Shown here piece by piece: positions 1 through 64,000 of a stretch of DNA of 64,000 nt. The DNA comes from Selaginella moellendorffii. Its lineage: Eukaryota > Plantae > Lycopodiophyta. The position numbers and the translations under genes were made by a program. Position 1 is the first letter of the stretch. Each line of letters starts with the position of its first letter. The stretch lies in the NCBI RefSeq assembly GCF_000143415.4, contig NW_003314267.1, positions 1,686,100-1,750,099 of the forward strand, given 5' to 3'. A model generated the notes under the pieces. The model ran no database searches. It saw only the letters and a program-made list of their open reading frames with translations, and was not told the origin of the DNA.

Positions 1-196
1 TGTTTGTTTATAAAAATATCTTTTATATGCCCAGGCATATTAAACTACTAAGTAGCCACATTAATATAGAATACGGAATTAGTAGTTTAAAAAATAAATC
101 TTATTTAATGAACTAAATCTTGTGATTTAGGGTTAAAATATTCTATAAATAGGCAGCCGTCAGATGTTACCAGCCAATAGGGCTAGTTCTTTCAGC

Positions 197-3002
197 ATGG
201 CATCTATGGAGATTGCTCCTTTCCAGGAGCTTAAACGTGCCATCAAGGTTGTGGACGCTAAAATCGAGGGAGTGGAGAAACAACTGGCGAGCGAGCAAGA
301 TCAGGAGGAGGAGCAGCTGCGGAAGAAGATGCGGAAGGAGAAGGAGCAGCTGCGGGAGAAGAAGCAGCTGAGGGAGAAGGAACTCCTCCTACTTAAATCT
401 AATGGTAAGCCTTTTCCCGTATCATGCTATGCGGATCTGAGACATTTGATTCGCTTGCAGTGCCCCACGGAACCGGCGGATCTGGTAAGCAATTTGTTTC
501 TGCTTGCCCCAAATTTCCTTCTTCGTCATTCTCACTGTATGCCCCAGAATTGTGCTGAGGCATTTGTTCGTGGCCTCGTGTTAGTGCTGGATTTTTTTGT
601 ATTAGCCACGATTTTGTGAGGTTTGCTGGTACTGGGCATGTCTTTCTCTTCGCTTTCATGTAGTCTGGTGTTGTGTTGTAGTTGGGCGTCCCTGCGTCTT
701 TTGTGTTTCGCTGACGAGATGTTTTGTCGTGGCTAGCTATGTCGTTGTGTCATGTTTGCTATGGCGTTTTTATCCCCTTATTTTTTTTTTCGGTTTTTCT
801 TTTGCTGCCTGGACCCTTGAGCAGCCATTTCGAGTCGTGGCCGGCTATGTCGATCTGGTTCATCTGTAGTTGGCGTCCCTGCGTCTTTTTTGTGTTGCGT
901 TTACTTATGATGACGAGATCGTTGTGTGTGTAATGGGCTGACAAGCTCTTTTCTTTTGTTACTGGCATTTAGCTGTTTTTCACATCTTATTTTCCGGCTT
1001 TGAGCAGTTTTTTTCTCTTTGCAGACGCAACCAGGTATAACTACGAGCTTCCGACGTCTTTAGAAGCGGGTGACATGTTCCACTTCTGCCCAGAGGTCTT
1101 CCATAAGGATTTCTATTATGTTCAGCAGGTGTGGAAACCATTTTACACAGAGATGAGCAAGGTTACCCAAGGGCACGTTAGCGTGGTACACGTCTCCGGC
1201 AACCCCGGCATAGGCAAGTCCCATTTTCTGGTTTACGTGCTCGTTAATCTACTCAAGGAAGGGAAGACCGTCCAGGTGGAGCTCGTTATTCAGGAAACTG
1301 TGGATTATTATGCTTTCTATCCGGACGGGACATACCAGATTCTTAACGAGTTTAACAGGTCGCTGCAAGGGGAGATCCTACTGACTGATCAGAGGTTTTT
1401 TGGTCACTATGGGCGAATTACGTATATCTTTGCATCTCCCAATAGAGACAACTGGGTGGAAGCCTGGAAGAACATAACCTCGAGCCGCTTCCAACAGCTT
1501 TTTATGCCGCCTTGGTCCTTTGAGGAACTAGAAAATCTTTTCTACCAGTACGAGTATCTGGAGAAGAACAGGTTCTCAGACCCTCGAACGGAGTTTCGTG
1601 TGAGAAATCTACTATTTGGTCCTATACCCAGGTGGTACTTCTTCTGCACCCTGGAGATCGGATATCAGGAGATATTAAAGAATGTACATAAGATGGTCAG
1701 GGAAGGGGTGCTTCAGGTGCAGGACTTCAGAGGCGCTAATGACAAGGAAGAATATTCATATACGGTGTTCACAATGTGGCCAAGTGCGAATTTTTCGTAT
1801 ATTCAGTCAATCAGGCCTGTCTCCCAGTGGATTTCACAAAGGATTGCTCAGGTGGCCGCTTACACGGAGGGGTTTGAGACCTTCGTCTTGGCTGCTGAGG
1901 GTGACCCGGCATTGAAAGTCGCTGCTGGGAATTTGTTTGAACGTTATGCCCATGAACGGCTTGCACAGGGGGGAACGTTCAAAGCCGTGGAAGATGGATC
2001 TGATGTGGTGTTGCAAACTCGTCGGATCAAGTATTTTTCTGGTTTGGCAGTGTCGGCGGATCCCAAGTGGAGGAAGGACACATGTTACTATTGGGTGCCT
2101 AGGAACAAGAACTTCCCCATCGACAGTATAACACCGAACCATATGATCCAAGTGTCCTTGGCGAAGTCGAGGAAGCCCATGGATCGGGCTGTCTTCTCCA
2201 GACTGCGGTTGGATTTAAACCAGGTAGGTGCAATATCTTTATTATGTTTGGCACTGAACTCCTAACCGATGCAGGACGCTTATATGGTGCTGGTGAAACC
2301 TGAGGGTGATAGAAGAAGTGCCCCGGTTATTAAAGTTCAAAGTTCAAACGAGCAGAAGGTGCTGTCTGATGAAGACAAGCAGTTGGTCTTAGTTGGTGAT
2401 TTGAGGTATTGCCAGATCCAGGCATTGTGCAAGAAGTATGGAATTCATGCAAACCAGCACAAGGAGGTGATGCTTAAGGAACTCGAGGAACTTGTGGCTC
2501 TTGCCAATGTCCAGGATGGTGGTGGCCTGCAAGAGGAGCAACTGAGGCCGATTGTGAAGACTATTGCATTGCGGGGTGGCTTCTCAGGTTGGCGCTATCT
2601 GACTCTCGAAGAGCTTTTCACCTCTGTGAAGAACGACATCCATTATGGCAATTATGAACCTTTTTTTGCGCTGGAAGATGATGCTGTTGAAGACAACGGA
2701 CATGCAGCAATGGATAATTGGGACATAAAGCTTGGCTTCCATGGGGGTAAGATAAAAAATGTGTTTCAGTTATAATCACTGATCAACGTCGAATAATCGC
2801 AGATGGAACTGCATCCGGGTTTGAATCTGAGATCGTGTACACTGCTCTAATGGAGGAGACCCAGGTGACCTTGAAGTTGGCGCATCTGGATGGTACTCTA
2901 GCTGGAAAGCAGGTGAGGGTGAAGGTAGAAGGTCACGAGGGTAGACCATTGATCTGGAAGTCATATCAGCCATGTGAAGGATGTGAGGTCCTCCTTGTAT
3001 GA
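197..3002 (+). CDS. Crinkler/RHS-like protein copy 1 (coiled-coil header + CR-type P-loop NTPase + REase-fold nuclease + SAP-like motif), ~700 aa, apparently intact
   Basis: Exons 197-404, 461-484, 1025-2223, 2275-2746 and 2803-3002 join in frame at GT-AG introns (2103 nt). Motifs: VSGNPGIGKS (Walker A), MPPWSFEEL, FGPIPRW, AGNLFERYAH, YWVPRNKNFPIDS, IQVS, and LRYCQIQALCKKYGIHANQHKEVML (SAP-like). TATA-like ctataaat at ~143. Confidence 0.75.
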
Positions 3003-4540
3003 GTGAGAGATCTTTTAGCGTACCCATATTTCATATACAGATATGTCTTATCAGATCACTTTCCTCTAATAGTTTCTTGTCTGTGAGAAATAATGTTTCC
3101 TTTCTTCAATCAGCTCAGTGGAGTACCCATCTCGTGGCATCTCCAAATGCTTCAAGGATGAAACTTGTTGAGGCAAGGATGAAGGCAGGGAATGGGGTGG
3201 GTGGAGGGGGTATGGCCGTAGTCGTGGCCTGGTTCTGAGTACCCATCGTGGCACATTTGGGTCTTGAGTTGCTCGGCTTGAAACTGTTTGAACATGTACA
3301 AGTACAGAGTGGGGTTCAGAAGCGGAAGCAGAGTCTAGGTCGAGAGTCAAACAGACACCCCGGTCAACTAATTCAAGATTTGGAATACATAAATGGTTGT
3401 TTCTATAAAAAGCAAGAAGGTTCCTTTAGAACTGGCGGACACAGGATACAAAAGTGGAGAACTTATTATTGAAAAAGAATGCACAAAAAGTGTAAGTCCA
3501 GGTATGACACACACCAATTCAAGGTACTTTGCCACTAATAGCATGTTGAAACCATGCAACGTGTCTAACAAGTCACCCATTCCCCTTGCTAATAGCAAAC
3601 TGATAGGCTCTGGAAGTTTAGTTGGCAATGACGCCGTGAAAGCTAAACTCTTTTAACCATTAAATTATGCATTAGGTAAGAGATGAAGGGTTTAGGCATT
3701 TTCAAGATCTAAAGCAATAAAACAATATCTTCTAGAAAGTTTAAAATGCTAGACCCAAGAACTGCATTGAGTAGATAAGGTATGAATGATGCCTAAAGTC
3801 TTTTGTCTAACTACAAATATAGTTTATTACATACATATTGGAGATTTAAATTTTTTATGCTTATATCTAAATTATTAAGTCATGCTTTGCTAATATATAA
3901 TTTTTTTTTGTAATTCTACTTTTCATTTTATTTCATGGTTGAAATATATTAGTTTTCTTGAAATATTAATATTCTAAGTTTATTTATATCCCAAGTAAAA
4001 ACATACTTTACATGTAACTATAAGAAGCAATTTGTGCTTGCAAGTTTTTGGGGAACACCTTGCAAGAGGAAGTATACCTAGAATGGGTAGCCTAGCAATA
4101 AAATTTTTTGTTTTATATAGCAATATACTCTTAAATATTTTTTGTCAAAATTTAATATTATAAATTTATTTTAATAGTATTTAAAAATATAATAAGAAAA
4201 TATTCTATACAGATGGCCTATCTAGATATCACTAAAACATATCAAAGCTAACACCAAGTGATGGTATATCAAGAATATTACCACTCAATTGACTAAATTT
4301 GAGTTTACTATAGTTTTATGAGTGTGTAGGCATGATTAAAGCTTTAATTGTTAATACAAAAAAATTAAAAATCTTTAACAATAACATTATATATATATAT
4401 ATATATAATATTTTTATATGTAGCCATAGTTATTTACAATTTAAATCCTTAAAAGAATAATTTACTCCATGTAGCATACATCAATGCTTGATTTTCTTAA
4501 TAGTAGTGTTATTCTTATTTATTAATTCAATTGATCAAAT

Positions 4541-4543
<3 letters not shown>

Positions 4544-4592
<49 letters not shown>
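4544..4592. repeat. (AT)n microsatellite in an AT-rich block
   Basis: Perfect AT dinucleotide run. Confidence 0.95.
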
Positions 4593-4596
<4 letters not shown>

Positions 4597-7469
4597 CACA
4601 ATACTAATTTTATTAAATATCACTAGAATCATACTAGAAAGTTTTTACGAAATTAATAAGTCATAAACATGTTTATAAATTATGACAGTTAGATGGTAGA
4701 ATATCCTAGAATACACAAGCATATTTTAGGTATATTCACTACCACCCACAAAAAATCAAGATAATGTATGCAGTATTTGATTAAGCAGTAATATTTTAAA
4801 TTCTTTTTTCTAGCTACTATTAGTTAATACTATAGAATATAAGTTTTGAATTTACATTTTATTTATCATATATATTTATAAAACATTTTCTTAGTAATTA
4901 TTTTTTAAATAACTAAATTATTATTAATTATTTTTAGTCAATGTTCTATTTCTTTGTTTGATAGAATATTAATATAATTTTATTCTAGTAAAAACATAAT
5001 TTACAGGAAAAAGTAAAAACTTTAATTCTAATATTGTATTTTCGAAATATATTCATATTTCCAAATAATAATTTTATCTAATATTTTTTAATAAATATTT
5101 ACATATTTATTCTTACTTATATATTCATATTATCAAGTTCACAAGAGCAAAAATATTCATATTAAATAACTAATTTTTATATTCACCAGCCTGAAAGGTT
5201 AGGGCTGTCTGATTGCAAGCCCCAAGCTATGCCAACTTTCCATTGGCCAATCAAACATCCACAAAAGTTTTGCTGAAACCATACAAACTGGGCTTATCAT
5301 TGGCTTGCATGCGATAATATAGATATTTGACACGTGTCCATTTGCATTTGCGGATGCCAAGCAAGAAGGTGAATCAATGGTGGAGGTTAGCCACAGATGA
5401 CTGTGGCATCTGTGGAGTGGCGGAGCTGGAGCAAGCTTTCAATGCAGCCAGAACCATCAGAGAGTTGCTTCAGTCCCTGTTCTTCGAAAAAGCTTCAAGG
5501 CAAGTTCTTCCTTGTGGTTCTCCTGAGTATCCCATCAGCAAGGGAGTCCACGAGACAGCATTGTAATATCTCATCCTGATAAGAGCTTTGCAAGATGCTT
5601 CCACACTTGCAATACGTATCATTAACCAAGACGTTCCTCAAAGCCATAACTTGCAAACCCAAGCCAAAACTTTGATGACCTTCCCATCGAGCTCCTTGCT
5701 TTCTTCTCGAGCCACCAATCCCAAGCAAGCCTTGAAAGCAGCGACAGACAGCCGGTAAGACAGGAGAATTTACGTGTTTAGGGTGCACTCGCGAATGACA
5801 GGCGCTCACTTCCTCCATTGCAGATCTACTCATTTGTGTTCACAGGTGTTTGCACAACCACGGCCGCTTACAGAGCAGCAGTCGCTCTTGCACAAGCATT
5901 GGGTATGTATCTCCCGCCTTTGTGATCTGGACATATGAAAGGCACAGAGTTTGTAAAATACCTCTTAATTCCAACAATAAGCTCAACAGCAAGAGCAAAG
6001 CAACTCTCTTCATTTTACGTACTGTTTTCAAGGCCCTTGCAGGGTTGGAAGTCATGAATGGCAAGGTAAATCTATGCCACCTTTCTTTCCTCTTGCTCAA
6101 GAGTCAAACAGATCAAGAGGGCAACACAATGTCCTGTTGGAAGCAAAGGCTAGTCTGATTACTATAATTTTTTTGTCACTTTCCATTTCTTTCTGCATTT
6201 CTAGGAGGCTTTCAAGGCCGATAGAGTTAGAGGTCACAGAGGCGGGCTCCTCAGCAAGAGAACAAACAAGCACTACAACCTCCACACACAAATTCGTGCA
6301 AAAAAACCAAAACAAGATGGCAAGCTAGTAGTAGCATGTCAATGTGATGCCTGGATAATTTCAAGGACAAAGGATCACATGTCCTTGAGGAGCTGTCTTG
6401 CCTTTAGCATTGAATTCACACTTTCAACAATCAAAATTGTCTGTGGAATTTCATTTAATTACCAATTTATGCTTACCATCATTTATGGGCTGCGGTGTTG
6501 TGGGGTCCTTGGAGGCGGGTGAGGCAAATTGTGTAGTGGTGGCCACCAAGAGAATGCCTTTGCTTCTGGAAATGATCAACACTTTGGCATTTCTCCAGCG
6601 CTCAATGACTATGAAGCTATTTTAGGTGCAATTTTCCTATTTTTGTAATTTGTCAACTTGGCCGTTTGATTCGTGCTAGAAATTCCTTAGAAAGATTGAA
6701 GTGTGGGAATGAGAGCTCTTGGAAGTGAACAACCCTCAATAATGACAACAAAGACTGTTGGTAGTGGAAGGTTTTGCCAACACCCGTCAAATTCTGCTAC
6801 GTATATATGTGTTTTGTGAGATTATAAGGATTGAAAGCAAGGATCGAAAGCATACACAGTTTGTAGGGCTTGCTTCCACTGACACTTACCGACACGCCAC
6901 GGACTGCACCGACACTTACAGTTTGTAGGGCTTGACTTCACCAAAGTGGGCTTTAAATTGATTGTTAGCATTGCGCTTCACATGAAAGAGCCACTTTGTA
7001 CTCACAATTTTCCGATCTGCTGGTGGAAACCGAAATCCGCGCATTAAAGAGTTGGACTCAGAGTCCATTCCAAGTGGACCTGATAATTATTCAGGTCTAA
7101 TTCTGCTCGTTTTTATTTTGCTAATGCTGAAACTATTCCTGAGCCACAGATGAAGCTGCTGACTTTCCTAGCTGCCTGTGCACGAGCGGAAAAAGTGGAC
7201 GACCAGAATGTCCAATAATAGTGCGTCCAGAAGTATCACTTTGAGCTCCCCACTGATCCTTGCAACATGGCAGCTGGTTGATGTCTGGCCGGTAGCAGAT
7301 GTTCCAGCACTCCCACCACCACCACTTATAAATCCACCTCCGCCACCCCACCTATTCCACCCCAGGATGACGGCGATTGGAGGAAATATGTCTTCAAGCA
7401 CAAGGCTTCATGCCTCTCCATAAGGACATGCCTTCATGTCCTCTCCATCTGGGACAGATGAGTAAGTCG

Positions 7470-8290
7470 CATGGTATCAGGTACACCGTGCTTGTGATCT
7501 CTGGTTATCAATTGTCAGAGACTGTTGCATGTTCGCAGTCATGGCAAACAGCACCAGTGGCACTGTTGTGGAGCAGCATCTAAAAGAGAATTCCACACAT
7601 GTGAATTTCATGTTTATGAGAGATAATTGTGATGTTAATGTTACAGGCACTGAGCATTGCCAGATTGGAAAATTCAAAACAAGCAAGCCTTGTCCACAAT
7701 TGGGATTAGTCTTGGTCAACAATATATTCATCTTCTTCATTGTACCAAGAGTTCTAGTGAAGCCAAGAATCATCGCTTTCGCAAAGCATGCAAACAAGCA
7801 CTATTTTGTCACTTTTCTTGCATGTTTGTCTCATGAAGCACAAAGAGCAAAGTTTTCCAGCAGTTTAAGGATTTTTGTGCTAAAGTTGAGAAGCCAACAG
7901 GGAGCTGGTCTACACACGTTGAAAAAGGATAGCAATGATGTTTGCCTTCATTGGAAGTCTTGGCACAACTAAGAAGATGAATATATTAGTCACCAAGATT
8001 AATCCCGATTGTGTACAAGGCTCACTTGTTTTGAATTTTCTAATCAAGAAGTTCAGCTGATCAAGCAGCAGGTTCTGGCTCAGTGCCTGCAATAATAGCA
8101 TCACAATTGCCTCACATAAACATGACCTTCAACAGTGCTGCCCTATAGACAGGGATAAGACACTGCTCCACAATGGCGCCACTGCTGCTGCTTGCAATGT
8201 GACTGCAAACACGCAACAATCACCAGCAATTGATATGGTGCCGGAGATTACAGGAAGCACAGTGTACCATTCACAGCTCTGATACCATGA
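7470..8290. repeat. Fold-back inverted repeat (arms ~7470-7800 and ~7910-8290)
   Basis: For example gattggaaaattcaaaacaagcaagccttgtccacaattgggatt pairs with aatcccgattgtgtacaaggctcacttgttttgaattttctaatc. Mirrored at ~29570-30390. Confidence 0.85.
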
Positions 8291-8414
8291 TGATACTGCT
8301 AAAGAGCATCTTGATGACCCTAGGTACACACTAACTGCCTAGGAACTGAACCTGCCTACATGGCATAGAGCCAGTGACCCATACACTTGTAGAAGAGCTT
8401 CCGAACTGTGTTAG

Positions 8415-10538
8415 ATTGGACAGCAGCCTCTTTTTTGAGAGCGAGGATGCATTTGTCGTGTCCATGGTGGAGAAACTTGATGGGGATCAGGGAACTCAGA
8501 AAAATTTTGATCAATCAATTTCTAACAGTATATATATCCGAGAGTAGCATATAGGATTCCGAGCGAGGAAAGAGAGCTGGGTACAATGCAGTGCTACTGG
8601 ATAGATTTGCAAGCCATGTTGCTTCTGGGGTTTAAACTTTGGAAGCACTCAGCAAAGCTGTCCAGCATGAGGCCGTGTTCTTCGTATCCATCAGAAATGA
8701 AGATCTCACCACCTCAATGTCGCTGCCTAGAAAGAAATCTTCCACCTCTTGTGTCTATCCATGTAATATTATAATGTATGTTTAGATTGCTTATATAGCA
8801 ATCTATAGTGATTGGGTGATTGGGTAGCTGCCCCGAGCGAGACAAGAGATCGAGCATACACATGTAATTTTCTTTCACGTGCTTGATCGACGCAAAGTGG
8901 TAACATCCATCACGGATAATCCCTCCGTGGCTATAGCAAAATCACAAAAGCAGGTAAAACTCCATCCAGTGACATCTCGAGGTAAAGCTCCAAAGTCAGT
9001 TACAAGCAATATATCCCAAGCATGGTCGCTGGAATTGGCGACCTCGATCAGGGCATCCTTGTGTGTGATTGCGGGCGTGGAGCTGGAATCCACAGTGGGG
9101 GCTGCGCTGGTCAATACGTACTGCAAGTGTGGCCAGTTAGTTCCAACCAGGGCCATCTTGGACAAAATGTACGAAAGGGATTCTCTCCTTGACAGCATAT
9201 ACCCAGTCTGCATGCAGTGCTACGATGGATCTGAGACCGATCATGGCGCCTTCCACACGTGCACGAGCATCTCAGCCATTGCCCTCACTGACGAGCTTCT
9301 TTGTCAGTACCTAAAACAAACGATCTCTCTCCAAACCTTTCTTGTTCTTGAAACTCTGTAGAATGTTGCATGTACAAGATCCATGTCAAGCAGAACGTCG
9401 ACGCGAAAAAACAGACCTGGAAACAGCTCCGTAAAGGGCTGGCCATTTAGAGGGACGTCTGTCCACCATCTCATTGCTCTTGCTGAACGAAATCTGTGCA
9501 CCACAGGTCGCCCATCGACCAGAGCATGTGTTCGGTCCAAAAGTTGCGCTTTCAGGCCGAAAGAACTGCAGCAGTCACGCAGTGCCCCGAGCTGCTGCTT
9601 GTCCATAGCGAGCGGATTGGCAAGGTGCTAGGATGCGCTCTACAAACATGATCGTTGTTTGATTTGGTCTCGATCCGTCCTCAAGCATCGATCGATAGGT
9701 GGATATCGCCTCGCGAAAGTGGCGATTCGGGTCATAGGCAGCGATCATCGCATTCCAGGCAGCAGTGTCTCATCGACCGGGGATTCTGTGGAAGAGATCC
9801 TTGGCATGGTCGACGAAGCCGTGCTGGGAATAGGCGGCGAGCATCGCCGTCCAGGCCACCGCATCCTTGCCCGGCATTGCATCGAAGATCGCTCGCGCCT
9901 CTGCCAGATAACCCAGCTGGGCGAATGCCGTGAATAGGAGCGTCCAGGAGAAGATGTTCTTGTCGCGGATGCTATCAAACGCGGCCCGCACGCGATCGAG
10001 ATCGCCGAGCCTGCCATACATCTGGACGATGATATTTCCCAGAAACGTGCTGCGATCCACTCCAAACCCGCTGCTGCCGATCTGCTGGTGCAGTAGCGTT
10101 GCCTCAGCGATGGATCCACATCGTCACAGCTGGCTCGCAAAGAGGCAGTTCCCGGGTAGGGTGAGCACGTTCCCGCCCAAAACGGGCGAGCCGGGTGTTA
10201 GCCCGGCAAGTGTGTTCTGGAGGGAACCAGCAAGGCCGTGCCCGCCTTAATGGGCTGTGGCGAGACTGTTAACGGACACGTGGAGACTGTTAACGGACAC
10301 GTGGAATAATGTTATTGGAGGATGAGAGGGTTCTTCAGAATTGGCAGCTGGTAGCCTGGTTCTCTAGAACCTGGCAGCTGGCAGCTAGGTTCTGGAGAAC
10401 CTGGCAATTGTCAGCCATGTTCTTGCAGAGAACTTGACTCAATGCGACAGCTGCCAACGGTTGGATCAAGTTAACGGGCGAGCCACAACCCGCTAAGAGG
10501 TTGACACGCTCTGGCTGCTGGATTGTGGCATCGCTCAT
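8415..10538 (-). pseudogene. Scrambled pseudogene copy of the PPR gene at 37982-39508
   Basis: Segments match the intact PPR gene in alternating orientations, with deletions and insertions. Confidence 0.9.
10146..10490. mobile_element. 345-bp non-autonomous insertion with a ~10-bp target-site duplication
   Basis: Flanked by CGCAAAGAGG and CGCTAAGAGG. The empty site CGCGAAGAGG is in the intact PPR (38020-38029, minus strand). A diverged second copy lies inverted at ~22880-23150. Confidence 0.75.
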
Positions 10539-10659
10539 GGAAAATCAAAGGCGGGAAGTCGAGTTTGCTATAGGCAGGTGAAAGCTATGTGTAGCGCCTA
10601 GTCTACTTTCACAGGGGAGAAATTAAGAACAGCATTACTTGGACTACCCTTCCCACTAT

Positions 10660-11215
10660 TGTTAGGATCCTATCCCTTACACCCTAAGCCAACTGGCTAA
10701 AGGGGTGATCACTTGATTGCAAGGCCCTTTCTTTATCCTATTATCCTGACCTGGTGCTTAACAATCCTCCCCCTCGTCAGGGAATGATCGTCCGCGATCA
10801 TACTTAGGCCACCATCCGGTCACCATGGTCCTTCTCTTAGGGTCTACCAAACCTTGGTTCTCCCTCTAGATCCACCATGTTGAATATTCCTTCAAAATAT
10901 TTTTGCCCCACTCGTCAGCCATGAGAATCAAACTGGGCTCCGATACCAATGTTAGGATCCTATCCCTTACACCTTAAGCTAAATGTTATGATCCGGTGCA
11001 AAAAGACAGAGATCTAGTCGCTTTAGACTATGCTACACCACCTCTTGAGGTTCCTCACCACCCAACTACCCCCGAGCTACCTCAAAAGCTCCACTGCGCC
11101 GCCGCTCCACTGTGAGCCCTAGGGTAGGTTAGTCCCTTACCCTAACATGCCTTAATATACCCTTGAGCCTCCTTTTGACCAACGTTGACCATGTAGTCAA
11201 AGCTGGCATTTAACA
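10660..11215 (-). mobile_element. TRIM-like miniature LTR retrotransposon
   Basis: LTR 10660-10763 (TGTTA...TAACA) with adjacent PPT (minus AGGGGGAGGAT). PBS minus TGGTATCGGAGC at 10937-10948. Second LTR starts at 10950. TSD ACTAT/ATTAT; empty site at 37848-37852. Confidence 0.8.
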
Positions 11216-11435
11216 ATTATGCATACACTAGACAACCATAGAAACTAATGGCAAATGGCTATTTTTTTGGTTTAGATTGTTATTTACCACCCGGTTGTTG
11301 TGATTTGCCTGATTCAAGTGCTACCACCCTTAAACTTGCCACGTGCCCCGGTGCAACGGCAGCCGTTGGATGTTACCGTTTTTTTCTTTTTCACATCTTA
11401 TTTTCCGGCTTTGAGCAGTTTTTTTCTCTTTGCAG

Positions 11436-13431
11436 ACGCAACCAGGTATAACTACGAGCTTCCGATGTCATTAGAAGCGGGTGACATGTTCCACTTCTGC
11501 CAAGTGGTCTTCCGTAACGAATTCTATTATGTTCGGCAGGTGTGGAAACAATTTTACACAGAGATGAGCAAGGTTACCCAAGGGATGGTTAAAGTGGTAC
11601 ACGTCTCCGGCAACCCCGGCATAGGCAAGTCCCATTTTCTGGTTTACGTGCTCGTTAATCTACTGAAGGAAGGGAAGACCGTCCAGGTGGAGCTCGCTAA
11701 GTACAAAACTGTGGATTATTATGCTTTCTATCCGGACGGGACATACCAGATTCTTAACGGGTTTAACAGGTCGCTGCAAGGGGAGATCCTACTGACTGAT
11801 CAGAGGTTTGTTGGTCACTATGGGCGAATTACGTATATCTTTGCATCTCCCAATCCAAAAAACTGGGTGGAAGCCTGGAAATACATAACCTCGAGCCGCT
11901 TCCACCTGCTTTTCATGCCGCCTTGGTCCTTTGAGGAACTAGAAAATCTTTTCTACCGGTACGAGTATCTGGAGGAGAAAAGATTCTCAGACCCTCGAAC
12001 GGAGTTTCGTGTGAGAAATCTACTATTTGGTCCTATACCCAGGTGGTACTTCTTGGGCACCCTGGAGACCGGATATCAGAAGATATTAAAGAATATACAG
12101 GGGATTGTTGGGAAAGGGGTGCTTCAGGTGCAGGACTTGACAGGCGCTAGTGACAAGGGACAATATTCATATAAGGTGTTCGCAATGTGGCCAAGTGCAA
12201 ATTTTTTGTCTATTCAGTCAATCAGGCCTGTCTCCCAATGGGTTTCACAAAGCATTGCTGAGGTGGCCGCTTACACGGAGCTCAAGGGGTTTGAGACCTT
12301 TGTCTTGGCTGCTGAGGGTGAACCGGCATTGAAAGTCGCTGCTGGGAATTTGTTTGAACGTTATGCTCATGAACGGCTTGCACAGGGGGGAACGTTCAAA
12401 GCCGTGGAAGATGGATCTGATGTGGTGTTGCAAACTCGTCAGATCAAGTATTTTTCTGGTTTGGCAGTGTCGGTGGACCCCGAGTGGAGGAAGGACACAA
12501 GTTACTATTGGGTGCCTAGGAACCAGAACTTCACCATCGTCGACAGTATAACGCCGAACCATATGATCCAAGTGGCCTTGGCAAAGTCGAGGAAGCCCAT
12601 GGATCGGGCTGTCTTCTCCAGACTGCAGTCAGATTTAAACCAGGTAAGTGCAATATCTTTATTATGTTTGGCACCGAACTCCTAACCGATGCAGGACGCT
12701 TATATGGTGCTGGTGAAACCTGAGGGTGATAGAAGAAGTGTCCCGGTTATTAAATTTCGAAGTTCAAACGAGCAGAAGGTCTTGTCTGATGAAGACAAGC
12801 AGCTGGTCTTAGCTGGTGATTTGAGGTATCACCAGATCCAGGGATTGTGCAAGAAGTATAAAATTCGTGCAAACCAGCACAAGGAAGTGATGCTTGAGGA
12901 ACTCGAGGAACTTGTGGCTGTTGCCAATGTCCAGGATGGTGGCCGCATGCAAAAGGAGCAACTGAGGCCGATTGTGAAGACTATTGCATTGCGGAGTGGC
13001 TTCTCAGTGGATTCAAATTGGCGCTATCCGACTCTCGAAGAGCTTTTCACCTCTGTGAAGAACAACATCCATTATGGCGATTATGAACCTTTTTTTGGGC
13101 TGGAAGATGATGCTGTTGAAGACAACGGACATGTAGCAATGGATAATTGGGACATAAAGCTTGGCTTCCATGGGGGTAAGACAAAAAATGTGTTTCACTT
13201 ATAATCACTGATCAACGTCGAATAATCGCAGATGGAACTGCATCCGGGTTTGAATATGAGATCGTGTACACTGCTCTAATGGAGGAGACCCAGGTGACCT
13301 TGAAGTTGGCGCATCTGGATGGTACTCTAGCTGGAAAGCAGGTGAGGGTGAAGGTAGAAGGTCATGAGGGTAGATCGTTGATCTGGAAGTCATATCAACC
13401 ATGTGAAGGATGTGAGGTCTTTCTTGTATGA
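11436..13431 (+). pseudogene. Crinkler/RHS-like copy 2: exons 3-5 open, header exons 1-2 deleted (pseudogene or truncated gene)
   Basis: Same NTPase, REase and SAP-like exons as copy 1. The promoter segment (...ggatgttacc, ~11377) joins directly to the 3' end of intron 2. Confidence 0.75.
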
Positions 13432-14146
13432 ATGAGAGATCTTCTAGCATATCCATATTTTATATATAGATATGTGGTCCCCTTTACATGTTGTTTTCCC
13501 TCACATTCACTTCTCAGATCACTTTCCTCTAGTAGTTTCTTGTCTGGAGAAACAATGTTTCCTTTCTTCAATCAGCATCTTGTGGCATTTCCAAATGCTT
13601 CAAGGATGAAATGTTGAGGCAGTGATGAAGGCAGGGAACGGGGTGGCTGGAGGGGGTATGGGGAGTGGGAGCCGTAGTCATGGCCTGGTTCTGAGTACCC
13701 ATCGTGGCGCATTTGGGTCTTGAGTTGCTCGGCTTGAAAGAAGTACAGACTAGGGTTAGAAGCGGAAGCAGAGTCTTGGTCAAGAGTCAAACAAACACCA
13801 TTCCCAACGGGTAAGTCAACCAAGGAGGCCGGGTTAAGCAGCCAGCGAATTTAGTTAGCAATCTTCTTATTACAAACCTGCTCAATGCAGGAAGGTGTCA
13901 ATGGCTTATTGCCCCAAAGTCAACGGTTGCGGGAAAGGGGAAAATAGGTAGCACAACTCCACCCATTTGGATATGTGAATAGATTTATTCAAGATTGGAA
14001 TACATAAAAGTTTCCATTAAAAGCAAGAAGGTATCATTTAGAACTGGTGGGTCAAGGAATTGACACAGGATACAAAAGTGGAGAACTTGTTATTGAAAAA
14101 GAATGCACAAAAAGTATAAGTCCAATTTAAGTGTATTGTGGATGCA

Positions 14147-14560
14147 TACTCTCAAAGAGCTTTTCACCTCTGTGAAGAACGACATCCATTATGGCGATTA
14201 TGAACCTTTTTTCACTGGAAGATGATGCTGTTGGCAGATATGCAGTGATGGATAATTGGGACATAAAGTTTGGCTTCCATGGGGGTAAGATAAAAAATGT
14301 GTTTCAGTTATAATCACTGATTAACATCGAATAATTGCAGGTGGAACTGCATTCGGGTTTGAATCGGAGATCGTGTACACTGCTCTAATGGAGGAGACCC
14401 AGGTGACTTTGAAGTTGGCGCATCTAGATGGTACTCTAGCTGGAAAGTAGGTGAGGGTGAAGGTAGAACTGGTCACGAGGGTAGACTGTTGATCTGGAAG
14501 TCCTATCAGCCATGTGAAGGATGTGATATCCTTCTTGTATGAATGAGAGATCTTCTAGCG
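14147..14560 (+). pseudogene. Crinkler 3' fragment (end of exon 4 plus exon 5)
   Basis: Matches 13030-13450, with deletions and a CAG>TAG stop. Confidence 0.85.
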
Positions 14561-14784
14561 TACCTAGTTCTAGACAAGAGGAAAGAAAATCTCTCTTTTC
14601 TTTTTTTTCCTTTTTTATCCCGGAGAGAATGGAAGTGGAAAATCGTCAAGCTAAGTGGTCTTAGGATAGTTTATTTCCACTCGGACTTACAAGCATCAGT
14701 TGCGCAATTTTGGGCACTTTTTGAAAAATTCATGGCGAATGCATCTTCGTCTGGCTGTGATCCAGCGACATTGACACCTTTCAG

Positions 14785-15145
14785 CAACTCACTTACCTTG
14801 TGTGGTACAAATTAGTAAGTTTGTAACAAGGAGATTGCTAACTAAATTTGTTGGCTGCTTAACCTGGCCTCCTTGGTTGACTTGCCCGTTGGGAATAGTT
14901 GACTGGCGAAGACTCTATGTCCACTTCTGACCCGGCTCCCACTCCCCATACCCCCTCCAGCCACCCTGTTCCCTACCTTCATAACAAGTTTCATCCTTGA
15001 AACATTTGGAGATGTCACGAGACTATATTAAGTTGATTGAAGAAAGGAAACATTGTTTATCCAGACAAGAAACTACTACAGAAAATTCTGAGAAGTGAAT
15101 TTGAGGGAAAACAGCAACATGTAAAGGGGACCACATATCTATATT
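14785..15145 (-). repeat. Inverted copy of the Crinkler 3' flank (13465-13880)
   Basis: Reverse-complement match, same orientation as 34400-34860. Confidence 0.8.
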
Positions 15146-16239
15146 TGAAATATGTCTACCACTCTTCTCTTGCTCTCGAGCAATATCGATACCTTCAAGA
15201 CACAGGAATCACGCAATTGTACTCCACTGAGCTGGTACTCCCCGGTGTAAGCGACTAAATTTTCCATTCTACTTTAGTCACTTAACCACACCTCCGACCA
15301 CTTGGAGGAGTCTCATTCACAACCTCCATCAGTCCAATTCAGGACTTGGGACTTGCTAGCCTCAAGGATGGCATCCATGCCACTCAACACTTGCACCTGG
15401 TCCAAGTGCTCCTCGTGTCCGGTCCCAAGACCGACACCCAAAGGTACCACTGACATCTCGGCCCGTTACGCTAAGGCCATGCCCATTCACCTTTGCTGCG
15501 CTAGTGGTCCAATACCACTTGCATCACAATCCCGTCTCTCCAAGACTGGGCCATCTGTCCACGAGTGGTCATCCTAGATCCACTCCCTAGCATCCTTAGG
15601 ATGCCCATAGACCTAGGGAATTGCCTTCCCCAAAGTCCCTTTGTCAGTTCCTACCAAGTCCCTTTCTGCCCCTGGCCGTGTTTACCAACACTGCCACTGG
15701 ATCGAGGCCCATAGGCCTGACCCCTAAGTCCCATGGTCCTCTGGGACTTCCTCACCACACGAATGTGTCCTTGGTCACTACCCCAGAGGACTGCTCCTCT
15801 TCCTTTCCACAGTCTAGGCCTTTGGGACAACATTTCGGAACATCGTGGCCATACGCGAGCCACCTGGGTACTCTCCCTGCCTTTCGCCTTTAGGTGCTCT
15901 AGCCATGGGCTTAGAGCGAGGTTCCGTTGAGCCACGCCTAGTATCCAAGTAGGTAGTGCCACCCACACTTGGACTGGGAGCATCGGCCAGTCGATCTCCC
16001 AGGGGAACTAGAGCCGGCTCTTGAACACTTCACCAAGCTACCCCGCTTGTCGGTCTGTATTCACTCTAGTCTTGGACTTCCCAGTGGTCAGTTCATCACC
16101 CAACACTGGGTCTGGCCTTCCTGGGCCAAACTGGCCTTTCCTGGCCAAACTGGCTCCACTGCAGTCCTCCCCCTCACTATACTTTTGGAGCTCACCAAAC
16201 CCCCCAGGGTCTGGGAGACGAACGCTTTGGGCTTTCACC

Positions 16240-16690
16240 CTCTCAGACTCGAACTCGGACTCGGACTCGGACTCGGACTCGGACTCAGACTCGGACTCGG
16301 ACTCAGACTCGGACTCGGACTCGGACTCGGACTCGGACTCGAACTCGGGCTCGGGCTCGGTCTCAGCCTTGGCCTCGGTCCCGGTCTCGGTCCCGGTCTC
16401 GGTCTCGGTCTCGGTCTCGGTCCTGGTCTCGGTCTCGACCTCGGACTCCATCTCGGGTCCTTCTCGGACTCCATCTCGGACTCCATCTCGAACTCCGTCT
16501 CAGTCCATCTCGGACTCCATCTCGGGTCCATCTCGGGCTCCGACTTGGTCCACCTCGGACTCCACTTCGGTCCACCTCGGACTCTATATCGGACTCCATC
16601 TCAGACTCCACTTCGGACTCCATATTGGACTCCACTTCGGGTCCATCTCGGACCCCAACTAGAGTCCGTCTTGGACTCCACCTCAGACAC
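16240..16690. repeat. (GGACTC)n/(GGTCTC)n hexamer array inside the LTR (also 22025-22430)
   Basis: Tandem hexamers grading into degenerate longer units. Copy number differs between the two LTRs. Confidence 0.95.
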
Positions 16691-18424
16691 TTCCACGTGT
16701 CATGTGTTGGTCCTTTTTGGGTCCCTTTTTGGAGCCTTGCTTATTGCTCGCTTTGTGCTCGCTCCTTGAGCACTTTGTTGGGAGTTCCACTCCCGCTCTC
16801 GACCTTCCAAGTTAGAGCTTTTAGTCCAAATGTGTTACACTCGTTTGGGCTTTCGCTTCGGCCACTACCACGTGGCACCCTTTCCGGCTCCACTTTGGGG
16901 CCTAGGGATTTTGTGTCTCACAACTCCACCACCCATAGACGAAGTTCGATATCCTCATCAAACGGTAAACCATTTTATAAAGTAACACCCGCATGTGTTA
17001 CCATTTCTATCCTTGGCCCCTAGCCAATATTTGTCAATGGTTTGACATTGAAGGCTCACCATGCCTTCTCTATATTTGTCAATGGTTTGACACCAAAGGC
17101 TCACCATGCCTTGCCCATCCTCTAAGGAGGATAGTCTCTCCAGCTTAGAGACTCACTTGACCACCTGGGGTGGTTTGCTCCTTTTTATTGGTTCAGTTCT
17201 TGCTAAACCCGTTAGAGACACCCTCTCTAACTCAATTCCACTACTCATTCTTGAGTAGTCACAGATTCCATTGATCTACCTTTGCACTTTGGAACGTTTA
17301 CTCTTGACTTTTTGGAGTCAATTTCCTAGGTGTCTCCGACACCTTGTCTTGCACATTTTGTGCAACTCCACTTCCCCTCCTAGGAAGTTCTCTACTCGAG
17401 GGCACCCTCATCCTCTTTTCTATTTTTGTGCCACTATTGGCATTACGTTCCATTTATCATTATTTGTGCTAGGGCTGTCCACGGCCCTACCTTTTGGCTA
17501 CTTAGTTGCTCCCTCACTTGGAGCCTTTCCTTTGCCAAATTGGAGCACTTGGGAATCCATCCTTGGAAGTCCACTTCTTTTTCCGCAATCCGTTAGCATC
17601 AACCACATTAGTGTTCCTTGGCTAACTTTGCCACTTGAATTCTTTCCAATGGATTTCACGGCCCTATCTTGGGCACTCGTCTTTTGCTCCTATCCTTGGA
17701 TTGTTGCACCAAGCAACATAGGATCATTACCTCCCTCCTTGAGGTATTCTTTTGGTTCCATAGCAAAGGATCTGCTTTGCCCAGACTAGGGTGTTCACCC
17801 CTAGTAAGTCTCCCCACTGTTCTAGGATCTCTTCCTAGCCTAACCTTGTGACCCACCCATGGGCCTGTCTCTGGAGACTATTTTCTTGAACTCATAATAC
17901 CATTGTATTGTAGTAGTTCATTTCCCTTAGGTGTCCTTCCCACTTAGTCACCTTGACCAAGCCACACCTTTATCAATAGTTCAAATCAACACTTTGAACT
18001 AGGAATCATATTCCTTAATCCAAACAAAGACCTTGTCCTTGTTTAGCCATAAGGTCACCTAGTGATCTCATCTTGACCCCTTAATAGGTCTACCAATAGG
18101 AACTAAGTCTTCCAGACCCTTCTAAGTTGTTAACTATGACCCCGGGGGCATCCCCCACACTTGGCGGTGCGCCCAAGCTAGCCCTTCCGGCCAAGGATCC
18201 ATAGCAACTGAGACTGGGTGTCCCCATCTCATTCACCACGTCCTTAGTGCCCTTTGCACCAAAGTGTTCAAGTTAGATATGCCGAGCTTTCACTCTAAGC
18301 AATCTAACCGTGCATCACGACTCCGAGGCATCCCTCGCTTGGCGGTGTGCCCAAACCAGTCTCCTCACTGAGAGTCCATGACCACTGAAATATGAGTGTC
18401 CTCATATTCCAAACCATCACCACG

Positions 18425-18539
18425 CCCTAGTGAGTTGGGACTCGAACCCAAGCACTAGAGGGTCGGGACTCGAACCCAACCTCCGTATATGCATCTACGG
18501 ACGGCATCACCCAGGATGCCTGGCGTGACTCCCCACGCC
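18425..18539 (-). other. Five contiguous stem-loops, two with tRNA T-loop/B-box sequence, inside the LTR element
   Basis: Minus strand stems: GGCGTG/CACGCC, GGCATC/GATGCC, TCCGTA/TACGGA, GGTTGGG-TTCGAGT-CCCGACC, and CTCTAGTG..TTGGG-TTCGAGT-CCCAA..CACTAGGG. Confidence 0.6.
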
Positions 18540-21500
18540 GGTGCACCAACTTATACTCAAAGCGCGCTATAGATCACAGCTTAGGAACCTAGTTCCTCCA
18601 CATTGCCAAGTCCTCTCACTTGACAAGTCTGTGATCATGCATGGACTCCTCCATGCTTGGCCCCATGGCCCACCCTTTTTGAAGTTATCACCTTCAACTA
18701 GGGTATTTGTTCCCCTGACTTGCCAATCTCGCTTTGGCAAGTCCTCCGACCACTGTAACATGGTTCCTACACAAGCGTGAAAGCCCTTGACCATCGACTT
18801 TCGTTCAAAGCCCTCTCTTTGAACACTCGGGAACTACTTCCCTAACCTTGATAGCCTTGCTTCATGGCAAGCTTCAAGACCATGCTTCTGCTGTGCCACT
18901 CTGATTTCGCGCGTGCTTTGAACCATTTACACTTGGCCTTTCTAGGTACTAAGCTACCTAGAATCATCTTTGGGAACCTTGAAGGAACCCTGTCCCTTAG
19001 CTTGCTAAGGCCTCCCTTTTTGCAAGCTTTCCAATTACCATATAGTCTAACATGGACAATTCCATATTTTAGACCCTCCATGGCATCACAGTTGCTAGCG
19101 GCACACCCTCGAGCCCCCACTTGATTCTCCACTCCCAGCTGGCATAACTACCCTTGGTTATGCCCTTCGATTCCTATGGTTTGGTTCTATCCCCTTACTA
19201 CTTGTTTTTGGCTTCACACCTTTCCTTTGGTCATTCTCCTCCAGACCAGGAGGATAGCTTTGCACTTTCTATCATGCCTTAGCAAGTATTCTTAGGGATG
19301 AACCTACCCGATAGCCTAGGGAGTGGTTCCTCAATCCAGGTATGCTCACCCTATAATCCCACACACTGAGATTACGTTGTTGCTTATGGGCCTTTACATG
19401 CCCATCGCTAGCCTTGCCAAAATTCCATTTTTGGCTTTGTCCAATTCGAGTAGACAGTCTTCTCCTATCTCCGCCACCTTGGACATTTGGATAGCACCTT
19501 GTATCCATCATTTGCTAGAGACTTAGTCCCTTAGGCCTTATCTATTGCCCTTGCAACATCAAACACCACCTCCTGGTGTTCTAGAGTGTTTGGGTGTCCC
19601 AACGATGGTTTCCTTGACAATGAGTATTTTCTTTTATGACATTGACTTACTATATCGCAACATAAGCAACTTATCCCCCGTAAGGGTATATCTAACTTCC
19701 CTATGCCATTAAGAAGGCTTGGGTAGCTACCTTCTACCCGTTTAACCAATTATTTTGCACCTCTTGCTTAGTTGCCTCATAGTTGTCAAGTCCTACAACT
19801 CATTGTTGGTGCTTCCACACCTCCATCATTATCTCGGTCACCACACTCCAACTGCATGCTCTGCAACTTAGGCTATGCCATTCCTATTTCCATTAGGATT
19901 CCTTTGGCAAGGGGTTCTCATGAACCCACCAACATAGCCTCAAGGTATCACACGTTGGCACATTTGGTGTCTCCACACCATCGGCTCCACGAGCCTACCT
20001 TTATGACACTTTTTCTTTGTGTCTAAGTCTTTGCCAAGACCAATACCGCTCTTTCTCATGCCAACCATCTGTTAGCACGGCACCATAGAGGTTACACACA
20101 GCTTTGTGTCAAAGTTGTTTTCTTTTTGGGAACACCTTTCCCATGACTTTAGCACGGCACATTTTGCCATCGATGAGATACCCTCTGTTCTCATCCTTCA
20201 ATCCTATGATCCCCCCCCCCCCATCCTTCGTGGGGTGCAACACACCTCAGTCCAAATGCTCCTATCAGTCCTTTTTAGGACTATTCCTTGACTCTACTTG
20301 AGTCATCCAGCAGTTTTGGACTTGGTTAATCCACATATCCGTAAGGTCCTACTTGTGAGGCACTAGCTCACTGGAATACACTTTTTGCATTCCTGTCCTA
20401 CTCAAAAGGACTATTTTCACAAGTGTTACTCTGACACTTGATTTTGTTCTCTTAGGGCAACCTTTTGCCTCTTAGGACCACTTGTCCATGTGATGAGGAT
20501 ACCAACTCATCCTCTAAGTACATCCCCAACTCCTTGGGTTGTTCCAGCATTTATCAAGGGTAACCTCAGCTACCATTTCGAGGACTTGTGTCCTCTCCTA
20601 TATTTGACCTCCCATGGTCATCAATTCCGGTCTCAAAGTTATGAGCACCGGCCTCAACTATATGAGGGTAATCTTGTGACTCCTTTATTATTTTGGAGTC
20701 TACATCTTTCCCGTGATCCCAATTATAGTTGTTTACCACAACTACGTTAGCCCGTTTGCTGCGTCAAACGCTCATCTGGATCACATCCTCAGCTCTCTGA
20801 GGAAACCTTATATTGTTCCCAAGATCCCAAAGTTGTTCTATTATTGGCCCTTTTCTATCCACCACATCGTGCCCAAGTTCACGCATGAACTTGAGTGGAG
20901 AGCCATGTCCTCTCGACATGCTACTCCTCAAGGATAGGCCCACTCCTAGGACCATCCGATGCCAACATCAATGGTGATATACTTGAGCACCAATAAAAGT
21001 CGAACTAAGGAACAGCTCTGATACCAAGTTGTAAGCGACTAAATTTTCCATTCTACTTTAGTCACTTAACCACACCTCTGACCACTTGGAGGAGTCTCAT
21101 TCACAACCTCCATCAGTCCAATTCAGGACTTGGGACTTGCTAGCCTCAAGAATGGCATCCATGCCACTCAACACTTGCACCTGGTCCAAGTGCTCCTCGT
21201 GTCCGGTCCCAAGACCGACACCCAAAGGTACCACTGACATCTCGGCCCGTTACACTAAGGCCATGCCCATTCACCTTTGCTGCGCTAGTGGTCCAATACC
21301 ACTTGCATCACAATCCCGTCTCTCCAAGACTGGGCCATCTGTCCACGAGTGGTCATCCTAGATCCACTCCTTAGCATCCTTAGGATGCCTACAGACCTGG
21401 GGAATTGCCTTCCCCAAAGTCCCTTTGTCAGTTCCTACCAAGTCCCTTTCTGCCCTTGGCCGTGTTTACCAACACTGCCACTGGATCGAGGCCCACAGGC

Positions 21501-23214
21501 CCGACCCCTAAGTCCCATGGTCCTCTGGGACTTCCTCACCACACGACTGTGTCCTTGGTCACTACCCCAGAGGACTGCTCCTCTTCCTTTCCACAGTCTA
21601 GGCCTTTGGGACAACATTTCGGAACACCGTGGCCTTACGCGAGCCACCTAGGTACTCTCCCCGCCTTTCACCTTTAGGTGCTCTAGCCATGGGCTTAGAG
21701 CGAGGTTCCATTGAGCCACGCCTGGTATCCAAGTAGGTAGTGCCACCCACACTTGGACTGGGAGCATCGGCCAGTCGATCTCCCAGGGGAACTAGAGCCG
21801 GCTCTTGAACACTTCACCAAGCTACCCCGCTTGTCGGTCTGTATTCACTCTAGTCTTGGACTTCCCAGTGGTCAGTTCATCACCCAACATTGGGTCTGGC
21901 CTTCCTGGGCCAAACTGGCCTTTCCTGGCCAAACTGGCTCCACTGCAGTCCTCCCCCTCACTATACTTTTGGAGCTCACCAAACCCCCCAGGGTCTGGGA
22001 GACAAACGCTTTGGGCTTTCACCCTCTCAGACTCGAACTCGGACTCGGACTCAAACTCGGACTCGGACTCGGACTCGGACTCGAACTCGGGCTCGGGCTT
22101 GGTCTCAGCCTTGGCCTCGGTCCCGGTCTCGGTCCCGGTCTCGGTCTCAGTCCTAGTCTCGGTCTCGACCTCGGACTCCATCTCGGGTCCTTCTCGGACT
22201 CCATCTCGAACTCCATCTCGAACTCCATCTCGGGCTCCGTCTCAGTCCATCTCGGACTCCATCTCGGGTCCATCTCGGGCTCCGACTTGGTCCACCTCGG
22301 ACTCCACTTCGGTCCACCTCGGACTCCATATCGGACTCCATCTCGGACTCCACTTCGGACTCCATATTGGACTCCACTTCGGGTCCATCTCGGACCCTAA
22401 CTAGGGTCCGTCTTGGACTCCACCTCGGACACTTCCACGTGTCATGTGTTGGTCCTTTTTGGGTCCCTTTTTGGAGCCTTGCTTATTGCTTGCTTCGTGC
22501 TCGCTCCTTGAGCACTTTGTTGGGAGTTCCACTCCCGCTCTCGACCTTCTAAGTTAGAGCTTTTAGTCCAAACGTGTTACACTCGTTTGGGCTTTCGCTT
22601 CGGCCACTACCATGTGGCACCCTTTCCGGCTCCACTTTGGGGCCTAGGGATTTTGTGTCTCACACCCGGGAGTTGCAATAGAAGATCAAGGTGGTCAATG
22701 ACATGGGCATGGCTGCAAACACATCAAGATGCCCTTCTTGGGAACTTTCTGCAACTATAGACGTCCATGCCATTACATTCCCTCAGGACTTTTGACACAG
22801 ATATACTCTGTTTGCGATGTTTCCATGGAGGATGATGTTCCAGATTCTAATCAAAGCCATTATCAAACATCGCTTTTAGCTATGGCTCGCCCATTAACTT
22901 GATCCAGCCGTTGGCAGCCATCAAATCAAGTCAGGTTTTCCACAAGATTGTGGCTGACAACTGCCAGGTTCTCCAGAACCCAGCTGCCACCTGCCAGGTT
23001 CTGGAGAACCCTCTCATCCTCAAATAACATTATGCCAAGTGTCCGTTAAGGTCTCACCACAACCTGTTAAAGGCCATTCCTGGGCACAAGCTCCCTCCAG
23101 GACGCACTCACCGGGCTATATAATGCCCGGCTCGCCCGTTCTGAGCAGGGCTTGACCAAACTGAACACCGTTATCACCAGCACGTTACACCGAGAAGCAA
23201 AGATGACAAGCTCA

Positions 23215-23660
23215 TTATCCAAGTAGGCCTAAAGCATCGCTGTCCACGAAACGAAGTTCTTCTCGCTCAATCTCCTTGAACATTTTCCTCGCAAGAGGCA
23301 AGATCACCCACTTGGGCGACAACGCCGCGATCTGGAACAATCGCTCGGCCTCGCCCAAATCGCCATCCTGGATGCACGAAACTAGGCTCCTCTTGGGCAT
23401 CTTGTGGCACCCTGCCCGTGCTGCACAAATCCCGAAGCCAAAATCGTCCAGGACACCACATTCCTAGCGCTCATCCGATCAAAGCACTCCTTGGAGCGCT
23501 CCACTTGGCCGTTGCGATGGAGCAAAGCATGCCAGAAACTGATCGATGGCCTTGCATTGTGATACACGGAGCCACCGTCATCTTCACTGCCATAGTCCCA
23601 CGACAGCAATTGGATACGCCTCCTCACGCACTCGAGGTACTCCTCGTCGGTCATCCACAC
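23215..23660 (-). pseudogene. Degenerate PLS PPR fragment
   Basis: Frameshifted PPR-like peptides: NGQVERSKECFDRMSARNVVSWTILASGFVQHG and QDGDLGEAERLF. Confidence 0.7.
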
Positions 23661-24227
23661 CAGACATCGCGAGTGTTACACCATACTTGGGCCACGATGG
23701 TCGTCACGTCGCAAGAGAAATCTCTCGGAACTTTAGTGCTCAGTGGCAAGGTTCCGCTGGATGGCCGGTGGAGATCCCAACCCTCCCATGCACATTACTA
23801 TTGCAACGACGAGATTGGAGACTCTCTGGAGAGGCATGGTTTTGCGGAGAAAGAAAGAGAATCCGGGTCCGCAAGCAAAAACTCGATGCCGGCTTCGGAG
23901 GCAAAAACACACAAAGGCCAGGGGGGCCGGCGGTAGATTCGGTGGATTCGGTGGACGCGGTGGCTGTACGGAAGATGCACGCCTGTTCTTCGTTCTCGTT
24001 TGTTCTTTTTATAGGGGATTTGGAAGGCGCGGTCGTGGCGATCGATCCTCATAGTTGACATGTTTGATCGACTTGATGCTACTCCATTCCTGAGATTTTC
24101 GGCGATCATTAATGCTGCCCACCCATCTTTGTTGGTGGCAAGCAGTAGTCCAGAAGTTATAGAGAAACACCCCGGAGAAATCCTCCACTAGCAAACCGAT
24201 AGTTTGCGATTTTGTTATCTCACGAGC

Positions 24228-26156
24228 CTAGAGCACGACTTGGAGGCCCTTTGGATGATCCTCGAGAGCTTCGAGCTTGCCGCTGCCAGCGCCGCCATTC
24301 TTGCCACGAGGAGAGAGACCCAGAGGACAGAAAACGGGGCTGCGAGCGACGGTGCTTCCGGCCCAAAGGAACCTCTTGGAGTATGGATTGAGCAGACTCT
24401 CGCAAAAGGAGGTGGAGCTCTCGGCCACTAGTCCCTGTAGAAAGATTTAGAAACCAGTATGGGGAGAGAGAGAAAGAGAGAGAGAAAGCTCACGTACCTC
24501 TGCCATTGCCTTGATTTTCAAGGCTGTGTCGCTCGTCAGCAGCACCACTCTTCCGTCCACAACGCTTCTCTCGAAGAGCAGCGCACAGTCTAGGACGTGG
24601 TCGTCGTTCGTAGGAGAGAGTAAATCCACGGCATATGGGAGGAAGTTCTTGGCCACGGATGGAGAGACCGGAGGAGTCATGCCCATTGGTTTCATCTCGT
24701 TGCTTTTCTGCACGTGTATCCACCATGGCTTTTTCACCATGCACTCCTCTATCCAGCGCAATGACCTCCGGCACTGATATTTCTTGTCCTCGCTTCTTTT
24801 GAGGAAGTCAAGCTCCCGGATGACTGCCAAGAGGTGAAGATAAGAAAAAGGCGAAGGAAAGGAAACATGAAAGAACGCTCACTCACCTATCTTCGGTATG
24901 ATGACTCGTGTCTCTCGCAAACCTTCCAGTTTCTTGAGAGAATTGAAGCCATCTTCGTCCAGGAAACAGTTCGTATCCACAATGATATGCCATTTAACCT
25001 CGTCAGCCTTCTTCTCTGTTACCTGGAGAACGAGGCAGACATTAAACTTGCAGATATAGAGCTCGTGGAAAGAGGCCTTACCCGGTGCCGACGAGCGCAG
25101 TACTCTTTGAAACTGTCTTCATCGGAGCTCGTTGAGTAAGGCGCTGGCTGGAAAACGGGCTTGTAGTCGCGTTGAACACTCGGTGACGGAAGAAAAAAGA
25201 GCTCCCCGAATGGTTTCCTCGACACCACGGACTTGGATGCATCCACCTCAGGCTTTGCAACTAGAGCAGGAGTCATGTTTTCCTTGTCTGATACGTAACC
25301 GTCTTCAGGGGTTGCAGAAGCCTGTGTGTTTGTGACAAGGCTTGGCAGCTCGAGGTTGACACCACGCCTAAGCCAGAGAGTCGAAGGAGACTGTTCCGGC
25401 TTCTGGACTCCGAAGATCTTCTTTCCAGCCGGAGACATTCGCAGAGCTGTGAACTTCGCTGACAGAGGCGAAGCCGCTCCCTTGTTTCCACGTGCTGGAG
25501 ACTTTGGCCTGGCGGGTGGCGAGCCCGTTCTTCCATTGATGTCCGAAAAGGCAAGCCTTTCTGGCTGCTTCTTTGCTCCGCGATCCGCATTTTCCTGAAA
25601 AAAATACACAAGAGCTTCTTGCATGATGCAAATGAAAAACCAAAGCTGACCTGTTTACGTGAGTTACTGCTTTCCAGCCGCAAGATGCTCTGGAACTCCT
25701 CGTCCAGACCCTTGGCGACGCTGGAAGCTGTCGACTTTGCAGGAGTACACGAAGAGGAGGAAGAATCGGACTGTTCCTGAGCCACGGGAATCCACTTGAC
25801 CATATACGTTCGCGTCGATGCTCCGACCTCAAACTTCCCATCTTCCTCCATTATGACCGGGTCGAGAGGGATGAGAGGCTCCCCATTGAGTCGTGTCCCA
25901 TGAACTGTGAGATTTTCAATCGGCCTTGTATTCAGATTATAGAAAGCTTACCTGAGTGCATGTCCTTTAGGACGAGCTGCCGAGTTTCAGGAATGATCCG
26001 GATTTCCAGGTGATGCCGGCTGATGCTCGCATGCCCCGCGACCACGTCACAGTTTTGGTGCCGTCCAAGAACAAAGGAATCCTTGCCGTGGAGCAGCACG
26101 TTATCAACAACAGAGCCATCCTTGAGCACCACAAGCTGTGGCACGAAGTGCATCAT
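24228..26156 (-). CDS. PS1: FHA + PIN domain protein, PARALLEL SPINDLE 1-like
   Basis: N-terminal FHA (VLGRHQNCDVVAGHASISRHH). C-terminal PIN (WHIIVDTNCFL, VIRELDFLK, PTNDDHVLDCALLF, VVLLTSDTALKIKAMAEG). Conserved tail SLLNPYSKRFLWA. Multi-exon with GT-AG introns; start codon uncertain. Confidence 0.85.
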
Positions 26157-26261
26157 GATATACTGCAGAGAACAAGCTTTAGATTTCTAGCAAGACTCTC
26201 TAAAATTGAAGTAACAAAACTCACAGATGATGGAATCCACAGCTGCTGCCTTGAGACCGCT

Positions 26262-26962
26262 CCTGGAGGCGCTGGAACACGATCAATGACAATCTAAAAT
26301 GCAGCTCGCAGGACTTACAGAGGAGCCGCGAGCGCGATCGATCGATTCTCCTGGCGCCAGCGACAAGAGCGCTGGAACACGATCCTGCCAGGAAATCTGA
26401 TCAATGACAATCTAAAATGCAGCTCGCAGGACGCTTACAGAGGAAGAGCCGCGAGCTCAATCGATCGATACTCCTGGCCCCGGCGACAAAACCCTGGCTC
26501 AGAGCTTCTGGAGGCGTTGGAACACGATCCTGCCAAGAAATCTGATCAACGACAATCTAAGCTCCCAGGACGCTTACACAGCGAGCTCAATCGATGGCCC
26601 CGGCGACAAAACCCTGGCCAGGGCTTCTGGAGGCGCTGGAACACGATCCTGCCAAGAAATCTGATCAAAGACAATCCAAAATGCAGCTCGCAGGACGCTT
26701 ACAGAGGCGCCGCAAGGCGAACGGCCTGTTCTTGACTAGGACCCGCGAGCTCGACGATCGATCCTCCTGGCGCCGGCGACAAAACCCTGGCTCAGCGCTT
26801 CTGGAGGCGGGATCCTGCCAAGAAATCTGATCAATGACAATCCAAAGTGCAGCTCGCAGGACGCTTACAGTGGCGCCGCGAGGCGGATGGGCCGTTCTTG
26901 GCTAGGATTTGGAGGCGCCGCGAGCTCGATCGAGCGATCCTTCTGGCGCCGGCAAAACCCCA
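26262..26962. repeat. Degenerate tandem array (~5-6 units of ~110-190 bp) upstream of PS1
   Basis: Recurrent core ctggaggcgctggaacacgatcctgccaagaaatctgatcaatgacaatctaaaatgcagctcgcaggacgcttacaga. Confidence 0.9.
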
Positions 26963-28599
26963 AGGGCTTTTCAATCGAGAAGTGACCGTTTGCAAACGGT
27001 GGGTTCGATCCTCGTTCGATTCCAATAACGCACATTTAGGGCAATTTCCCGCCCTTCTTTTATGAGATGCGTGATCGCTGATACCATGGCGGCATGCAGT
27101 GTAGATCTTGGGGATGTCCATCTGGTGCAAACGCTTGGGATACCTGCTGTTGGTACCTCCGAGGAATTCATGTTCTTCCTTCATCGAAGCGAGGAGTTTG
27201 TCTCCAAAAACTGGATTTTCCGAGGTGACTCGCTTCCCTCTTTGCTTGATGCTGCGATCTAAGCTACGCCCTTTGTGTGAAGCGGCCGATTTCATGGAGC
27301 AGCCAGGCCTCTCGCAAGAAAAGTACGAGCTGCTGCGGGAATGCTGCATGGTCAAGCCCGTGTTTGCGACTGACCGTGGTCATCGCTTATCTCGCGTCAG
27401 CATTGCATTAGAAAGATCATCCGGCACAAGGATATAGTGAACGACATCATCGCCGGACGGATTGGTTTCCAGTGAGGCCTAAAGTTTTTCCTTTCGTCTC
27501 GCTTCACCTTTTCTTTGAATGCTTCGTTCACCAGCTTCGCTCGAGACCCCGAAGCTTAGGACCTTCTCATCCGTGCTGCCAGCGACGGAAGGTAGATCAT
27601 CTGCTTCGATGATAACAAGTGCCATGTTGCAGGTCACGGATTAATCCAAGCATATACTTGCGACTGCTCGTGTTCCTCACAAATATATAATGCACGGCAT
27701 GTACAAGTTTGCACTGCTTGATCACCACTTCTTATACATTGCATTGCAGATCCAAAGTCGGCAGCGCTAGTGCCTATAGTGAGGGCATTAAAATTCTCGA
27801 CTTGTTTTCAGGTATGTAGCCTTTTACTTTCTTCCATTCACCGCAAACCACGTTTTCACTCACACTTGATCGCAGGGCCTCAAAGAATGTAACGGCGTGG
27901 ACATGTCGTTGACAAGTTTGCTGTCCATCTTAATGCGTAGATTTTACGAACTTCGTGTTTGTAGAGCGCATCCTAGCACTTTGCCAATCCGCTCGCTATG
28001 GACAAGCAGCGGCTCGGGGCACTGGGTGACTGCCGCAGTTCTTTCGGCCTGGAGCGCAACGTTTGGACCGAACGCATGCTCTGGTCGATGGGCGACCTGC
28101 GGTGCACAGATTTCGTCATGAGTTACCTCAGCAAGAGCAATGAGATGGTGGACAGACGTCCCTCTAAATGGCCAGCCCTTTACGGAGCTGTTTCCAGGTC
28201 TGTTTTCTCGCGTCGACGTCGTGCTTGACATGGATCTTGTAGATGCAACATTCTACCAGAGTTTCAAGAACAGGAAAGGTTTGGAGAGAGATCGTTTGTT
28301 TTAGGTACTGACAAAGAAGCTCGTCAGTGAGGGTGTACGAGGACGAGGACTTACCTCCGGGCTCGGAGCAATGCAGAATGGTTTACGAGAAGGCTCCGAG
28401 GTCGCCCTGTTTTTGCACCCGATGACGATGACGGGGAGGAGCTAACACGGGAGTGGGCTGTTGAGACCATCTCTGTTGTGGGGCAAGCTTGTCTTTCTAG
28501 AACAGAAACTGAGCGACGTTGTAGGTAAGTCGTATGCCTTCAATACAAATAGCATTTGACTTAAAATGGAACCTCGATCATGGACGCGTAGAACGCGTT

Positions 28600-29460
28600 G
28601 ACGCTGGCGGCAGCGGTGAGTCTCAGCCCTTCGTGGATGATTTTCCCGGTCGCAATGGGTGAGATGCTCGTGCACGTGTGGAAGGCGCCAGCGAATGCGA
28701 CGTGATCGGTCTCAGATCCATCGTAGCACTGCATGCAGACTGGGCACATGCTGTCAAGCGAGAAGATCCCTGTCCAAGATGGCCCTGGTTGGAACTAAGT
28801 GGCCACACTTGCAGTACGTATTGACCAGCGCAGCCTCCACTGTGGATTCTCGCTCCACGCCCGCAATCACACACAAGGATGCCCTGATCGAGGTCGCCAA
28901 TTCCAGCGACCATGCTTGGGATATATTGCTTGTAATTGACTTTGGAGCTTTACCTTGAGATGTCACTGGATGGAGTTTTACCTGCTTTTGTGATTTTGCT
29001 ATAGCCACGGAGGGATTATCCGTGATGGATGTTACCACTTTGCGTCGATCAAGCACGTGAAAGAACATTACATGTGTATGCTCGATCTCTTGTCTCGCTC
29101 GGGGCAGCTCCAAGAGGTGGAAGAGTTCTTTCTAGGCAGCGACATTGAGGTGGTGAGATCTTCATTTCTGATGGATACGAAGAACACGGCCTCGTGCTGG
29201 ACAGCTTTGCTGAGTGCTTCCAAAGTTTAAACCCCAGAAGCAACATGGCTTGCAAATCTATCCAGTAGCACTGCATTGTGCCCAGCTCTCTTTCCTCGCT
29301 TGGAATCCTATATGCTACTCTCGGATATATATACTGTTAGAAATTGATTGATCAAAGTTTTTCTGAGTTCCCTGATCGCCTTGGAAGCCATCAAGTTTCT
29401 CCACCATGGACACGACAAATGCATCCTCGCTCTCAAAAAAGAGGCTGCTGTCCAATCTAA
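28600..29460 (+). pseudogene. Second scrambled PPR pseudogene (3' part only)
   Basis: Has the same micro-inversion junctions as 8415-9290. Confidence 0.85.
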
Positions 29461-32400
29461 CACAGTTCGGAAGCTCTTCTACGAGTGTATGAGTCACTGG
29501 CTCTATGCCATGGAGGCAGGTTCAGTTCCTAGGCAGTTAGTGTGTACCTAGGGTTGATCACATCAAGATGAGTAATCAGAGCCATGAATGGTACACTGTG
29601 CTTCCTGCAATCTCCGGCACCATATCAATCGCTGGTGATTGTTGCGTGTTTGCAGTCACATTGCGAGTAGCAGCAGTGGTGCCGTTGTGTACAAGGGTGG
29701 GCAGCACTGTTGAAGGTCATGTTTATGTGAGCTATTGTTGCAGGCACTGAGACAGAACCTGCTGCCGGATCAGCTGAACTTCCTGATTGGAAAATTCAAA
29801 ACAAGCGAGCCAGAGTTGTCCATAATCGGGATTGATCTTGGTGAGTAGTATATTCATTTTCTTGATTCTGCCAAGACTTCCAGTGAAGGCAAACATCATT
29901 GCTATCCTTTTCCAAAGTTTGCAGACCAGTTTACTTCTCAACTTTAGCACAAAAATCCTTAAAGTGCTGGAAAACTTTGCTCTTTGTGCTTCATGAGATA
30001 AACATCAACCTTGCACGAAAAGTGACAAAATAGTGCTCATCTGCATGCTTTGGAAAAGGATAGTGATGATGCTTGCCTTCACTAGAACTCTTGGCACAAT
30101 GAATAAGATGAATATATTGCTCACCAAGATCCCAATTGTGGATAAGGCTTGCTTGTTTTGAATTTTCCAATCTAGCAGCACTCGGTGCCTGTAACAATAA
30201 CATCACAATTGTCTCGCATAAACATGAAATTCACATGTGTGGAATTCTCCTTTGTAGACACAGATAAGACTCTTGCTCCACAATGGTGCCACTGTTGCTG
30301 CTCGCCATGACTGCGAACATGCAACAATCTCTAGTGATTGATAGCTGGAGATCGCAAGCATGGTGTACCATTCACAAGTCTGATACCATGAGACTTACTC
30401 TTCTGTCCCAGATGGAGAGGCATAAAGGCATGTGCTTGAAGACATATTTCCTCCAATCGCCATCATCCTGGGGTGGAATAGGTGGGGGAGGCAGATTTAT
30501 AAGTGGTGGTGGTGGGAGCGCTGGAACATCTGCTACTGCCCAGACATCAACCAGCCATGTTGTATAGCAGGGAGCTCAAAGTGATACTTCTGGATGCACT
30601 ATTATTGGACATTCCCATTCTGGTCGTCCACTTTTTCAGCTTGTGCACAGGCCGCTTAGGAAAATCAGCAGCTTCATCAACTGACTGTGGCTCAGAAATA
30701 GTTTCAGCATTAGCAAAATAAAACCGAGCAGAATTAGACCTGAATAATTATCAGGTCCACATGCTTCTTCTTGGAATGGACTCTGAGTCTATGGATTTTG
30801 GTTTCCAAGCCAGCAGATCGGAAAATTGTGAGTACGAAGTGGCTCTTTCAATGCTAACAGTCAATTTAAAGCCCACTTTGGTGAAGTCAAGCCCTACAAA
30901 CTGGTGCAGTCCGTGGCATGTCGGTAAGTGTCAGTGAAGGCAAGCCCTACAAACTATGTATGCTTTTGATCCTTGCTTTCAATCCTTATAATCTCACAAA
31001 ACACTCGTCACCACATTCATACGTAGCAGAATCTGGCAGGTGGTTGGCAAAACCTTCCACTACCAACACTCTTTGTTTTCATTATTGAGGGTTGTTCACT
31101 TCCAAGAGCTCTCATTCCCACACTTTAATCTTTCTAAGGAATTTCTAGCACGAATCAAAAGTTACAGATGTTCATTGACAAATTACAAAAATAGCACCTA
31201 AAATAACTTCATAGTCATTGAGCTCTGGAGAAATGCCAAAGTGTTGATCAATTCCAGAAGCAAAGGCATTAGCTAGTGATGCATTAGCCATAGAAGCCCT
31301 CACTTTGTCAAGCACAAGAACCTACTCTCTTGGTGGCCACCACTTCACAACTTGCCTCACCTTTTGCCTCCTCCAGGGACCCCACAACACTGCAGCCCAT
31401 AAATGATGGTAAGCATAAATTGGTAATTAAATGAAATTCTATAGACAATTTTGATTGTTGAAAGTGTGAATTCAATGCTAAATGCAAGATAGCTCCTTAA
31501 GGACATGTGATCATTTGTCTTTGAAATTATTTAAGTTATAAACAATTAAATAGAATGACTTGAAAGATGATCTATGGGATTTAAATATAGAGGGAAAAAG
31601 TTTATAAATAAGAGTGAGTTTGAATATAAAGGGAAAGGCTCATAAATAAGAATGCATTCTTTTTTTCAATCAATTAAAGTGTCTTGGGATACAAAGTTAA
31701 ATGTTTTTGGGCTTGAATAATACTAAGTTGGATAGACCTCTTGATAAGTCTAAAATGCAGAAATTTGCATGTGAAGATTGTAATACTTGGTTGTTCTCTT
31801 ATTGAGGAGCCCACTTCTGTGACCTCTAGCTCTATTAGCCTTGAAAGCCTCCTAGATATGCACAAAGCAATGGCCATTCATAAACATTACCTTGCCATTC
31901 ATGACTTCCAACCCTGTAAGGGCCTTGAAAACAGTATGTGAAATGAAGAGAGTCTGTAAGCAGCCATAGTCATGCAAACACCTATGAACATAAACGGGTA
32001 GATCTGCAGTGGAGGAAGTGAGCACCTCTCATTTGCAAGTGCACCCTAAACACGTGTTAAATTCCTGTCTTATGGGCTGTGTAGCAGACAATACAACCTA
32101 CAATTGCTGCTTTCAAGTCTTGCTTGGACTTGGTAGCTTGAGAAGAAGGCGAGGAGCTGAATGGGAAGGTCATCAAAGTTTCAAATCAGGTTTGTAAGCT
32201 ATAGCTTGAGGAATGTCTTGGTTAATAGTACATATTGCAAGTGTGGAACCATCTTGCAAAACTCCTATCAGGATAAGATATTACAGTGCTGTCTTGTGGA
32301 CTCCCTTGCTGATGGGATACTCAAGAGAACCACAAGGAAGAAGCTTGGCATCTGCAAACACAAATGGACATATGTCAAATATTTGAATTATCGCATGCAG

Positions 32401-34883
32401 CCAACTTTCCATTGTCCACAATACAAATTGGACCTAGGGCTTGCAATCAGACAGCCACAAGCTTCTGGCCTTTATCACTTTAGTATTATTGCAATCAGAC
32501 AGCTGCAAGCTTTCGGCCTTTTATCACTTTACTATTATGAATATAAAAATTTGTGATTTTATATAATTATGTTTGCTCTTGTTAAATTGATAACATGAAT
32601 ATATAAATAAGAATAAATATTTATTAATTATTATTTGGAAATATGAATATATTTATAAAAATACAATATTAGAAATTCTATTTTTACTTTTTTCTCTAAA
32701 TTATGTCTTACAGGGATAAATTTATATTAATAAAAGTTATAGATACACATACGTACAAGTGACTAAAAATAATTATTACTTATTTATTTATACCCAGAAA
32801 GAATATCTTTTATAAATATATATGATATAGACTGTAAATTCAAATCTTATATTCCATAGTATAAACTAATATTAGCTAGAAATTTTTTTAAAAAATATTA
32901 CTGTTTAATCAAATACTGTATACATTATCTTGATTTTTTGTTGGTAGTAGTGAATATGCCTAGAATATGCTTGTATATTCTAGGATATTCTACCATCTAC
33001 CTGTCATAATTTATAAAATTTCCTAAACACTTTCTAGTATGATTCTAGTACCATCTAATGATTGATATTCAATAAGATTAATGTTTTTTTATAAATTATA
33101 TACATATTTATAATTATATACTTCCATTTGATCAATTAAATTATTAAATAAGAATAACACTACTATTAAGAAACTCAAGCATTGTTGTATGCTATATGGA
33201 GCAAATAATTTTGGTAAGGAGTTAAATTGTAAAACAATAAGGCTACCTATAAAATATAATATATATACTCTTATTTTTAAAGTTGTTTAATTTGTTTTTA
33301 TTCACAATTAAAGCTTTAATCATGCCTACACACTCATAAAACTATAGCAAAGTCAGATTTAGTCAATTAAGTGGTAATATTCTTGATATACCATCGCTTG
33401 GTGTTGGCTTCATATGTTCCAATGATATCTAAATAGGCCATCTGTATAGAATATTTTCTTATTATATTTTTAAATACTATTAAAATAAATTTATAACATT
33501 AAATTTTGATAAAAAAATATTTAAAGAGTATATTGCTATATAAAACGAAACATTTTATTGCTGGGCTGCTCACTCTAGGTATTGCAAGCACAAATTGCTT
33601 GTTATAGCTACATATAAAGTATGTTTTTACTTGGATATATATAAACTTAAAATATTAATATTTCAAGAAAACTAATATATTACAACCCAGAAACAAAATG
33701 AAAAGCATAATTACTATAAATAATTACTAATAATTTATATATTAGAAAAGTATTACTTAATAATTTAGATATAAGGATAAAAGAATTAAATTTCAAATTT
33801 TATATAATAAACTATATTTGTAGTTAGGCAGAGACTTTTAGGCATCATTCATATGCAGCCAAGATATAAAAGTTCTAGAAGATATTGTTTTATTGCTTTA
33901 GATCTTGGAAATGCCTAAACCCTTCATATCTTACCTAATGCATAATTTAACAGTTAAAAGAGTTTAGCTTTGTGGTTGACAGGAACGGCGTCATTGCCAA
34001 CCAAACTTAGACAAGGGGAATGGGTGACTTGTTAGACAAGTTGCATGGTTTCAACATGCTATTAGTGGCAAAGTACCTCGAATTGGTGTGTGCCATACCT
34101 CAATTCAGCCATATGCATCCATAATACACTTAAATTGGACTTATACATTTTGTGCATTCTTTTTCAATAACAAGTTCTCCACTTTTGTATCCTGAGTCAA
34201 TTCCTTGACCCACCAGTTCTGAAGGAACCTTCTTGCTTTTATGGAAACTATCATTTATGTATTCCAAATCTTGAATAAATCTTCTATTCACATATCCAAA
34301 TGGGTGGAGTTCTATGCTACCTATTTCCCCCCTACAATGTACCTGTAACCATTTTGACTTTGGAGCAATAAGCCACTGACACCTACCTGCATTCAGCAAC
34401 TCCCTTACCTTGTGTGGTACAAATTCGTAGGTTTGTAATAAGGAGATTGCTAACTAAATTCGCTGCCTGCTTAACCTGGCCTCCTTGGTTGACTTACCCG
34501 TTGGGAATAGTTGACCGGGGTGTCTGTTTGACTCTTGACCTAGCACGAAGACTCTGCTTCTGCTTCTAACCCCACTCTGTACTTGTTCCAACAGTTTCAA
34601 GCCGAGCAACTCAAGACCCAAATGCGCCACAATGGGTACTCAAAACTAGGCCACAACTATGGCTCTCACTCCCCATACCCCATTCCCTGCTTTCATCATT
34701 GCTTCAACAAGTTTCATTCTTGAAGCATTTGGAGATGCCACGAGATGCTTATTGTATTGAGTTGATTAAAGAAAGGAAATATTATTTCTCCAGACAAAAA
34801 ACTACTAAAGGAAAGTGATCTACGAAGTGAATGCAAGGGAAAATAATATATATAAAATATGGGTACGCTAAAAGATCTCTCAC

Positions 34884-37634
34884 TCATACAAGGAGGACTT
34901 CACATCCTTCACATGGCTGATAAGACTTCCAGATCAATGGTCTACCCTCGTGACCTTCTACATTCACCCTCACCTGCTTTCCAACTAGAGTACCATCTAG
35001 ATGTGCCAACTTCAAGGTCACTTGGGTCTCCTCCATTAGAGCAGTGTACACGATCTCAGATTCAAACCCGGATGCAATTCCACCTGTGATTATTCAATGT
35101 TGATCAGAGATTATAAATGAAACACATTTTTTTATCTTACCCCCATGGAAGCCAAGCTTTATGTCCCAATTATCCATCGCTGCATATCCATTGTCTTCAA
35201 CAGCATCATCTTCCAGCGCAAAAAAAGGTTCATAATCGCCATAATGGATATCATTCTTCACAGAGGTGAAAAGCTCTTTGAGAGTCAGATAGTGCCAACC
35301 TGAATTCACTGAGAAGCCACTCTGCAATGCAATAGTCTTCACAATCAGCCTCAGTTGCTCCTCTTGCAGGCTGCCACCATCTTGGACATTAGCAAGAGCA
35401 ACAAGTTCCTTGAGTTCCTCGAGCATCACCTCCTTGTGCTGGTTTGCATGAATTCCATACTTCTTGCACAATGCCTGGATCTGGCGATACCTCAAATCAC
35501 CAGCTAAGACCAGTTGCTTGTCTTCATCAGACAGCATCTTCTGCTCGTTCGAACTTCAAAATTTAATAACCGGGGCACTTCTTCTATCACCCTCAGGTTT
35601 CACCAGCACCATATAAGCGTCCTGCATCGGTTAGGAGTTTACTGCCAAACATAATAAAGATATTGCACCTACCTGGTTTAAATCCGACCGCAGTCTGGAG
35701 AAGACAGCCTGATCCATGGGCTTCCTGGACTTCGCCAAGGACACTTGGATCATATGGTTCGGCGTTATACTGTCGACGATGGGGAAGTTCTGGAACTTGT
35801 GTCCTTCCTCCACTCAGGGTCCGCCGACACTGTCAAACCAGAAAAATACTTGATCCGACGAGTTTGCAACACCAGATCAGATCCATCTTCCACGGCTTTG
35901 AACGTCCCCCCCCTGTGCAAGCCATTCATGGGCATAACGTTTAAAAAGATTCCCAGCAGCGACTTTCAATGCCGGGTCACTCTCAGCAGCCAAGACGAAG
36001 GTCTCAAACCCCTTGAGCTTCCTGTAAGCGGCCACCTCAACAATGCTTTGTGAAACCCACTGGGAGATGGGCCTGATTGATTGAATAGACAAAAAATCCA
36101 CACTTGGCCATATTGTGAACACTGTATATGAATATTCTTCCTTGTCACCAGCACCTCTCAAGTCCTGCACCTGAAGCACCCCTTCCCCGACCATCCCTTG
36201 CACATTCTTTAATATCTCCTGATATCCGTTCTCCAGGGTGAAGAAGTACCACCTGGGTATAGGACCAAATAGTAGATTTCTCACACGAAACTCTGTTCGA
36301 GGATCTGAGAACCTGTTCTCCTCCAGATACGCGTACCGGTAGAAAAGATTTTCTAGTTCCTCAAAGGACCAAGGCGGCATGAAAAGCTGTTGGAAGCAGC
36401 TCGAGGTTATGTTCTTCCACGCATCCACCCAGTTGTCTCTATTGGGAGATGCAAAGATATACGTAATTCGCCCATAGTGACCAACAAAGCTCTGATCAGT
36501 CAGTAGGATCTCCCCTTGCAGCGACCTGTTAAACTCGTTAAGAATCTGGTATGTCCCGTCCGGATAGAAAGCATAATAATCCACAGTTTCCTGAATAACG
36601 AGCTCCACCTGGACGGTCTTCCCTTCCTTGAGTAGATTAACGAGCACGTAAACCAGAAAATGGGACTTGCCTATGCCGGGGTTGCCGGAGACGTGTACCA
36701 CGCTAACGTGCCCTTGGGTAACCTTGCTCATCTCTGTGTAAAATGGTTTCCACACCTGCTGAACATAATAGAAATCCTTATGGAAGACCTCTGGGCAGAA
36801 GTGGAACATGTCACCCGCTTCTAAAGACGTCGGAAGCTCGTAGTTATACCTGGTTGCGTCTGCAAAGAGAAAAAAACTGCTCAAAGCCGGAAAATAAGAT
36901 GTGAAAAAGAAAAAAACCAGCTAGATGCGCAGTAACAAAAGAAAAGAGCCATTACACACACAACGATCTCGTCATCATAAGTAAACGCAACACACAAAAG
37001 ACGCAGGGACGCCAACTACAGATGAACCAGATCGACATAGCCAGCCACGACTCGCAGCAAAAGAAAAACCGATAAGAAAAAATAAGGGGATAGAAACGCC
37101 ATAGCAAACATGACACAACGACATAGCTAGCCACGACACAACATCTCGTCAGCAAAACACAAAAGACGTAGGGGCGCCCAACTACAGATCCAAAGTGACC
37201 AACTACAACCGGGAAGACAAAAAAATCCAGCACTAACAAACAAATGCAATGCGAGGCCACGAACAAATGCCTCAGCACAATTCTGGGGCATGAGGAAGAA
37301 GGAAATTTGGGGCAAGCGGAAACAAATTGCTTACCAGATCCACCGGTTCCGTGGGGCACTGCAAGCGAATCAAATGTCTCAGATCCGCATAGCATGATAT
37401 GGGAAAAGGCTTACGATTAGATTTAAGTAGGAGGAGCTTCTCCTCCCGCAGCTGCTGCTTCTCCTCCCGCAGCTGGTGCTTCTTCTTCCACAGATACTGC
37501 CTCTCTACCGGATCTTGCTCGCTCGCCAGTTGTTTCTCCACTCCCTCGATTTCAGCTTCCACAGCCTTGATGGAACGCTCAAGCCCCTGGAAAGGAGAGT
37601 CGTCAATCTCCATAGCCACGGAAGACGATGCCAT
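34884..37634 (-). pseudogene. Crinkler/RHS-like copy 3, all five exons present but frameshifted
   Basis: The ORF breaks at the C-run ~35906-35913 (AQGG), and the YYWVP segment is deleted. Confidence 0.85.
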
Positions 37635-37981
37635 CTACTGAAAGAACTAGCCCTATTGGAGGGTAACATCCGACGGCTGCCTTTGCGCCGGGCCACGTGG
37701 CAAGTTTAAGGGTGGTGGTAAATATTTCCAGCCATTGTTGTGATTTGCTTTGGTGGTCTTCTTGATTCAAGTGCTAGGTGGTAAAAAAATAATAATCTAG
37801 TCTAGTTTCTATGGTTGTCTAGTCTGTTGGCTGTAGCTACGAGATGCATAGTGGGAATAGTGCATAGTCCAAGTAATGCTGTTTTTAATTTGTCCCCTGT
37901 GAAAGCAGACTGGGCGCTCCAGCTTGCATGCATCGCTTTCACCCGCCTATAGCAAACTCGACTTCCCGCCTTTGATTTTCC

Positions 37982-39508
37982 ATGAGCGATGCCGCGATCC
38001 AGCGGCCAGAGCGTGTCAACCTCTTCGCGAGCCAGCTGCGGCGATGTGGATCCATCGCCGAGGCAACGCTACTGCACCAGCAGATCGGCAGCAGCGGGTT
38101 TGGAGTGGATCGCAGCACGTTTCTGGGAAATCTCATCGTCCAGATGTATGGCAGGCTCGGCGATCTCGATCGCGCGCGGGACGCGTTCGATAGCATCCGC
38201 GACAAGAACATCTTCTCCTGGACGCTCCTCTTCACGGCATTCGCCCAGCTGGGGTATCTGGCGGAGGCGCGAGCGATCTTCGATGCAATGCCGGGCAAGG
38301 ACGTGGTGGCCTGGACGGCGATGCTCGCGGCCTATTCCCAGCACGGCTTCGTCGACCTTGCCAAGGATCTCTTCGATAGAATCCCCGGTCGACGAGACAC
38401 TGCTGCCTGGAATGCGATGATCGCGGGCTATGACCAGAATTGCCTCTTTCGCGAGGCGATATCCACCTATCGATCGATGCTTCAGGAGGGATCGAGACCA
38501 AATCAAACAACGATCGTGAGCGTGCTCGATGCGTGCGCTGGAATTGGCGACCTCGATCAGGGCATCGCTGTTCATGCCCTGTGTGTGATCGCGGGCGTGG
38601 ACCGAGAATCCACCGTGGGAGCTGCGCTTGTCAATATGTACGGAAAGTGTGGCCAGTTAGTTCCAGCCAGGGCCATCTTGGACAAAATGTACGAAAAGGA
38701 TCTTCTTGCCTTGACAGCAATGCTCACAGCATATGCCCATTCTGGGCATCCGCACGACGCACTAAAGCTCTTTGTTACGATGGATCTGGAAGGCATCCAG
38801 TCCGATCACGTGGCATTCGTTGGCGCCCTCCACGCGTGCACGAGCATATCAGCTGTTGCGACCGGGAAAATCATCCACGAAGGGCTGAGATTCACCGCTG
38901 CCGCTAATTCCCCCAGCGTTGCCAACTCTCTTGTGGCGTTCTACGGCAAATGCGGGTACCTGGAAGATGCCAGGGGCATATTTGATGGGATATCCCGCAA
39001 AAGCTGTCTGACATGGAATACCATGCTTGGGATATATTCCAATAACGGCTTCTTTCAGCTGACTTTGGAGCTTTACCTCGAGATGTCACTGGATGGAGTT
39101 TTACCCGATGAGATAACTTTTGTGATTTTGCTATCGGCGTGTAGCCACGGAGGGATGATTCGTGATGGATGTTACCACTTTGCGTCGATCAAGCAAGAAT
39201 TCTGTCAAATCCCCGTGAAAGAACACTACATGTGTGTGCTCGATCTCTTGTCTCGCTCGGGGCAGCTCCAAGAGGCAGAAGATTTCTTTCTAGGCAGCGA
39301 CATTGAGGTGGTGAGATCGTCATATCTGATGGATACGAAGAAGACGGCCTTGTGCTGGACAACTTTGCTTAGTGCTTCCAAAGTTCACGGGGATTCCGAG
39401 CGAGGAAAGAGAGCTGGGCACAATGCAGTGCTACTGGATAGATTTGCAAGCTGTGATGCTTCTGGGGTTTATATGCTACTCTCGGATATATATAATGCCA
39501 GAAATTGA
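37982..39508 (+). CDS. PLS-class PPR protein with E domain and no DYW, 508 aa; likely organellar RNA-editing factor
   Basis: Intronless ORF with repeated PLS motifs (LVNMYGKCG, WNAMIAGY, PDEITFVILLSACSHGG, EHYMCVLDLLSRSGQL) and an E domain (WTTLLSASKVHGD...YMLLSDIY). Confidence 0.92.
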   Translation: MSDAAIQRPERVNLFASQLRRCGSIAEATLLHQQIGSSGFGVDRSTFLGNLIVQMYGRLGDLDRARDAFDSIRDKNIFSWTLLFTAFAQLGYLAEARAIFDAMPGKDVVAWTAMLAAYSQHGFVDLAKDLFDRIPGRRDTAAWNAMIAGYDQNCLFREAISTYRSMLQEGSRPNQTTIVSVLDACAGIGDLDQGIAVHALCVIAGVDRESTVGAALVNMYGKCGQLVPARAILDKMYEKDLLALTAMLTAYAHSGHPHDALKLFVTMDLEGIQSDHVAFVGALHACTSISAVATGKIIHEGLRFTAAANSPSVANSLVAFYGKCGYLEDARGIFDGISRKSCLTWNTMLGIYSNNGFFQLTLELYLEMSLDGVLPDEITFVILLSACSHGGMIRDGCYHFASIKQEFCQIPVKEHYMCVLDLLSRSGQLQEAEDFFLGSDIEVVRSSYLMDTKKTALCWTTLLSASKVHGDSERGKRAGHNAVLLDRFASCDASGVYMLLSDIYNARN

Positions 39509-39960
39509 TTGATCAAAGTTTCTCTCAGTTCCCTGATTGCCTTGGAAGCCATCAAGTTTCTCCACCATGGACACGACCCATGGGCACTCTTGAAAAAGAG
39601 GCTGCTGTCATCCTTGGCCAGGGTAGCAGAATCTAGTTAACATCTCCATAGAAGTATGAAATAATTCACATATACAATCACATAAGCACCTCCCAAGTGG
39701 GTTTATAGAGCATCTATTGTGCAAAAGCAGGACTCCATCCTGTGTTTCTAAAGCAAATGGTCATTAGTTTTGCATTTGGTGTTATCCAATAAACTATAAT
39801 AAAAGAGTAATTTCTATTTATTAATCCAATTAATCAAATGGAAGTTTATATTTGTGTGTCTTCTCAAGTTTAAAATGTAAATATAATGACAATTAAAAAA
39901 ATTTTTAAAAAAATATATTTTCTAATTATAATAAATTTATATGAAAAATACGAAAAGCAT

Positions 39961-40125
39961 ATGAGGGTGAAGGTAAGTCACAAAGGTAGATTATTGATTT
40001 GAAAGTTTTATCAACTATGTGAAAGATGTAAAGTATTTCTTGTATGAGTGAGAGATTTTATATCATATCTATGTTTTGTTTAAAAAAATAATGTTTTCTT
40101 TCTTTAATCAACTTAGTATAATCTT
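39961..40125 (+). pseudogene. Heavily AT-shifted remnant of Crinkler exon 5 and 3' flank
   Basis: Aligns to ~2913-3120, mostly with C>T and G>A changes. Confidence 0.7.
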
Positions 40126-41155
40126 AAGAAGAAAGCTCAATAATAAATCTAAGTACTTTTTGAAGAAAAATAATAATTTAGACCTTTAATATATTTTTAA
40201 TTATCAATAAAATAATAAATTATACATTTAATTATTTAGTTCTAAATGAGTTTACTTATTTTTTATCTACATATTATAATACCACAAATAGAAAGCATAT
40301 AAAACAAATATATAAATAACTTCAATCATTTTTTTATCTTAATTATTAAAAAGCACCAGAAGATCAATATCTAACTTTAAAAAACAATATTTTAAAATAT
40401 TTTAATAGGATTTATACTTTATGTAATATTTCTTTTAGTTAAACATAATATAAAACTAAATCTAACGAGGTTATATATTTACAAATTGAATATTATTAAT
40501 GTTTTAATATTTTTTCCATCCAAGTTTAATACTTTAAAATTATTTTTCCCCATAAAATTTTGGGATTTTAAATTTTTTAAATGACTCTTTGATGCTTTTT
40601 TTTTTTGTTTTGTTTGCATTTACAAGCACTATATATACCTTTTATATGTCAAATTTGCAAATTTATTTTATTAGTGTTAACAAGGTAAATCTCCTAAGTT
40701 TTTTTTCTTTGTCTTTTTCATTTCTTATTTATGAAGTGTTTCCTTAATCTAGATTGCAAACACAATACCATTATCAAGTGTTGTATGATTATATAATTCT
40801 GATTGTAAACCTTTATTGAAATTTAATTTTGTATAATTTTGAGTAGAGAAATACTTGGCTTTATACACATGTAAGGAACTGCATTGCAATCACCTTCAAT
40901 CATCTCATTATAAACAAATGATACAAAAGAACTTCTATATGTTTAAAGAACACTTCATGATGCTATTAAACCTTCTTTATATGAGGAAAATTTTGGTAAA
41001 TCTAAAACAAGAAGGCAATTTAAATTTCATTGAAGCTAAGTGATACTAAAGCTTCAGTTTATTTGCTATCTTGTAGTCATGGGTCACTTTGTGATGGAGC
41101 AAAAATTGGATGGAGTTATTATTTTTAAGTTCAGGCAAAGATTTGTTTATTAAGC

Positions 41156-42274
41156 TTAGAAGTTCCATACAAAGATGAAGTAGAAGAACACCAGTATACA
41201 AAATGCAATTGCCACTATGAGCAAGGACGATTTACTGTGTTCTTTAATCTCAATCATAACGTTTTCCTTAATAATATCTTGTAAAAACTCAACAAAGCTT
41301 ACAGTGGAGGCATTGTCTAATAGGGCTGATGTTAAAATTAAAAGAAACAAGCTTATATATTTAATTACCGAGTGGAGGCAAGCAATGGCCATAAGGATGA
41401 ACTATAATAATTGGTTTTACAAACTTTTTTGCCAGATCTTCTCCACTTGATTTAAATATGGTATCTAGCTCGCCTTAAAATTAAGTGATGGATTAACCAA
41501 GAACAAATGTATATGAATGTAGATTTCTTACCAATCAAATGAAAAGATGGACAATGTATGGGGTGATCATATACTTTACACAGTGGCTGGCATCGAATAA
41601 TTCCTCCAGATATTATAATTACAAATTTTAGCTCGGTCGGAAGGATAGATTTCTGCAACAAAATATTAAAATGATTTCTCCATGATATTCACATACAAAC
41701 CTTGGTTTGTTGCATTCCAGCCAACGCCCCAGCAACAAAACCTCCCTAGACAATTTATAAGAAAACTGTAAGAAATATTTAATATTCTTAACAATAAAAG
41801 AAATTTAGAGCTTGCCAAGGACATTCCCAGTAATCCATCAAAAGGACCGCATTTTTTCATGTATCGAGAGATGCATGAAATGCCTTGTTCGAATGACTTA
41901 TAATCCACAATGGTCATTTCCTGGGATCACACAAAGAAACATTAGAAGGAAAGAGGAAAGCTAAAGGAACAATTTATAAAACACCTTGTTGCCTCTAAAC
42001 CACTCGAGATATGGTGGCGCAAAGTTTCTCTTTTCGCCATCGATCACTGGAAACGGAGCGTCCAAGAAACTCTGGAAAGACGGAGCTTTCAAGAGATTTG
42101 AAGAAAAGTACTATAGAAGAAATGAAACAAAGCAAAAGGAGAGAAAGCTCTTGCCAGATCGAGAAGATTTAGCACCGAATCGTCCCATTTGACAGCGCTC
42201 AATTGAGCTTGGAGCTGGCGAGAATTGTCACCATGGCCGTGGAGGCAAAGCACACGAAGGCGTCGCATCTCCAT
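41156..42274 (-). CDS. FSH1/OVCA2-family serine hydrolase with a hydrophobic C-terminal tail
   Basis: RVLCLHGHG, FLDAPFP, GPFDGLLGMSLGG (across a GC-AG intron), LKFVIIISG, CPSFHLIG, HPYGHCLP. Multi-exon. Confidence 0.85.
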
Positions 42275-42808
42275 GACTTCGTTCCTCTACAAAGCACTAC
42301 AGAGAAAGAACACGCAGCGCTTGCAAGTGTTCTTATTTCAAGCACACATTGTTACAAATGTTGGTGGATCACATGAAAATGTCATGGGCAGGGTATGGGC
42401 ACGATAAGGACCATCTGCCAAGACATTGAAATCTTTTAAAGAACATACAAAGTACGAGTGCTTTTTTGACTACTTGGAACATCCTGATGTTCCTGCATTA
42501 AAACCTCTTTACACGGCAAGCGATTTTGGATTTGATTGTGAAAGCAGCGCATAAATCAGAGAATTGTGCTTTGGTCGGTCCCGGGTTCGAAACGCGTAGG
42601 GCCGTTTTGTCAACACCAAACTTCGTGTGGTGGGCACAAAGCATGGAGCGCATCGCCACTTGTTTCCGAGGGGGCATGCAGCAACAGTCTGAAGCTGCAG
42701 GAAACAGGTGCGGGTGCGGGTGCGGGTGCGGTTGCTGATACAGGTGCAGGTCCAGGTGCAGGTTCAGGAGCGGATGCAGAACCAGAGCACCCGCTACATT
42801 TTCTGAGG

Positions 42809-44572
42809 ATGGACACTATGATGGCCATGTCTGGAGGAACTCTTCCGCAAGAATTTCAGCGGCCATTGGGTCCAAGATCTTCAGTGCTAGGTTGTTCTCA
42901 CAGCAAGGTAACTTTTCTTCCACATTGTTTTCTTTTCTCGATCGCTCCCTACAGGCAAAGATTTTGCAATCTAGCACGTTGCGGACGAGGGTATGTTATC
43001 GGATCCAGATGACGATTGCCACTCAAGATGAAGTTATTCTTTCCAGGCCAAAGATTAGCCCAATTCTGGTAAAAGACATTCGGAAAGGTTTTTAAATTTG
43101 TTTTTCCTTGTCACGTGATTAAATGTGGGATTGCAGGCCTATGATCTGGTGCAAGGCCCTTTGGTAAGCGAGGATAATTTTCGTTCAGTGGTTTTTACAC
43201 GAGAATTTGCTTTCTTTTTCTTTTTTTGTTTTACATCTATCGCATTTCAGGTCCGGTGGAGTGAAGCTAGAGACAAAGCTACACCCGAGCCTCCGACTGC
43301 GGTATTCCTCCATGGAATTCTCGGCTGCAGGAAAAACTGGGGTATAACATTTTATCACCTTTGCGAAACAAAATTTGTAATTTTCCTTTTCAGCCTCCTT
43401 TGCAAGAAGACTGGCCAAAGAATTTCCGGCATGGCAGGTAAAAGAAAAACTAAAATAAAAAATAAAAAACAAGCTTTTCTTTGCCAGTTTTTGCTCGTAG
43501 ATTTACGTTGCCATGGGGATTCATCGCTTATGCCAGGCTCTCACACTGTTTCGTCCTCTGCCCTTGACGTACTTAAGCTTGTAAGTGTCTACTTATGTTC
43601 CTCTTGTTAATGTTCTATGGAGCTTCTCAGAAAACAAAATTTTGTTTGTAACAGCTAGGGAAGTTACGACTGACTCCACGAATCTTGGTAGGACACAGTT
43701 TTGGAGGAAAAGGTTGACACTCTGTCGTTTAAGTTTCAACCAGAATGGTGACACCATTTTCTCCTGTGCAGTTGTTTTGAGCATGATCGATCAAGCTGCC
43801 AAACCTTTGGCTCGTCCAGTCCAAGTAATGTTGTTCTTAGTTTTTTGTTCTTGCTTTTGTTTTAAGTTCTTTCTCCTTTTCCTTTTTCCAGGCATGGATC
43901 CTGGATGCAACACCGGGAGAAGTACGAGCACGCGGAGGTGGTGAAGATCATCCAGCGGAACTCATTGAAGCCTTGCGAAGATTGCCTGCTCAGGTACGCT
44001 TAAAATCAGAGCCACTTACAAGCAAAGTTTACGTTCCAGGTACCTTCGCGACGAGTTGTGTTGAACTCCTTGACAGACTTTGGCTTCTCAGAGGAAATCG
44101 CGAAGGTTAGATAGTACTCAGTCATAAGTTCTAACAATTTCTGAAAGCTTTTTTTGTTTATTTTTAACAGTGGATGACAACAAACCTCAAACCAGCTCGA
44201 GATAGCTCGGATTTATTCTGGACATTCGATTTAAATGGCATTTCCGACATGTACAGATCATACGAAGATACAAACTTGTGGTACGCTTTCACTGCAAAAA
44301 AGCAGCAAATCTATTCACAAACGTATGTTGCAGGAACCTGGTAGACAACGTACCAGAGGGAGTCCATCTCAATTTCTTGCGAGCCGAGCGCAGCTTGCAT
44401 CGCTGGGCTCACGAAGACATCCAAAGAATCGACGACGCCGAGGCTTCCGCTTCAAACGAAGGCGCTGGTGTCGATCTTCACGTTCTTGAAGACTCGGGTC
44501 ACTGGGTAAGTCTGAAAACTTTCACAATCTCCAAACCTTTCACTCGCTCTGTTACATACTCTGACAGGTTCA
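42809..44572 (+). CDS. ABHD11-like alpha/beta hydrolase (3' end runs into the assembly gap)
   Basis: Exons encode AYDLVQG, AVFLHGILGCRKNW, DLRCHGDS, LVGHSFGGK, WILDATPG and HVLEDSGHW. Confidence 0.88.
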
Positions 44573-44672
44573 NNNNNNNNNNNNNNNNNNNNNNNNNNNN
44601 NNNNNNNNNNNNNNNNNNNNNNNNNNNNNNNNNNNNNNNNNNNNNNNNNNNNNNNNNNNNNNNNNNNNNNNN
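44573..44672. other. Assembly gap (100 N)
   Basis: Run of N. Confidence 1.
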
Positions 44673-44746
44673 TCACATTTTTTTGTTACTATCGGGTCGA
44701 TACATACGAACGAGATCATTTTCGGCTTACCAGAGAGGTGGTGATA

Positions 44747-46627
44747 CTAAACGTTGATGCCGAGAATGAATCCATTGCTGTACCAAGGGACGTTGATGGA
44801 CGGCATTTGGTGCCTCACGGGAGAACGAAACGGATTCGGAGTGAGCGGGTAACTGATGTGAAGACCAGCTGCTCGTAGAACCTGCTTTGCGTTGAGGCAG
44901 CACGTCTCCGCATAGTCCGTGAAGAATCCTGGAACTCCCAGCGCCTTGATGACCTCTAGAGCTCCAGTCCAGTTACCATCGCTCTCGAGAGACGAGTTTA
45001 ATCCCACCACCAGGTGTGGCGGCGGCAAGGAATCAGCGTGCTCCTGGTAGAAGCCTTGCACGTAAGTCACTTTGACGCTCTCCTCCAGCACTTCGGTCAT
45101 CCCGGAAAGCGAGCCTGGAACTTCCGGCCCAACCATGATAATGTGAAGGCTGCCGGCTCCACTCAAAAGATGGGAGATCTCTGTAAAAGCCGGCATCCAG
45201 TCGAGCTCGGGCTCCGGACCGATGTAGTGAAGAACAACCTCCTTGTTCTTGGCGAGGAGGTTCTTCGTGAAGGGACTCAAAGCTGTGACGATGTGGTAGA
45301 CCGTGAGTGGATGCGAGAGCAGTGCTGCCACCGGACTCTCGGCAGGAAGGCCTCGCAAGTCGTAGTAGTCGGCCCAGTTTGATAGCACCACCATTCCAGC
45401 CGAGCCGTAATGCTTGACAGGCTCGTCAACCGGGTGTTGCGAATCCTCGAGTCCCCAAGCTCTAGTCTCGCCACCCTCCGGTGGAAGCAAACCAAACGGG
45501 CAGTTCTTGAAGCACCCACACATCCTCCTCCACATCCCCTTGCCGTGAAGTCCCAGAAGCTCGAGCCAGCGGCAGGAGTGATCGATGAAGCACGGGAATG
45601 CAAAGCCTTTGAACTCGAGCTCCTCCTCGAGATCCATCATGGCCTTGTAAACCTCGCAGTTCCCCTTGTGTGATTCCTTCCAGTGCCGCTTCTGGCAGCC
45701 ATGGCTGCAGTAGACCACGGCCTTACAGCGGCTGCACCGAGGAGCCTTCTCGGCCGAGACCTCCTTCTCGCAAACGATGCACTGGCGAGGCAATGCCAGC
45801 AGCACGTCCATCATCTCGGGCGAGAAGTCGCTCACTTCCGCCAGCTTTGGAAGGCTGCCACCTTGCTGATCGTTTTGCTGCTGCTGTTCTTCCTTTGGCG
45901 GAAACGAAACTCTCACGCAAGTGATATCCCACTCCTTTCGATCCTCGGCTGGCCACTGGATATCGATGAACTGCATCACGCTTTCGATACTCCGCTGTGG
46001 CTTCTCCACCACCTGGATCGCCGGGACCATCTGCGCTAGAGCTCTCATGCAAGCGTACAGCCACCTTAGCTCCTCCAGCGATGGATTCCGAAAGCCAAGG
46101 CTTTCTTCTCGGGCACCACCTCCAGCTCGAGAAGAAACCACGTCGATGAGTGGAAACGCTTTCTCGCCAGCGATTTCTAGACCCAGCTGCTTGATGATCT
46201 TCCTGTTGGGCAGAGAGATCTCGGCCTCGGGTCCAAATGTCACTCGCAGGAATCCCCTCTTTGGAATGGACTTTGGATCCGGGAAGCCTCGAATTCCCGC
46301 TATGGCCGCCACCGCATCCTCCTCACTGCGGTAGAGATTGAGGCTTGGATCGCCGAAGCTCGTGAACTGGACGCAGTAGAAGGGCGGGCGAGAATCCGGC
46401 CAGTCGGTGTCCTTGCCGATGCGCAGGCCAAAGATCTCTTGCGCCCTGAGCTTCTTCCAGGGATTACACCTGTGCAGCGCTGCCGCTGCCCGGAACACCG
46501 ATTTGAGGAATGCGGTGCCCAGCCCCTCGATCCTGACCAGGCTGCCGCCATAGCCGCGGCCCAGCCCTGGCCCGACGCCGAAATGCTGCTGGAAGGCGTC
46601 GAAGAGCTCCCGGAGGTGCGCGTCCAT
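44747..46627 (-). CDS. MYND zinc-finger protein with an MSS51/ZMYND15-like C-terminal domain, 626 aa
   Basis: CIVC..CSRCKAVVYCSHGCQKRHWKESHKGNC, followed by WADYYDLRGL, LHYIGPEPEL and NPFRSP. Confidence 0.88.
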   Translation of the reverse strand: MDAHLRELFDAFQQHFGVGPGLGRGYGGSLVRIEGLGTAFLKSVFRAAAALHRCNPWKKLRAQEIFGLRIGKDTDWPDSRPPFYCVQFTSFGDPSLNLYRSEEDAVAAIAGIRGFPDPKSIPKRGFLRVTFGPEAEISLPNRKIIKQLGLEIAGEKAFPLIDVVSSRAGGGAREESLGFRNPSLEELRWLYACMRALAQMVPAIQVVEKPQRSIESVMQFIDIQWPAEDRKEWDITCVRVSFPPKEEQQQQNDQQGGSLPKLAEVSDFSPEMMDVLLALPRQCIVCEKEVSAEKAPRCSRCKAVVYCSHGCQKRHWKESHKGNCEVYKAMMDLEEELEFKGFAFPCFIDHSCRWLELLGLHGKGMWRRMCGCFKNCPFGLLPPEGGETRAWGLEDSQHPVDEPVKHYGSAGMVVLSNWADYYDLRGLPAESPVAALLSHPLTVYHIVTALSPFTKNLLAKNKEVVLHYIGPEPELDWMPAFTEISHLLSGAGSLHIIMVGPEVPGSLSGMTEVLEESVKVTYVQGFYQEHADSLPPPHLVVGLNSSLESDGNWTGALEVIKALGVPGFFTDYAETCCLNAKQVLRAAGLHISYPLTPNPFRSPVRHQMPSINVPWYSNGFILGINV

Positions 46628-47181
46628 GGCCAGATCTCGCCGAGCTCCCTCCAGGAGCCGCGAAATCCCAGATCGCGCCTAGATCGCGCAGAGAACGCAC
46701 CTGATTTCGCGAAATTTGGGCCGATCCGTGGAAATGCTCGCCGGAGGATCAAATGTGGGCTGTGCCCTCGCCCGGATCCAGCGCGACTCGACTGGAAGGA
46801 TATTCCAGAGATCCCATAAAATGGAAAAGATTTTTCTAGTGAAGTAAAAATCGTTCATGTTAATGTTAGGGGGGTGAAACGTTCCGTACTGTCGGTTGTG
46901 AGGGGAGCCTGGGAATCGAGCCCGACATCCCTGCATTATAGACGACCAAACTTAATGAAGAATATGCGAATCGTCTAAGAGATATGAAAGATTATAAGTT
47001 TTTGTCTTTAACCTTGTCTAGAAGATTATTAGTCTTCTCCTGTCTTTAATATATATTTTGGAGCTATGAAAATTCCAAAGATTATAAGCTATCGATCGTT
47101 CGAGTCCGTTGAATTGTCGCATCCCAACTGACTGAGATTCATATGAGAATATCCCAAAAAGAATCACCATCTTCTCGAAAG

Positions 47182-47253
47182 TGAACCCAGCGTGATTCGA
47201 ACACGCAACCTTCTGATCTGGAGTCAGACGCGCTACCGTTGCGCCATGGATCC
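47182..47253 (-). tRNA. trnW-CCA: tRNA-Trp(CCA), copy 1
   Basis: GGATCCATGGCGCAACGGTAGCGCGTCTGACTCCAGATCAGAAGGTTGCGTGTTCGAATCACGCTGGGTTCA, with a T-run terminator downstream. Confidence 0.97.
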
Positions 47254-47438
47254 CTCTCACGTGGAAGAACAGAATATTCTCATGGCAAACAGATTTTTAG
47301 TCTTCTCCTGTCTTTAATATATATTTTGGAGCTATGAAAATTCCAAAGATTATAAGCTATCGATCGTTCGAGTCCGTTGAATTGTCGCATCCCAACTGAC
47401 TGAGATTATCCCAAAAAGAATCGCCATCTTCTCGAAAG

Positions 47439-47510
47439 TGAACCCAGCCTGATTCGAACACGCAACCTTCTGATCTGGAGTCAGACGCGCTACCGTTGCG
47501 CCATGGATCC
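47439..47510 (-). tRNA. trnW-CCA: tRNA-Trp(CCA), copy 2, with a T-stem mismatch
   Basis: Identical to copy 1 except CACGC>CAGGC in the T-stem. Part of a ~260-bp tandem duplication at 47031-47555. Confidence 0.85.
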
Positions 47511-48024
47511 CTCTCACGTGGAAGAACAGAATATTCTCATGGCAAACAGATTTTAGGTCTACCTTAAACTCGATCACCGCCCACAACTGACTTCGAAAGC
47601 GATGCTCCCCAAATGTGTCACATGGATAGACTCATCCTCTACGTATACACTATCCAAATCTCATCAGAATAATTTCTGATCACAAAGCCTCGCAGGCTCG
47701 TCAGATCTTATCCCGTGGATGGATAAGAAAACTATCCATACATAATATTATCTTTCGTGCAAGGTGGAAACTTTGGTTCATGCACACAATCACGAAATTG
47801 AAACTTCCACGTATATATCTTTCGTGGACAAAATGAAAACTCTGGTTCATGCACACAATCACGAAGCTGAAACTTCTAGTGCCATGAACTGGCCTGAAAT
47901 TCCTCAATCCCAATGTAATGTTTCTATCTATTTAAACAATCAAATGGCCTGGTCGTGCCAGTCAAAGAGAAAAAGAAGCCTTTGGTATCGGTATATTCAC
48001 AAAAATATTCGCACACATTCTTTC

Positions 48025-49227
48025 TCAAAGCTCTATTGCGCAAGCCGCTTGCACGACCCCGCGAAACTCGTCGCCGCCATCGCCCAGAACGTCCACCCAG
48101 GTGGTGGCGGAATCTTTGGAATCACTCACGGGATCTCGACGATCCCGACGATCTGGCGGGGCGAATCCGGCGAGCACACCCCTCTCGTCCTGCCCGAGAA
48201 CCACGACACCGCCGCCACTAATGCCCGCGCACGCCGCCACCGCCTTGCCGCAATTAGCCGGCAATTGCCCCACCCTCCTGGAGCAGCGATTCGTCGCGTT
48301 GCGCGGATGATCGCAGCAATCCAGCCTCCAGATCTCGCCGCTGGAGCGCGAGCAGCAGTAGACGATCGAATCGCCGGCGCCCACGAAGAGATTCGTGCCG
48401 TCCCTGTGCGAAACCAAGGAGTCGTCGATGAGGTCCTCGGCGCGCGACCACTTCCCCGTGGCGGGATCCAAGAACTCGGCGCTGCGGCTGAATTCGCCCT
48501 GGGAATCGCTGCCATAGCCGCTGACGACGCCGAATTTGGGACCCAATCGCTGCGATGACCGATCGATCGCGATCCCCCTGCTCTCGTCGCGCTCCTGGGT
48601 CATGTCCGGCATGGCCTCCCAGCGATCCTCGCGGACGAGGTAGCGATCGCAGCTGCGCAGCGCGTTCTTGCTCTCGTCGTGCCCGCCCGCGACGAAGATG
48701 GAGTCGTCGCCCACCGCGCAGCACGCGAAGAAGGATCTGGCGGCGCCGGGCATGTCGGATCCCCTGCTCCAGGCGCCGCGCGAGAAATCAAACACGAAGA
48801 CGCTCCTCATCGCCTGGAAGGAGCTGGGATTCCAGCCCCCGACGATGAAGAGCTTCGATTCCACCGCCGCGATGCCGGAGAAAAGGGGGATCCCGCCATG
48901 ATCGCCGAGCTCCGGGATGGGCGGAATTCTCTCCCAGGATCGCGAGCTTGGGTAGTAGAGACTGAGCCCAAATGGCGGCAGGGCGCCCTTTGGTGGCTGC
49001 TGTTCTTCCGGAGATTTGGGAGATTTATGGGCTTGCGCGACGACGATCGCGGAACGGGTAGTGGCACATTTCTTGCGCAGCGCGTAGAAATCCGGGCTGG
49101 CGATGAGGCTCTCCCACTCGCGGCACACGCGCTGCATTTGGGGATGGCTGGTGTGAGGAACACGAACCAGGCAGTGGAGCGCGACGTCGAAAGGGAGGCC
49201 CGGGATGAGTTCTTGCAAAGGCGCCAT
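48025..49227 (-). CDS. F-box/kelch-repeat protein, 400 aa
   Basis: ELIPGLPFDVALHCLVRVP (F-box) and kelch repeats LFIVGGW, ARSFFAC, IFVAGGHDESKNALRS. Confidence 0.93.
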   Translation of the reverse strand: MAPLQELIPGLPFDVALHCLVRVPHTSHPQMQRVCREWESLIASPDFYALRKKCATTRSAIVVAQAHKSPKSPEEQQPPKGALPPFGLSLYYPSSRSWERIPPIPELGDHGGIPLFSGIAAVESKLFIVGGWNPSSFQAMRSVFVFDFSRGAWSRGSDMPGAARSFFACCAVGDDSIFVAGGHDESKNALRSCDRYLVREDRWEAMPDMTQERDESRGIAIDRSSQRLGPKFGVVSGYGSDSQGEFSRSAEFLDPATGKWSRAEDLIDDSLVSHRDGTNLFVGAGDSIVYCCSRSSGEIWRLDCCDHPRNATNRCSRRVGQLPANCGKAVAACAGISGGGVVVLGQDERGVLAGFAPPDRRDRRDPVSDSKDSATTWVDVLGDGGDEFRGVVQAACAIEL

Positions 49228-49574
49228 TTGGAACTTGACGATCAGATTGCGAGAAATTGATCGAGACCCAGATGAGAACGATCGAATGCTTCGTGCCCAG
49301 TGGATTTCTTATACCTGGCACTGCTCGAATCGGGAGATTACACGAAGCTAGAATGGAAACAAAGCTCTATCCTCTTCCCTGCTGAAGCAACTAGGAAGAA
49401 ATCGCGGTGGGTCGATCGATCCAAGTCAATTGCATCGAATCTCTCACCCAGGAAAGACTGTTCTTCCGCGAGAATGCGACGCTTATAAGCAAAGCGCGAA
49501 CTCGAGTCAAGCACGGCACCGAAAACCCTATTTATGCCTGCCTTTCGCCACCTCACCGCACGGCCGCCCCGCTG

Positions 49575-49780
49575 GCAAACACGTCGATCAGCCCGCTTGC
49601 GTCACACGCATCTGGCGGTCGGAATCTATGCACTCACCCACGTGGCAAGTGGATTTACGGTTACATTTTATCGCCGGCTCCACGTGGTCGGCTCCGCGTG
49701 ACGTGGCGCAGGCCTCCGCCAAAGCAGCCGCAATACGTGGCATGTGCACATGGCCGGCGCATGTGCATGCATGTCCATGG
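49575..49780. promoter_or_regulatory. G-box/ABRE cluster with an RY motif upstream of the F-box/kelch gene
   Basis: CACGTGGC 49639, CCACGTGG 49680, CCGCGTG 49694, GACGTGGC 49700, TACGTGGC 49734, CATGCATG ~49766. Confidence 0.55.
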
Positions 49781-50364
49781 AAGCTTCCATATTATTTTGT
49801 ACCATGGAAAATTCGCAACAAAACTCCGACTTGATCTTGTCTATGGTTTGTGGTCCAATGGCCTTTTGCTTTCAGTTGGCTTGACCACTGGAAAATCGCT
49901 CTCTTCCATTTCTTCCCAAAACTTGTCAAACAAATTGATGTCTTCCTTCCAAGGGAAGAATCTCTTGAGAATAAAAAGGTGGCGAGATCAAGCAACAACC
50001 AGTACAAAACGTCCTTCCTCGCCTGCATCATCACGCTGCATGATTCCAGAGATATCTGACACACTGCCTGATGAAACACGTCAGTGTCGCGGAAAGCTCT
50101 ATCCATACAGCTGAAAACAAAGAACAAAGAACAGTGAAAAAGAGCTCTTCTAGAAACGCTATTTCCTCAATCAATCCAACCCAACGAGGACTTCTAGAAA
50201 CCATGGGTCAAGCAAAAGCAAGGATAATTGAGGCAAAGGAAGGCAATCAAGTATTGGCACAAAGGAGAAAAAATAAAGAGACGATGGTCCTACCAAGAGC
50301 GAAGATCGAGAAATCACTATCAAGGGAGAAAAGAGCATACAATGATACTTTGATACAATACCCC

Positions 50365-50700
50365 CAACTTGGCAGCTTTACCTCTGGCTAGTGGACATGT
50401 TTCTTCCGGCCAACTTGTTTTTATCCCTGGATGATCACTCATCCACGCGCAATTCTTTTTTTCACTAGCGAGCGATGCTTCAGCCTATACAAAAGCCAAG
50501 CGTGTCACGAGAAAGGAATTTTACCAGGCCACGCAAGGCACGGCAGTGGGAGAAATCGAATCCACTCTAGCTTGCAACGTCATGGGAGATAACTTTGTCC
50601 GGGATCTTATCTATCGGAGAGAAGCTGATCTGTTAATCTGCAAATTTCCAAGGTGATTCCAGGCAGTGGAGGATCAAAAACCATCCTGTCTATGTCCACC
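50365..50700 (-). pseudogene. Degenerate duplicate of the last RRS1 exons
   Basis: For example tttacctctggc...gtttcttccggccaacttgtttttatccctggatg and cagcctatacaaaagccaagc match 50850-51200. Confidence 0.7.
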
Positions 50701-50846
50701 ACTCACTGAATCGTGGTGGCCGCGACTGTTGCAAGGCTCTTTCACGGTGATCTGGAAAAAAAGCTGTTAATTTTCGACAACTTTTCATCTCGTCACATAC
50801 CCTGTCGATACTTTGGCGATAGAGTCCAGCGCATCCGTCCTCAGTC

Positions 50847-52346
50847 CTATTTGGCATCTTTACCTCTGGCGAACTTGGAGCCTTTAGAGGCTTTGTTTCT
50901 TCCGGCCAGCTTGTTTTTGTCCCTGGATGGCCCCTTTCTACCACCGCCACGCCCAAATTTCTTTTTACTGTGGCCACCATTAGCGATGTTTTGATGCTCG
51001 CGTTGGCTCTGCTGCGATGTGTTGTAGCTGCGAACAGCCTACACAAAAGCCAAGCACGCCGTGAGAGAAGTTCGCCAGGGCACGAAAGGCGAAAATCAAA
51101 TCGCTCACCTTGTTCACATCAACAATCTCCTGATTGTGACGGGAGAGCACTTTGTCCAGAATCTTATCGGACTGTTGTTTCTCCTCTTTGGAGGATCCAA
51201 CGACTGGAAGGAACTGTATTACACATTTTTTATGCGTTAAGAACAAAGAATAACAGAAGGGAAAAGGGAGAACAGAAATCTCACCTTTCGATGCTTTCCT
51301 GCGTGTTTTGCCGGCTTTTCACCCTCCAGCTTACGATCAAACTTGCCTACGCTGGCCGTAGCAGTACTTGCGTGTCCAGCAATCTCGCCGAGTTCATCTT
51401 TCGTGAGTTTCTTTGGAACTTGCGCGGAGCCGGTTATAGGCAAAGCCATCGTCGACAATTGGACAGTACTAATGATCAAAACAACAATCAGACGATATGG
51501 TTTGAGACTAATAATATTTACCTCGGGAGCGCAGATTTTCCGGCAACTTTGAGCGTGTGTTTCAAGTTCTGGAGACGATTCTTCTCTTGCTTTTCAATGC
51601 GTGCCTTCTTTTCTTTCTTCATGTTTGAGAATGGATCTTCTCCAGGTTCTGCATAACCCAGAGAGACAAATGCGCTAAGTGAAACCAAATATGGAAACAA
51701 AAGCCACTTACCATCAGTGCTCTTGGCCTCAATTACAGGTATGTCTCGCTCATCTGCAACTCTCTTATAACCATACCGCCTTCTCCATTCCCCAGCGTCT
51801 TCATCGAAATCTAGCTTGCTGCGTTTTCTCTTCTTTATACCTGGAAAAAAAAAAAAAATTCCTTGTAGACACAAATCCAAAGAGACCACACAAGATAGAT
51901 TACCTTTGCTCTGTGCAAATTGCTCCCATTTCGTGGGTGGCCGCGGCTTCGGGAGCTACAAGGACAAATCCAAAATGACTGAGAAGGAGAAAAAAGAAAG
52001 AATTTCTACTCACAGGTTTTTCTCTAGGAAGCTTTGTTGTGGGAGGAGGCAAGATCACGAGACGCCCATACTTATCCGCCTCAGAAGGCATGTTAAACAG
52101 CTTCTCTGCCAGCGCTTGAATGGCTCGAGCGCCCTTTCGGAGGCATTGCTCGTCATAATCATCGCTAGAAATCATCCACAAGGAGAAAAATGTAGCTCCA
52201 TCCGAGCGAGAAGAAAATCCTCCCTACCTGGAAGTCGACGCCTCCTCGATTCCTGGATCAGTAGCGTCGAAGACGAGCAGATTGCCGATGTCCATGCGCA
52301 ATCCGGACAGGGAATCCATCCCCGCGCCTTCTTCCTCGGCCGCCAT
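50847..52346 (-). CDS. RRS1: Ribosome biogenesis regulatory protein RRS1
   Basis: Spliced exons encode [60 protein letters not shown] and a basic tail. Telo-box AAACCCTA just upstream. Confidence 0.93.
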
Positions 52347-52388
52347 CGCGGAAGAACTAAAACCCTAGAATCAAAATCTCCAAGAACC

Positions 52389-52901
52389 CTAAATCTCTTT
52401 ATTGCTGGATGGGTTTCTTCGAAAAATCTCTACTCCCAAATAATCTACGCTCCCTTTGACAGCAACGTGAGGCTTTCCCACTCTCACGCGAATGCTCGTC
52501 GCGGATGGAAATCTCTCAAACACGCCCTTTGCAATGCTCGCTGCCACGGCCTCCAAGAGAGAAAATGGTGGACCTTCTACCACAGCCTTGACGATCCTGG
52601 CACCAAAAAAATCGATTTTTGGGAGGAATTCTTCCAAGTTTCTACCTGTAGATCGCTCCATAGCTGATTGAATCCTCGATGTTGTCGCTGTTGCAAGCCT
52701 TGGACAAATCGGTCCACACATCCGCGTCCACCAGGAACTTTTGGCCCAATTTCTTCTCTTCGTCGTACACGCCGTGGTAGCCGTGGAAGATCATGCCACG
52801 AAGAATGAGCTTATCGCCATTTGGGTCACTGCCGCAAGAACACACAAAAAATTTCGTTTTTTTTTCTGAGGGGAAAGAAATTTGCAAGCTTCATACCTCA
52901 T
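52389..52901 (-). CDS. FOLB: Dihydroneopterin aldolase
   Basis: Three exons: MSDPNGDKLILRGMIFHGYHGVYDEEKKLGQKFLVD...SISYGAIYR|IVKAVVEGPPFSLLEAVA...VGKPHVAV..VDYLGVEIFR. Confidence 0.95.
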
Positions 52902-52944
52902 CTCGTAGCACCGGGAGAACACTGCTGCTCCTTCGCCTAGGGCT

Positions 52945-54002
52945 CTAGAGCGACTTTAAGTAGGAGTTAAATGCCAAGTAAGGTGTTTTTGGTGCGTCGA
53001 TCGTCCCAGTAAATCCAGGCTCGAGAACTTTTCGTTGCTCCAGATCGTATTTCTCATTGATCTTGTCCTGTGCAAGAAGTTCTCGCAATGGTGGCGGAGG
53101 CACCACTTCCGGTTTTATGATCTGGATTGCAAAAAGAAAAAGAAGTTATTTTCTGGCAAGAAAGAGGAAAGTTTTCATCACCTTGACAGGAGGCCATTCG
53201 AAGTTTTTGAGCTGGGGGCAGTAGAGTTCTAGCCTGATCTTCTCTTTGTAAGGAGGATTAAGCGTGGTTATCACATCGCTCCAAAGCATCAGATCGACGA
53301 GCTCGTTGCATTGCTCGAGATCGAGCTCTTTCAATCCTCGAACTACAATGTGTGCTGTTTTCAAGTGGACGCACCGCGCTAGAGAGATTCTCTCGAGAGA
53401 ATTCGACTGCGAAATGTCACGCACTGTGAGCAAAGTCTGCCGGAAAAGAGCAATGAGAGAAGGTACCTCTATCAAGACGTAGTTTAGAGCCGCACAGCAC
53501 GATAAATCCAGTTCCTTGAGCGCTGGAGCAACAGTGTAAGGCGACATGACATACCTGGTCAAGAACTTGGCTCCCCGGAGCTCTAGTTTCTCCTGGAGAT
53601 AGAACTTTGAGACGATCCCAGAGGATTCAAGAGGAACTTACAAGATTTGGGCGAGGAACGCTGAAGAGCTCGGTGATGAAAGGCTCATCCACTCTGGAAC
53701 TCCAGATGATAGATATCTACAACATGAGCTGAGCTGCTAAGAACGAGGAAAGAAAAGCATAGAACTTACCAAGTTACATGTCGCTAGCAAATTGAGACGA
53801 GTCTCGTTAAAGGCAGGCGAAACCACGGGGTCAGGAAGAGCTTCCAGCGGTCTCTCCCATTTTCCATTTTCAAGCGCCTAAGTGAAAACAAATGTGAGAA
53901 ATCCATGGATCGATCAAATCACAGGACCTTGATCCAGCCAGAGTCTGGCTTTGGTGCGGCGCCCTTCTTCTTCCCTTTGCCCTTGCCCTTCTTGGGCGCC
54001 AT
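52945..54002 (-). CDS. Uncharacterised LRR-containing protein with a Lys/Gly-rich N-terminus
   Basis: MAPKKGKGKGKKKG start; in-frame spliced exons with LKELDLSCC, LERISLARC and LKELDLEQC; final exon ends ...NSYLKSL*. Confidence 0.7.
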
Positions 54003-54139
54003 AGCTGCCGCACCAAAGCTCTCGCACCGAATGGCGGGACGCAACGTTCGGATGGCCACATCCTCACCGTCAAAATTAGGGCTTGAGTCGTTTAAAATAG
54101 GTTTAACGGTTATAGATTTCCCGCTTGCTCGATCGTAAG

Positions 54140-54370
54140 CACCACGTCGATGTTTGGTCTTCTCGGAGAGCTTCTTGGAATCGACCCTCAAGCCTCTCAA
54201 GGTGTCGGGTAAGGAATCGGGTTCACCGAGATCAAGGCTTCACGAATCCAGTTCCATGCTTACGTGACGGATCGTACCTTTGTGCACAATCCTTCGAAGT
54301 TTTCGGAGTCAACAAAAGTCTTGCTCTACTGCTCCAGTCTGCTGCCGACAAAGCTCTTCTTGGTTCCTGG
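54140..54370 (-). pseudogene. Deleted fragment copy of the kinase 5' region and PPR 3' end (57000-57322)
   Basis: Shared strings gagcttcttggaatcgaccctcaag, ggttcaccgagatcaag and ctgctccagtctgctgccgacaaagctcttcttggttc. Confidence 0.8.
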
Positions 54371-55528
54371 GACGTTGTCTGGCTTTACACTCTTGGCTTG
54401 GGGTACTATGGTGACAAATTATAGACCTCATGTGAGAAATTCTTCATTATATTTACATGAAAAATTATATTCAGATGATTTATTTAAAGTAAGCCAAATA
54501 ATTATGTTTGTATAGATGACAAATTATATCAACTTAGAGAAAATTTTCTAGAGTTTAGCGTTCCTCATTCTAATCTTGAAAATGGTAAATTCATAGATGA
54601 AAAACATGTAAATATTTATTCTTGTGTAAGGATTATTATAAATGATGATGGACAGGAAGAATGCCATTGTAGGCTTTATTTGAAATACTACTTTTCAAGA
54701 GAATTTTTTTTTTAAAGAACTAGTATGATGTAGATTGTGTTTGGCAAAGCATGTAGGAATACAGTTTCCTCATAATTCATTTAGATACTACTTATGTCAT
54801 TGAATGCTTACAAAAATGGGTGAAGTGATATATTTTGCATGGTAAATATAATACATAAATTAATGACTTTGTTATGGCCTTGGTTAATTCATTTCATAAA
54901 TTATTATTTGAAGGTTTTTCTTGCAAGGAGTATTACAAGCATACTAAGGAAGTTTGCACTTCAGGAACATATCTCATTTGAGGATATAAGCCTTCTTGAC
55001 AAGTTACAGATATGCTTGTAATCCGAAGAAAATCTTTCCAGTGTGCATTTGATAGGAAGGGCATTTTTATGCTATAAAATTTTAAGTGCAACAAATTCTG
55101 AAAGCTGGTATGTAGCTGATATATCTTTATTGATGTGCAATTATGGGGATTTCAGCCTTTTATACAATCACATCCATGCTATGCAAAACATTTAAAGGCT
55201 ATTAGCACGTATTGAAGTTGGGAGAATTAGTGAGATGACATTTGAGCTTTGAGCATATATCAAATCAAGCAAGAAAATTACAATAATAAATTACACTTTT
55301 TTATGGAAAAGAGTTGACTGAAAATGTTTTTTATGCTAGATTCATCTAGAAGTGCTTGAAGTTGAGAAAACATCTTCTAGAACTAAAAATTTGAAATGCT
55401 AATTAGTTGGCCTTGTTATCTTTTTAATTTCTTTGAAGACATAAGAAGCCCAACCCTTTTCCTGAGCTTTTTGAAATATATGGGATCTCAAAATATATTT
55501 TGAGAAATATATATTATTACATAATGAG

Positions 55529-57205
55529 TCACGCAAGGAGGAGATTACCTCTTTGCGTAGCTGTCGGCTTACTAGAGCTCTCTATAGCAGTGGACCGCGA
55601 GAGATAGCAGCGTATGCACTCCAGCTCCCAGCAAATCTCCTGAAAGCACGGCCTCATCTCGGGATTACTAGACCAGCACTGCTGCACCACTCCTCCCAAG
55701 AGTGTGTTTACGTATCCCGGCAGCGAAGGCCTCACTCCCGGTTTCATCCAGCTCCCCTTGATCTTTTTAATATCCACTCCTCCGGTCTCGCAAAACGGTA
55801 CCTCTCCAGTGAGAATGCTGTAGCACGTCATCCCAAAGCTGTAAACGTCCGCCTTGAGCGTGTACCTCGCACAGAACTCGTCACCACCACCGCGGTCTGG
55901 AACCATGACTTCCGGAGCCCTGTAGAATCCTGTGCCTCGCTTCGAAGTGTGAGCTTGGTCGGAGCACTCCATCGTCTTAGCCGTGCCAAAGTCCGCGAGC
56001 TTGAGCAAGAGGCCGCTCGAGGAAGAGCCGGGAGCCCGGGTCAAGAGGATGTTGCTCGGCTTCACGTCCCTGTGGATGATCTGGAGCGAGTGCAAGTACT
56101 TCAGGCCTCGAGCGATCTGGAGCATCATGTCGACGCAGACCAAGGCGGAGAAAGGTGGCGCAAAGCCGCTTCTTTGCTTGGACTTGTTGATGTAGGACTC
56201 GAGATTGCCAGCTTCCATGAGCTCCAGCAGCAATCCATACTTGAGGCCGCTGTCTCTCTTGGGCTCGACATGGCCGAGAGCCTGGACGATGTGAGGATGC
56301 TGGAGCTGCAAGTGTAGAGCCGCCTCCCTAACGAAAGTTGCCTCGTCTTTGAAGAGCTTAAGAGCGTATCTCTGTCCGAAGGCTTGGACTTCTTGGACGG
56401 CGGCGTAGCTCCCACATCCCAGAACACTTCCCATGACGAGCACTTCGTCTTCCAGCTGAGTGGAAGCCACGACAACGTCTTGCACGCAGCTAGCCGAGAT
56501 TCTTGACGGGTGTAACCTCTCCAGCAACAGGTTTGTTGCCTGAAGTTGGTCTTGCGAGAGATCCGTCCTGTTACTGGCCTCGCCAAGAATTTTCACAGCT
56601 TTGAGGAAAAGGGAGGCCCGTTGCAAGAGCTTGCGGAGTGACGTCTCGGTCTCGGCTATGATTCCCGCAAAGAGCTCGGCGGAAGGAACGGCCTTCTTCT
56701 CCACCTGGATGGCATAACTGAGCATCCCCAGCTGCGTCCAAAGCCTGTAGATCTCATCCCACTTCTCGCACAAAGTCTGGTTCGAGATGGCAGCAGCGAT
56801 CCCAATCGCTGTGGAAGAGTCCTTGCACTCCCTTAGAAGCATCATCTCTTCGCGAAGAAGCTCCGCAGATCGATCGTGGAGAGTGTCCAGATGGCAGATG
56901 AGCTGCGATAAGTTTCTCCCCATACGCCAGTTGACTAACACTACTTTGTCCCTGTCCTTTCTACCTCCCAAGTACCTGAAGAACTTGAAAGCACAACTTC
57001 GACGCTTGGTCTTCTCGCAGAGCTTCTTGGAATCGACCCTCAAGCTGCTCAAGAGATCGGCTAAAGAATCAGGTTCACCGAGATCAAGACTCCCTGCTTC
57101 ATCTTCTGCCTTCACTAATCCGGTTCCATCCTTGAGGGACGGAATGACAGTGCCGCTCTTACCTGCTGATAACTTCGTAGATGCGGCGATAAGGCACGAG
57201 AACAT
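55529..57205 (-). CDS. TKL-type protein kinase with a ~250-aa helical N-terminal domain
   Basis: GCGSYAAV, YALK, IIHRDVKPSN, ADFG, GTGFYRAPE and KADVYSFG. Intronless; first ATG at 57205. Confidence 0.9.
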   Translation of the reverse strand: MFSCLIAASTKLSAGKSGTVIPSLKDGTGLVKAEDEAGSLDLGEPDSLADLLSSLRVDSKKLCEKTKRRSCAFKFFRYLGGRKDRDKVVLVNWRMGRNLSQLICHLDTLHDRSAELLREEMMLLRECKDSSTAIGIAAAISNQTLCEKWDEIYRLWTQLGMLSYAIQVEKKAVPSAELFAGIIAETETSLRKLLQRASLFLKAVKILGEASNRTDLSQDQLQATNLLLERLHPSRISASCVQDVVVASTQLEDEVLVMGSVLGCGSYAAVQEVQAFGQRYALKLFKDEATFVREAALHLQLQHPHIVQALGHVEPKRDSGLKYGLLLELMEAGNLESYINKSKQRSGFAPPFSALVCVDMMLQIARGLKYLHSLQIIHRDVKPSNILLTRAPGSSSSGLLLKLADFGTAKTMECSDQAHTSKRGTGFYRAPEVMVPDRGGGDEFCARYTLKADVYSFGMTCYSILTGEVPFCETGGVDIKKIKGSWMKPGVRPSLPGYVNTLLGGVVQQCWSSNPEMRPCFQEICWELECIRCYLSRSTAIESSSKPTATQRGNLLLA

Positions 57206-57267
57206 TGTGCGCAATCCTTTCTCGCAATGCTTTGATGTTTTCCAAAGTCAACCAGCTCGTCCAAGTC

Positions 57268-59603
57268 TTAGGCGACCAGCTCCACTGCTCCAGTCTGCTG
57301 CCGACAAAGCTCTTCTTGGTTCTCCGGTTTAGTTTCCAAAACCTGGGACCCTTCTCGCAACGAGGTTACGCATGCGACTGTGATCTCGTTCGCTTCTACG
57401 TCGTTAGCCTGCATTTGTTCGAACAGCTCGGACGCTCTTTCCAGCTGACCCTGCTTCACATAAGCGTCGAGCAGAGCGTTCCAAAATGCGGTAGACTTGT
57501 CCGGGGTTCTGTCGAAGAGATTTTGTGCGTCTTCCAGAGCTCCACACTTGCAGTACATGCCCAGCAGCGCCTCTCTGATACCACCATCCTGATACAAATC
57601 CTTGCCTTTGATGCTCTCATGAACAGCCTTGCCCCGCTCCAACTTCTGGAGCTCCGCACAGGCCTTGAGAACGCTGATGATCGTCAGCTTGTAAGGAACC
57701 GACTGGACGTTCTGGTAGACGTCGAGAAGCTCTCGCCAGTGTCCGTGTCTCTCACAAGTTGCTATCATAGAGCTGGAGAGCAGCACATTCTTCGTTGGCA
57801 CGGACTGGAAGAGCTCCCAAGCAGCATCGTAGAGACCACAGCGGCCATACATATGGATCAGAGCGCTTCGTACGACCACGTCCGATTCAAAGCCACTCTC
57901 TTCTATGCCGGCATGAAGAAGTCTTCCCTCCGCCAGGCACTCGGCACCATTGCATGCGCTCAAGGTGGTCGTGAAGGCAAACTTGTCAACCCGGACACCT
58001 TCTAGCCTCATGAGTCTGAAAAGCCCGAGTGCTTCTTTGCTGCGATGCCACTGTGTGTAGAAGGATATCATATGAGCCCAAGCAACGTCGTCGTATTCGC
58101 GTCTCTTCCAGAAAACCTTGGCAGCGTCTTCGAGGCTGCCACACTTTCCATACATGTTGAGCAATGCGCTGGAGACCGCATCCTCAGTTTCCAAACCTCT
58201 CGCAGTGACCACAGCATGAACCTGTCGACCATCTTCGAGAGCTGTAGCGCCGGCACACGCGTTGATCACGGTGACAAAAGTGCTGACGCTTGGAGTGAGC
58301 TCCATCTTCCTGTAGAGCTCGAGCGCCTCCTCGTACGCACTATGTTGGACGTAGACCGAGAGCATTGCGTTCCAAGTGATGATATCTTTCCCCTGGATTT
58401 CTTCAAAGACCTTCCTTGCGTCTGTCAGGCTACCGCACTTCCCATACATGTTGAGTAGCGCAGTCTTGACGATGAGATCGTTCTCAAACCCGTTTCCAGT
58501 GAGCTGCGAGTGAATAAGCTTGCCTTCTTGCAAAGCACTCATTTTCCCGCAGCAATTGAGGACGGTCACAAAGGTGACGTTGTCCGGCTTTACACTCTCG
58601 CCTTGCATTCTCTGAAACAGCTTCAATGCCATCTTGTAGTGACCACGCTCTGAGTAGGCCGAGATCATAGAAGTCCAAAGAATAGCGTCCCGCGAAACCA
58701 TCTCGTCAAACATTCTCTGCGCGTCCCTTAAGCTCCCACACTTGAGATACATCTCTATGAGATGGTTCCCGAGTATCCTGTCCTGCTCCTGCCCGCTATC
58801 CCGAATGTAGCTGTGAATTTTCTTCCCTTGCTGGAGAGCCTTGTTCTTAGCGCAAACTCGTAAAACTCTAGCGTAAGTGGCACTGTCCGTCTTGTGTATC
58901 ATCCCTTGCATGCGATCCACTAGAATCCTCAAGTTGTCCTCGTCGGGACTCCTGGCAGCACTGTTCTTGTACCCGAAAGCGGCACAGAATACTTTGCTAA
59001 CGTGGTGTTGTCCTCGAAGCGTTTGTGTTTTGTCTCGCCAATCTGGATAAGAAACCAAGAACTTGTAACGCTTTGAAAGTCCAGGATGAAAAGAAGTTTA
59101 AAAAACTCTCTAGCGCACTCACACAAAAATGCCATCCTTGACGATACAAAACATCCAAATCTCCAGACTAAAGATCAAGCATTGGCAGGGAAATTTTTTT
59201 CTAGAACGTAAACGCTATAAGATCTAGGAAAAGGATCGAGACTAGAAAAAATGCCTACACAATTGAATCGGATTCACGAGAAAATATCGAAGAACATACA
59301 AAACATCCAAATTTTCAGACGAAAGATCAAGCATTAAGGGGAAAAAAAATTCTAGAACGTAAACGCTTAAAGATCTAGGAAAAGGATCGAGACTAGAAAC
59401 AATGCCTACACGATTGCATAGAAAACATTGAACGATCGAACTACAGAACGATTGAAAGCATAATCAGCAAAGAAAAGAATGCCGCGCAAGAAGAATCTCT
59501 CGAGACAGGACATGATCAAGGATAGCATAAGCAACATACCTAGATTTCTTCGCTTCCTCCTGTGCGCGATCGCCATCGCCATAGACGAGAGCGCGGCCGC
59601 CAT
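57268..59603 (-). CDS. PLS-class PPR protein with no E/DYW domain seen; short exon 1 may encode a targeting peptide
   Basis: Exon 1 at 59540-59603 (MAAALSSMAMAIAHRRKRRNL) splices in frame to 57268-59042, which has many MYGKCG PPR motifs. Confidence 0.85.
59144..59411. repeat. ~150-bp direct duplication in the PPR intron
   Basis: atacaaaacatccaaat...ctagaacgtaaacgct..agatctaggaaaaggatcgagactagaaa..atgcctacac occurs twice. Confidence 0.9.
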
Positions 59604-59894
59604 AGCCAAGCTCTCACAGATATTTTCGTGGGCTTTGGTTTGGAAAAATTTAAGCCTAGGCGGGAAAGGCTTGGTCTAAATGACAACTGTCCTTGGAACA
59701 CGTGTCCTTAAACCTCCTCTCTTTTTAAAATACCCATTAGGGTTCTTCGCTCTGCTTGATCATCACGGTATTTCTAGCGACATTTCTCTCGGAGGCAAGA
59801 TCCTAGCTATTCGAGGTAAGATTTACCGCCTGGCAGTGGCATTTTCTTAGCGACCGATCGTTTTCTTGCTGCTAGCAGCTTGGCGCTCACACTC

Positions 59895-61124
59895 ATGGCG
59901 CTGGTCTTGATCTTCTTGCTCGCGATCCGGATATTTCCTGCTACCAGGGCATCGACGCTCTCGTCGGATCTCCAAGCCCTCAAGGATGTCAAGGCCGCGG
60001 TAGATCCCTCCAGCATTCACTCCACGACCTGTCTCGGCTCCTGGGACTTCGCCGCCGCCGATCCCTGCGACTCGCGATCCACATCGCATTTCGTGTGTGG
60101 CATTGGCTGTAGCAGCGACGATCCTCTCAGCCGCCGCGTCATCAGCTTGATCCTCGACGGCTCCGGCTACAATGGTACCCTCTCTCCATCGCTGGGCAGC
60201 TTGACCGCGTTACAGGTGCTCGATTTCTCTGGAAATTCCTTTCACGGCACCATTCCAGCGTCCCTGGGCCAGCTGACTAGCCTCATCAAGCTCGACCTGT
60301 CAAGGAACTCTTTCACCGGCGCGATTCCAGACACCATCTCACAGCTCTCGAATCTATCCTACCTCTCAGTCGCCAACAATCACCTCGAGGGGCCGATTCC
60401 CAGCTCCATCGCCAATCTATCAACCATCGAGAGGCTCTTCCTCCACAACAACCAGCTCGCCGGAAAGATTCCCTCGCTAGATGGTTTGCAGAGGCTGAGC
60501 TACTTCGACGCTAGCAACAACCGGCTGTCCGAGCTGCCGCTCAAGCTCCCGGTTTCGCTGCTCCAACTTTCGCTGCGCAGCAACCAACTTGGTGGGAGCT
60601 TTCCACAGAATCTAGCCCAGCTCCAGGGGCTGGAAGTTCTGGACCTGAGCTACAACCAGTTCGCCGGGCACCTGGATTCGTCGCTGTTCGAATTGCCATC
60701 TCTCCAGCAGCTCACGGTCTCGCACAACCAGATCGCTTCGCTGGGTGTTCCACGACTTTCCAACGTGGAGAGCGAGCTTGTGGCGGTGGACATAAGTTAC
60801 AACCAGCTCGAAGGTGCTCTGCCCGTGTTCTTGGCAAACATCAGCAGGCTCTCGGCACTCTCGCTTCGCTACAACAACTTCAGTGGCACCATCCCTTACG
60901 AGTTCGCTTCCAAGGCGAGCTCGGCTTCCAAGGAGGTCCAGCCGCTCATGCGCTTGTTCCTGGACGGCAACTATCTCATCGGCGAGGTTCCTCAGCCATT
61001 TCTCGAGGTTCCGGGAAGGTTTAGCGCGAGTTTTATCTACAACTGCCTGGCCAAGTGCCCGGAGAGCTTTGCGTTTTGCCAAGGAGGTGGACAGAGGCCA
61101 AAGTCAGAGTGCCCGACTCTGTGA
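59895..61124 (+). CDS. Secreted plant LRR protein (signal peptide, LRRNT cap, LRRs; no TM segment or kinase)
   Basis: MALVLIFLLAIRIF, DLQALKDVK..SWD..DPC..GIGC, and repeated LxxLDLSxNxFxGxIP. Confidence 0.92.
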   Translation: MALVLIFLLAIRIFPATRASTLSSDLQALKDVKAAVDPSSIHSTTCLGSWDFAAADPCDSRSTSHFVCGIGCSSDDPLSRRVISLILDGSGYNGTLSPSLGSLTALQVLDFSGNSFHGTIPASLGQLTSLIKLDLSRNSFTGAIPDTISQLSNLSYLSVANNHLEGPIPSSIANLSTIERLFLHNNQLAGKIPSLDGLQRLSYFDASNNRLSELPLKLPVSLLQLSLRSNQLGGSFPQNLAQLQGLEVLDLSYNQFAGHLDSSLFELPSLQQLTVSHNQIASLGVPRLSNVESELVAVDISYNQLEGALPVFLANISRLSALSLRYNNFSGTIPYEFASKASSASKEVQPLMRLFLDGNYLIGEVPQPFLEVPGRFSASFIYNCLAKCPESFAFCQGGGQRPKSECPTL

Positions 61125-61969
61125 GGACTGAATCCAACAGCCAGGAAGGAGGACGAGAAAGAGAAAACAGGACAAGAACTATACGTATGCAGCAGTCAGC
61201 TCAAAGCTCTGGGTTTGGATTTCATATACTAACCGCGTGTGGAGGAATTTGCAGTCACGTAATACGTCTTACTGTAGGTGAGAGGGAGACGAGCTACCTA
61301 GCTTTTGATCAGATCGTCTCTCCAAACTGTTGCTATCCTACATAGAGGTATGGCTTTGCGCTCCTGGTGTCTTCTACTTCTCAGTGTGTGGAAGTTTTTC
61401 TCATCGCGTGTCACTTGGCCAGGTGCACAGATGATGAACATGAGGAGAAAGAGGATCAAGGTTTTCTTTCTTTTTAAGTAGTGCGAAGATCTTTACTGGA
61501 GTATCGCGGCAAATCCCAGAAACTTCCAGCTTTTCAAAGGTGCAGCAACAATATCATTGTCCTTGAGAGGACAATATGTCTTTTTATTCAAGTGCTTCTA
61601 ATAATGTTCTTGGGTTGCTGTTATGTTACAGAACGGAGCCAGTGAGACAGAGACCAAGCACAGACCAGACTGGGAGGATGAGGTAGTAACACCAACAACA
61701 ACATCCATAAGAACAAGGTGTGTGAATCGAGCCCGGGCTTTAGTGGCGTAGAGGAGGTACTAGAAAGCAAAGCTGGACTGGGAAATTTTTGGAAGAACAC
61801 AGGGAATAGGAAGTGGACAGGGCACGTACGAGCGGGAGGAATACAGCTGGTCTGTAGCAGCATGAATGGTTTTTATTTGGAGTGATTTGGATTCGCCAGA
61901 CAGCTAGCAAAAGGGAAAGGCTCGATCTTCAATGCTCGGAAAAGGAACTACTTGGGGGACCCTGGCACA

Positions 61970-62030
61970 GTGGTGCTGGTGCTGCTGATGGTGGTGGTGG
62001 TGGTGGTGGTGGTGGTGGTCACTGGTGGTG
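61970..62030. repeat. (TGG)n/(TGC)n trinucleotide microsatellite
   Basis: Direct reading of the sequence. Confidence 0.9.
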
Positions 62031-62745
62031 GCCACAAAACTAAGTAGTTTCACTAGTGTACGATGGGACTCGACTCGACTCGACACTCTCAATCTCCTTC
62101 TCCAGAGGCTGGCAGAGAAGCTCAGACAATATCACCGTCTTCTACCCAAGATCGGACTCTGATCGTCCGGGAGATCAAACTTTAAGCGGCGGTGGCACGG
62201 ATCTATCTACCAGAGGTACGTTTTCTTAATGAAGCTTCGAGCACCGCTTTTGTCAACAGCCGTGATCTGATGTGGAACGTACTCCAGGCTCACAAGTGGC
62301 GCCGCGCGAAAAGGGACACACCTCACAGCCTTTTGATTCATGGCCGAGTGCATGCGTTTTGGTCTAAAGTTTGTGGCCTGGTAAAACGTATTCATTGAGA
62401 GAAATCTGCGAAGATTCACGGGGCAGTATTTTTAATCGTTTCTTTTGTTTATGCTGATCTTTGGGTTCCTCGTAGGGTAAGCTCTTGCTTGTGCTCCAGT
62501 TCTAAACATTCTATTTGGTGAAGAACATGAAGAACATCGCCTTGAGTGAAGCAGTGGTGTTGTTGTTGCTCAATTCAATCAATGGAGGTTTTTTTTGTTT
62601 GGAAGTGGTGGGCGTCTTTGTCCCCAAACTCCAACCTTCTTGTTCTCTTTCTTTATTTCTTCTTTTCCCTTTTCTTCACAAAATGTGTATTATTTTCGTT
62701 TAATAAAGAATTATTGGCAAATTATTGATGAGTTTTAAAAGAGAA

Positions 62746-62818
62746 CGTCAGCAGCAGGAGTCGAGCCTGCGCGGGCAAAGCTTCGAGTCTGTCTCCTTAA
62801 CCCCTCGGACACACTGAC
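62746..62818 (-). pseudogene. tRNA-Ser(CGA) pseudogene
   Basis: GTCAGTGTGTCCGAGGGGTTAAGGAGACAGACTCGAA-GCTTTGCCCGCGCAGGCTCGACTCCTGCTGCTGACG. The 3' anticodon stem (~9 nt) is missing and the T-loop is altered. Confidence 0.85.
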
Positions 62819-64000
62819 ATTAACATGTAAACTGTGATTAGTCGATGAGACACGAGATATTTTTGACTTCGGCTTCACGCGGCAAAAATAATCATCAATG
62901 CTTGTTTAAAAGATCACCCTGATTACATGTCATCCGTGTGCGTGCTTTGGCCTAGAAATTTAAGCGTCAATTGTACGCAAACTCACACAAGATACAAGCT
63001 CCACGCAAAGGCACGCGTGCATGTAGCATTTCTTTAATATCCTAAGCATAGCTTAAGTTAAACTTGGAAGATTCCCCAAGATCATGTCCGGCCTTATAAT
63101 ATTCTTCAAAGGGCAAAACCAACGTCGTCCCGATTCGTTCGCCTTGGACGTCCAAATCCTGGAATCCGAAACGTTTAGAGTAAACTACGTAGGAGAAATC
63201 CCCGCATCGCATTAATAAAACCAAAGGATTAACAAGGAAGGCTGTCGGGGAATACTGGGCTTTGCCCTAAACTACATTTTACAAAAGGTGGCGGACATGT
63301 TGTTAGTGAAAGATGCGCTTTATTTGTAGCTAAAAGGTATACAAACTATAGCCCTAACCTAATGCTTCGATCGGACGGCCTGTGACGGCCTGTCAACCTG
63401 TCAGCTGTCTTGTCACGGTTAAAACAACAACGTAATCGCATTAAATCCAAAGCCCAGTAAAAACGTTTTTCCCGTGAGACGAATTCACGGAATCACCTAC
63501 CTGAAGTTTGGAAAGCAGGGAACACTTCAATGTTCACTAAAAACTATACTTGCTTCTGCTTTGCCTCTAACGTAACGCCCTCTTAACCAAAGCTGGAGTT
63601 AGCAGACCACACGTGGAGCAATCCCAACTGTCGATACCCGACATCGGACGGACGCCGCGGAACCCGTGTCTTATCGTCTGACAGTCAAAAGTACGTCCAC
63701 GTGTACGCGTATAGCTCAGTTCCGGACACGTGGCAGAATCTCAGGCGTTGGATGGGGGCGCCCATCGACGGCTGGCAGCGGTCCGGCCCCCGGCGCCGTC
63801 AGATGGAACCCAATCAACGGTCCCCGCGTTTGAAAATGCTTTTCCAGACAGCGATGGTATGCGTTCTCTCTTTTGTTTGTATGATAGAAGAGAGGAGAGA
63901 GAGAGAGAGAGAGGGACAAGAACAAGAACAAGAGAGAGTTTTAGTGAACTCCCGCAACCGGTGCTCCGAGGCTTCGGGGGAGCAATTCCATTCCCCCCAA

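What the first reader, a model, noticed from the sequence alone, without database searches (positions are those of the whole stretch)
50847..54002. Operon-like trio LRR-FOLB-RRS1 with 43-bp and 42-bp stop-to-start spacers: candidate nuclear polycistron
Seen: all three genes are on the minus strand. The LRR stop (52945-52947) lies 43 bp from the FOLB ATG (52901), and the FOLB stop (52389-52391) lies 42 bp from the RRS1 ATG (52346). There is no room for a 3' UTR, poly-A site, promoter and 5' UTR. The second spacer is essentially two telo-box-like motifs (TAGGGTT overlapping the stop, and TAGGGTTTT), and AATAAA lies inside the last FOLB codons. Established: polycistronic nuclear mRNAs occur in green algae but are rare in land plants. 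Inference: either bi/tricistronic mRNAs translated by leaky scanning or re-initiation, or promoters embedded in the upstream coding exons with overlapping transcripts.
Basis: partly seen in the sequence, partly recalled or inferred. Interest (0 to 1): 0.8.

Follow-up and report, generated by a model that had tools for sequence, protein, structure and literature searches.

The report
Three abutting Selaginella genes, not an operon
Three same-strand genes of the clubmoss Selaginella moellendorffii really are only 43 and 42 bases apart. Public RNA assemblies show each downstream gene making its own message, at its own level, starting about where the gene before it stops, so this is extreme gene packing and not an operon.

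Summary
On the minus strand, an LRR-like gene (54002-52945), FOLB (52901-52389) and RRS1 (52346-50847) are separated by 43 and 42 bp. The other haplotype of Selaginella moellendorffii has the same layout.

RNA contigs from four studies confirm the FOLB and RRS1 terminal exons, including FOLB's 5-nt ATGAG coding mini-exon.

The polycistron reading is not supported:
- The LRR gene has zero or near-zero depth where FOLB (14-123) and RRS1 (54-593) are expressed.
- The RRS1/FOLB depth ratio ranges from 2.0 to 7.7.
- In every run a coverage hole separates the FOLB and RRS1 contigs.
- FOLB contigs reach 5' only to the LRR stop codon. RRS1 contigs reach 5' only to the base after the FOLB stop.
- One FOLB contig ends 20 nt after the in-frame AATAAA.
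- A telo-box sits in the RRS1 leader.

Best reading: three monocistronic, abutting transcription units. Each spacer is the downstream gene's 5' UTR, and each promoter lies inside the upstream gene.

Contigs cannot fix exact ends or exclude rare read-through. The LRR gene's 3' end is unknown.

The scan's first readers noted three similar gene trains elsewhere in this genome; none has been checked. Interest is modest.

The parts
52945..54002 (-). LRR-like gene CDS. My model has 6 exons and 261 aa: 54002-53928, 53877-53770, 53716-53642, 53592-53467, 53406-53182 and 53121-52945. It belongs to a small family found only in Selaginella moellendorffii.
   Evidence: The model has an intact frame and GT-AG introns. 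The allele on the other haplotype is P0121; P0122-P0124 are paralogues. Pfam LRR hits are all below cut-off. Atlas look-alikes are all LRR families. RNA depth is 0 in X3, X9 and X13 and about 3 in X1. No gene is called here on this haplotype in the public annotation.
52902..52944 (-). Spacer 1 (43 nt). It is transcribed as part of the FOLB 5' UTR.
   Evidence: The X9 contig joins 52947-52897 to FOLB exon 2. The spacer is identical in the other haplotype.
52897..52947 (-). FOLB first exon as far as RNA contigs show it: a 5' UTR of at least 46 nt plus the ATGAG coding mini-exon (52901-52897). Its observed 5' limit is the first base of the LRR stop codon.
   Evidence: joint 52828/52897 (skips 68, CT..AC) in X9 with a 51-nt side. 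The X1 loose end CATCTCGTAG at 52830 corresponds to exon-1 bases 52908-52899. No coverage lies above 52947 in any run except a depth-3 contig inside the LRR gene in X1.
52829..52896 (-). FOLB intron 1 (68 nt, GT-AG). It is A/T-rich and is a possible place for LRR 3'-end formation; that last point is inference only.
   Evidence: The X13 contig runs 15 nt into it (to 52843), which suggests unspliced RNA.
52389..52828 (-). FOLB exons 2 (52828-52646) and 3 (52596-52389) with intron 2. They encode dihydroneopterin aldolase, 131 aa.
   Evidence: Pfam FolB gives E 3e-18 and 1.8e-12 for the two exons. The protein equals P0125 (XP_002965896.2). Intron 2 is confirmed in all four runs.
52398..52403 (-). 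AATAAA within FOLB's last codons (Asn-Lys). It is the likely FOLB poly(A) signal. It also lies about 10-35 nt upstream of the observed RRS1 5' extents.
   Evidence: It is the only such hexamer between 53121 and 52200 on this strand. The FOLB contig in X13 ends at 52378, 20 nt downstream.
52347..52388 (-). Spacer 2 (42 nt). It is transcribed as the RRS1 5' UTR and may overlap the last bases of the FOLB mRNA.
   Evidence: RRS1 contigs reach 52388 (X1), 52382 (X3), 52370 (X13) and 52366 (X9). FOLB contigs reach down to 52378 (X13) or 52404 (X3, X9).
52360..52367 (+). Telo-box AAACCCTA (TAGGGTTT in gene sense), 14 nt upstream of the RRS1 ATG.
   Evidence: One search gives the position; the count is at chance level. 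In Arabidopsis and rice, telo-boxes are concentrated in 5' UTRs and lie within -50 to +50 of the TSS of ribosome-biogenesis and translation genes (PMC3022908).
50847..52346 (-). RRS1 CDS, 8 exons, 352 aa (ribosome biogenesis regulatory protein).
   Evidence: Model. Pfam RRS1 hits on exons 2, 4 and 5. All seven introns are seen as joints in RNA contigs. A 352-aa RRS1 gene is called on both haplotypes.
50752..50800 (-). GT-AG intron in the RRS1 3' UTR, starting 47 nt after the stop. The 3' UTR continues beyond 50200.
   Evidence: Joint 50751/50801 appears in all four runs, with contigs continuous from 50890 (RRS1 coding) to 50200 and beyond.

Best explanation
These are three separate, monocistronic genes packed head to tail with essentially no intergenic DNA, in a gene-dense stretch of the Selaginella moellendorffii genome.

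Shown by the contig evidence:
- Each 42-43-nt 'spacer' is the 5' UTR of the downstream gene.
- FOLB RNA begins at or near the LRR stop codon.
- RRS1 RNA begins at or near the FOLB stop codon.
- The three genes are expressed at very different and unlinked levels: LRR about 0, FOLB moderate, RRS1 high.

Inferred:
- The core promoters of FOLB and RRS1 lie inside the last exon of the gene before them.
- The RRS1 promoter uses the telo-box in its leader, as ribosome-biogenesis genes do in other plants.
- FOLB mRNA is cleaved and polyadenylated about 11 nt after its stop codon, directed by the AATAAA in its last codons. Its 3' end therefore meets or slightly overlaps the RRS1 start region.
- Each protein is translated by ordinary cap-dependent scanning of its own mRNA.
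For: 1. Unlinked expression (four RNA contig sets from four studies). LRR depth is 0 in X3, X9 and X13 and about 3 in X1. FOLB contigs have depth 69, 14, 123 and 71, and RRS1 contigs 536, 54, 593 and 145. The RRS1/FOLB ratio is therefore 7.7, 3.9, 4.8 and 2.0.

2. No bridging contig. Depth arithmetic shows a zero-coverage hole between the FOLB and RRS1 contigs in every run:
- X1: 52389-52453
- X3: 52383-52403
- X9: 52367-52403
- X13: 52371-52377

3. 5' extents. The FOLB contig stops at 52947, the first base of the LRR TAG, with nothing upstream. RRS1 contigs stop at 52388, 52382, 52370 and 52366.

4. 3'-end signal. AATAAA at 52403-52398 is the only such hexamer in the region. One FOLB contig ends 20 nt after it.

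5. Promoter motif. The telo-box at 52360-52367 lies within 30 nt of the observed RRS1 5' extents. Published work places telo-boxes at -50 to +50 of the TSS of such genes and finds them about 8-fold enriched in 5' over 3' UTRs (PMC3022908).

6. Translation. A scanning ribosome would meet 12 AUGs before the FOLB AUG on a tricistronic RNA, and 5 before the RRS1 AUG on a FOLB-RRS1 RNA.

7. Tight packing recurs nearby:
- PPR to kinase: tandem gap of 62 bp.
- zf-MYND and hydrolase: convergent gap of 2 bp.
- At the LRR paralogue locus: gaps of 34-161 bp.

8. The public annotation already treats the three as separate genes.

9. The adjacency is not conserved in the moss Ceratodon purpureus or at the LRR paralogue locus. 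This argues against a functionally obligate unit.
Against: - All RNA evidence comes from assembled contigs, not reads. Contigs cannot show true starts, ends or strand, and they drop rare forms. Low-abundance FOLB-RRS1 or LRR-FOLB read-through RNAs are therefore not excluded.
- Contig depth is a coarse measure.
- A haplotype SNP at 52371 and tip-clipping by the assembler can break contigs near this junction. FOLB-side contigs never reach 52372, as they would at a simple SNP bubble. Even so, this weakens the 'hole' argument.
- FOLB contigs end at 52404 in two runs, before the stop codon. I cannot explain that.
- No poly(A) tail was seen directly.
- The LRR gene's 3' end was not observed at all, and no AATAAA follows its stop. 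Its RNA must run into FOLB.
- The telo-box count in the window is at chance level.
Confidence: 0.78

Rival explanations
1. True polycistron. One capped RNA carries FOLB and RRS1 (or all three ORFs), and the downstream proteins are made from it by leaky scanning or re-initiation, as in green algae.
For: Stop-to-start gaps are very short (43 and 42 nt) and identical in both haplotypes. All three genes are on one strand. No canonical poly(A) hexamer follows the LRR stop. Similar 'trains' were noted by first readers elsewhere in this genome (unchecked).
Against: - The LRR gene is silent where FOLB and RRS1 are expressed.
- The RRS1/FOLB depth ratio is 2.0-7.7 and variable.
- FOLB and RRS1 contigs are never joined in four runs.
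- AATAAA precedes the FOLB stop, and a contig ends 20 nt after it.
- The upstream ORFs are long, with 12 and 5 AUGs to bypass.
- Algal polycistrons show near-perfect co-expression and poly(A) signals only after the last ORF (PMC7896298).
Confidence: 0.06
2. Partial read-through. FOLB and RRS1 have their own promoters. When the LRR gene is switched on, perhaps in reproductive tissue, its RNA has no terminator of its own. It runs through FOLB and ends at the FOLB poly(A) site. The result is an LRR-FOLB bicistronic RNA in which FOLB is effectively 3' UTR and is not translated, probably making the RNA a target of nonsense-mediated decay (NMD). This is compatible with the best explanation for the other two genes.
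For: There is no AATAAA-like hexamer between the LRR last exon and 52403. The FOLB 5' exon starts at the LRR stop, so any LRR 3' UTR must overlap FOLB. Read-through polycistronic RNAs that are held down by NMD are reported at 271 Arabidopsis loci (PMC9768141, abstract).
Against: No LRR 3' end was observed; the only LRR contig covers about 53181-53331 at depth 3 in X1. Plant poly(A) signals are loose, and the A/T-rich FOLB intron 1 could serve as one. No contig links LRR to FOLB.
Confidence: 0.2
3. Annotation artefact. The terminal exons are mis-modelled and the real stops or starts lie elsewhere, so the true gaps are larger.
For: The FOLB start rests on a 5-nt coding mini-exon. An older public model of FOLB is 'partial' and lacks a start (P0001). 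The LRR gene is not annotated on this haplotype, and the model on the other haplotype is probably mis-spliced.
Against: - The mini-exon splice is seen in RNA contigs of two runs.
- The FolB Pfam profile starts 8 residues into exon 2, and no in-frame ATG exists in exon 2 upstream of it.
- The FOLB and RRS1 stops lie inside RNA-supported exons.
- The LRR C-terminus matches paralogues P0122 and P0123 to within two residues.
- If RRS1 started at the in-frame Met10 or Met18, the gap would grow only to 69 or 93 nt.
Confidence: 0.03

Closest known systems
Nuclear polycistronic loci of green algae (Gallaher et al. 2021, PMC7896298; leaky-scanning follow-up PMC11892635)
   Same: Co-oriented nuclear protein-coding genes with very short inter-ORF distances.
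   Different: The algal loci show long reads spanning the ORFs, a single H3K4me3 promoter mark, poly(A) signals only after the last ORF, and near-perfect co-expression. Here expression is unlinked, contigs do not span FOLB-RRS1, and a poly(A) signal precedes the FOLB stop.
Read-through (polycistronic) transcripts in Arabidopsis that are suppressed by nonsense-mediated decay (PMC9768141)
   Same: Land-plant tandem genes where the upstream transcript can run into the downstream gene. This is a plausible fate for LRR transcripts here.
   Different: Those are minor by-products of genes that also have normal intergenic regions. Here the intergenic region is absent, and no read-through RNA has been observed so far.
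Abutting or overlapping transcription units of compact eukaryotic genomes, with promoters inside the upstream gene and UTRs that overlap neighbours. This comparison rests on my own knowledge, not a test here; examples are microsporidia, nucleomorphs, picoalgae and gene-dense parts of Arabidopsis.
   Same: The downstream TSS lies at or inside the upstream gene's end, 3' UTRs are very short or overlapping, and regulation is independent.
   Different: Selaginella is not among the extremely reduced genomes. Gene-rich regions of S. lepidophylla average 1.1 kb between genes (PMC5750206). Gaps of 42-43 bp are therefore far below the norm for the genus, though they recur locally.
Telo-box promoters of plant ribosome-biogenesis and translation genes (Gaspin et al. 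2010, PMC3022908)
   Same: AAACCCTA in the short 5' leader of a ribosome-biogenesis gene (RRS1), within about 30 nt of the observed 5' extents.
   Different: No accompanying site II motif (TGGGCY) was seen by eye in FOLB exon 3. The motif count in the window equals chance. Function here is inferred, not tested.

Membership tests
Green-algal-type nuclear polycistronic locus (criteria of PMC7896298) | Single RNA molecules spanning two or more ORFs | tested here: not met
   in four RNA contig sets no contig joins FOLB to RRS1, with a zero-coverage hole of 7-65 nt in each run. None joins LRR to FOLB. Contigs, not long reads, so rare forms are not excluded.
Green-algal-type nuclear polycistronic locus (criteria of PMC7896298) | Near-perfect co-expression of the ORFs | tested here: not met
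   contig depths are LRR 0-3, FOLB 14-123 and RRS1 54-593. The RRS1/FOLB ratio is 2.0-7.7 across runs. Contig depth is a coarse measure.
Green-algal-type nuclear polycistronic locus (criteria of PMC7896298) | Poly(A) signal and tail only after the last ORF | tested here: not met
   AATAAA at 52403-52398 lies before the FOLB stop, and a FOLB contig ends at 52378. No tail was seen directly.
Green-algal-type nuclear polycistronic locus (criteria of PMC7896298) | Single promoter mark (H3K4me3) at the first gene only | not testable with these tools
   No chromatin data are available.
Green-algal-type nuclear polycistronic locus (criteria of PMC7896298) | Short inter-ORF distance | tested here: met
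   43 and 42 nt.
Green-algal-type nuclear polycistronic locus (criteria of PMC7896298) | An upstream ORF that leaky scanning could bypass (short, few AUGs, weak start context) | tested here: not met
   There are 12 AUGs in the 786-nt LRR CDS and 5 AUGs before the RRS1 AUG in FOLB mRNA. The FOLB start has G at -3.
Independent abutting transcription units | Each downstream gene has its own 5' end near or inside the upstream gene's end | tested here: inconclusive
   Contig 5' extents are 52947 for FOLB and 52388-52366 for RRS1, with no coverage upstream. This fits the feature, but contigs cannot prove capped starts.
Independent abutting transcription units | A downstream gene is expressed when the upstream gene is silent | tested here: met
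   FOLB and RRS1 are covered in all four runs. The LRR gene has depth 0 in three runs and about 3 in one.
FolB / dihydroneopterin aldolase (PF02152) | Pfam profile match above the gathering score | tested here: met
   Exon 2 scores 66.8 bits and exon 3 scores 48.2 bits against a cut-off of 31.8. Together they cover profile positions 2-112 of 113. The protein is 60-67% identical to plant dihydroneopterin aldolases.
RRS1 ribosome biogenesis regulatory protein (PF04939) | Pfam profile match above the gathering score | tested here: met
   Exon 2 scores 39.7 bits and exon 4 scores 41.3 bits against a cut-off of 25. Exon 5 scores 21 bits. The locus gene call carries PF04939.
Leucine-rich repeat proteins | Pfam LRR profile match above the gathering score | tested here: inconclusive
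   All LRR family hits on P0121, P0122 and P0124 are below cut-off (best 19.5 bits against 26.9). The exons alone give no hit. Atlas look-alikes are all LRR families, with score 0.90 and TM about 0.5. These are leads only.

The most novel reading that the evidence does not exclude
Selaginella moellendorffii may have a recurrent class of head-to-tail gene 'trains' with stop-to-start gaps of about 40-60 nt. In these, 3'-end formation of one gene and initiation of the next would be physically coupled. Here the same AATAAA in FOLB's last codons would act as poly(A) signal on the RNA and as a TATA-like element, about 10-35 nt upstream of the RRS1 5' ends, on the DNA. In addition, the LRR gene, which has no terminator of its own, would be expressed only as an LRR-FOLB read-through RNA.
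Probability: 0.12. Interest if true: 0.6.

Novelty: new member of a known kind. Interest (0 to 1): 0.3.

Why it matters
The locus tests cleanly whether near-zero intergenic distance in a land plant means operon-like expression. Here it does not.

It still shows how far packing can go in a vascular plant:
- A 5-nt coding first exon.
- 5' UTRs that fill the whole gap.
- A poly(A) signal inside coding sequence.
- Promoters inside the neighbour's last exon.

Practical consequences:
- Annotation pipelines mis-handle such loci. FOLB was once called 'partial', and the LRR gene is missing on one haplotype and mis-spliced on the other.
- Any editing or knock-out of one gene's last exon would probably hit the next gene's promoter.

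First-stage notes record three similar trains elsewhere in this genome. If they behave alike, Selaginella would be a useful system for studying how termination and initiation coexist within a few tens of bases.

Tried and rejected
- A contig piece upstream of the LRR gene (54323-54366, seen in X3, X9 and X13) was considered as a possible upstream exon of LRR or FOLB. I rejected this. The piece is a 43/44 copy of the PPR gene's 3' coding end (57279-57322), and the contigs' loose ends map to 57249-57278 and 57323-57352.
- Mis-modelled terminal exons: rejected.
- Looking up P0001 for contigs found nothing. P0125 gave only the two genome scaffolds and no RNA contigs.
- Synteny. The moss Ceratodon FolB has no RRS1 neighbour. 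Three FolB transcripts from unidentified plants carry a single called gene. The LRR paralogue locus has other neighbours. No FolB from another Selaginella or lycophyte came up, so conservation within lycophytes could not be tested.
- Literature. Searches for Selaginella plus polycistronic returned organellar, tRNA-mRNA or unrelated papers among those listed, and none on nuclear protein-coding gene pairs. Nothing on abutting genes in Selaginella turned up. The 2011 genome paper is not held.
- Telo-box enrichment in the window: not above chance.
- Left out by rule. The spliced 261-aa LRR and 352-aa RRS1 proteins have no reference, so they were not sent to any search tool. They were joined only inside scripts, for translation and AUG counts, and searches were made exon by exon or through stop-free references.
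- The large representative-protein search, structure prediction and complex prediction were not used, because no claim needed them.
Full report
**What is there.** The window comes from Selaginella moellendorffii scaffold GL377571.1. FOLB exon 3 is 100% identical to SELMODRAFT_84592, and locus L004 carries the window's sequence at the FOLB start. Three intron-containing genes lie head to tail on the minus strand.

- **LRR-like gene:** ATG at 54002, TAG at 52947-52945. My model has six exons and 261 aa.
- **FOLB:** ATG at 52901, then exon 2 (52828-52646) and exon 3 (52596-52389), 131 aa.
- **RRS1:** eight exons, 52346-50847, 352 aa.

FolB and RRS1 pass Pfam cut-offs exon by exon. The 'LRR' label is weaker. 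Pfam LRR hits on the allele and its paralogues are all sub-threshold. Atlas look-alikes are all LRR families, but only at lead strength. The family has just four members in the protein collection, all from S. moellendorffii.

**Are the terminal exons right?** Yes.

- FOLB's coding sequence starts with a 5-nt mini-exon (ATGAG) followed by a 68-nt GT-AG intron. Exon 2 has no in-frame ATG upstream of the FolB domain, which starts 8 residues in.
- RNA contigs show the 52828/52897 splice in run X9, with 51 nt on the far side. In X1 a 10-nt loose end equals 52908-52899.
- The resulting protein equals the public 131-aa 'dihydroneopterin aldolase 1' (P0125). An older model (P0001) is 'partial' because it missed the mini-exon.
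- All seven RRS1 introns and FOLB intron 2 appear as joints in the RNA contigs.
- The LRR C-terminus agrees with paralogues P0122 and P0123 to within two residues.
- The second haplotype (GL377621.1) has the same three genes with the same 43- and 42-nt gaps. Its spacers differ at 0/43 and 1/42 positions, against 1-1.5% in exons and 3-6% in introns.

**One RNA or three?** I laid the contigs of four RNA runs from four studies on 50200-54600. The contigs are spliced, so they are RNA.

- **Unlinked levels.** The LRR gene has no coverage in X3, X9 and X13, and one depth-3 contig in X1. FOLB contigs have depths 69, 14, 123 and 71, and RRS1 contigs 536, 54, 593 and 145. FOLB and RRS1 are therefore expressed without the LRR gene, and the RRS1/FOLB ratio varies from 2.0 to 7.7.
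- **No join.** FOLB and RRS1 contigs are never joined. The bin depths are fully accounted for by the listed contigs. That leaves a zero-coverage hole in each run: 52389-52453 (X1), 52383-52403 (X3), 52367-52403 (X9) and 52371-52377 (X13).
- **5' extents.** The farthest FOLB extent is 52947, the first base of the LRR stop codon. The farthest RRS1 extent is 52388, the base after the FOLB stop. The spacers are thus the 5' UTRs of the downstream genes.
- **3' end of FOLB.** The farthest 3' extent of FOLB is 52378. That is 20 nt after the AATAAA at 52403-52398, the only such hexamer on this strand between 53121 and 52200.

Taken together, FOLB's mRNA ends and RRS1's mRNA begins within the same few tens of bases. 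The two RNAs are distinct species at different abundance.

**Caveats.**

- Contigs cannot show capped starts, tails or strand, and they drop rare forms.
- Contig depth is only a coarse measure.
- A haplotype SNP at 52371, together with tip-clipping, can break contigs here. At a simple SNP bubble, though, the FOLB-side contigs should reach 52372, and none does.
- Two runs end the FOLB contig at 52404, before the stop codon. I cannot explain this.
- The LRR gene's 3' end was not observed.

**Supporting sequence features.**

- A full telo-box (AAACCCTA, 52360-52367) lies 14 nt before the RRS1 ATG. Two telo-boxes in 64 kb is what chance gives. However, telo-boxes in Arabidopsis and rice are concentrated in 5' UTRs, and they lie within -50 to +50 of the TSS of ribosome-biogenesis and translation genes (PMC3022908). 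RRS1 is such a gene, and its observed 5' extents lie within 30 nt of the motif.
- Translation of downstream ORFs from a shared RNA would be hard. There are 12 AUGs before the FOLB AUG, and 5 before the RRS1 AUG on a FOLB-RRS1 RNA.

**Comparison with known polycistrons.** Gallaher et al. (PMC7896298) define algal polycistronic loci by four features:

- spanning long reads;
- one H3K4me3 mark;
- poly(A) signals only after the last ORF;
- near-perfect co-expression.

Only the short inter-ORF distance is met here. Three criteria were tested and not met, and one cannot be tested. The locus is therefore not a member of that class. A residual possibility concerns LRR transcripts. When they are made, they may run through FOLB to its poly(A) site, like the Arabidopsis read-through RNAs that nonsense-mediated decay keeps low (PMC9768141). 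I put this at about 0.2, and it would not make FOLB translation polycistronic.

**Is it special?**

- Tight packing recurs around it. The annotated PPR and kinase genes in this window are 62 nt apart (57268/57205; 68 nt in the other haplotype). zf-MYND and a hydrolase converge to within 2 nt. The LRR paralogue locus has gaps of 34-161 nt.
- PPR contigs cross the PPR stop, the whole 62-nt spacer and 18 nt of the kinase CDS.
- First-stage notes of this scan list three similar 'trains' elsewhere in the genome. They are unchecked.
- Gene-rich regions in the genus are reported as compact but average about 1.1 kb between genes (S. lepidophylla; PMC5750206). Gaps of 42-43 nt are therefore extreme but not unique.
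- The FOLB-RRS1 adjacency is absent in the moss Ceratodon, and the LRR paralogue has other neighbours. Other lycophytes could not be examined.
- I found no paper describing this arrangement.

**Verdict.** The polycistron reading is not supported, and the embedded-promoter reading is supported (confidence 0.78). This is a new, well-documented example of a known kind of gene packing, and interest is modest (0.3). Long-read cDNA with CAGE and poly(A)-site mapping would settle it.

Noticed in passing
window 50200-50846 (minus strand): RRS1 has a long, spliced 3' UTR. A GT-AG intron at 50800-50752 appears in all four RNA runs. There is a further splice from 50382 to about 50112 or 50066 (X1 loose ends). 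Inside this UTR lies a degenerate copy (81-88% identical in pieces) of RRS1's last exon plus the end of intron 7, at 50364-50512 against 50846-51066.
   Followed up: partly
window 57188-57577 and 57205-57268: The annotated PPR (stop 57268-57270) and protein kinase (ATG 57205) genes are tandem with a 62-nt gap (68 nt in the other haplotype). PPR RNA contigs in X3, X9 and X13 run across the stop, the whole spacer and 18 nt of the kinase CDS. This is a second operon-like pair in the same window, here with a contig crossing the gap.
   Followed up: partly
window 54323-54366: A 44-nt fragment, 43/44 identical to the PPR gene's 3' coding end (57279-57322), sits about 320 nt upstream of the LRR ATG. 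It attracted PPR contigs in the read-laying step and is not itself shown to be transcribed.
   Followed up: yes
window 44744-44747: The annotated zf-MYND/MSS51 gene and an alpha/beta-hydrolase gene converge, with only 2 nt between their stop codons.
   Followed up: no
window 52945-54002; L005 8900-9957: The LRR-like gene is not annotated on this haplotype. The model on the other haplotype (P0121, 256 aa) appears to skip exon 3 (53716-53642) and to read through the intron at 53466-53407. Paralogue models P0122-P0124 disagree with each other in the same places.
   Followed up: partly
window 52228-52366 (run X9): One odd contig reads 52228-52366, then GGTCG, then 52228-52254 again (a go-back joint). 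It may be a template-switch or fold-back artefact at the RRS1 mRNA 5' end. Unexplained.
   Followed up: no
window 50891-50955: A cluster of five variants, each carried by about half the contig depth in all four runs. Several other variant contigs are also listed. This looks like expression of two RRS1 alleles or haplotypes; I did not compare the variants with the other haplotype's sequence.
   Followed up: no
window 54003-55528; L005 6249-8899: The region between the kinase and the LRR gene is 1526 bp here and 2651 bp in the other haplotype. This is a structural difference just upstream of the LRR gene.
   Followed up: no
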